This document shows positions 1 through 47,650 of a DNA stretch of 47,650 bases, one piece after another; the stretch's first letter is position 1, and each line of letters opens with the position of its first letter. The stretch is from Bigelowiella natans CCMP2755 (lineage: Eukaryota > Protista > Cercozoa), in NCBI GenBank assembly GCA_000320545.1, contig ADNK01002558.1, positions 1 to 47,650 on the forward strand, given 5' to 3'. The position numbers were made by a program, and so were the translations under genes. Below the pieces are notes generated by a model. The model made no database searches and was not told where the DNA came from. It saw only the letters and a program-made list of their open reading frames with translations.

Positions 1-2
1 AG

Positions 3-1499
3 TTCGAAAAGAAAGTCCCTACCCAGGTCACCCCTATGGTTAACGCGATTACCTTCGAGGACGGCGACTTCCTGCCTGAGCCAGAGGAGCTCCAGCACCT
101 TCAAGAACACCTGGATAAATACAAACACAAGCATGAGGTACTTAGTGATAGGATATATGTATACACTAATAATGTTAGGCGTACCTACGTGCCACGGCGG
201 ACCAGGGGAGCCCTTCTCTTTACCGCCCATGGACCTGCACACGTAGGAGAAAACCATATCACTGCTCTACTCTACCATTACTACTGGCCCTACAAGCTAA
301 AAGAGATAAGGACATACCTGCGTGGCTGCAGGTGCTCCAGCTTGAAGGCGGCAGGCGTCGCCACCAAGGAGTCCAGCAAGAGCCGTGCATCTAAGAAAAT
401 CAAAGCAAGGAACTTCTTAGATATCGTGCAAATTGATGTTTATAAGTACGATGGCTATCACTACCTTACCTTCGTTGATGTGGCCACTGGAAAGTGCTGG
501 GTTAAAAAGATTATCAAGGTCAACGTTGCTAAGAAGAACAAAGGCTTATATAAGCAGAGGCTTACTAACTGCTACCGTACCTGGGAGTCTGAGCTCCAGG
601 CTATCCCTGATGAAGTTAGCATAAACAAGATACCAAAGAAGTTACATGTGGATAATGAGACCTCTCTTCTACAGCTACCACACCCTAATATTGATGCCTC
701 ACCTGTATACTATGCCCAGTCCAACTCCAAGGTAGAGCGACTCCACCGCACCTTGGCCAACCTAAGCAGGATAAATAGCACCACACCAGACAAGATACAA
801 GGGTTAGTAAACGACACCTTCACGTCTGGGGGAGGTATCAAGGATAAGGAGAGGGAAGAAGGCGACGACAACGACGACGATACCGAGAGCGAAGACGAGA
901 AGGTCCCGTACGATGGCCGAGTTCTAAAGGAAGGACAGTATGTTAGGGCCAAGGTAAATCTGAGATCGAGAAATAAACAAGACCCCTTCTGGGGTGGCGT
1001 TGCAAAGGTTACCGAGAGGAAGGGGAGGAAGCAGTACTACATCTATGATGGGAACAGGGTCACCTTGCGCCACATCAGTCACCTAAAGAATTATGATATC
1101 GGTGAGAAGCTCCTAGAGGATGTTAAAGTAAACCCTACTGTGTGGGAGCGAGCAATGCCTTGTTTAGGACCCCGACCTAAGTTCGATGTGGAATATGGAA
1201 ACAATAAGGTCAGGGTGAACGACGATTGGCGCATGAAGATTGTCTATCTAGGCTACCCTGGATTACGAAATATGGAGAGGGTAGCTATGAAAATAAAGGA
1301 CGGAAAATATCAGCTACTCTACCTAGCTGTTCCCGACTTACCCTTTGAGCACTGGTATAAGGTCCTGGGGGACCTTGATGCAGAGGGCTGGTATGGACAC
1401 GAACCTAAGGACGAAGGTGAGTTCTGGGTAAGCGACAAAGGAGATAAGGTTAGAGAGGAATCTATTACCTGGTGGTTGGTGAAGTTCCGAAAGCGATGA
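3..1499 (+). CDS. Gypsy Pol C-terminal part (integrase HHCC + DDE core, SH3/GPY-like segment, Dam-like methyltransferase-fold domain); 5'-partial
   Basis: Frame is open from base 3. Motifs: AHGPAH...GCRC zinc finger, IVQIDVY, LHVDNE, NSKVERLHRTL. Confidence 0.9.
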   Translation, partial: FEKKVPTQVTPMVNAITFEDGDFLPEPEELQHLQEHLDKYKHKHEVLSDRIYVYTNNVRRTYVPRRTRGALLFTAHGPAHVGENHITALLYHYYWPYKLKEIRTYLRGCRCSSLKAAGVATKESSKSRASKKIKARNFLDIVQIDVYKYDGYHYLTFVDVATGKCWVKKIIKVNVAKKNKGLYKQRLTNCYRTWESELQAIPDEVSINKIPKKLHVDNETSLLQLPHPNIDASPVYYAQSNSKVERLHRTLANLSRINSTTPDKIQGLVNDTFTSGGGIKDKEREEGDDNDDDTESEDEKVPYDGRVLKEGQYVRAKVNLRSRNKQDPFWGGVAKVTERKGRKQYYIYDGNRVTLRHISHLKNYDIGEKLLEDVKVNPTVWERAMPCLGPRPKFDVEYGNNKVRVNDDWRMKIVYLGYPGLRNMERVAMKIKDGKYQLLYLAVPDLPFEHWYKVLGDLDAEGWYGHEPKDEGEFWVSDKGDKVREESITWWLVKFRKR

Positions 1500-1540
1500 A
1501 GGTCTAAGGGAATAAGGAAGGAAGGAAGGAGCAACGTGAC

Positions 1541-1550
1541 TTGGGGGAGG
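1541..1550 (+). promoter_or_regulatory. Polypurine tract of copy A
   Basis: TTGGGGGAGG directly abuts the TG start of the 3' LTR; a further purine run (AAGGAAGGAAGG) lies just upstream. Confidence 0.8.
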
Positions 1551-1877
1551 TGTAGCGCGTACCACTACGCGGGCACAAGTCACGTGCGACAACAAAGGGG
1601 TTGTCGCGGATATAGAATATAGATAACGTAGATATTAATACAGCATAGGCACGTGGGTTCCGGCGGGACTCATGGCAGCACACCGGAAGTGTGCTGCCCC
1701 ACGTGCGGCGGCATTCGCGAAAGCTTCGCGAATGATTACGCAGTGCACGATTTAATAAAAATATAATCTTTAATAAAAATAAACACAACTCTTCAAAAGG
1801 AAGCAAACGTGCCTTTCCCCCCCCCCTGCCTACTTGTGCACGTAGCGCCTCGGCCTGTGAACACCTTACGCGCAACA
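1551..1877 (+). repeat. 3' LTR of copy A (327 bp, TG...CA)
   Basis: Starts TGTAGCGCG, ends CGCAACA; matches 19831-20156 and 25221-25546 in reverse complement. Confidence 0.95.
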
Positions 1878-2059
1878 GCTCATGCACGTGCCACAACGAT
1901 GCAATGCAAACAGTGTCTGCTGCAGGTCACACCTCACGACTGTTCTTTGTGTGCTTGTCACGTGTGATGAACCAGTTTCACCGGCATCGCAAAGAGGGCA
2001 GATCGGGATGAGGGGGGCAAATTGTGGACTTCAGCCCGTGCGTTTCAATGACCGATTTT
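1878..2059. repeat. TpA-free decayed repeat forming the insertion flank of copy A
   Basis: No TA dinucleotide over about 180 bp; CA/TG-rich. Confidence 0.6.
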
Positions 2060-2099
2060 TAGAAACAGTTCGTTTCTGACAGTGGGTTTGCGATCCGCA

Positions 2100-2204
2100 G
2101 TTCGATGTCGCATGCGGTGAAAGAGAGGCCATTCAATGTCGCATGTGGTGAAAGAGACACAATTCAATGTCGCATGTGGTGAAAGAGACACAATTCAATG
2201 TCGC
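2100..2204. repeat. Minisatellite, ~31-bp unit x ~3.4
   Basis: ATTCAATGTCGCATGTGGTGAAAGAGACACA repeated in tandem; the first unit is diverged. Confidence 0.85.
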
Positions 2205-2255
2205 GACTAGACTAGCCGAAGAACCATCATCATATTACCCATCATTGATTTACAG

Positions 2256-2873
2256 ATGATTGCTCTGCTCTCGGTACTCCTCCTCCTCATGGCCCCGCAC
2301 GCTGTGAACGCAGGGTGTTCCATTGAGAAATATGTCAAGAATGCAGGCGAGACACTCACTTGCGGGAATAATTGTAACTGCAAGTTTTACATGGCAACAG
2401 ATGGAGCTACAGATGTTACTATCAACGTTCACAGCACAGCGACAGCCCTTATCGGTGCATATCCAGCCTTCTATGGAACTGGACTCAAGGTCAATGCTGA
2501 GAGTGGTTCCAATACAAAGGTAAGAAAGGATTAATAACGTTGAAGATCGACGAAGATTGTGGCAAAGAATTCCCGATTTACATGGACGTCTGCATTTTTT
2601 ACCCTATCTATTCACATTTCCAATTATAACACATGCATTTATCGACTTATCCCAAATCAGGTCATTTGTGGTGGTAACTACACCTGTAAGAATGCCAAGT
2701 TTACGGGTAAAATGGATGTTGAGTGCACGCAGTATGCTTGCAGCAATGCGCATTTCGATGGCCACTTTAAAGCTAAATGCATTGGACGATTTTCGTGCGA
2801 AACCGCGTCTTGTTCTGGTGGAGCAAGCCTTAGTTGCCCAGCGTTTCAATCTTGCTCGGGAAGTTCGTGCTAA
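2256..2873 (+). CDS. Secreted small cysteine-rich protein (~158 aa; exons 2256-2519, 2661-2873)
   Basis: Signal peptide MIALLSVLLLLMAPHAVNA. AAG|GTAAG...CAG|GTC joins the two ORFs in frame. Repeating V-x-C-x4-5-C-x-N-A-x-F pattern. Confidence 0.65.
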
Positions 2874-3012
2874 TCGATGTTAAATCAAGCTTTCAACTTC
2901 ATTTCTACTTGGGAATCAAAACGAGACAAACTTCCTACTTTTGAGCGAAGCAGTCAGGTGGGAGACTTCATGGATGAGAAATCGAGGTCTACACGAAGAT
3001 GACATTATAATG

Positions 3013-3216
3013 CTAAGATAATAGACACCATATATTGCAATATATGTGATATATATTTTGATATACGTGTCTATAATAATAAGTCATCCTAATGTAGCTC
3101 TGCAAAGCAGCGATTATAGCGCTTATGTTATATCTATTTGTCTCTGCTATTATGTGTTTCATGCATTTAAAAGCATGAAGCTCATAAAAGCATTGGCAAG
3201 TATATGAGACGGATGT

Positions 3217-3261
<45 letters not shown>

Positions 3262-3494
3262 ATGTATATATATAATGTATATAATATGATATATGTTGTT
3301 CGAGATCCCTAGCTTATATGCCATTATAAATGTGAGATTGAAATTTTATAAATCATGCGTATGATATAGCGACCAGTAGATATGTAGCTCCAATATGGAG
3401 ATCATAATAGACACAGTAATATCATATATATCTGATATACTATGTATATATATGAGACGGATGTAATGAAGAATTGAATTTTTTCAATGGTCAT

Positions 3495-3530
<36 letters not shown>
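3013..3530. repeat. AT-rich dispersed repeat with (TA)n arrays and two TATGAGACGGATGTAA motifs
   Basis: (TA)n at ~3222-3258 and ~3497-3524. The core motif recurs at ~30790-30830 and ~34820-34868 in reverse complement. Confidence 0.6.
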
Positions 3531-3539
3531 GTCTCGATC

Positions 3540-4560
3540 GGTGCCCACGTTTAGACGTGCAAATCCGTTCCACGCTCGCCCAGCCATAGCATCGTCCTCG
3601 ATCGGTAGCTCGCACTTGCTGCGTGTCCATGATGAGTATCCGCTAATTCAACGGATGTTCTGCATTGTCTTAAGTTGTGTCTTTTTCAAAATCAACCCAT
3701 TCATCATCGTGCATCGGCTACACACATGCATGAACTCAAGTTCTCATTTGTGCGCATTCATTCAACAAGCTTTGCTATCTGTAGCTACGCGTCGCACAAT
3801 TTTAGCGTCCCATCAAGTTGTTGTGCCGCCCGCTGAACATGTGCACTTTGCAAGTGATGGGTCTTCGGCAACAAAATGAAAAGTTAGTTGCACATGTTGT
3901 CAACCTAGCAACGTCGCAGCATGCACACCAGCATGTGTCAGCCCATTGCACACGCTGGCACGTCGCTAATCGCAAATCTTTGCGTGTGATCGGTGCGCTT
4001 GCATGTTGTCGAATCAAAAACATGTGTTGCGGCCATGCACAACTGCAACCAGGTGCATGGCTAAATGAAAGGTGCTGGGACGTGAGCAAGCAACGTGCGC
4101 ACAACTAGCTAAATCGATGCGGACTCATGGACATTTAGCAGACATTGACAGAATTGTAGCTAAATCTAGAAATGACATGCATGCCTATGATAGACATGCA
4201 ATACACAATATATATAATATATATATAGTGTATTGCTGTGTCTATTATGCCTAGCTACTAGTCCATTTCTACGAGCCACGAGCAGCGACTGAAAATTTAT
4301 GGTCGCATCGTGCCTTCAGATGCTGTTCGCAAGAGAGATTCGGAATCAAGAATGAAAAAGCTTAGGTGGTGAAACACGTACTTTGCATGGCCCATGCATG
4401 GCAGTGCCACAGTCCACACCTTGCATGGTTGTCCTCCCATCATGCATCCACGTTGCAGGTGCGCAAATTCCGACTCGGATTCACATTCAGTTTTGCATGG
4501 ATGAGTGCATAATTTCATGACTGATTAGATGAGAGACAGAATCGTTGCAGTGTACAACGC
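3540..4560. repeat. Decayed repeat island, partly TpA-depleted, CA/TG-rich
   Basis: Abundant CATG/TGCA; Cys/His-rich spurious ORFs in several frames; a short TA-rich patch interrupts it at ~4200-4260. Confidence 0.55.
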
Positions 4561-4575
4561 ATTGGAACCAGCAAG

Positions 4576-5372
4576 TTACAGAGGTTTGGGGGAAGGAAGC
4601 AACCGAGACCCTTCCCACACTGCGCCCCGACAACGAACAGCAATGCCAGCGGCAAAATGGCCACTTTCAACAGCCTGGTTTGAGTCTAAAGAATGCCTGA
4701 TATGATGAGAAATTAACAACATCTGGTGAAAACAAATTGTTTCAATGGCAAGCATACTCAAAACCAAAAATCGACATTGTGAGGTATGTTAAGTGAAAAG
4801 AGTAAGCTACTTGTAGCTGCCATTGATTGCCACCACACAAATTCTGACTAGTGAAACTTGCTTACCCTGCTGCAATAGCTGCGAGATAGCCACCGACAAA
4901 GGCATCACCAGCGCCATTCGTGTCAACAACAGGTCCCAGTTTGTAGTCTAAATCATCATTATCGACTATGCAGCCATCATTGCCAGTCTTAATTGCAATC
5001 TTCTGTCCGTTATTACCCTGCTGCTCATGATCTCCAACATAAATTGGGTACTCTTTTATGGTGATAGCTGTTGCATCATTGCCTTCTTCTTCTTTTTCTT
5101 CTTCTTCTTCTTCTTCTAAGCAATCCCTAGAATTATTAAACCTTGTGAAATTTGCACACAAGCCTTGATAAATGAATAAATTGCAGTGACATACATAGCT
5201 ATCATTGTTGGCAGAAAGGAGAAAGTAGTGGCGTGTACAGCTGCCATGGACCTTCTTGTACTTATGGGAGATCTGGTCGCAATCAAGGTCGTATTAGCGC
5301 CACGAGTGACTGCCTGTTGTAATGTTTCAGTAAGATAGATTTATAATGCTGTTTCTCTTACTTCTCTCTCTT

Positions 5373-5424
<52 letters not shown>

Positions 5425-5433
5425 CCTCTCTCG

Positions 5434-5464
<31 letters not shown>

Positions 5465-5600
5465 ATAATCTAAGAGAGCATCATGTTCAATTGATATCAT
5501 CATAATAGGCACCACAGTAGCTCCTGGTAGTAGTAGATGTGTGCCAATTGTTTTTGCCGCATCTCTTGCAGTCATTGAAGTATGGGGAGAAGAAGACACC

Positions 5601-5631
<31 letters not shown>

Positions 5632-6065
5632 CAGCAGTAGTAGTTTTATCTGACCATAGTGCATATAACTTAAAGTAATCTAAGAAGACGAAAATGAATT
5701 GTAACATCACCGAAGCTAGTTCTTACGTGGAATTATCAATCATCAATACTATCAGGCATCAATATCAGTCACCATGATCCCAACAAATAACATCAATACT
5801 ACTACCCAAATAATAATAAATAATAAAAATATTAATAATAAATAATAAAAATATTAATGATGGTAGTAATAATACTACCTTGTTTCTGGTCTTGGAGGAG
5901 CATCTTCTTCTTCCCCATATTTTTCTTGTGTAGAAATGACTTGTTCTTGTGTGGAAATGACTTGTTCTTCTGCAATGCGAGAGCTAACGTCTTTGCCTCC
6001 GATTCATTTGAGAAAAGGAGTGACTTATTGAAAGAAGGAAACCAAAGGAGGAGGAGGAGGAGGAC

Positions 6066-6101
<36 letters not shown>

Positions 6102-7026
6102 GAGGAATTTGGTCAGATTATAAGTCAGTCCTCACCTTACATTTCACGCATGGATATTGACAACTGCGATAATTTAAATTGACTTTTCCATATCTTAGAG
6201 GAATGCTCTTAAAGTAGTACTAGTAGTGTGTATCTTTCGTCTCCATCAAACATCGTGATCTCCTCATCGCTTCTTCAATCGTTATATATCTTTCATCTAC
6301 AGACAACTTCTTACAGTTCTTGGTAGGAGTGAGATCACGCGCTTCCTTATCTCCACAGAGGCTTTATTGGCAGAAGAAAGAGCAAGTTGTGAAATCGCAA
6401 TGATGTCAACCTCCATAACAACATTGATCATTGCACCAGATAGATTATCGTCTAGCTTACGTTTTACGTCTAGTGATACAACGATATATCATTTACTTCC
6501 TCTCAAATATGATCAAGGCTGCCAATCATGATCCTATTACTGTGTGCTGCATCTAGTTTCTCTCACTCCTCTCTATTTTCACTATGTTTTTCATGCACTC
6601 ATCAACGGCACATACATGGGGTAGCTATAAAATATCCCACAATATTTCTGGTATATAAGGAAGGATCTTTGAATGACAACTGGAGAGGTCGTTAGTGTAA
6701 AATACTCATTGAAATATTTTGAATGTTACTATTCTTATTCTTCTTCTTCGTATTATTATTATAAAATCATCACCTCCAAGCATTGAAGCACTAGAGAGAT
6801 TTAGTGCGAACAGTTTTCCTGCTTTCTGTGCATATGAGGCCATGTAATCGACAGCCTTGAACCGATCCTCTGTGCTTGTCAAAAATGACGTACAATAAAG
6901 AATCTAGGAAAAAAATATGGGGGGGAGGAGGAGGAGGAACAAGAATAAGGATAAGAATGTCGCAAAATCAATGAGTGAATCAACGATTCAATGAAAAATG
7001 ACGTACGTACCCAATAACGCTACGAG

Positions 7027-7057
<31 letters not shown>

Positions 7058-7777
7058 TGATGCTCGACTACTCCATGATGTATTAGTATTTCTCACCTCT
7101 GCTTCTTCTATCGCTTTATGAGCTGGGGAGGATGGACAAGTAATGAATTTGGAATCTAAGTGCCTAATATTTTTGTTAATATTATTGGTTATATATTGTA
7201 TTGATTGTAGCAGTATGATGATTTTAATCTATAATTGCAAGATAAAGTGTTCAATGGTGTTGCAAACACGTCAGATTAAACATGAAAATGATCAATTATA
7301 GATGATATGTATGCTTGTTATGTACAACCTGTACGCACCCCGAACGGCAACTATGGATCTGATGAACGACAGAGGAGAATTGCAGAGTAAGAAACATCAT
7401 CAGTACAATTATGATGATGATAGTGCTGCACATAGTTCTTGACCTTCTTCTTCTTCTTCTTCTTCAACTATTACTATTGTTATTATTATTTCCATGATCA
7501 TCAGCTAGCACCTATCTCCACTCTCTTCTGGCACGAGAATAGCACATTGACCTGTTGGAACTCCCTAAATTGCAACAACAAAGAACAAAGAAAGAACAGC
7601 CATAACAGATTCGTTTCATCTATTCTTCTTCTTCTTCTTCGTCGTTTTCTTCTTCTTCTCTTTGTTAATTACACAATGATATTCTTTCCCGTTATTATCA
7701 TTAGAGCGTCTTTTCTTTCTCTCTCTAGAGCATCAAGCTTAATGTTAACATGGATTTGTAGGTGTACTGATCTTACC

Positions 7778-7814
<37 letters not shown>

Positions 7815-8680
7815 ATAACGAATCACCTGTATTTTTTGAAAGAGAGGTCTTACCTGAATAACAATAATTGTTTTGGCGGTTTATTTTATACATTCAGGAA
7901 ATAATATAGCATCTTTGAATCCGCACACTATGCTGATCGACGACTAACAATGAACGTATGATGGCATGCTTCTTAAGATTAAATATTATTTGCTACGTTT
8001 GCTTTGCGGAGAGCAGTCTCAAGACGGTGTCCTGGCTCATCGTCTCCAACAGCTCCTAGTATTAGTTGAAAACACAAAAAGAAATGGTATATTCATTCCT
8101 TCTTAGGCGTAAGAGAGTTAGATAACTCACATATCATGCCAAAAGCGCACCCAAAATAACAACAAAAACAGCCTTTAACTCTGGTATTCCTTTTCCTATT
8201 CTAGCCCCACAAGCGAATTTCAAACAAACACTTGATGCTATCATCTATATGATCAGAGAATGATATGTAGTAGCACTGTGGTGTGCGTTATGTTGTGAGT
8301 GCTCATCATCATCATCATCATCATCATCATCAGTGGCAACAACCTAACCTTACCTATACAGACGCATGCTTGTATATCACTGCTACCAGCAGCACCATCT
8401 AAGAACCCCTCTGCATCATCGCCAGCACTCGTGCCGCTACTTTCATCATTTCTTGCCAGATTGCCTAATGCCCATTGCAATGCCATGGCTGTGTTAACAG
8501 CACTACCCCCCGCAGAAGATGCTGAGGCGGGATTTTGTTTAACATTTTGAAGAATATTTAGGGTTGCATCTCTTGGGAGAGATCTGGTCTCCTGGCCCTC
8601 GGAGAGGCCAAGCTCTTGGAGAGTTTTCGAGGAAATTGACAGACTCACGTCTAACATTGGGTTCCCAGCTGCGTGGTAGT
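4576..8680 (-). CDS. ADK: Adenosine kinase (PfkB family), multi-exon; 5' end unresolved
   Basis: Exonic motifs in the expected order: AGNPMLDVS, AGGSAVNTAMALQW, VPTGQCAILV, FLTS...KLFALNLS, LLFSNESEA, VTRGANTTLIA, VVDTNGAGDAFVGGYL, GHFAAGIAV...G. Confidence 0.88.
5355..5462. repeat. Compound (CT)n/(GT)n microsatellite in an ADK intron; representative of many intronic SSRs in the window
   Basis: Similar (GA)n, (CAT)n, (GTA)n, (CTT)n and (CA)n runs at ~5600, 7030, 7790, 8305, 9890, 32940, 41890, 46440, 47240 and 47500. Confidence 0.9.
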
Positions 8681-9383
8681 AGTGTGCATCATAACACGGT
8701 GAAAAGTGATGACCATTAATGGATTATTCTCACCGGTAGTACATCATCATAAGAATCATGCATGCAGAGTTGTTATTGGCAATACTACAGAAATCAAGAA
8801 AGAGAGGCAGCACAATACTGCAACTCATGATTAGAGCATTGATGAGTCAGTGACGGACAACCGAGAACTACGACTCCAGTGTTGAGTTTCTTTTTCCCGC
8901 CATTCTTTTTATCGATATTATCGAGGCCCTCCTTATTATTCGCATCATCACCATCATTATCCATGGTTGTCCCCCCCTTGATTCATGTCATCATCACCGT
9001 CTGAATTCTTGCTATCATCCATGTCATCATCACCGTCTTGGGCTTGGAGAGGAGTACCATAGCTCCGAGGGATGCAATGCATCTGTGCGGTCTCCCTCTA
9101 CCAATTGTGAAGGCCATCTTTCTTCCTGCTCCTGCTCCTCCTCCCCCCCTCCTTCTTCGGATGTTCTGTTATATTGTTACATATATCTTAATCATAGTCT
9201 ATTTTGTTTCTGCGACAACGATTCGCAGCATCAAATATCGTGTCGCGCCATCCAAAACCTACTGATATGAGTTGTCGCACCAAAGAAATGCCAAATGTCC
9301 ACAAGCATTGGCCACAAGCAAGCAGTGCTCTAAAAAACATGACAATGACGACGACGATGACGACGACGACGATGATGATGATG

Positions 9384-9885
9384 ATGGCGCTCAAATGCTT
9401 CACAGCCGTTGCGAGTCCCTTCGATCCGCAACCCCATCCTCCTCTTCTCATTCAGCCTTTCATCGATGGGTGGTTTGTACGAGTCATCGATCATGCTCAG
9501 AACTTGAGCTTTGCCACTATCTTTGCATCTCACCAAGCACCGAGGCAGAAGCACTACAATGACAGCTTCTCTGTAACTTGTCAATAATATATAGCAGGAT
9601 GTACATTGTGTTTTTAAAAAATGGTTTCTATTCATATATTCTTCCAGCAACACAGGGGTTTTAATGTCGTATCACTTCCCAATGTTAAAAGATAACATTT
9701 CGGTATTTCTCACAAAATTCACTACAACAGACACTCTTGCTATCACTACCCGGCAAACCAATCCGTATAGAGCAGCGAAAGTTTTCCCAGTCGCATGTTA
9801 GCATTATTGCCAGAAGCTCATCTCATTCAGGGACCAAGTCATCCTTCAGGTAATGATAATAATAATAATAAAGCATGTTTTTAGC

Positions 9886-9931
<46 letters not shown>

Positions 9932-9964
9932 ATGATAATAATAATAATAAAGCATGTTTTTAGC

Positions 9965-10009
<45 letters not shown>

Positions 10010-11867
10010 ACAAAGTAGGACGTGATTGATTTGGTCTTATCCGTTGTTATTTTATTCGTAGAATTGAGACTGAGGGACTTGGTTACTTTGACGTGAATGA
10101 TTCGGTTGGCACGATGTCCTACGAATATCCATCCTTTCTAGGAGTTAGAGTTCAAGTTAACATCACAAATCGTGTACCGTGGAACATTCATGAGCCAGAC
10201 TCTGATGGGCCTATGGGACCTATACTCTCTCGTTTTCCACTTCCAACCAAGTAAAGAAATCATTCCTATTATCTTGATTATACTGATTATTCATGCCATG
10301 TTGATGATCCCTTCATTTGAATCGGTAACATTTTGTTTCGAGTCGCCATCATTATCATCATCATCCTCATTGCCATTATCATCTGCCATTTCAGATATTA
10401 CGTTCACTCGTTTGCTTCACGTGCAGAGTATGCAGTGTCAGATAGTAAGAGTGGTGAAATCATAAAGAAGGGAATGGCCTTTGCTCACATGGAAAAGAAT
10501 TGGGGCAACGTCCGCTTAAACACCCACCACGCAAATGATATATGAGATAGATGATGATGATCACTCAAAATTATAAAACAGATCATAATGACACTATTAA
10601 CTATGTGGGTTAGTTGAGCATGGAGAGAAATACTCTGCACAATCGTATTTAACACTGCTGCTTCATGTTTTTCCTTTTCTTCCTCCCCTAGATCCTTTAT
10701 TAGAGATATTTGTTGTTGTTGTTGTTGTTGTTGCCCTGCTGCTTGAAGGTTTTCCCAATTGCTTGGATGTGGTCACAAGCGATTGGCATGATTAACGGTA
10801 GCATAGCTGAATGATTACGAAGATGCTTAAGAAATATAATTCTTATATCAGTACCACTTATTCGCAAATGATGTTATCTTATCTACTCCTTGTCATAAAC
10901 TCAGGATCACTCATTGAGCTGGTAGCTACTTCCTGCATGGTATCTCATTTAGTACCCAAAGTGAGTGTGATAGCGCTGAGAGCTCCAAATATACACTGGG
11001 ACTTCAGGCTCTTAAATGAGCATTCTTTCAAGTACAATCGATACAGTCTGACCAAAGATATAGGTAAAACGATGACTAGGTATCATATACACATGTGGCA
11101 ACTAACTGCTTTTTCTCCCAACAACAAAGCACATTCTAACGATCATCCTGACTAAAAATCAGCTCAATGAGTCGTTTCTACAGTTGTTATGATATCGCCT
11201 ACACATTCACTAATTGGTGGCCTTCATATCCCCCACCCTAAGTCCCTCTTCCTCCCCCCTTTTCCACCCATAGGCACGTGGGACTTTGCTATTGAGTCCA
11301 AAAAAGACGGACGCTTACTTGCTCTCAACTTTAGTTCTCCCTCGTCGAGTTTCTCTGAGAGATTGCTCACACCTACACACAATGGGTTCAGCAATGACAC
11401 AGGCATTGGAGGTCTATTTATTTGTAAGGAGATCGATAATTGCATACTCGAAAAGATATTCTTATCAAAGTAGTAGTAGTAGTAGTAGTTGTCGTAGATT
11501 TAAAACAACAATTCCACAAATTATGATAATGGTAATGATAATGACGATGAGATGCCTTGTGCCATCCTGAGAAGTGAGCTTTTTCTTATGAATACTTCTT
11601 TTCTTTTCACGCCTTAGCGAAAGAGTCCTATGTAGCTCACGTCGATATATTGGCCGTGGACACGAGTAGAGACAACAATAAGCAGCTTCTCAAGGCTAGA
11701 ATCTATCAGGTTATTATGAATACCGAGTACGATTTAGTATTAAAATCACGGCGGTGATATGGTCGTTTCTCATTATTTGCATGTAAATTTTTTGTTGGTG
11801 ATGATTTTAGTCTCAGTCTTTAACTACTTAGGCTGCTCTCGAGTTTGGAGGTGAATATGCAACTTAG
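9384..11867 (+). CDS. Tocopherol cyclase-like protein, multi-exon; start codon uncertain (may lie upstream)
   Basis: PFIDGWFVRV...SFA, PW...GPMG...LP, AHMEKNWGN|VFPIAWMWSQ and terminal AALEFGGEYAT* resemble VTE1-family motifs (FFEGWY, EKNWGxxFPxxWxW, AALExGG). Confidence 0.7.
9850..10005. repeat. Tandem duplication of an intron 5' segment plus (GA)n
   Basis: GTAATGATAATAATAATAATAAAGCATGTTTTTAGCC followed by (GA)n occurs twice (9850 and 9929). Confidence 0.85.
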
Positions 11868-12049
11868 TCATAATGGAAAAATAGAGCAGATATATAAATT
11901 AACATAATCAATTGATGCGTTGAAATTTGAGAGCACAACATTATATCTCGTTGCCTCTCTGATACCTACTGGGGTCAAGACTTCAAAGTACTAACTTTTC
12001 AAACTTTCTGGCATGTTCTCCGAGATATTAAACCATCATAAATCAAGAT

Positions 12050-12600
12050 GAAGGTTCAGATGCACCATGATGAGATGTGTGCTATCACACATGTCCATTG
12101 TGAACGCAACAGTTTTCATCTAGCAATTGAAGCTTCTGCACTATGAACAACATGCATGAATTTAAAGTGCATGGTTAATGTCTCCATGCTTTACTCATAT
12201 TTCGACCTTGCTAGCTTGGGCGCATTGCTAGCTAGCTAGATGAATTGTTGGAAGAAGCACATGGCGAGACTAGGAGGTGGCTAGATGGCGAGAGCATGTC
12301 ATCAATCCAAACGACATGCACATCTAGATGTGTCGACGTTCATTAGGTTTGCTAGTTTGCCCATCACATTCAAGAATCGGCGGCTGCATTCATTTCAAAA
12401 ATAAATTGACATAGCTGTGGCGCTGCCAAGTCTAGAAGTTGTTGCCCACATCTGATTTAGCCATGCTTGCATGCATGCACTTACACGCAGATGTAAAAAA
12501 ATAAATGCAGCTACATTGTGATGGCCGTCACGGCCGCACTCATTTCGATAGTTGGCAATTTGACCCAGGGATGACAATGTAGAATGTTAATAAGGTAGAA
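12050..12600. repeat. Decayed repeat island, TpA reduced, CTAG-rich
   Basis: GCTAGCTAGCTAG, many CTAG and CATG; lies between two convergent genes. Confidence 0.55.
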
Positions 12601-12899
12601 GGTCGCATGTCGGCTCTGTTAACATTTGCAGCTAAGATTCACCAGTCGAACGTATGAATAGACGACTCATTAGGATTCGACAATGCAATGCTCTGAATTG
12701 GGAGTGAAGAAAATTTCCCTTTGATTCAAATAAAAGTCTAACGCATCTACAAATGTTACGCATCCTTCATTGCCTAAAAAAGGAGAAAAAAATAGTCATT
12801 TTGAAAAAAAATAAAATAAACAGTTTATAGTATCAATGTTGCACTTAGGTTCTTACTTTCATCACGTAGGCGATTGTCAGAATAGGATGCATGGTCTGT

Positions 12900-15800
12900 C
12901 AACGAGATGCATTTGCGTGCTGATAGGATAGAAAATCTGCATAATGATAAGACCTGAATTAGACGTGGTGGTGATAATCATATGACCTTTACCTAGTGAA
13001 ATCCGCAATCGATTCTCTCACCACACAGCAAATGTCGTTCATCTCTACGTAGTTCCGGATCTGTTTATAGAAATACATTCATTTATAAAGTGCAAATTAT
13101 TTCGCAAAACATTATATTTAAGCGAATGATCTCCCTATGTGTCCTAATATTCTTGAATAATATTGACACCTTAGTCCTATCCGCTGGGTCAGACCATTGA
13201 AGAAATCGAAACCCGCTGTCGCACCAGAAATGCCTTGAATGAACTTTCTGTCCGTAATTAGCTACAGGGGATACAATAGTCTTATCCTCCTTACAAGTTC
13301 AATCATTGGATCTCGTGTACTTTTGTATTTTGAGAAAGTCTGCCCCCTCCGAAGTATTTCGAGAGTTTTCTGTGACAAAACCGTTAGTACGGACTACAGA
13401 GATAATCTGTATTACACTGATCGAAACCTTCGCCTGCAGAACTTTTTGCTCCAGATATTTCTTATCTTTATCTAAGGACTGTTGATGAATTTATTCGTTC
13501 TTTCAGTACCGTCATTAAATTAATCTTAGAAACCATGGTAAGTACCTTGAGATAGGATGACAGACCCAAATATGCATACTGTTGGAGCCATCTAAGACCC
13601 TGTTGCAATATTGATTTCGTAACTTAGGCAAAAATCAAGAAAGTGTATACAAGATACAAGATTTGTTGTAGATAGCTTACTCACGGTCCGTGTAAAACCC
13701 CTTTTGTGACTAGCATTACTGCAATTACAACTACTACGCCCCACCCCCCCTCCCCCTCTCATAGTCGCTAAGGGATGGTTAGTGTGCACAGATCTTCGTG
13801 TGGTACGTGACGCAACTAGCTACTAAATTGTGCTAAGAAAAAGTATGCTTTCAGATGAGAGAAAGAGGGATTGAGGTTTTTGCGGAGGGGTCGCTCGTAT
13901 ATTAATCACCCTAATCCATCTTCTCTGTAAAGCCTTGGAAGATGCTTCTAACTCGAGTGTTCTAGCGGAGCATACAATCTTGATTCCGTTATTTGCACTT
14001 TCAGCAACCTATTAAATAAAATATGAGCATTATCAGAACGTATAAATTATTTCTGTGTCTCAAATACTTGTTGTATTGAATGTGAATCGATGTAGCCTAG
14101 GGTGTTCTCTTTCACCTAAAAGTAGACAGATAAATTGAAATATGCTAGAGCAATAAATGACAGCTTATCTTAATTCAAGTCAGTACGTCTGTACTGTTCA
14201 GGTCCTCCATTGGAATAGTAAATTCTCTCTCACCGTATCACTCCAAACGATTCGAGCTAAATTTCCTGTTGACCAAATTATTCTCTGCCTCTCGCCTCGT
14301 CGTGAAGCAGCATTTTTGAATTTCTTAAAAATGCCTCCCTGTATGAACGAAAGTAAGTAATTGTGTACATAGAACGTAATTAAATATTCCAGAGATGTCT
14401 GTGATTATTAAAATAACCTCTTTCAGCATGTCACAGATTCCTATATCAGTCAACTTTTCGAACAAATATAATGTCATTTTACACATTGCTTGTTGGAATA
14501 GATTGGTAATTCTTATACCTTCTCGTCAAATTGTTCTCCTAAACTCTCGATCAATATTGGATTCATCGATTGACCAAACCTGTCAAAAATTACATGTTTA
14601 CTATAGAGCCAAAATTTTGTGGTGTCAAAGTGTATCATTTGAACTAGATGCACCGATTTGATAAATGATCGGCATGGTTTGTAGTCTTTGATTTATTTCC
14701 CAGAAGACCCTGAGGGAACCCCGCCTTGTGGCTCATAGAAACTTGAGAACATTAAAATATTGAATTCTACCTTTGCGCTGTATTTTTCATCGAGTTCGGC
14801 ACCCTTACCAGTTCATTTTAGTCATATTCACACAAGTTAACAGTTATATATCCCACATATATAGAAAGAGGAGGAGCATGTTCATAAATGAATATATAAT
14901 GATAAAATACACATTGTCTACACACAAATATCATATGAAGGTTAAGTTGTAACCTCCTCGAAGAGATTAGCATAGAATGGGACAGAATTCAAGTTTTGGG
15001 AAATATCGGGCTAATAAGAACAATAAGAATATTGACAAACTATCAGCTCAATAGAACACACGTTCGAGCAAGATGATGCTAGGGAAGTAATAAGATCCAA
15101 CTAAATGTAAATAGTACCATCTCGGCTTGCGTTGCAAGGATGGCTGTCTCGATAACCTATGTCATTAAATTTTTTTTTTAATGGAACACCTTTGACATGT
15201 ATAACATTTACTAGATTTTTGTGCTTCGCATCTCTCTGAAGAATTGCCAATGTCTCCTTTTCCTGGTAGAAGTACGAATGTTACTAACCTTCACTTAAAT
15301 TGCCATATCTATGTACCGCTCGTAGAACATTTGGGCTGAATACTATTGCCAGGTTGCTTGCTGTCATTTTACTTTCTGAGGAAAAGAAGCTTGCCTGTAA
15401 TAGGTTTGGCATTAGACCATCGAAGAACTTTAGCCATAATGACATGGGGAACCCATTATTTGGATCACATTACAATGGAATTAGCCCTTAAATGTTTTGA
15501 AAAAATCAAATGAAGCAGGTTACCTCTTTCAAGAAATGGAACAGAAACCTAAAGCAGAGTCCTTCCAACTCGGGAAGCCGTGCGAGAATCGTCGGCAACA
15601 CCTTGCAGAAGAGAAGCACATTAACCTTTGAGTCTAGATTCATAATGTATCATACCTGATTAAAATTCTTTTTCCGCGCCATATCAAGGAGGTCAGGGTA
15701 GAGGTCATAAGTTAACAAAGGATCTGGCATCTCTCGCAAGAATAGTTTGAGAAGTCCGGCCACTACGAAAGATAATGTTAATATAGTGTTGGATTCGTCA

Positions 15801-18800
15801 AGTTGGTTTTATGGGTATACCAGCGTTGATGTCAGCTTCTAGAAGTTTATCTTTAAGCTGAAGATAAGGTTACTTTGTTTAAGTGTTTAAGCTTCCTTTT
15901 CACATGCATGTAATTACATTTGTGTCTTTTGCTTCATAGTCGTAAAGTTTCTTCAGCATATTAATCTGAATGGAGGGGAATTTATGTTCAAAATTCTTTT
16001 GAGGGCTTGTATTTACACACCTCTGACATAGAGCCTGGAATACGAAATATCCCTTCTTCGCTCAGTCTGTTAAAACCAGATAGAAAGTCAGGAGTCCAGA
16101 TTTATCCAGTAGAATGCATGAGAACCCTTTTTCCCGTATAACTTCTACGCAGTCTAAAAGAACCTGATTTAACGTAATTGTTGCCTGTCTTAAATGTGAT
16201 TATTGTTTAGTGTTGTGAATACTTCGGAAATTCCATTTCGTTTCCTGCAATATGCCTACATTAAAGGCAAAGGAAATTCTAATTTTCGCCGAGGAAATCG
16301 TTGCACAATTAATGGACCAGCTGCTTGTGGAACATCTCTGACTGCTTCAATACGCCTCGTCGAAGAAGTTCCTAAGATGTATGGAGACGGCATAAATAAA
16401 ATTATCTAATTACTATTTCTCAGACCTATATGTAGAACGATTTACCTCTTTACTCACTCTTTTTGCGATGAAATTGTTCAACAACCCACTGGATATTAAT
16501 TGAAACTTCAGCATCGATATTTATATACTTTTGCCCAACCTGGCAAGCTTCGAAATCATTCCATAGCTAGTTGCTTTTGTTTCTTATAATATCATGATCG
16601 TGAGATTACATGTTCTCAAATTTAGGTAACTGTATTACCTTTCCTGGTTATCGGTATGGATTTCCGGAACTGACCCGTTTAATAGATCATAGAATTTCAA
16701 ATTTAGTAAATCCTTTTATCTTCCGAATAAGAACTCAGACCTTAAGTCCAGGGCTGCTTTGCCGAGCTTTCACAGCGTCATCATCTGAACTCTAAGTATG
16801 GTGTCCAGATTGTAAGTTTTCCATTGTAAATGTTCAATCACATTTTTTACATCTTTTCCATGGAAATTTGTGCTTGTTCGGCCCCCATTTACTGACTAAA
16901 TGATTGAACATCCACTAAAATAGAGTACACGCGAGATTTGGTTTCAGTTGATATATGGACCGTGAAAATTCTGGGAGAAACAGTGTCGGAATGGCTTTCA
17001 CGACTACAATATTATTTCATTTATTTTTACATTGGTATTTAGGATAGATTTCATTGTGATGTTTTAGTTTTTCAACTGTGTAAACCTAGGAGCGAACAAC
17101 TGATTCCCTGAGGAAAAATTCCAAATTATGATAAACTATCCACATCATTAGGAAATAAGAGGATGTGTAACCAGCTCTGTCTCCATAAGGAGCACTGAAA
17201 TAAAATGAACTCGTATCAACAAATCTATCAATATCTTGGAAATCTTTTAAAAAAAAAGGTTTTCCATTAAATGAAACATACTTTATTCCTGCTCCATTTT
17301 CTCCACCAGTACATCCAACTACAAAATGTTAAAGATAGATTTGTGTGCTTGTAAAAGAGGGTTCAATTACCAAAGGACTCAAGAACCTGCTTCAAATGCG
17401 ATTTTCCATCTCAATAAAAGTTTTCGACTAGCATTAACCGGATAAACGACCAAAGGAGAGCTGCGAATGAATGTCCACTGATTTCATTATGAGCAACGAA
17501 CTTAATGTTACTCATATTGCACCTTTTTGGTTCTGACTTCAATCTAATCCCAACAACTTCTAGCCGCTGTTGATCTAGCAACTGGACGTAGCCTTCGTTT
17601 TATTGTTCATAGGGATCAGTACATTTGTATTTTCTATTCTCGAGGATTACCGTCACGGCATATTGATCTGTTTAGTGTTCCAATGGGGTTGGAAAGATCC
17701 ATTCGAGATAAGAAACATTTGATTTCTTTGGCCTTACGGATTTGTTAATATCAATAAATGCTTACAGGTTTGTGAGAATAACACCTTTCGATTGTACAGG
17801 CAATAAAAGTCGTGCCATTTGCCTTGCGTAAGGACATTGTGCCGAAATGAAAGATATCCCTTGTGCTCAACCTGGTCAACATGTTGAGTTTCCAATGTCC
17901 TACCTTCGACATGGGATTCGAGCCTGTGCAGCTAACGGGAGAATGAGTAACCTTTTATTTGAATTACCCTCAGGTGCAACCGAAATCATGATAACTACCG
18001 AGGAAGAGATTTGTTGTTTTTGCCGCAACTCAGAGCCTGTAGACTGTTCGCTGTTTCTGGACTCATCCGTATCAAACTAAAATTTTAATTTTAATTCGAA
18101 ATTCCTTACATGGAAAAAACGAATTACCAATCTTTTCTGTTCGATAGTATCTACAGGCCCTGAGTCAGCTAGTGGCATGCAATTAGGTCTCTCCCACTGC
18201 GATTGTTTAGTGATCTGGTTGTAGTAGTACTGCTTTCCTTCGTCGTCGAGGAGGGTTACCCATCCAGGATAAACATCCCACTGAGACTGTTTCGTGGTTT
18301 GGTTGTAGTAATACAGGCGACCATCATCGTCCCGAAGAGCCACCCATCCAGGGTGAAGAGTTTCACTTAATGCAGATGTTGCACTCAGCTCGGGCTCCGA
18401 AAAACTTGTTCTTCCCATTGACTTTTTACTATTAGATAACGATGTTTCTCGCTTTGTGCTTGTAGTTTTTGCAGCGACTGATCGCCTTGTCGGGGGAGGT
18501 GGAGGAACCCTTTTGTTTTCCCTGCGAGGGTAGAAAGGTATATCACTTTAACAAGATTCGTCCTCAACAGCATACGCTATGACCTTCCTCCCGCTGATGA
18601 ATAGCGAGAATTAATATCCAGTGTTACTGGGCTTTTTTCTCGGTCATTGCCGCGATGGCCTGATGAATGACGAGCGACTGGAGATGGTGACCTTGAGCTT
18701 AACCTCCCTGATGCTGAGGGCGACACGGGATTCCCAGGAACTGTTGGAGGGGTAGGTCTCCGTGATTTTCGCTTTGGAGATGATGAGAAAGGAAAGGGAG

Positions 18801-18860
18801 GTGGCGATTTCGAGTTTATCACACTAGTTGGAGCATCGCTCGTGGAATTTGACGAATCCT
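12900..18860 (-). CDS. Tandem-WW / RhoGAP / PH-domain protein, many exons; boundaries approximate
   Basis: Two WW repeats (GWVALRDDDGRLYYYNQTTKQSQW; GWVTLLDDEGKQYYYNQITKQSQWERP). RhoGAP motifs EEGIFRIPGS (~16035-16075) and VAGLLKLFLREMPDPLLT (~15710-15765). PH-like segments GGIFKKF...RIVW and RTLELEASS...RWIRVI. Ser/Pro-rich N-terminus. Confidence 0.75.
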
Positions 18861-19339
18861 ATGTATTGTGATCGAGTCAGATTGTTCATGATGTCTCACT
18901 TAATTTTGTGCCATTTCACCCACCACAGAATGCAAATCTTTGATAACAAGTTGCATTAAATTCATTAAGCATCACACAGCATTCAAGATGCACTATCGCG
19001 TATTGACTAAAATCATGGTTGTGAAACGTAAATTTACAAACAAAACATAAACATCATGATACGAACGCTTCTTCGGGCTAGATGCGTGTAAATTGTTTCA
19101 TCAAATACCACGCTATCGATGTTACTGGTGTCATTATGCTGTCATCTAGAATTGTTCAACCTCAGATATGTTTCTGTTTATACGCCTTCGTAATTCGTTC
19201 ATGGACTGAGAAGGGAAGATCTTCCTCCCTGCTGGGTTGTACTTCATTGCTGCTGCTCAGTTTGGATGGGTTGGGAGTAGGGGCGAGGAATTCCACAGTC
19301 GTGATGTTGTTGTCGCAGGTGTAAAACGGATCGCATTTG

Positions 19340-19716
19340 GTCATCGTAAGACAGCAAAAACCAACCTGCTCATCATCTCACATGACAAAATTGAACCAGG
19401 ATTCTCTGTCGCGGCAGCAAGATGGCATCGAATTGAAACAGACGCAAATTAGTGCCTCATTTTTTGTCAACTGCACCATTGCACTCGATTGTCACATCCA
19501 GCTTGTCAGCAGCGCTCATGCACGTCTTGTTTGAACATCGAAATGAATGTTGCATGAATCAATCAAGCAATCAACACGAATCATGGTGCTCCAGTTGATT
19601 GGAGAAGGCACGGATGAGTCAGCGTGTCCCGTCGTTTTTCCAACCACTCCACGCTGGCACGATTCACCAGTTCAGGCGTGCTGTTACGTGTGCTTGTGGC
19701 GCCGAGCTGGCGCTGC
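19340..19716. repeat. TpA-depleted decayed repeat flanking the LTR nest
   Basis: Very few TA over ~370 bp; CA/TG-rich. Confidence 0.55.
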
Positions 19717-19830
19717 TGTTGCGCGCAGGGTGCCGCTCGGTGCTCAAGTGCTCAAGGTGGGCGCTGAGTGCTCAAAGGGGAGGGGGACACGTTTGCTTCC
19801 TTTTGGATGGTCAATTTGTTTTCATCGATG
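19717..19830 (-). mobile_element. Left half of the interrupted 3' LTR of an old, hypermutated copy of the same gypsy family
   Basis: TGTTGCGCGCAGGGTG and CACGTTTGCTTCCTTTTG match the intact LTR (TGTTGCGCGTAAGGTG; CACGTTTGCTTCCTTTTG). It continues at 25551 after the GATG duplication. Confidence 0.85.
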
Positions 19831-20156
19831 TGTTGCGCGTAAGGTGTTCACAGGCCGAGGCGCTACGTGCACAAGTAGGCAGGGGGGGGGAAAGGCACGT
19901 TTGCTTCCTTTTGAAGAGTTGTGTTTATTTTTATTAAAGATTATATTTTTATTAAATCGTGCACTGCGTAATCATTCGCGAAGCTTTCGCGAATGCCGCC
20001 GCACGTGGGGCAGCACACTTCCGGTGTGCTGCCATGAGTCCCGCCGGAACCCACGTGCCTATGCTGTATTAATATCTACGTTATCTATATTCTATATCCG
20101 CGACAACCCCTTTGTTGTCGCACGTGACTTGTGCCCGCGTAGTGGTACGCGCTACA
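19831..20156 (-). repeat. 3' LTR of the intact element
   Basis: Direct repeat of 25221-25546; adjacent to the PPT. Confidence 0.95.
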
Positions 20157-20166
20157 CCTCCCCCAA
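20157..20166 (-). promoter_or_regulatory. Polypurine tract
   Basis: CCTCCCCCAA on + (TTGGGGGAGG on -) abuts the LTR. Confidence 0.8.
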
Positions 20167-20207
20167 GTCACGTTGCTCCTTCCTTCCTTCCTTATTCCCT
20201 TAGACCT

Positions 20208-23200
20208 TCATCGCTTTCGGAACTTCACCAACCACCAGGTAATAGATTCCTCTCTAACCTTATCTCCTTTGTCGCTTACCCAGAACTCACCTTCGTCCTT
20301 AGGTTCGTGTCCATACCAGCCCTCTGCATCAAGGTCCCCCAGGACCTTATACCAGTGCTCAAAGGGTAAGTCGGGAACAGCTAGGTAGAGTAGCTGATAT
20401 TTTCCGTCCTTTATTTTCATAGCTACCCTCTCCATATTTCGTAATCCAGGGTAGCCTAGATAGACAATCTTCATGCGCCAATCGTCGTTCACCCTGACCT
20501 TATTGTTTCCATATTCCACATCGAACTTAGGTCGGGGTCCTAAACAAGGCATTGCTCGCTCCCACACAGTAGGGTTTACTTTAACATCCTCTAGGAGCTT
20601 CTCACCGATATCATAATTCTTTAGGTGACTGATGTGGCGCAAGGTGACCCTGTTCCCATCATAGATGTAGTACTGCTTCCTCCCCTTCCTCTCGGTAACC
20701 TTTGCAACGCCACCCCAGAAGGGGTCTTGTTTATTTCTCGATCTCAGATTTACCTTGGCCCTAACATACTGTCCTTCCTTTAGAACTCGGCCATCGTACG
20801 GGACCTTCTCGTCTTCGCTCTCGGTATCGTCGTCGTTGTCGTCGCCTTCTTCCCTCTCCTTATCCTTGATACCTCCCCCAGACGTGAAGGTGTCGTTTAC
20901 TAACCCTTGTATCTTGTCTGGTGTGGTGCTATTTATCCTGCTTAGGTTGGCCAAGGTGCGGTGGAGTCGCTCTACCTTGGAGTTGGACTGGGCATAGTAT
21001 ACAGGTGAGGCATCAATATTAGGGTGTGGTAGCTGTAGAAGAGAGGTCTCATTATCCACATGTAACTTCTTTGGTATCTTGTTTATGCTAACTTCATCAG
21101 GGATAGCCTGGAGCTCAGACTCCCAGGTACGGTAGCAGTTAGTAAGCCTCTGCTTATATAAGCCTTTGTTCTTCTTAGCAACGTTGACCTTGATAATCTT
21201 TTTAACCCAGCACTTTCCAGTGGCCACATCAACGAAGGTAAGGTAGTGATAGCCATCGTACTTATAAACATCAATTTGCACGATATCTAAGAAGTTCCTT
21301 GCTTTGATTTTCTTAGATGCACGGCTCTTGCTGGACTCCTTGGTGGCGACGCCTGCCGCCTTCAAGCTGGAGCACCTGCAGCCACGCAGGTATGTCCTTA
21401 TCTCTTTTAGCTTGTAGGGCCAGTAGTAATGGTAGAGTAGAGCAGTGATATGGTTTTCTCCTACGTGTGCAGGTCCATGGGCGGTAAAGAGAAGGGCTCC
21501 CCTGGTCCGCCGTGGCACGTAGGTACGCCTAACATTATTAGTGTATACATATATCCTATCACTAAGTACCTCATGCTTGTGTTTGTATTTATCCAGGTGT
21601 TCTTGAAGGTGCTGGAGCTCCTCTGGCTCAGGCAGGAAGTCGCCGTCCTCGAAGGTAATCGCGTTAACCATAGGGGTGACCTGGGTAGGGACTTTCTTTT
21701 CGAACAGCCTGCTGAAATAGTCAGCAAGCTGCTTGTCTCCTGGTGCGTAGACCACTGTCCTCTTGTCCCTAAACTCTTCCGTGTCCGCCCTCATAGCTGC
21801 ATACTCATCGTTAGGCGCTTCGAGCTTGCGGTCGATGCCTAGGAGGGGCTTGTGGTCAGTCATTAAGGTGAAGCTGGGCACCGACAGCAGGTAGTATCTT
21901 AGTTTCCTCTGCGCCTCAGTCATGGCTTTATACTCTCCTTTTGTAGGGCTGTACTTGGCCTCAGCTGCTGTGCAGGCCCTGCCCCACACCCGTATGATCT
22001 GCTGGTCTTGGGTAAGTACAGCAGCCATACCTAGCTTAGACCAGTCTGTCCATAGGGTAGCTGGTCTAGTAGTGTCTAGCTTAGCATTCAATAGGGTGTT
22101 GCTGCATAACTTTATTAGGTTATCGAAGTGGGCATCAAGGCCAGCCTTGGCCCACACCTTAGCGAAGCTGAGGCCTACAGAGTTCTCCTTCCGGTAAGCA
22201 GTAGTAAAAGCAGCTGCAGTCCTAGCGTAGGTAGGGGAGAACCTACGTAGTATCCAAGCTGCAGTCTGCAAGAATGACTTTAACTCCTTTGCATTCTTAG
22301 GTTTAGGGGCTTGCTGTAGTGCTGCTACTTTCTCGGGGTTTGGGGTGATGCGGCCTTGCTCCAGGTAATATCCACACCACTTGATTCTTGTAGCTAGGAA
22401 TGTACACTTCTGCAGTCTAATAGTAAAACCGAAGTGTGCAAACCTAATAAATATATTTTCCAGGAGGAAGATCTGAGCGACGACTGTGTTGGTACATATT
22501 ATGTCATCATCCACATACACAAACACAAACACCCACAACACAGACGCCATCCCATCATGTGTGTATGCCCTGTAGTTCTGACTACTGAACGCATCCCCTG
22601 ATATGCTTAGGCCGTAAGGGAATACGACGAAGTGCCACTTCCTGTGCCTGCTGGAGAACGCGGTAATGGGGCGGGAGGTTTTGTGGATGGGTGTCTGCAT
22701 GTATGATTCATTTTTATCTAGGGAAGAGTAGTATTTGTATCCTATGACGTGTTCAATAACGTCATCTATCCTTGGTGTAGGTGTCTGGATCCTCTTTATT
22801 ACTCGGTTGTGGCGGATGAAGTTGTGCGCCAGGCGGAAGAAAGGGTAAGTAGGTATCTTAGCTAGCACATGTCTCACGTTCCATGGTGAGTTGCTTGGCT
22901 CTATCTTCCCTTCCTTTGCCCATTCATTGATCTGCCACTCTATCTTTTCCCAGTCCGCTTCCGGTCGCCTATGTTCTGGGTCATTGATGATGCACTCTTC
23001 GTATCCCTTCTTTAGCTCGATCTTTACTGGGGTAAGCTTGCTGGAGGGCTTCGTCGTCGGCTTGGTGATGTCAGAGTACTTCTCGTTTAATATTTTATTA
23101 ATGTACTTTTTGCCTTTGTCGATATCCCAATCATCAGCTGGGGGGGTCTTGTCCAGTAGCTCCGTTATCTGTCGGATGGTCTTGCCGGGGTTCTTCTTCC

Positions 23201-25181
23201 GTAGCTCGGTAGGTGTAGGTAGCTTGTTGTCCGCTAGGTCCATAAACTCTAACGCATTAACGCTTGACTCAGAGGTCCACTCGTCAAGCCGTATCATGTT
23301 CTGGCTGATGGTCCTGCCTGACTTCTTTGGCAACTTAGCAAAGTATATCTTGTGATTGTAGAATGATATGATCCCCCCTAATTTTTCTAGGGCATCCTGT
23401 CCGAGGAGTAGTTCCATGGATAAAGTCATGGCTACTCGGGTCTTGATTTGGGTCTCCGCGTCGCTGCCAGGTATCTGTAGCTTTAGCATTAGCTCACCGA
23501 CGGTCTTCATGGAAGAGCTTCCGTCTGCTTGAGCATATTTACGTTCTTTCTTAGTCACTTGATCCAATAGTCCTAACCTTCTTACTGTGCTTAGGCTTAT
23601 GAAGGACTTCGGCATGCTGCCACTATCCCAAAGGGCAGGTAGTTTCTTGTAGTCTCCGTAGCTGTCTTTAACTTTAACCTTGGTCATAGCAACTTTGATA
23701 GTCCTGTTAGCGTCTTCGTCATTAATGTTGCATACTCCTAAGTTCTTTATGTCGTCTAGGGTCATGGGCTTGTCTTGGTCCTGCGTTGCTGGTACTGCTG
23801 TCTTCGTCGGCGCCTGCTTAAGGTGATCTAATATTCCGTTTATCTGCTGCTGTATAGCATTGATACTGTTCTGCTTTTTGTTCTTATATTTATTGTTCTT
23901 CCCGTTGTTGCTGCCTTGCCATTTGCTGTTGTTATATCCTTGTCCTCTGCCTTTCTTTCTCTTTAACTTCTCGTAGTGTTCGTTGAGCTGCCTGATCGTC
24001 ATCCTGGGTCGTCCTTCTTTCCTGTCTCTGCAGTCTTTAGCGGTGTGTTTCCCTTTACGTGAGCAGTATCCGCAACGTCGGTTACCTTCCCTGTCCTTGT
24101 ACCAGTCTCGCTGCGGCTTAATAGCGTTAATGTTTCCTATGCCAGGTACCTTAGGGCTGGTAAACTTGCGGTCCTGCTCCTGCTCGCGTAGGGATATAGC
24201 CTGCACTGCTGCCTCCATCGTGGTGTAGCCTTTCTCCGTAACGTAAGTGGATTCCTTTATCTTTAACTTGAACTCTTCAAACCTTGCCTGATCATCACCT
24301 GTGTTGTAATTAAAATCATGTAGTTCGTCGATCATATCCTGGAAGCGCGTGGCAAAGTCTCTAACAGGTTCTCTCTCATGCTGCATCATTGCTCTGTATT
24401 TTCTAATAGCCTGGGGTAGGGAGTTAGCATCCTGTTCATTTACAAAAGCCTTCATTATCGCCTCAACGTCTCGTAGCCCACTAACTGTAGTGTGTATTTT
24501 CTCTAGCTGCCTGATCCGGGTCCTGCCTGTCTCGTAAAGGTCCATGGCTTGCTTTATTATAGCTAGCCATTTGAGCTTGTCGTTTTCGGTGGGGTTAGGG
24601 GTAAAGTCGCAGAGTATACTCCTAGCGTTCTTCCACCACCTCCTTGCCTCACCTCTTTTCCCGTTGTATTTCGTTATCATAACCGGTGCTGTTTTAACAG
24701 ACATGAACTGGGTGTTCCGCTGTACCGGCTGCTGCTGCTTGACGGTGCTCTGGGTCGTCCCCCGCGAGGCGCCCAGACCCCCGTCGTTCCTAAACAAAGC
24801 TGCCCACTCTGGAGGTAAGTCTGCTTCGTAATCCATGATGTCCTGCATGATAGCTGCCCAAACATCATGTGTCTGATACTTGTATTCTATCGATACTTTC
24901 AGTTTGGCGTAGTTGCTCGCCCTGGGTCGCAAGGCTCGTAATGCCATTACGACCTTCTTGCTTTCGGCGGCCACGTCCTCGTCGTCCGCCTCGTAGAAGT
25001 TCTCCAGTGCCTCTGCTGCTGCATCTGCTTTCTTAATCCCGGGTGCTGGTCCCGGCGGTGCCTGTGGAGGTGTTCCTCCTCCTTCCTTAGCGTCCGTATC
25101 GCCCTTCCTTTCCTGTTTCTGCTCGTGCCCTTGCACGGCCTGCGAGCCAAAGTCCTGCTGTTCTTCTAGCTGCTGTGACAT
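20208..25181 (-). CDS. Gag-Pol polyprotein, 1657 aa (Gag, zinc knuckle, protease, RT, RNase H, integrase, C-terminal Dam-like domain)
   Basis: CGYCSRKGKHTAKDC knuckle; LWDSGS protease; FVYVDDDII RT; LWTDWS...MTDHKPL RNase H; HHCC and D-D-E integrase after RT/RH gives gypsy order. Confidence 0.95.
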   Translation of the reverse strand: MSQQLEEQQDFGSQAVQGHEQKQERKGDTDAKEGGGTPPQAPPGPAPGIKKADAAAEALENFYEADDEDVAAESKKVVMALRALRPRASNYAKLKVSIEYKYQTHDVWAAIMQDIMDYEADLPPEWAALFRNDGGLGASRGTTQSTVKQQQPVQRNTQFMSVKTAPVMITKYNGKRGEARRWWKNARSILCDFTPNPTENDKLKWLAIIKQAMDLYETGRTRIRQLEKIHTTVSGLRDVEAIMKAFVNEQDANSLPQAIRKYRAMMQHEREPVRDFATRFQDMIDELHDFNYNTGDDQARFEEFKLKIKESTYVTEKGYTTMEAAVQAISLREQEQDRKFTSPKVPGIGNINAIKPQRDWYKDREGNRRCGYCSRKGKHTAKDCRDRKEGRPRMTIRQLNEHYEKLKRKKGRGQGYNNSKWQGSNNGKNNKYKNKKQNSINAIQQQINGILDHLKQAPTKTAVPATQDQDKPMTLDDIKNLGVCNINDEDANRTIKVAMTKVKVKDSYGDYKKLPALWDSGSMPKSFISLSTVRRLGLLDQVTKKERKYAQADGSSSMKTVGELMLKLQIPGSDAETQIKTRVAMTLSMELLLGQDALEKLGGIISFYNHKIYFAKLPKKSGRTISQNMIRLDEWTSESSVNALEFMDLADNKLPTPTELRKKNPGKTIRQITELLDKTPPADDWDIDKGKKYINKILNEKYSDITKPTTKPSSKLTPVKIELKKGYEECIINDPEHRRPEADWEKIEWQINEWAKEGKIEPSNSPWNVRHVLAKIPTYPFFRLAHNFIRHNRVIKRIQTPTPRIDDVIEHVIGYKYYSSLDKNESYMQTPIHKTSRPITAFSSRHRKWHFVVFPYGLSISGDAFSSQNYRAYTHDGMASVLWVFVFVYVDDDIICTNTVVAQIFLLENIFIRFAHFGFTIRLQKCTFLATRIKWCGYYLEQGRITPNPEKVAALQQAPKPKNAKELKSFLQTAAWILRRFSPTYARTAAAFTTAYRKENSVGLSFAKVWAKAGLDAHFDNLIKLCSNTLLNAKLDTTRPATLWTDWSKLGMAAVLTQDQQIIRVWGRACTAAEAKYSPTKGEYKAMTEAQRKLRYYLLSVPSFTLMTDHKPLLGIDRKLEAPNDEYAAMRADTEEFRDKRTVVYAPGDKQLADYFSRLFEKKVPTQVTPMVNAITFEDGDFLPEPEELQHLQEHLDKYKHKHEVLSDRIYVYTNNVRRTYVPRRTRGALLFTAHGPAHVGENHITALLYHYYWPYKLKEIRTYLRGCRCSSLKAAGVATKESSKSRASKKIKARNFLDIVQIDVYKYDGYHYLTFVDVATGKCWVKKIIKVNVAKKNKGLYKQRLTNCYRTWESELQAIPDEVSINKIPKKLHVDNETSLLQLPHPNIDASPVYYAQSNSKVERLHRTLANLSRINSTTPDKIQGLVNDTFTSGGGIKDKEREEGDDNDDDTESEDEKVPYDGRVLKEGQYVRAKVNLRSRNKQDPFWGGVAKVTERKGRKQYYIYDGNRVTLRHISHLKNYDIGEKLLEDVKVNPTVWERAMPCLGPRPKFDVEYGNNKVRVNDDWRMKIVYLGYPGLRNMERVAMKIKDGKYQLLYLAVPDLPFEHWYKVLGDLDAEGWYGHEPKDEGEFWVSDKGDKVREESITWWLVKFRKR

Positions 25182-25197
25182 TGTTAGTCAAATCGTT

Positions 25198-25215
25198 TCC
25201 CGTGTGTGGAAGCCA
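25198..25215 (-). promoter_or_regulatory. Putative tRNA primer-binding site
   Basis: TGGCTTCCACACACGGGA begins 5 nt inside the 5' LTR boundary. Its complement TCCCGTGTGTGGAAGCCA ends in CCA like a tRNA 3' end; the tRNA species is not identified. Confidence 0.6.
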
Positions 25216-25220
25216 AAGGT

Positions 25221-25546
25221 TGTTGCGCGTAAGGTGTTCACAGGCCGAGGCGCTACGTGCACAAGTAGGCAGGGGGGGGGAAAGGCACGTTTGCTTCCTT
25301 TTGAAGAGTTGTGTTTATTTTTATTAAAGATTATATTTTTATTAAATCGTGCACTGCGTAATCATTCGCGAAGCTTTCGCGAATGCCGCCGCACGTGGGG
25401 CAGCACACTTCCGGTGTGCTGCCATGAGTCCCGCCGGAACCCACGTGCCTATGCTGTATTAATATCTACGTTATCTATATTCTATATCCGCGACAACCCC
25501 TTTGTTGTCGCACGTGACTTGTGCCCGCGTAGTGGTACGCGCTACA
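25221..25546 (-). repeat. 5' LTR of the intact element
   Basis: Direct repeat of 19831-20156. Confidence 0.95.
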
Positions 25547-25550
25547 GATG

Positions 25551-26308
25551 AACGCGTTGTTGTCAAGTCGTGCACTGCGTGTTCACACGCGGCCTTTCGC
25601 GAAGCCGCCGCACGTGGGGCAGCACACTCCGGTTGTGCTGCCATGGGTCCCGCCGGAACCCACGTGCCCACACCATGTCAACATCCACGTCATCTGTGTT
25701 CCACATCCGCGACAACCCCTTTGTTGTCGCACGTGACTCGTGCCCGCGCAGCAGCACGCGCCACACCTCCCCCAAGTCACGTGGCTCCTTCCTTCCTTCC
25801 TTGTCCCCTTGGACCTTCATCGCTTTCGGAACTTCACCAACCACCAGGTGACAGATTCCTCTCCAACCTTGTCTCCTTTGTCGCTTGCCCAGAACTCACC
25901 TTCATCCTCAGGTTCACGCCCACACCAGCCCTCTGCATCAAGGTCCCCCAGGACCTCACACCAGTGCTCAAAAGGTGAGTCGGGAACAGCTGGGTGGAGT
26001 GGCTGACACTTTCCGTCCTTCACTTTCATGGCCACCCTCTCCACACTTCGCAATCCAGGGTGGCCTGGCCAGCTAGCTGGAGCTAGGTGCACAATTTTCA
26101 TGCGCCAATCATCACTTGCCCTGACCTTGTTGTCACCACACTCCACATCAAACTCAGGTCGAGGTCCCAAGCAAGGCATGGCTCGCTCCCACACGGTGGG
26201 GTCAATCTTGACGTCCTCTGGGAGCTTCTCACCGACATCACAATTCTTCAGGTGGCTGACGTGGCGCAAGGTGACCCTGCTCCCATCACAGACGTGGTGC
26301 TGCTTCCC
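25551..26308 (-). pseudogene. Old hypermutated copy of the same gypsy family: rest of 3' LTR (to 25765), PPT and Pol C-terminus
   Basis: The 150-aa ORF 25817-26269 aligns with the intact Pol C-terminus, with all Tyr replaced by Cys/His and one 18-nt in-frame insertion. Confidence 0.92.
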
Positions 26309-26748
26309 CCGCGAAGGTGTGCGCTGTGATCACAATGACTACGCACATGGTCAAAGCTGTCAAGTGGCCGATGACCATGTCAAGGGCATCAGTGGATGCA
26401 GCATGCTGAGTGCAAAGAGCGACCACCAGCAGAAGGGCCGTTCCAGCATGCGACGTGGCGGCACAGTTGGACATCAATCAAGTTTTTGGGCAGCAACCAG
26501 TGACACGCTTGTGCGCGTGTGCTTGGCACAAGCATGCGCACGTGCGCGGCAGCACAGCTTGCACATGCACCTGCAAGCTTCAAGGTGCCCGCCAGGCAGA
26601 GCGGTGAGAATGGTTTCTTGTGTGCAATTGTGTGCGTGTCGTGACAAGTGTTTTCAACTGAACAGGGTTTTCATTGAGTTTGCAACTGCTCTCGTTTTGT
26701 TTGGCTGCTGCGGTTGCGCCGGTCCAGCGCCCGCATCAATTTCGCTCG

Positions 26749-27790
26749 GGTCATGAGCCTCATGGCCTCCACGACTGCAAATGGCAAGAAGTTCAATGGG
26801 GACAAGGAAAAATTCAGTCAAGCCCACGAGAGGTTGGGATCGTCCATCAAGGCCATGGGGGTGCATTGCAACCTGCTAGCCTGGCTTTGATGAGACAAGC
26901 TGGCAAGGGGAATTCAAGAATCACACCTGTGAGCAGGATCGTGTTCTGAACAGCATCCCAAGGTTTGACTCTGCAGGATTGGTTCGTCTGACCACGGTGA
27001 CTGAGCACGCAAGGGAGTGCGAGCTGACACGACCAAGGCCGGACGAGAAAGAGAACAATGGGGAGTGGCACCTTGGCCGTCAGGCAGACCATGCGGTCAA
27101 GCATGCCGCGGAGTTGAAATCCCTCCACAACGGCATCTGCGAAAAAGTGCCCAAGATGATCGCGAATGCATGCACCGTCAAGCTGTGGTGGACACCATTG
27201 TTGGTCATGGTGTCCATCGCAATGATGGGATCAGCATGTTCCATCGGATGGGAGAGACATGCGCGGGTTCTGAATCCAAGAACACCTCTCTCTTGTCTCT
27301 GCACGGCAAATTTTTCCGCCTCGAGATGGTTCGCAATGGCAACGACTTGGAGAAGTGCACCACCAAGTTCAGGGAGCACAAGAGCACGTTGGAACTGATG
27401 GAGCAGAAGTCACCGAAGGAACTGATGGCCGCTGTTTGCTTGTCCGGTTTGTCTCAGAGATTTGCAAGAACTAGGGAAACCACATCGGATGAGGAAAATG
27501 GGTCAGACAGCGTGGACAAAGTTGTGCAACGAGTCAGAGCCCACAGCGAGTCATTGGATCACCAAAGAGAGAAGGAGAATGTTGTGCCAGACCCTCCGGA
27601 CGAACCCAAAAGAGGGTTGCAAGGGGAGTCCAAGAAGTTCATGGTCAAGTGTTTCAACTGCGGCATGGCACGTGTGAAGGGAAACCAGCAGGACTTGAAG
27701 AGTGGCAATCCGGCCATTGTGAAACAGACAATCGTGGAACAGTGTGACTGTCAGCAACGTGACGGCGACGCAATGCATCTGCTCTGACTG
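26749..27790 (+). pseudogene. Decayed Ty1/copia-like Gag remnant, TpA-depleted
   Basis: GGTCATGAGCC resembles a TA-to-CA converted copia PBS (GGTTATG[A/G]GCCC). It is followed by GKKFNGDKEKF, FFRLEM...LEKCTTKFREH...AVCLSGL (UBN2/gag-like) and a truncated knuckle KCFNCG. Confidence 0.6.
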
Positions 27791-27929
27791 TGACTAGGAA
27801 CCTCCTGAAGGCCATCTAGCCATGTCCACATTGTGGTGGTCCAGGGAGCACCCAGCAGCAACACTGCGAGGAGCGTTGCGTTTCCACAGCGCACGAGCGT
27901 CGTGCGACATTGAGAGAACAATGATCGAT

Positions 27930-29726
27930 GTCGCAGAATCAAAACTGGATCTACATCGTCTCCTTTGGTCGATATCATCAAAACGCATGTGGTTTTCTTC
28001 TTGCGACGAGAAGATTGTCGTTAGTTGCCTTTCCATAGACGAAAACACCCGCCCCCTTCCCTCCCCTGAGTGAAATGGAAACAGGGCTGGCTTGATACGT
28101 GATGGATACGCCGCTTCTCTCCCGCTGGAGGTAACGTACACTCTGAATTCATGTTGGGAAAGCTTTCGATCTGTGAAAGTCTTCAGATACGAGCCTCCAG
28201 GTAAAGGACAAGAGAAGCATTCTGTCCGTTTGCTCTCACGGTTGTTTTAATTTCGAATGGTCTCTGCAGGATTCTTTACAACAACCAGATATGTTGGCCC
28301 GTTCAAATCTGGATGTTCGCCTCGTGTCTGGTAGTTATTGTGCCGATGGTGTAAGATCCTTTGTTCTGAGTGTAAACGGGATCGATCAAATTGCAGGCGA
28401 TGCTGATATGGGACGTAGTCCGACATCATGGATTCGGTGACATGGTAAACATCAACCCCAACAATATGCAGATGCATCATCATTTTACAATCTCTTTGAA
28501 AAATGTGACAGATCCCAATATTTTGTCGCAGGTGAAACCCTTTGATGACTTATACGTGGTGAGCCGGCTCCTTGTTAACGCTTTCCACTCGACTCTCATT
28601 CAGCAACCCTGATAACAACACAGGTGTTGGATTACACGTTATGCGTTCTGTTGTTGATGGAGGTCCTTGTACGTGGAATCGCGGTGCAGGTCTGTAAATG
28701 AGCTGCTCATGTATAGAAAAGCTCCCATCGGTGAGGTGGGACACAATATGCGAGCTCATTCCTTTGCAACAAATTAATTATCTACAGGAAAGATTCTTCA
28801 GAGAGTGCGTCAATTACATCGATATGGTCTGTTATTTTCAAAAAATGATGCAAAGTTCCTCTCATATAATCGATGTTTCATTGTAGTTTGTGCTAGCTCT
28901 TCTGTTCGCAACGAATGTGGTAATGCACACGCGGCTGGATCGTTACCTCGGCCGGAATAAAGCGAGGTGATTTTCCCCCATGACATCTATTATTATTCAC
29001 TTCTGAAGACGTCGCTAAGCGGTATCATCAATGATTTTTTGAACATATGATCAGGAATATCTGGGTGCTAGGCATATACGCGGTGCGATATGTTGCCCAG
29101 ATCGTGCGCTTGTGCATGGTGTGGCACGAATCCAGAATCCAAGCTCGGTAATAGTTGTCTCTCTTAGATTTATGTTTTCTGCTCACAACTTGTCCGCTTC
29201 GCTTACTTGGAGCGGCGGTGAACTCACGTGGAGTATCGACGTAGGTTGCATCAAACTGCCAATGAATTGAAAGTAAGAATGCCTGGAATGGAGGAAGTCT
29301 CGGGTATTGAAAAGGAAAAACCTTTAAAAATCGCTTCGAAAGCAAAAATAACGTTTGTTCATATATCTATAATATATAGGTGAAATCACTGAAGGGGGCT
29401 CCCTTCTAGACACTCATGAGAGAAATCATCCAGGCTACCACTCATTCGGTGGCAATGGTGACGACCCCATTCTCCTTGAAAAATATGGAGCAACTTTCCA
29501 GAATCGGATTAGAAAAATACCAGAAGATACGCAGCCACAAAATGGATTATCTGAATCCTCATACGATAGAAGAAAATCAGCCGCGGTAAGTCTCTACTCA
29601 AACAATGATTCTGTTCTCAATTTATGACTGATATTGTCGTATCAGGATGCAATGGCGGTTGCATTTGATATAACGCCTCTGGACTCTCCATCGGGTAGAA
29701 GCTGGGGAGATACTCTTAGCTCATAG
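27930..29726 (+). CDS. Unknown multi-exon membrane protein; 5' exons uncertain
   Basis: GT-AG-bounded exons give ERFFRECVNYIDM|FVLALLFATNVVMHTRLDRYLGRNKAR|NIWVLGIYAVRYVAQIVRLCMVWHESRIQAR and a hydrophilic tail ending ...GRSWGDTLSS*. Confidence 0.45.
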
Positions 29727-29749
29727 ATTCATCAATTAAATCGAATACG

Positions 29750-31260
29750 CAAATCATATAAGATGTGGTATGTTTAGACACATCAGAAGAGGCAATGTAG
29801 AATGGCATTCGGCTGTCGTGACGAAACAAATACATTTCATTAATATGCATGTATGGTAGACAGGTCTAGACGGACTAACAAATCGTATTTGAATACACAG
29901 AATACTGTTTTTACGTGCATTGTCTGTATCCTGCTGCGAGTGTACATACACATAGAGCTAGCGTGTGTGGAGTTAGTAGTATGTGTACGCATGACAAGCT
30001 ACTACGTGCGATACACTAGCTACACCACACACAGCCACGGATCGCTGGTCATGCTAGTACCTCTAGATTGCCGTACGTACACATATGATGTGGCCGTACT
30101 AGCGTACACACATTATATTTACATATATGTGTAATGCATAGCCATTCGCACACATGCCCAGCTAGATGCAAATTCGAAACCATTCGATTGAAGCTGGAAC
30201 GGAGAAAACCGTTCATTAGCAAATGTATATTATAAATGTTCATTCAAATAGAATATTGTTGTGCTGCAGTGCTGCGCGGCATGCAAATGTTGCATTCGGC
30301 ATTTCTAGCTAGATTTGCTTGCATACATCATATGCATTGTACGTTGCCAGCACTCTGGCCGCCGAAGGCGTGTCTGTGCCGCGCTGTGCACTGCTAGACT
30401 GGGAAGTGCTGTCGTTACGATACACTGTTGCATATATGCCCAATAACGTAGTTGCACATAGATCAACGTCACCATCACACCTATGATGAAGACGCGACGT
30501 GTCGGGCAGCTCATTCCACTAGTCCAGCGCTGCTTGTTGGCATGCAAGACTAGAAGAGAACATGCCTACGCTTTTGACAATGAACCTATAACTCGTCCTA
30601 CTCCACAGCTCTTAGAGCTAGCGAACTGCTTGCCCTGCAGCCTGTCGCACGCCTTGCCTGTCTAGCTGTCTAGCTGTCTAGCTGTGCTAGTGTGCTAGTG
30701 TTAGAACTGCGCAACACATGCTAGCATGTATGTGCGCAAATATACAAATCTAAACATCACACATAACAACATGTTGCACAGCTACATGCATGAGGATGAC
30801 TATTTTAATTGAGCTGTTACATCCATCTTATGTGCTTATGTGCCGTAGACGCCATTGTTAGATTGTCTACTCTAATACTACGTACTAGCATAGTAGACTA
30901 GCTACTAGCTCATGCTAGCTAGCATACACTAGTACCCGATTAGCTGCAATGCGCTGAGATGCTGCCATATACGAGCGAGAGCCAAGCATGCCGGAGATAA
31001 AGCACGCATGTATTCATGCGCATACGATGTGCCGACCTCCTGCTCTAGTCCTGCGCGAGGTCACGTTCGTTACAGCTCTGACGGCTTCGCATGCTATCTG
31101 CGCGGCACATCATTATATGTACGTAGGCATGTGTACCGCTGCTAGGACACATGTACGACATGATGCAGCAATCAGTTTACAACACTTGCTCATATCGTCA
31201 TCTAATAAGACATTCAACTTCTTGCGATACTGTAGTATCGTAGTATGTAGATCACTTATC
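29750..31260. repeat. Decayed repeat island rich in CTAG/GTAC/CTAC and CATG
   Basis: Tandem TCTAGCTG/GCTAGTGT units at ~30660-30703; contains the GGATG...CATCC core at ~30794-30824. Confidence 0.6.
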
Positions 31261-31294
31261 AGCTTGCGGTATGGGTAGCTCAATCAGCAGACTT

Positions 31295-32208
31295 TTAAAG
31301 ACCTCCGTGCGAGTGGCCATCAGCATAATGATGAGGACTCACATGCGCATGGGAATGTCCACCGTGGTGGTGATGTTGTCCAGCCTTCAGCTGGCTCGCG
31401 ATTACTGTCTGCTCGGCCGCCTGTTGTGAAAAAGAATCACCAATTATACCTCCACAAGAAAGATAGGTATTGCTAAAACTTCCCCCCCAAAAATCCTGAT
31501 GAAAACTACAAGTAAAAGAATGTGATATGTGCGCAAGAAGGCCGACCGTTTGCATAAATTTACACTCCTCTAATTCTTAGCTCTCCTTATAAACTCGACA
31601 CCAGCCAGATGCCGTATCGACATACCTTCATTCTCATCAGCACTGGAACTAAAACCCCGGCAGTCACCCCGATAAATGCACCTGGAAAAGATTCAGTTGT
31701 TTATTACGTGTGGCATCATAAGCAAGAAAGCAAATGGAGCGGAGTATCATGCGGTGACGTAGGAAGAATACGTGAAAATGCTAGAAAGTTGCGTGGTTGA
31801 ACCAAGAATGATTCTCTATTTGCTCAACATTAAGGAGGGAGATCAAACAGAATGTTTACAGGAATTTAATTTCGAACGGGATTGCTTGGGAGGGGATAGT
31901 TTACCCAGTGGAGCAATGTTTGAGTACGCCGAGTCAATTCCGTCCATTACGCCCAGGGATTGGGTGGCTGGAACTGCAGTAGCGTGCGATTCCGCCGGTG
32001 TGACCATGTAGGAACCCGATAGGTATGATTTGATACCCGGTTTCGAGCACATTCTGACAGCACTCCTGCGATTCATCGAAGCGACCACTGGCTTCGAGAA
32101 GGAGGCTACTGCCCCCAATCCGGATGAAGGTCCTGAGGCCAGCAAGCTAGCGAGGGAAATGAGGAGGATCCCACAGGAAGCAATAACTAGGAGGGTCTGC
32201 GCGCGCAT
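31295..32208 (-). CDS. Small plastid-targeted protein with His-rich C-terminus (~184 aa; exons 32208-31905, 31681-31626, 31569-31547, 31495-31450, 31420-31295)
   Basis: All four introns are GT-AG and phase-consistent. Signal peptide MRAQTLLVIASCGILLISLASLL plus a Ser/Arg/Ala-rich transit-like segment. Hydrophobic GAFIGVTAGVLVPVLM. Tail QHHHHGGHSHAHVSPHHYADGHSHGGL. Confidence 0.7.
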
Positions 32209-32700
32209 GGGGCTGAGTATGAATGTGCTCGAGATGAGGGGGGGCCAGGGTTGGCAACCGAATACTTTGGGGAGATCCAAGTCGCGTCGAGCAAATGAAC
32301 GGGCGATTCCGCCAGAATCGGCTGACCGAATTATTATTTAGGATATTTTGGGGATAGATACCCTCTCAGAGAAAAAGGGCCACTGCTGACTGGGTACTCG
32401 AACTATGTGGTACCCCGCTCAAACATTCATCCGTCCCAGATTGAATGACGGTATTGAAAACCGTGGGTATTTTTGTGCTGCGACAGCGCTTTGGGACATG
32501 CGCGGGACAGAAATGAACGGTGTTTCCGCTTGAACGTTGTGAAAGTACTCGGAAGGGAGAGCAACCGCTGCAGTCAAACCACCCCCTTCTCTTCGCCCCC
32601 GAATCAAGGTAATTGTAGCGATGAGGTCGCGTCTGTGTGAGTGGTGGTACAAACACTGGTGCTACATTTGTATCTGATTTGCACACATTCGGCTAGGAAG
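32209..32700. promoter_or_regulatory. Putative bidirectional promoter between the His-rich gene and Ni-SOD
   Basis: 492 bp between divergent start codons; no repeat island inside. Confidence 0.5.
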
Positions 32701-32936
32701 ATGATGACCGGCTCCGGAAAGTTCCTGATCCTCGCAGCTTTGGCTGCCGTGGCAGTACTCATAGTATCTCATTCTTCGTCCCCGAAAATTTTAAGCGCTG
32801 GGAACCAAATACGAAGCAAGCCAGCTACATTTCGGTAATACTTCGCCCACGTAATACTCACCGCTAATCTAACTTTGTCATTGCTTGTGAAACAGACCAA
32901 GCATGAGATCGGGCATTTTTGCAAGCCAGCGCAGCA

Positions 32937-32978
<42 letters not shown>

Positions 32979-34222
32979 GGAAAATATGATGACATATAGT
33001 TGACATTGCTCTGTACACCTCCAGATGTATACTTATATATGTTTTCGCAAAGATTATGAAACATCCTTCAGCAGCCATGGCTCACATACTACTTCATCTT
33101 AGATATATGAATAAAATGCGTGGGTATCATTGTCAAGTGCCCTGCGGAATTTTCGACGATCCGAAGACTGTTGAGGAGGTACCCAATCTACACCTTCTCA
33201 ACCATAGAGCGATAGTCATGAGCACTGAGCAGTCAAGCATAGACATATAAAATTAACACAAAGATTGTTAACACGCATGCAGATATTGCATGTTTTTTTG
33301 ACATAAAAAATCATCCATAGGTGAAAGAGATGTGCTCTACCATCCGCAAGGCTGTTGGTGAGATCAATGAATTGTCTTCCGACGTATCGAAACCTGCAAC
33401 TTTCAACCAAATGACCCGATGGGTTATGACCAAGGTGGTACAGATGACTTCTTAGAAGTACGTGATGATGTGATTTGCGTGTGTGTATGATAATTAGCTA
33501 TATCAGAGAAAGAGGATTTAAAATTAGATCATGTTTATTTTCGCTAAACAAATTTTTCTTTCCACCCTTAGGAGGAGCATGCCTCCAACATCATCGACAC
33601 AATATCGGCCTACTGCTTGTGCCAACGCGTAAAACCGGTAATTTTCAATTTAAGGAAAATATATTTGATCGATAATTAATGAAACACATATGAGGGGCTT
33701 AAAAAATAACTTGGAACTCATTCAGGTGGGTGCTCCGAAATCGCCATTCACCGAAGAAAAAGATTTTATTGACGCTCTCAAGGTTTATCATACTAAATCC
33801 TATATCACCAAATGTACAACAAGGCTTTTGTCGAGACTTTTGATAGCCGACTGAACCTTTAGATCCTCATAGAAGTTCTCTAGGAGGATCTAGTCCGATT
33901 TCAACCTTCTCAGGCCTTTTTTGACATGACTTCATCATAGAGATATCAATATGTGTTGAGGAAAATCCATGAATTTTGGTTTATTTTGCGAAACGGTTGG
34001 AAGGCGGTGGCATTTGTTCTTTTGTTATTAGCTGGAAATAGAAGGGTTTGAAAATTCGCTGTCATTTGTTTTTCACCCATGGTTCATTGTCATTTTGGTG
34101 TGTAGGCTCACCACGGTGTCATGCTCGCTGCAGTTAAAGCCAAGCAGAGCACAGAAATCAGCGACGTTGACGCACTCGAGCATGCTGTTGCGGACTGGGC
34201 AAAGATGTACACGCCTCTTTGA
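32701..34222 (+). CDS. sodN: Nickel superoxide dismutase with bipartite plastid-type presequence (exons 32701-32834, 32896-32937, 33103-33178, 33321-33434, 33572-33637, 33726-33782, 34106-34222)
   Basis: Ni-hook HCQVPCGIFDDP (His codon 33128), then TIRKAV, NQMTRWVMTKEEHASNII, YCLCQRVKP, DALKAHHGVMLAAVKAKQ, ALEHAVADWAKMY. All six introns are GT-AG and in phase. Confidence 0.92.
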
Positions 34223-34359
34223 AGTTCAATTTATGAATGACAAGATGCAATAAAAGATCGTTAATAAATTTCTTGAAACTTGCGCTCCGAATATCAAAAG
34301 CTTTAGTCCGAGCTTTAGCTTTGGGTTGAACAATCGGTACAAGCCGTTGATGTTCAAAT

Positions 34360-34870
34360 TTTGAATTCATGCGTGCGTGGTATGTATGCAGTGTCTTTGT
34401 GTGATGATGATATGCTATCATCATGCCAGTATGCTTGTTGTGGAGGTTGTAAGTTGTATGCGGCTCTAGCATTATGTTTTAACGCGAGAAAAGTAATCTC
34501 GCTAGCTCGTGCAGCTAGCATGCGTGGTACTATAGTACAGCATCAGGACTAGAGGAATCGAACGCATCATGCATGACGTACGATGCATCGCACGTCCGTA
34601 GCAATAAAGCCAACAACGTGCGTGTATACCTAGCTAGCTAGCTAGTCTGCACACATTGTGATTTAGCACGTGACAGCTGTGTGTTTATATGTTTGTGTCA
34701 ACAGTGTCATTGCTAGATTGGGCTATGCTAGCTATGCCTCGATTCTCACGTACGATGTAAGCAAGTGAAACTGCATGCATCACCGCATCGATCACCGCTC
34801 TAGCGCTGTCGTACATTGCATTAGGATGACTATTGAAAATATTTAATCACTTCATTACATCCGTCTCACA
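34360..34870. repeat. Decayed repeat island with GCTAGCTAGCTAG and the shared GGATG/CATCC core
   Basis: 34820-34868 is the reverse complement of the 3453-3500 motif. Confidence 0.6.
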
Positions 34871-35344
34871 TTGGACTTTTTACCAAGAGACTCTCAGTCT
34901 TAGCTTCTGAGAAAATCGTCTCAATCCCGCTTATTGACGGTATTGTGAGATCCAATATGCACAGAAACTAATCCACACTAACGTCCCGAAGCTCTTCTCT
35001 TTCTCATTGCCGCTCTTCTATTGTCGTAGAACATGTGTCCTATTAAACACGAAAAGACTATTAAGCTTAGTTTTGAAAAGGCAACCCAACCCAACCCATC
35101 CCAATTGTAGATTGACAATTACTCATCTATCGATCGATGAACATCAATGCAACATTACGCGGAAAAAACAATCAACCCAATACTATGATAGCTGCAAATT
35201 ACATTATAAGAATGATAACTGAAATTGTCAAAGACTTCTCGTTCAATAGGAAGCCCACAACAAAATTGATACATTTGAATTTACTTATTTGTTTCCAGAA
35301 ATTGCCGCATTCTATGCGGAATCATTGTTATTGTTACTTTAACT

Positions 35345-36900
35345 GGGCAACTTATTTGTTCGAATAACACCTTTACTGCATTTACACTTGGCGCCAACAC
35401 TGCCGCATTTCCAGCAGAACTTGTACCCGCAAAGGCATTTCATCTTGTCGCAGGTGGACTCCAGTTTCTCAATGAAAACATTGCATCTTTGTAGTATAAA
35501 ATTGCTACTTTAAACGTATGGTGTTTCTTGGGAGATTCAAGGTGTTTCTAGATAAAATTTCTCACAAATACCACATCATCGTAAACTCTTACCTCTGGTA
35601 CTTCTAATCTTCAAACGGCCAATTCCCCCATTACTCTATTATGAAATCTCTCCTTATTTATCTCCTAGGTGTCTACTACCCGCCGCATCTTTGGTAAGTA
35701 TCTGAAGCAGCTTTCAGTGTGACTACTGTCTGTGACTCTTCCTTCGCTGCCCTACCCAATAGCGCTACTTTCTTCTCTTCTGACATCATGCGAAATTCGA
35801 TGCAGCTCACCCCAAAATGCCAGGGAATCTGCGAGAAGGTGAATTGTTGGCGGTAAGGTTTCGTTAGGCATATAACATAAATCAGCTGCAATTCATTCGT
35901 CTTGAGAGAGTGTGCCGTAGCAACGAGGTTTGTTAAGAATAAGATGTTTCACGGGCCCATCACCTTACAGCGAAAGCAGGTCAACTTTTTACAAAGTCCG
36001 CACTCTATACGTCGTTCAAGACTTTTACACTCGAGAATGCCTTCACATCCAGGCGTACTACAAAATATTTTGAGTGGATCGTCCCGAACTTCCTGATTTA
36101 TCCGTAATTGCTTGTAGCGTGCAAGGAGCTTTGTTGGTTGCTTATGACATATCAAGAGAATCGATTCGATCTGTTGGTCATTGAGCGTCACTTTGCATGA
36201 CGACTCCATACACCTGACGGTTTGCATAAATGGGGCCCCTAGTTCCAATTGTTCCTCGATGTAACGAGACCAACAGGCCCCGCAAAATGTGTGCTGGCAT
36301 CCTAAATAGTTACAAAAGAATATAAATACTTAATCTCTTGGATCTTTGTTCAATTAAATACTAGGGATGGTAATTGGTTTCTTCATCGTCTCATTTTGGT
36401 CGATGCAGTAGTCTTCAAAGCACACGCCGCACTGACTGTTGCCCTCGATTTTCCCGTCTCCCTGACCATCATGCCTTTGTACATTCCGCTGGCCCACGTC
36501 GCCTCGCCCACCAGCGGCGACACCGTAAGGTTGGCCAGTTTCATTTTTTATCTTCTTAAAGGGACGAAACCCTGCCTCATTTACACTCTCCATGGTAGAA
36601 GCTGGAAACAACGATCCAAATGCGGGTCTATTTCTGTTCCATTACGCTTCCACGCTCCCATTTATTTACGAGCACACCTACAAGCACCGAAGCTCCTTGC
36701 CATTTTCTGATTCGGGTATTTCTCGGGACATTTGCAGGAAAAATCCTAAATTACAGTTAACATAAATATAGGGAAATAAAGTCCTGCGACAAAAGTCTTT
36801 AAGAAATCTCCTATCGGATTCCCGATCGTTGATACATCCTTCGCGGTTGCGAGAAGAACAAGAGAGACGTTAGGTTTATTAAGGTATTTCTACCAAATTA
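35345..36900 (-). CDS. RBR (RING1-IBR-RING2) E3 ubiquitin ligase, multi-exon; ends approximate
   Basis: CGVCFEDY...GCQHTFCGACW...VRCMESSC (RING1); FCSTPGC...CGLCKKLTCFRCK (IBR); CDKMKCLCGYKFCWKCG (RING2). Confidence 0.8.
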
Positions 36901-36949
36901 ATGTTTACGTGCCGACAAGTTATTTCCATGACAACAGTGACTGAGATTT

Positions 36950-38236
<1,287 letters not shown>

Positions 38237-38289
38237 GTGCCGCACTTAAAACTGAAAGATGGAACGTGAACTTTCTTGTTGTGAGTTCA

Positions 38290-39180
38290 TGAAGCCATCT
38301 TCAGTGCCTGGATGACAATGGCTAGATGGGTTAGATTGGGTCGCTGGCAAGGGAAGAGTGTACAGAAGAAAACGCATGGTGGAATTTTTGCAATGTTGAA
38401 ATCTGATCAAAGCTCAGTGATGCATTCTCCAGTCCATAGCAAGTGCTGACCCTGCTGCTTTGGTCGACCAACGTGCGCAGCGCGTGCACTCTGCATGACG
38501 AGTGCCAGAGTGTTGTGCACTGGTGTGCCTGTTGTCATCATGATTCTGCTGGTCATTGATGATGACTGGACGCTGCCGGATCGCATCAGATCCCTCATGC
38601 TAGGCCAGCTAGCTAGCTGGCCTGTCTGCCAGCAGTCCACTAGCTAGCTAGCGCTGAGCTTGCTCTTGACTTGCTAGCTTGACGACGCACATGCTGGCAT
38701 GCTAGCGCTAGCATGGCTACGTGGCAGTCTAGCAGTGCCATCGCCAAGACTAGCTAGCTTGATGATCCTCCAGAATGCTAGCATGCACTGGAGCAGTCTG
38801 CCGCCACACCTGCATGGCTAGACACAGCTAGACAGCGCAGCTGGTAGCTAGCCCTCCTCTCACACACTCTAGCACTGTGAGCAATGATTTCAGAAACGAT
38901 CGATTGTCAAGCTAGCTAGCTAGCTAGCCATTGCGAGATTAGCTCTGTCTAGCTGTGGAGCTGTCTAGCTAGCTAGCTGTTCACATGCACCTCTAGACCT
39001 GCTGCTGTGACACGCTGGCGCGTGCTAGCTGCATGGTTCAACGTGACGCTGCTGCGCTGCAGCGCGCTACTAGCATTAGCGCGCAAGCCACCTCTAGACC
39101 TGCCTAATTTCAGATCTTGATGACAACGAGCACATTGACATGCATCGAGGGAGGAGGGCTAGCTAGCTAGAGGGTACGTG
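38290..39180. repeat. Decayed repeat island, extremely CTAG/GCTAGC-rich; other TpA contexts scarce
   Basis: Dozens of CTAG including (GCTA)4 at ~38911; lies between convergent H3 and AP5Z1. Confidence 0.7.
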
Positions 39181-39187
39181 GTCATAT

Positions 39188-41889
39188 TTACCGCAGAGGA
39201 GCTGCAGGCGAGGGATCCTTCGCAACAGTGATGTTGCTTTCATTGCTTGGAATGAAACTTCGATTTTTCTGGGGAATAATGAAGTCTGAAGCATCTGGAT
39301 GGTTCGTCATTAGAGTGAGAGGGGTGTTCTCGTTGAGGTGCGGGGAACAAAAGAACGGCTCCTTAAACAAAGAATACGCAATGCTCGGCTGCTGGAGCAA
39401 TCGTGCACACTGACTCGCCCGAAGGCTGACACTGGCGGGAAGCATAGAACGGTTTCCTAAGACGCGGATCAAAATTGCTCTGACCGAAGGAACAAGTTCT
39501 ACACATCTCGCAGCAAGTTTGCACAAGGCCATCAAAGAGACGTGGATCAACCTGGTGGCTATCTCCTCTCCACCTGATAGCGACTGAATGTAAGATATCC
39601 CATCAGCTTTTCTGTCACCACCGATATTGTGTCCATCACTTTCTCGTTGAACAGATAATGTATCTTTGCGAGAATGATAATGGGGTTGATGCTGCTGTTG
39701 GTAGTGGTATGATGGAGAGGAGCCGTCGTAGCCACCGTAGACGCTGTTACTCCGATTGTCAAGAAGTCCCATTAATACTCTCGGGGGTGCAATTCTACTA
39801 CTATTACTACTTCCACTATCCTTGCCACGCCCAGAATGGCGGGGAGATCGTATTGCCCCATCAGTGTCATTGGCCTTGCAGATCGCAACATGGATGGCCA
39901 TCTGAGTATCAATAACTTGCGCAAGCACCTGCTGATACTCAACTACAACCTTAAACTCTGTGTGTGTGTGCTCCGTTTGCAGGTACTCGCCAATCAGCCA
40001 AATGATTTGAATGGCGAGTATTTGCTGCTGACGATGCTGGGGGAGTTGGGAGAACGAAGTGGTGGCCGCCGACCTTTTGATTGACTGCAGCAGCGTAAGT
40101 TTGGTATTGACGACGAGTGCCGGGTACTTCTCGAACATCGCGAGAAGCCTGTCGCATAATTGCTGCAACGAATCATGATGGAGGGATGAGGACGATGACG
40201 GGGATGATGATGATGATGATGATGATGATGGTGATGATGACGATGACGCTGATGACATTGATGGAGATGATGAAGACAATGTTGCAGATGAGGATAAAGA
40301 TGCCGTGGTCGATGGCGAGTAATGACTTTGCTGATGTTGCTGCGGTGAGCCATGCCGCTGCTGATTTATGCTGTCAATATCGTCGGCGCTTCTATGAGCA
40401 TGATGGTGTCGTTGTTTCTGGTGCTGCATATCCTTGTACCGTCGGCGTTGGGGGGACCAGCAGCTAACTCGCTCTATAATGGAGGCCACCATCTTCTTGC
40501 ACTCCGCCATGGTGACAGTCTGTAGCATGCAGTCGAAATAGATGTTGAGCAGCGTGGGGCGGAGCTGCGCGGCAAGCCTCGTCTTTACATTCTTCCCCAT
40601 CGTCGTACGTGAGGTTGCGACAGAGGAATGAGGCGGCGGCTGACACCGCAATACTTCCCAAGAGCTTGGACGTTGCATGGCATGTGGTGTAGATGAAGAC
40701 GACGATGGCAGTTGGATGCTAGCTTGGCTCGAGGAGGATGATCTATCTCGAAGCATGTATCGGCACCTAAGATGGTGCAGGTGGTTGTTGGACTACTATT
40801 ATTCATTATTCTTGTTATTATTATTACCATTACTACTTCTGTTGGTGAGACTACTCAACTGCTAGGCCTTTCTTTACCTTTTCCCTCTTATTGCTCTCTA
40901 CTTCTAGTCACTATTTAATCCCCCCCCTCCCTCCCCTCCCTCTCCTCCCCTCCTCCCCAAGGTCACGCAAGCACACTTACACATTGGAATGCTTTGAGGT
41001 AAAGCGTTCCCATTCCTCCAGCTTATTCTGCCTCCTCAGCCGCAGCTCATACTGCACCAGGGCGGCCAGTAGCGGCAGGTCCAAGATGGTGTTGAGCACC
41101 TCGCACTTTATCTTGGGACGAATGGCGAGGAAGCGGACAAAGACCTTGGCCTCCTGCACGTAGCTGATGGGGAACAAGGCGAATATCTTGAAGAGGAGGG
41201 GGAAGAAGACTGTCAGGTGGTTTTTTAGGAGCGTTTCGCAGTTCTTGACGCAGAACTGCACGGTTGAATAGGCTAGAATAGGCTCCATGAAGTTGCTGGA
41301 TAAGCACCGCCTGAGGATGGATGATGGGATGATGAAAACAGCAAACGCCACCAGCAAATATTAACAACACTTCGTCATCAAAACCAGTACCATCACAAAC
41401 CACCGTCAAATTAATGAACCTCACCACCCTTTTGCTTGCTACACAATACTACAGCCAAAGGGCAATAATGCATACCCACGTCGAGTCGGCTGTTTGGCTC
41501 ATCCCCCCCTTCCCTTTCCCCTGCTGCTGTCTTCTTCTTCTTCTTCTTCTTCTTCTTCTTCTTCTCACTCCGCATCCCATCTCTCCGTAAAACATGTACT
41601 CACTTAAAATATAGCTCGATGAGAGACTCCGCATTATAGGTAGAGCTTGGATGCTTGATGAAGAAATCGATGATGCTGAGGATCATGTTTCCCTTCTTGC
41701 CGATTTGCAGCCGCTCTACATCGGGGCTCTGCAGCATGTCTGTGAGCACGTGGGACAGGTTCTCAAGCTGCAAGGCTACCCGAAGCGGAAGAGCCTTGGC
41801 CTGGGCTGGTAGTGTTATTATTGCACTATAGTCAGCAGGGTTAAGATGGTGGTGATAAAACGCATGTATGATGCGAATACGAATTGACT

Positions 41890-41929
<40 letters not shown>

Positions 41930-44900
41930 AGAACAACAACTGTACTCGCTCTCCCACCGCCCCCGGCCCCACGAATGCTTGCATAACGTACCCAGCGAGC
42001 AGTTGAGGGACAATAGCTCGATGGCGGAGATGACCGCTGCCGAGTGGAACTCGTGCCTTTGGTGGGCTTCAGGGGCGTTGAAGAAGGGGGAGGAGATAGA
42101 GCTCCAAACGTAATCCTTGTTCAGAGTTGCTGCCTTCATCTCTGCTTTGAGCATGCCTTGGCTCAGCTGCACGATGCGAATGCAGTGGATCGTCAGCGCG
42201 TTGGCCAGCTTCTCGCCGTAGAAACTGGGGTCTTTGTTTTTGCCAAACGTGGTTTTATCCCCGCCCGTGCTTGGGCCGGAGGAAGAGGCGCTCGCGGCTC
42301 GATTGTTGCCGTAGCTTATGGGCGATTTGTAGCTGCAAATGCGTTGGTTTGAAATTAATAATAATTACAAGAAGACGAAGAGAAAAAGGAACGGCGAGGT
42401 AGACAGATGGTGAGATATCTTTGGCGATGATGATGATGACAACATGACATATCACCACTCATATATTCACGCAAGTGTATGGATGTATGGGAAGGATGCA
42501 GTATGCGGTTATTACTTGAAACGATGGCTCAGTCTCCGAAACACTTTCTGCTGATTGAGAGTCAGACTGCCTCCTCCACCCCCCCCCTCGCGTTGTTGTT
42601 GAATTCGTTTCTGCTGGCCTTGCTCCCTCTTCGAATGCATCTTCGCTGCCACATTCACCATTCCTCTAGCAGGTTGTTGTTGTTGTTGTTGTTGTTGTTG
42701 TCGTGTATCACCCAGCTTTTTGCCCTCTCCTTCTTTTAACTTCGTCAGCCAATCATCATCATCATCATCATCATCGCCGTCGTCATTGTCGGCCCGAATG
42801 AGTCTCCTTTGGTTTTGCGCCACCATGCGGAGCCAGGAATTCAACGAGATCATGCCGACGCGGAGGTACTTGAGATTTGCGTCAAATCTGCGCAACTTCT
42901 GCGGCATTTTGGAGAGGCTTGACCTTACTGAATCGGTATCCATGAGAACCGTGTCTACCTCCTCCGTGCTCCCATGCTCTCCCTGCCCTGCTGTGCCTGC
43001 CCCCGACTCTCCCATCGAGGAGGGATCACTGTAAATGGTGGGGGGGGTAAGATACGATCGGTGTGATAGCGTTTGATGTCCGTTATAATGGGAAAGGGGA
43101 AAAGCGATGATATACTACGGCATTATTGAACAACTTCCTAAGACCTGGGCTTATGAGGAGGAGAAGAGAACGGCTAGAGGTTGGAAAAAGGAAGATAGCT
43201 ACCTATAGGAGCCCTTTGTGGCGCTGCCCGACATCGACGGAAAGCTCAGAAGTGTCATCATTGACCACGACTTTCTCGAATCGCTTCTCTTTTGGATAGA
43301 ATTGCCGTACGTCTGCTGCATAATCTCTTCCAGAAGCTCTTCTAGCGCCTTTGGCATGGGCCATAGTCTTCGTCGTTGCTGCAGCTGTTGATTCCGTTTT
43401 CGTAGTCGTCGCCTCCCACCAGTTTGCCTTGTCTCCTTCTCTTTCCAATCCTCTCTTATTCCTTCTTTCCGGTCTTCTTCCTCCTCTTCTTTTTCAATAG
43501 TTTCTTGCAGTAGAGCCCCAAGTTTGGTATCACCAAATTCATCGCCGCCCCCTTTTCTTTCACCCCTCGAGTAAGCACCTCCATTCGACCTGTCGTTGCT
43601 CACGAGCTGCAAGCTGGATAGACGACCAAACGCGCAGAGCGCGATGAAACGAAGTGGCACACGATTGTCCGCGCTGTACGAGTTTGCGATGAAAGACAAT
43701 GACTTGTCGTTGCTGCTGCTGCTGCTGGGCCTTGAGTAAGAGGAGGGGATGTGAAACGGAGAGAACGGATGGGAGGAAGACGACGATGACGAAGTTCTAG
43801 CTGAAGCAGAGAGACTTTTCGTACTGACTGGTATTGAAGAATTGAGGTTCCCTGTGAGCGAGGCGACGTATTCCTGAATATCACCCGGCTTCGTACACGC
43901 AAATGCAATGCTCACGCGCAGACGCCTTGGTAGAATCGCAATGCAACGGGCCACAGGGCTGACATTTGCGGAGGAAAATGAACCTCCGGTTCTTTTTTGG
44001 CGACTTGGACCAGCAAGATCTGCCTTGATGAGAAGCTTCGCTAGATCTTTTGAAATCTTTGAAGAAGGCAAAGGCGATGATGATAGCAACGATGCCGATG
44101 TTGGGGAAGACGGGGAAGGGTTTAGCCTCTTATCGTAGGCTATTATGACGAGAATCATAGCCGCAAGGCTCTGAATGCGTTGAAGCTTTGATCGCTCTAC
44201 CTCTGGATTCTCCCATGCCGTTTCTGAGCGAAGGATAATGAGCGCATATGCGTCGTTGTAAGAGATTAGGCGGTGCGCGGTAAACAGGAGGATCAGCAGC
44301 TACTACGTGGCCCCAAGACCGTGCTGTTCTAACTGATCTATTTTTTATTATCACAAATCGCCAACCACCTGTGTGCTTTCGAAAATGGTTGAGATCCGCG
44401 GACGCAAGGTGTCTCTTGAGAGAGTGGGAGATGTTCATCATGAGCACGCCCAACGTCGCAGCGAGCTGTGAGCATAGTGGTGGGTGAGGAGGCGATGCAA
44501 AGCTATACTTTCCGTCCATAAGAGAAGCGATTCGAAAATTAAAAAAGAAGTTGTGCTTACCTGATCGAGTAGCTGTTCCACATATTCAATCTCGCGTGGA
44601 CTTACATATTTCTTCGGGTTCGGTGGCAATGTCTTCCCCTTGGCTTGGCGAAAATACCCCTCATTGAGTACAAGCCAAAGATCACGCAGCACGTGTAAAA
44701 CCTCCTTGTTGTAGGTGGTGCTGTGACTCTGGAAAACCTGGTGGAAAAGCTGTTTTAGGACGCCGTCCTGCAGCGCTTTTTGATTTCGAAGTGTTCTCCC
44801 CGCCCCCCCGAAGGAGACCTCACTCTCTCCAAAATGCAAACCTGGACTGCATAAAAGAGAAACTTTTGGAGCTCTGTCCCCCCCTGTTTCCCCTTCTTAT

Positions 44901-44967
44901 CCAACTTTTTCCTCTTTGACTCTTTGCGCCCCCCCGAGCCCGTCGCCCCCTGACGGCGACTCGCCAT
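39188..44967 (-). CDS. AP5Z1: AP-5 complex subunit zeta-like, multi-exon with low-complexity insertions; start approximate
   Basis: FFPLLFKIFA...EVLNTILDLPLLAALVQYEL, IWLIGEY and LMALCKLAAR...LRASQCARLLQQPSIA match recalled AP5Z1/SPG48 segments. Confidence 0.75.
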
Positions 44968-45149
44968 TCGCCCGATCCGAAGTCTTGGTGAACGGGATGG
45001 TTCCTTCTAGACAAAATTTCGTCAGTATTTTATCCATTAATATAGTTCGATATTTGAAGCTCTTTGCAAACCTTTGGATTCTTGGTTACATTGTGGCATG
45101 ATTTATGTCCAAAATAATTAGATGTTTTCAGGGTACAATGCTACGAGTT

Positions 45150-46210
45150 TTCTGCTCTTTGTCATCGACCTTTTTGGTTCGCCATCTCTCCAATGACCCT
45201 CCAGTTAAGTTAGTTCGAGGCACTGCGTTTCGCACACTGCAAATGTCTTGTTACATTTTGGAAATGTAGTTCTTCATCATTGTTCATTGTTCATTGTTCA
45301 TTGTTAATTCGAAGGATCTTTGATCTTTGACAGCAACAAGCGCGAAGGGGCATCATCTAGTCATGGCGCTTGTTTCTTGCAACTTTGATGATCATGGCAC
45401 ATTGGAAATCATCTCTAGAGGGCACAAGAAAAGCGTCATGCAAACTTTGGCGTGATGATCGGAAGTGAACAGCGCTTGGCACAGCAAAGCGTTCAGTGAG
45501 AACCACTCGCACGCAAACACTCACGTGCAGTTCTGGCAGAGTGAGACAATTTTGGACAGGACAACGACATCAATGACGAAGCCAAAGTGCGTTCGTGCTC
45601 ACACACGATGACCACGCTAGCACGTTTCGACTGTGCTGCTGCATGAACAGTCACTTTGCCTGTCAGCCAGCTAGCCAGAGAACTTGAGTGAACAAATTGA
45701 AACCACCGTTCAATTTTGCGCCCTGTGGCTGGCAGCACTTTTGATTTGGGATTTCGTTCCACGTCCAACTAGACGTTGTCGTCATCATTGGCGCGGTCGA
45801 TCCCGACGACGAGCACGTCTCTGGACGTGCTAGCGTTCCGCGACGATGCGAGTGAGCGAGTGCTGTGTGGTGCGTGCACACACACGTGCCGCTAAGACCG
45901 CGCCTAGACACACATGGAAGCAAAAATGTAGGCTTCGGGCACGTTGCATCATTGCATGGTTGCTTGCACGACACACACGTTTGCACTTGCAAAATCAATG
46001 TTGTCTGCAAACTTTCCAGGCGCTGTCAACTGCACATGCAATGCAACACATGCAAGTTGCTGGCCATTGCTAGATTGCATTGTGCCTTGACCGCATTGCA
46101 TGCATGCAGGGCTGCAGTGTCATAATAGACATCATTCGTCGCGATGCAACCTTGCCAATCGACGTGCACACTTTCATGCTCGGGAACACATGAACCGTGC
46201 TAGCATGGCG
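45150..46210. repeat. TpA-depleted decayed repeat island
   Basis: In 45260-46120 nearly all surviving TA lie in CTAG; Cys/His-rich spurious ORFs. Confidence 0.7.
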
Positions 46211-46211
46211 T

Positions 46212-46445
46212 CTACAGCTTGAAGTAATCTTCGTTGTCGGGCTTTTCTTCGATTTTAAGAGCTCTCCGCTCCTTCTTGCTCATTCTCGCAATCTTTGCCT
46301 TAATCTTAGAGCCCCCTAATCTCTCCTTAATGGCAGCTCTGTCCGCAGCCTCTGCTCGCTGCCTGCGCCTGGCCAGTCTAAGATGATTCAAATAGAAAAG
46401 AATCCGAATATTAACATGTAACACCGCACCCACCCACGCACACGC

Positions 46446-46492
<47 letters not shown>

Positions 46493-47236
46493 AACATCCA
46501 AATCCGACAACTTCTATTAGTAGAGGTCTATAGTTCTCCCAGTGTAATATCGTCGTTGACGGTGAAAGTTTTCCTTCGTAGTAGCATGCGAATATGACAC
46601 ACAAGATACAAACGGACAACCTTCTCCTTGCTTCGAGCTCACGGAACTCCTTTCGCCGCTGCCGCTCGTTTTGCCTCTGCATTTGATGCTCCTTGCGCAT
46701 ACGTTTCATTGCCATGCCTGTTAACATAGTCGCGTCAGAGATAACTAAGGACAGCAGCTAAGAATAACAATTTAGTATTAGCAAGCTTACGGTGCTCCCA
46801 CGAAATCTTAGGAAGATACGGCTTCTCGATACGGCCTTGCGAAGACAACAACCGCAGTATATGAAACATTGAAAAGAGAACAAATACAGGCAGCAAAAAA
46901 GGGGAATCTAGATTCACGTAAAGAGGGTTCAAAGATCATTATTTTAAGGCACATAAGAGAAGTTGAATATCGTTCTCCTGAAACCCCTCCACCCCCCCCC
47001 CTCTAAACTGTTCTGCCGTGCGACAAAGACAATACCCATTCCCGGTTCTCGCCAGGGCCTCGGATACCGTGCCTTATGCTTCTTCTTCACGTGAATAGCC
47101 TGCAATATTGGAGTGATATATTTTAGTAGTAGTAGTAGTAGTAGTAGCAGTAGTAGGTAAGTAGTAGTAGACTAGCAGCAGCAATCATAGTAGCACTTTC
47201 TCAAGTCCCCACCCTGATTATACACATTCCTCCGGG

Positions 47237-47284
<48 letters not shown>

Positions 47285-47423
47285 TCTCCCTATCTCTTAT
47301 CTCCTCCTCCCCCAGCAGCATCGTTATAGCAACCTTGGTGTTAGGGTTTAAGGCGAGCTTTTTGTCCTTGCGCCTCGACTCTTTCAGAACGCGAATACTC
47401 CTCAAAAAATCTACGTTTTCCAT
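46212..47423 (-). CDS. Unknown basic, helical multi-exon protein; exon structure partly unresolved
   Basis: Coding-like segments MENVDFLRSIRVLKESRRKDKKLALNPNTK, AIHVKKKHKARYPRPWREPG, RLLSSQGRIEKPYLPKISWEHRK, LTGMAMKRMRKEHQMQRQNERQRRKE, RLARRRQR...EEKPDNEDYFKL*, separated by microsatellite-bearing introns. Confidence 0.5.
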
Positions 47424-47492
47424 TCGCCGAAGTGCCTTTCAAAACAAAGTCATTTCAATGTTCCCTAGATGTTTGCTATCTTATCCTCTCCA

Positions 47493-47566
<74 letters not shown>

Positions 47567-47650
47567 TGTGCCTTCATATTCTTTGGAAGTTGACCGAATT
47601 TCCCTTACTTACTTTAAGGTGCTTATAACTGAGGTTTCCTCGCCAATTAA

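What the first reader, a model, noticed from the sequence alone, without database searches (positions are those of the whole stretch)
25551..26308. Repeat-targeted TpA-to-TpG/CpA hypermutation: a candidate 'reverse-RIP' genome-defence system
Manual alignment: the intact element has 38 TA dinucleotides in 20161-20680 and none is retained in the homologous old copy (25770-26308). Nearly all became TG or CA, i.e. A-to-G at TpA on either strand. Polarity is shown by the protein: all 8 Tyr in the aligned C-terminus became Cys (5) or His (3), with Leu-to-Pro/Ser and Ile-to-Val changes, while most non-TA positions are identical. Fungal RIP (established) goes the opposite way, CpA to TpA. Genes, promoters (36950-37490) and young copies keep their TA. 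Near-saturation, dinucleotide specificity, both-strand action and restriction to repeats point to an enzymatic process such as adenine deamination or mutagenic adenine/thymine modification. I know of no characterised pathway for this; novelty needs a literature check. An alternative is that a modified base at TpA is being misread by the sequencing chemistry.
Basis: partly seen in the sequence, partly recalled or inferred. Interest (0 to 1): 0.93.

Follow-up and report, generated by a model that had tools for sequence, protein, structure and literature searches.

The report
TpA-erasing hypermutation of old retrotransposon relics
An old retrotransposon fragment in the alga Bigelowiella natans has had almost every TA converted to TG or CA, which is real and striking, but it is one more example of a TpA-specific hypermutation of foreign DNA that a 2026 preprint has already shown experimentally in this species.

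Summary
The window is Bigelowiella natans nuclear DNA. A young Ty3/gypsy element (19831-25546, identical LTRs, 4-bp target duplication) sits inside the LTR of an old copy. Of 54 TpA in the young sequence that align to the old copy, 29 are CA, 22 TG, 1 AA, 2 kept and none CG. Outside TpA the two are 91.6% identical.

The direction is TA to TG/CA. A second, independently mutated relic (Bigna1 137107) has His where this relic has Cys at 3 Tyr codons of the active element. In the adjacent copia-like gag relic, 4 Tyr conserved in outgroups are Cys or His.

The TA-free patch is about 2.9 kb, with 9 TpA where about 115 are expected. It covers two unrelated TE relics and has sharp edges.

The process is already described. 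Mettrop et al. (bioRxiv 10.64898/2026.01.13.699255) saw de novo TpA-only A:T>G:C mutation in integrated viruses and TpA-depleted clusters genome-wide. The enzyme is unknown.

"Repeat-targeted" is not supported. The active multicopy family is untouched, and the published main target is single-copy.

Small additions from this window: surviving TpA are mostly CTAG, there is same-strand TAT>CAC coupling, and both young insertions lie in TA-free patches. First readers of this scan noted the same signature many times elsewhere in this genome.

The parts
25551..25765 (-). Old gypsy relic: distal part of its 3' LTR, TpA-erased
   Evidence: Aligns to the young LTR 19946-20156. In this stretch the young TpA are CA or TG in the old copy.
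25766..26312 (-). Old gypsy relic: PPT region and the last ~164 codons of Pol, TpA-erased and truncated at 26312
   Evidence: It translates without a stop (25820-26311). All 11 Tyr of the active element are replaced, 6 by Cys and 5 by His. There is an 18-bp in-frame insertion at about 26069-26092.
19716..19826 (-). Old gypsy relic: proximal part of the same LTR, split off by the young insertion
   Evidence: With the young element removed, 19716 onward aligns to the start of the young LTR.
19831..25546 (-). Young, intact Ty3/gypsy LTR retrotransposon (copy B) nested in the old LTR, with TpA intact
   Evidence: The LTRs 19831-20156 and 25221-25546 are 100% identical. The ORF 20208-25181 encodes 1657 aa with RVT_1 and RT_RNaseH domains. 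It has 398 TpA and Rho_TpA 1.07. It matches Bigna1 gene models at 100%.
19827..19830 (.). Target-site duplication GATG, left copy (right copy at 25547-25550)
   Evidence: Read directly from the sequence.
26313..27950 (+). Second TpA-erased relic: copia-type element 5' part with a gag ORF at 27017-27787
   Evidence: Weak Pfam hit to Retrotran_gag_2 (E 0.003). Homologues at 59%, 49% and 34% identity, one a 1438-aa polyprotein. The ORF has 0 Tyr in 256 aa, and 4 Tyr conserved in the outgroups are Cys (3) or His (1) here. Only 5 TpA occur in 26313-27950, 4 of them in CTAG and 1 in CTAC.
19350..19715 (.). TpA-poor DNA of unknown origin outside the old LTR; left end of the patch
   Evidence: It holds 2 TpA in 365 bp and has no homology within the window.
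2..1877 (+). Copy A of the young gypsy element (3' part, running off the window)
   Evidence: It matches copy B over 1876 bp with 0 substitutions and one 1-nt indel in a C run.
1878..2208 (.). TA-free patch directly flanking copy A
   Evidence: It holds 1 TpA in 330 bp and is closed by two CTAG. Rho_TpA is 0.17 and Rho_CpA+TpG is 1.61.
45201..46300 (.). Third, less complete TpA-depleted patch
   Evidence: Rho_TpA is 0.30 and Rho_CpA+TpG is 1.59. Of its 21 remaining TpA, 9 are in CTAG.

Best explanation
The locus is a patch of dead transposon DNA in the Bigelowiella natans nuclear genome: a gypsy relic, a copia-like relic and short flanks. It was hit in place, at the DNA level, by the TpA-specific A:T>G:C hypermutation already reported for this species.

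In each event one base pair of a 5'-TA-3' site changes, on either strand. This gives TG or CA and destroys the palindromic target, so CG never arises. Over time nearly every TpA is erased.

The most likely chemistry is enzymatic deamination of adenine to inosine in a 5'-T context, read as G at the next replication. That step is inferred, not shown; taken alone I give it about 0.5.

Targeting is regional and sharply bounded, to within about 100 bp. It falls on silent foreign DNA rather than on repeats as such. A later, still active gypsy copy that landed inside the patch is untouched.
For: Organism and elements.

Spectrum: 51 of 54 TpA became CA (29) or TG (22) and none became CG. The transition rate at TpA is far above other A/T (P 1e-13).

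Both strands are hit about equally and are interleaved: 21 runs observed against 26 expected, z -1.45.

Polarity:
- Two independent relics have Cys against His at 3 Tyr codons of the active element. Only TAY is one step from both.
- There are three TG/CA double differences in the LTR.
- In the copia-like gag, 4 of 4 outgroup-conserved Tyr are Cys or His. 15 of 38 derived changes fit A>G/T>C only, against 4 for the reverse direction.

Regional action: one contiguous 2.9-kb patch spans two unrelated relics plus flanks, with 9 TpA against about 115 expected.

Direct demonstration in this species comes from the preprint. It reports 231 de novo mutations in two integrated viral regions, almost all at TpA, together with genome-wide TpA-depleted/CpA+TpG-enriched clusters and an enrichment of RT and DDE domains. 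The sister relic is in its Table S8.

At the published rate (about 1.1e-5 per TpA per generation, my calculation), 94% conversion needs only about 2.6e5 generations.
Against: - No enzyme or base intermediate is known, and sequence alone cannot tell adenine-directed from thymine-directed chemistry.
- I could not obtain reads or other B. natans DNA, so activity at this locus is not shown directly.
- About 11% of non-TpA A/T bases also differ by A:T>G:C. Part of this may be ordinary G:C>A:T change in the young lineage.
- What marks the patch for targeting is unknown.
- The origin of 19350-19715 and 26313-26750 is not established, so some spill-over into non-TE DNA cannot be excluded.
Confidence: 0.85

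Rival explanations
1. The chemistry is thymine-directed rather than adenine-directed. An enzyme such as a TET/JBP-type dioxygenase oxidises T in 5'-TpA-3' to 5-hydroxymethyl- or 5-formyluracil. This mispairs with G and gives T>C. By strand symmetry the result cannot be told apart from A>G at TpA.
For: T>C at T*pA on one strand is the same event as A>G at TpA* on the other. 5-formyluracil in DNA gives mainly A:T>G:C transitions by mispairing with guanine (PMC7051996). From my own knowledge, not checked here: thymine hydroxylation at specific sites is known in kinetoplastids and dinoflagellates.
Against: No such enzyme or base is known in B. natans. The preprint found an ADAT2-like deaminase candidate, although it is untested. 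Oxidised thymine usually also yields other substitutions, but only 12 transversions occur in 738 aligned bases.
Confidence: 0.15
2. The trigger is homology or repetition, as in fungal RIP. Any duplicated sequence is mutated, and the young copies are simply too recent to show it.
For: The mutated DNA here is TE-derived. The young copies differ by 0 substitutions, so they could be very recent.
Against: The family has many near-identical copies on many scaffolds. At the published rate, 280 TpA shared by copies A and B would show a hit within about 950 generations. The main published target is single-copy. The patch includes about 800 bp without any repeat in the window.
Confidence: 0.1
3. The polarity is reversed. 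A RIP-like C>T process at CpA/TpG enriched TA in the active lineage, and the TA-free copy is ancestral.
For: Read old-to-young, all 80 transitions are C>T or G>A, the commonest mutation class. The young element has an unusually high Rho_TpA of 1.07.
Against: An ancestor with no Tyr, no TAA and no TAG is implausible for a 1657-aa Pol. Two relics differ Cys against His at 3 sites. Outgroups keep Tyr where the copia-like relic has Cys or His. The young ORF is intact with identical LTRs. De novo mutations go TA>TG/CA.
Confidence: 0.02
4. ADAR-like A-to-I hyperediting of retrotransposon RNA was fixed by reverse transcription, so the copy was already mutated when it inserted.
For: The 5'-U/T neighbour preference resembles that of ADARs (discussed in the preprint).
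Against: Changes fall on both strands almost equally, 29 against 22, and are interleaved. The patch runs across two unrelated elements and flanking DNA with common edges. The same spectrum arises de novo in integrated DNA viruses.
Confidence: 0.02
5. It is a sequencing or assembly artefact: a modified base at TpA in this region is misread as G.
For: A doubly modified TpA would read TG from one strand and CA from the other and never CG, as observed (inference).
Against: In the mutation-accumulation study, TpA in targeted regions read as TA in the ancestor and converted heritably in only some lines. The relics also carry ordinary indels, transversions and CpG decay, as expected of old DNA.
Confidence: 0.02

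Closest known systems
TpA-specific hypermutation of integrated viral DNA in Bigelowiella natans (Mettrop et al., bioRxiv 10.64898/2026.01.13.699255, 2026)
   Same: Same species. Same dinucleotide target and outcome (TpA>TpG/CpA on either strand). Same regional clustering with low Rho_TpA and high Rho_CpA+TpG. Foreign or TE origin of the targets. A sister relic of this gypsy family is in their Table S8.
   Different: Their direct evidence is for giant-virus and virophage insertions that are still TpA-rich and currently mutating. This locus is an end state: 94% of TpA are gone, in LTR-retrotransposon relics, with a direct active-copy against relic comparison. Their main text has no occurrence of 'retrotransposon', 'LTR' or 'CTAG' and describes no same-strand TAT>CAC coupling (word search).
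Repeat-induced point mutation (RIP) of fungi
   Same: Dinucleotide-specific, near-saturating transition hypermutation of mobile DNA on both strands, leaving sharply bounded compositional islands.
   Different: The direction is opposite (RIP makes TpA from CpA; here TpA is destroyed). No dependence on duplication is seen. The organism is a rhizarian alga. No link to a sexual cycle is known.
ADAR A-to-I hyperediting and APOBEC3 editing of viruses and retroelements in animals
   Same: Deaminase-type clustered transitions aimed at foreign nucleic acid. ADARs also favour a 5' U.
   Different: Those act on RNA or on single-stranded cDNA and mark one strand. Here resident double-stranded chromosomal DNA is hit on both strands, across element borders.
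ADAT2/ADAT3 (TadA-like) deaminases with reported DNA activity (amphioxus, Trypanosoma), as cited in the preprint
   Same: They could supply adenine deamination on DNA. B. natans has an ADAT2-like protein (Bn78255 in the preprint).
   Different: No evidence links it to this process. It is not encoded in this window. TpA specificity and regional targeting are unexplained.

Membership tests
B. natans TpA hypermutation islands (Mettrop et al. 2026) | Located in the B. natans nuclear genome | tested here: met
   The young Pol matches jgi Bigna1 gene models at 100%.
B. natans TpA hypermutation islands (Mettrop et al. 2026) | Substitutions are A>G/T>C at TpA, giving TpG or CpA | tested here: met
   51 of 54 TpA became CA/TG and none became CG. 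80 of 105 mismatches are of this type. P is 1e-13 against other A/T.
B. natans TpA hypermutation islands (Mettrop et al. 2026) | The direction is loss of TpA, not gain | tested here: met
   Cys against His in two relics at 3 Tyr codons. Outgroup Tyr are Cys or His in the gag relic.
B. natans TpA hypermutation islands (Mettrop et al. 2026) | [quoted passage not shown] | tested here: inconclusive
   The thresholds are met strongly (0.06 and 1.59 over 2.7 kb). In the assembly the patch is split by the 5.7-kb young element, and only about 2.4 kb is contiguous. Whether it passes the 3-window rule therefore depends on window phase.
B. natans TpA hypermutation islands (Mettrop et al. 2026) | Target is of foreign (viral or transposon) origin | tested here: met
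   Gypsy Pol/LTR relic and copia-type gag relic. About 800 bp of the patch is unidentified.
B. natans TpA hypermutation islands (Mettrop et al. 2026) | De novo TpA mutations accumulate at the locus in culture | not testable with these tools
   This needs the mutation-accumulation reads.
Fungal RIP | C>T at CpA (or another CpN), creating TpA | tested here: not met
   The polarity is the opposite.
Fungal RIP | Triggered by sequence duplication | tested here: not met
   Copies A and B differ by no substitution, and many further copies are near-identical at the protein level, yet the family keeps all its TpA. The published target is single-copy.
ADAR-type RNA hyperediting fixed by retrotransposition | A>G confined to the sense strand of one retroelement copy | tested here: not met
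   29 changes fall on one strand and 22 on the other, interleaved. The patch spans two elements and flanks.
TadA/ADAT-like DNA adenine deaminase system | A deaminase acting on A in TpA DNA | not testable with these tools
   No deaminase gene was looked for or seen in the window. The preprint only names a candidate.

The most novel reading that the evidence does not exclude
The relics record properties of the mutator that the preprint does not describe, and these constrain its mechanism and targeting:

1. CTAG, the one context where both strands have a 3' G, is strongly refractory. It accounts for 17 of 33 surviving TpA in three patches, against 7% in the background.
2. Neighbouring adenines on one strand are edited together (TAT>CAC). 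This suggests the enzyme works along a single strand.
3. Edges are sharp to about 100 bp, even 50 bp from a gene start.
4. An expressed, multicopy, actively transposing gypsy family is exempt, and both of its copies in this window inserted into TA-free patches.

Together these would point to a guided DNA base-modifying defence (by small RNA or a chromatin mark) that acts on silenced foreign DNA, and to a retrotransposon that homes to such silenced patches.
Probability: 0.3. Interest if true: 0.65.

Novelty: already known. Interest (0 to 1): 0.35.

Why it matters
A eukaryotic process that rewrites TpA in foreign DNA at about 1000 times the background rate is a remarkable genome defence, and its enzyme is still unknown. 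It was, however, reported in 2026 for this same species and assembly.

This locus adds a clean end-state example with a built-in control. An active copy is nested in a saturated relic, which fixes the polarity without experiments. It shows that retrotransposons are targets, and it argues that repetition alone is not the trigger.

The CTAG survivors and the same-strand coupling are cheap, testable clues for whoever characterises the enzyme.

Tried and rejected
- **Pol C-terminus, outgroup test.** Distant gypsy Pol homologues align only to about residue 1415, so they give no outgroup for the C-terminal 157 aa. I used a second relic instead.
- **Pol C-terminus, domain and fold.** Pfam finds no domain there. 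PDB sequence search finds nothing. The single-sequence AlphaFold model is unusable (mean pLDDT 36). I therefore could not test a chromodomain or the methyltransferase-like fold suggested in another note.
- **DNA for the second relic.** It is not on record, so the three-way comparison is at the protein level only.
- **Strand processivity.** A runs test for CA and TG outcomes is not significant (z -1.45).
- **Extended sequence context.**
  - Within-site competition hints that a 3' C is disfavoured (LRT P about 0.03).
  - My hand tally of the preprint's Table S2 gives the 3' neighbour of the edited A as T 67, A 67, C 52, G 20, not normalised for site availability.
  - That tally does not confirm the hint, so I make no claim beyond CTAG.
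- **Bacterial promoter/terminator scan** of the patch edge: irrelevant for a eukaryote.
- **Reverse polarity, RNA editing, sequencing artefact:** considered and rejected; see the rival explanations.

Full report
**What is there.** The window is nuclear DNA of the chlorarachniophyte alga Bigelowiella natans. The 1657-aa ORF at 20208-25181 (minus strand) matches several jgi Bigna1 gene models at 100%. It carries reverse-transcriptase and RNase H domains.

A self-comparison and direct reading give the anatomy:
- A young Ty3/gypsy LTR retrotransposon, copy B, lies at 19831-25546. Its 326-bp LTRs are 100% identical (TG...CA ends), and it is flanked by a 4-bp target duplication GATG (19827-19830 and 25547-25550).
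- A second copy, A (2-1877, opposite orientation), differs from B by one 1-nt indel and no substitution over 1876 bp.
- Copy B is inserted into the LTR of an older copy of the same family. With B removed, 19716-19826 joins 25551-26312 into an old 3' LTR plus the last ~164 codons of Pol, truncated at 26312.

**The observation.** Young 19946-20685 aligns to old 25557-26312 with 105 mismatches in 738 aligned bases. Of these, 80 are T>C or A>G in the young-to-old direction.
- Of 54 TpA in the young sequence, 29 are CA, 22 TG and 1 AA in the old copy. Two are kept beside an 18-bp insertion, and none is CG.
- Per base, transitions affect 51/108 bases in TpA, 29/267 other A/T, 5/78 CpG bases and 8/285 other G/C. 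TpA against other A/T gives P = 1e-13.
- Outside TpA the copies are 91.6% identical, with 12 transversions.
By my alignment 35 went to CA/TG, one to AA and two persist next to the indel.
- In the protein, 11 Tyr (not 8) are replaced by Cys (6) or His (5). The other changes are those expected from TpA within or across codons: I>V, L>P/S, N>S/D, K>E, R>G, V>A.

**Extent.**
- The five longest TpA-free intervals of the window all lie in 25543-27795.
- The pre-insertion patch, 19350-19830 plus 25551-27950 (2881 bp), has 9 TpA where about 115 are expected at the window's background (P 1e-37).
- Its Rho_TpA is 0.06 and Rho_CpA+TpG is 1.59. The rest of the window has 0.78 and 1.18, and the young element 1.07 and 1.01.
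- To the right of the gypsy relic the patch holds a second, unrelated relic, a copia-type gag. The ORF 27017-27787 gives a weak Pfam Retrotran_gag_2 hit and has clear homologues, one a 1438-aa polyprotein.
- About 365 bp on the left (19350-19715) and about 440 bp between the relics are unidentified.
- The edges are sharp: normal TpA density resumes within about 100 bp on both sides.

**Polarity.** This was the key open point, because the same differences read backwards are C>T at CpA, the RIP signature. Four lines of evidence agree that TA is ancestral.
1. A second relic of the same family, gene model Bigna1 137107 (P0050, from the aug1.37 gene-model series), also lacks every Tyr of the active element in the 7 codons it covers. 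At 3 of them it has His where this window's relic has Cys. It also differs in outcome at about 7 other TpA-containing codons. TGY and CAY are each one step from TAY and two steps from each other, so TAY is the ancestor and the two relics were hit independently.
2. The LTR alignment has three adjacent TG-against-CA double differences. These are best explained by a TA ancestor.
3. In the copia-like gag relic there is no Tyr in 256 residues. All 4 Tyr shared by two outgroup homologues from other sources are Cys (3) or His (1). Of the derived changes, 15 of 38 fit A>G/T>C alone, against 4 for the reverse direction.
4. The TA-rich version is the functional one. It has an intact ORF, identical LTRs and many near-identical copies. 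A matching MMETSP transcript also exists.

- In a mutation-accumulation experiment with B. natans, 231 of 302 nuclear single-nucleotide mutations fell in an integrated giant-virus region and a virophage region.
- Almost all were A>G or T>C at TpA, at about 1000 times the background rate, and only in some lines.
- The authors then searched the reference genome for the long-term signature. They found 124 clusters with low Rho_TpA and high Rho_CpA+TpG, and TpA-depleted gene models enriched in reverse-transcriptase and DDE domains.
- The sister relic 137107 is in their Table S8.
- They propose a defence against foreign DNA by adenine deamination and name an ADAT2-like candidate. No enzyme is shown.

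The phenomenon, its direction and its link to foreign DNA are therefore known. This locus is another instance, in the same assembly. First readers of this scan have also flagged the same signature many times in other windows of this genome. Those notes are unchecked.

**What this locus adds.**
1. It shows the end state. 94% of TpA are converted in LTR-retrotransposon relics, measured against a living copy of the same family. From the preprint's numbers I estimate about 1.1e-5 events per TpA per generation, so 94% conversion needs only about 2.6e5 generations.
2. It argues against a repeat-induced trigger.
   - The active family is multicopy and expressed yet keeps 398 TpA.
   - At the published rate, the 280 TpA shared by copies A and B would show a difference within about 950 generations.
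   - The main published target is single-copy.
3. Surviving TpA are mostly CTAG.
   - Counts are 6 of 9 in the main patch (P about 1e-6), 2 of 3 beside copy A and 9 of 21 in a third patch at 45201-46300. Background TpA are CTAG in 7% of cases.
   - Sparing is relative: of three CTAG in the aligned young sequence, two were converted.
   - The preprint's main text does not mention CTAG.
4. There is same-strand coupling.
   - TATT became CACT in 4 of 4 cases when the TpA went to CA, and in 0 of 5 when it went to TG.
   - The preprint's own Table S2 has the same event (scaffold 10 positions 450383 and 450385, same line). It lists 4 T>C at ATG/ATT, although the text says all mutations fall on TpA.
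5. Non-TpA A/T bases show an A:T>G:C excess (10.9% against 3.6% for G:C>A:T). Part of this may be ordinary change in the young lineage, since polarity is not resolved for these sites.
6. Both young copies in the window sit in TA-free patches: B inside the old relic, and A next to 1878-2208. This hints at an insertion preference, but n = 2.

**Mechanism.**
- Shown: a DNA-level, strand-symmetric, TpA-specific A:T>G:C process acts regionally on resident foreign DNA. One hit removes the target for the other strand, hence no CG.
- Inferred: adenine deamination to inosine in a 5'-T context.
- A thymine-directed route cannot be excluded from sequence, because T>C at T*pA equals A>G at TpA* on the other strand. 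Oxidation of thymine to 5-formyluracil mispairs with G and gives mainly A:T>G:C (PMC7051996).
- RNA editing followed by reverse transcription is excluded by the equal, interleaved use of both strands and by the patch crossing element borders.
- A sequencing artefact is unlikely, given the heritable, line-specific conversions in the preprint.

**Verdict.** The 'repeat-targeted' reading is not supported. The process is already in the literature, with its enzyme still unknown.

Noticed in passing
window 1878-2208: A TA-free patch directly flanks young copy A: 1 TpA in 330 bp, Rho_TpA 0.17. It contains roughly 31-45-bp tandem repeats at 2098-2204 and ends with two CTAG about 50 bp before an apparent gene start. 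Both young gypsy copies in the window therefore lie in TA-erased DNA.
   Followed up: partly
window 45201-46300: A third TpA-depleted, CpA+TpG-enriched patch (Rho 0.30 and 1.59). Of its 21 remaining TpA, 9 are in CTAG. Its ORFs are Cys/His-rich and look non-coding. Its origin was not identified.
   Followed up: partly
window 3701-4100, 4301-4800, 38101-38600: Shorter segments pass the preprint's Rho thresholds (Rho_TpA 0.24-0.36) but show no CTAG enrichment. They may be partly mutated DNA or ordinary exons.
   Followed up: no
window 20211-20702 (minus); same region in copy A at about 1005-1496: The last ~160 residues of the gypsy Pol have no Pfam or PDB sequence match, and the single-sequence AlphaFold model fails (pLDDT 36). 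An MMETSP transcript (P0048) encodes just this C-terminal part as a 'complete' 165-aa ORF. The fold and function of this domain are open.
   Followed up: partly
preprint Table S2, not the window: Four of the 211 scaffold-10 de novo mutations are T>C at ATG (3) or ATT (1), not at TpA. One pair (450383 and 450385, same line) is a TAT>CAC double hit, like the coupling seen in the relic here.
   Followed up: partly
window 26069-26092: The old relic carries an 18-bp in-frame insertion holding two of the surviving CTAG. It looks like a small local duplication. This matches the separate first-reader note on this spot.
   Followed up: no
window 5360-5460, 9888-10006, 32940-32975, 41890-41927, 47239-47297, 47498-47533: Short simple-sequence tracts (about 35-100 bp) recur and cross-match each other in the self-BLAST. 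They are ordinary microsatellites and unrelated to the finding.
   Followed up: no
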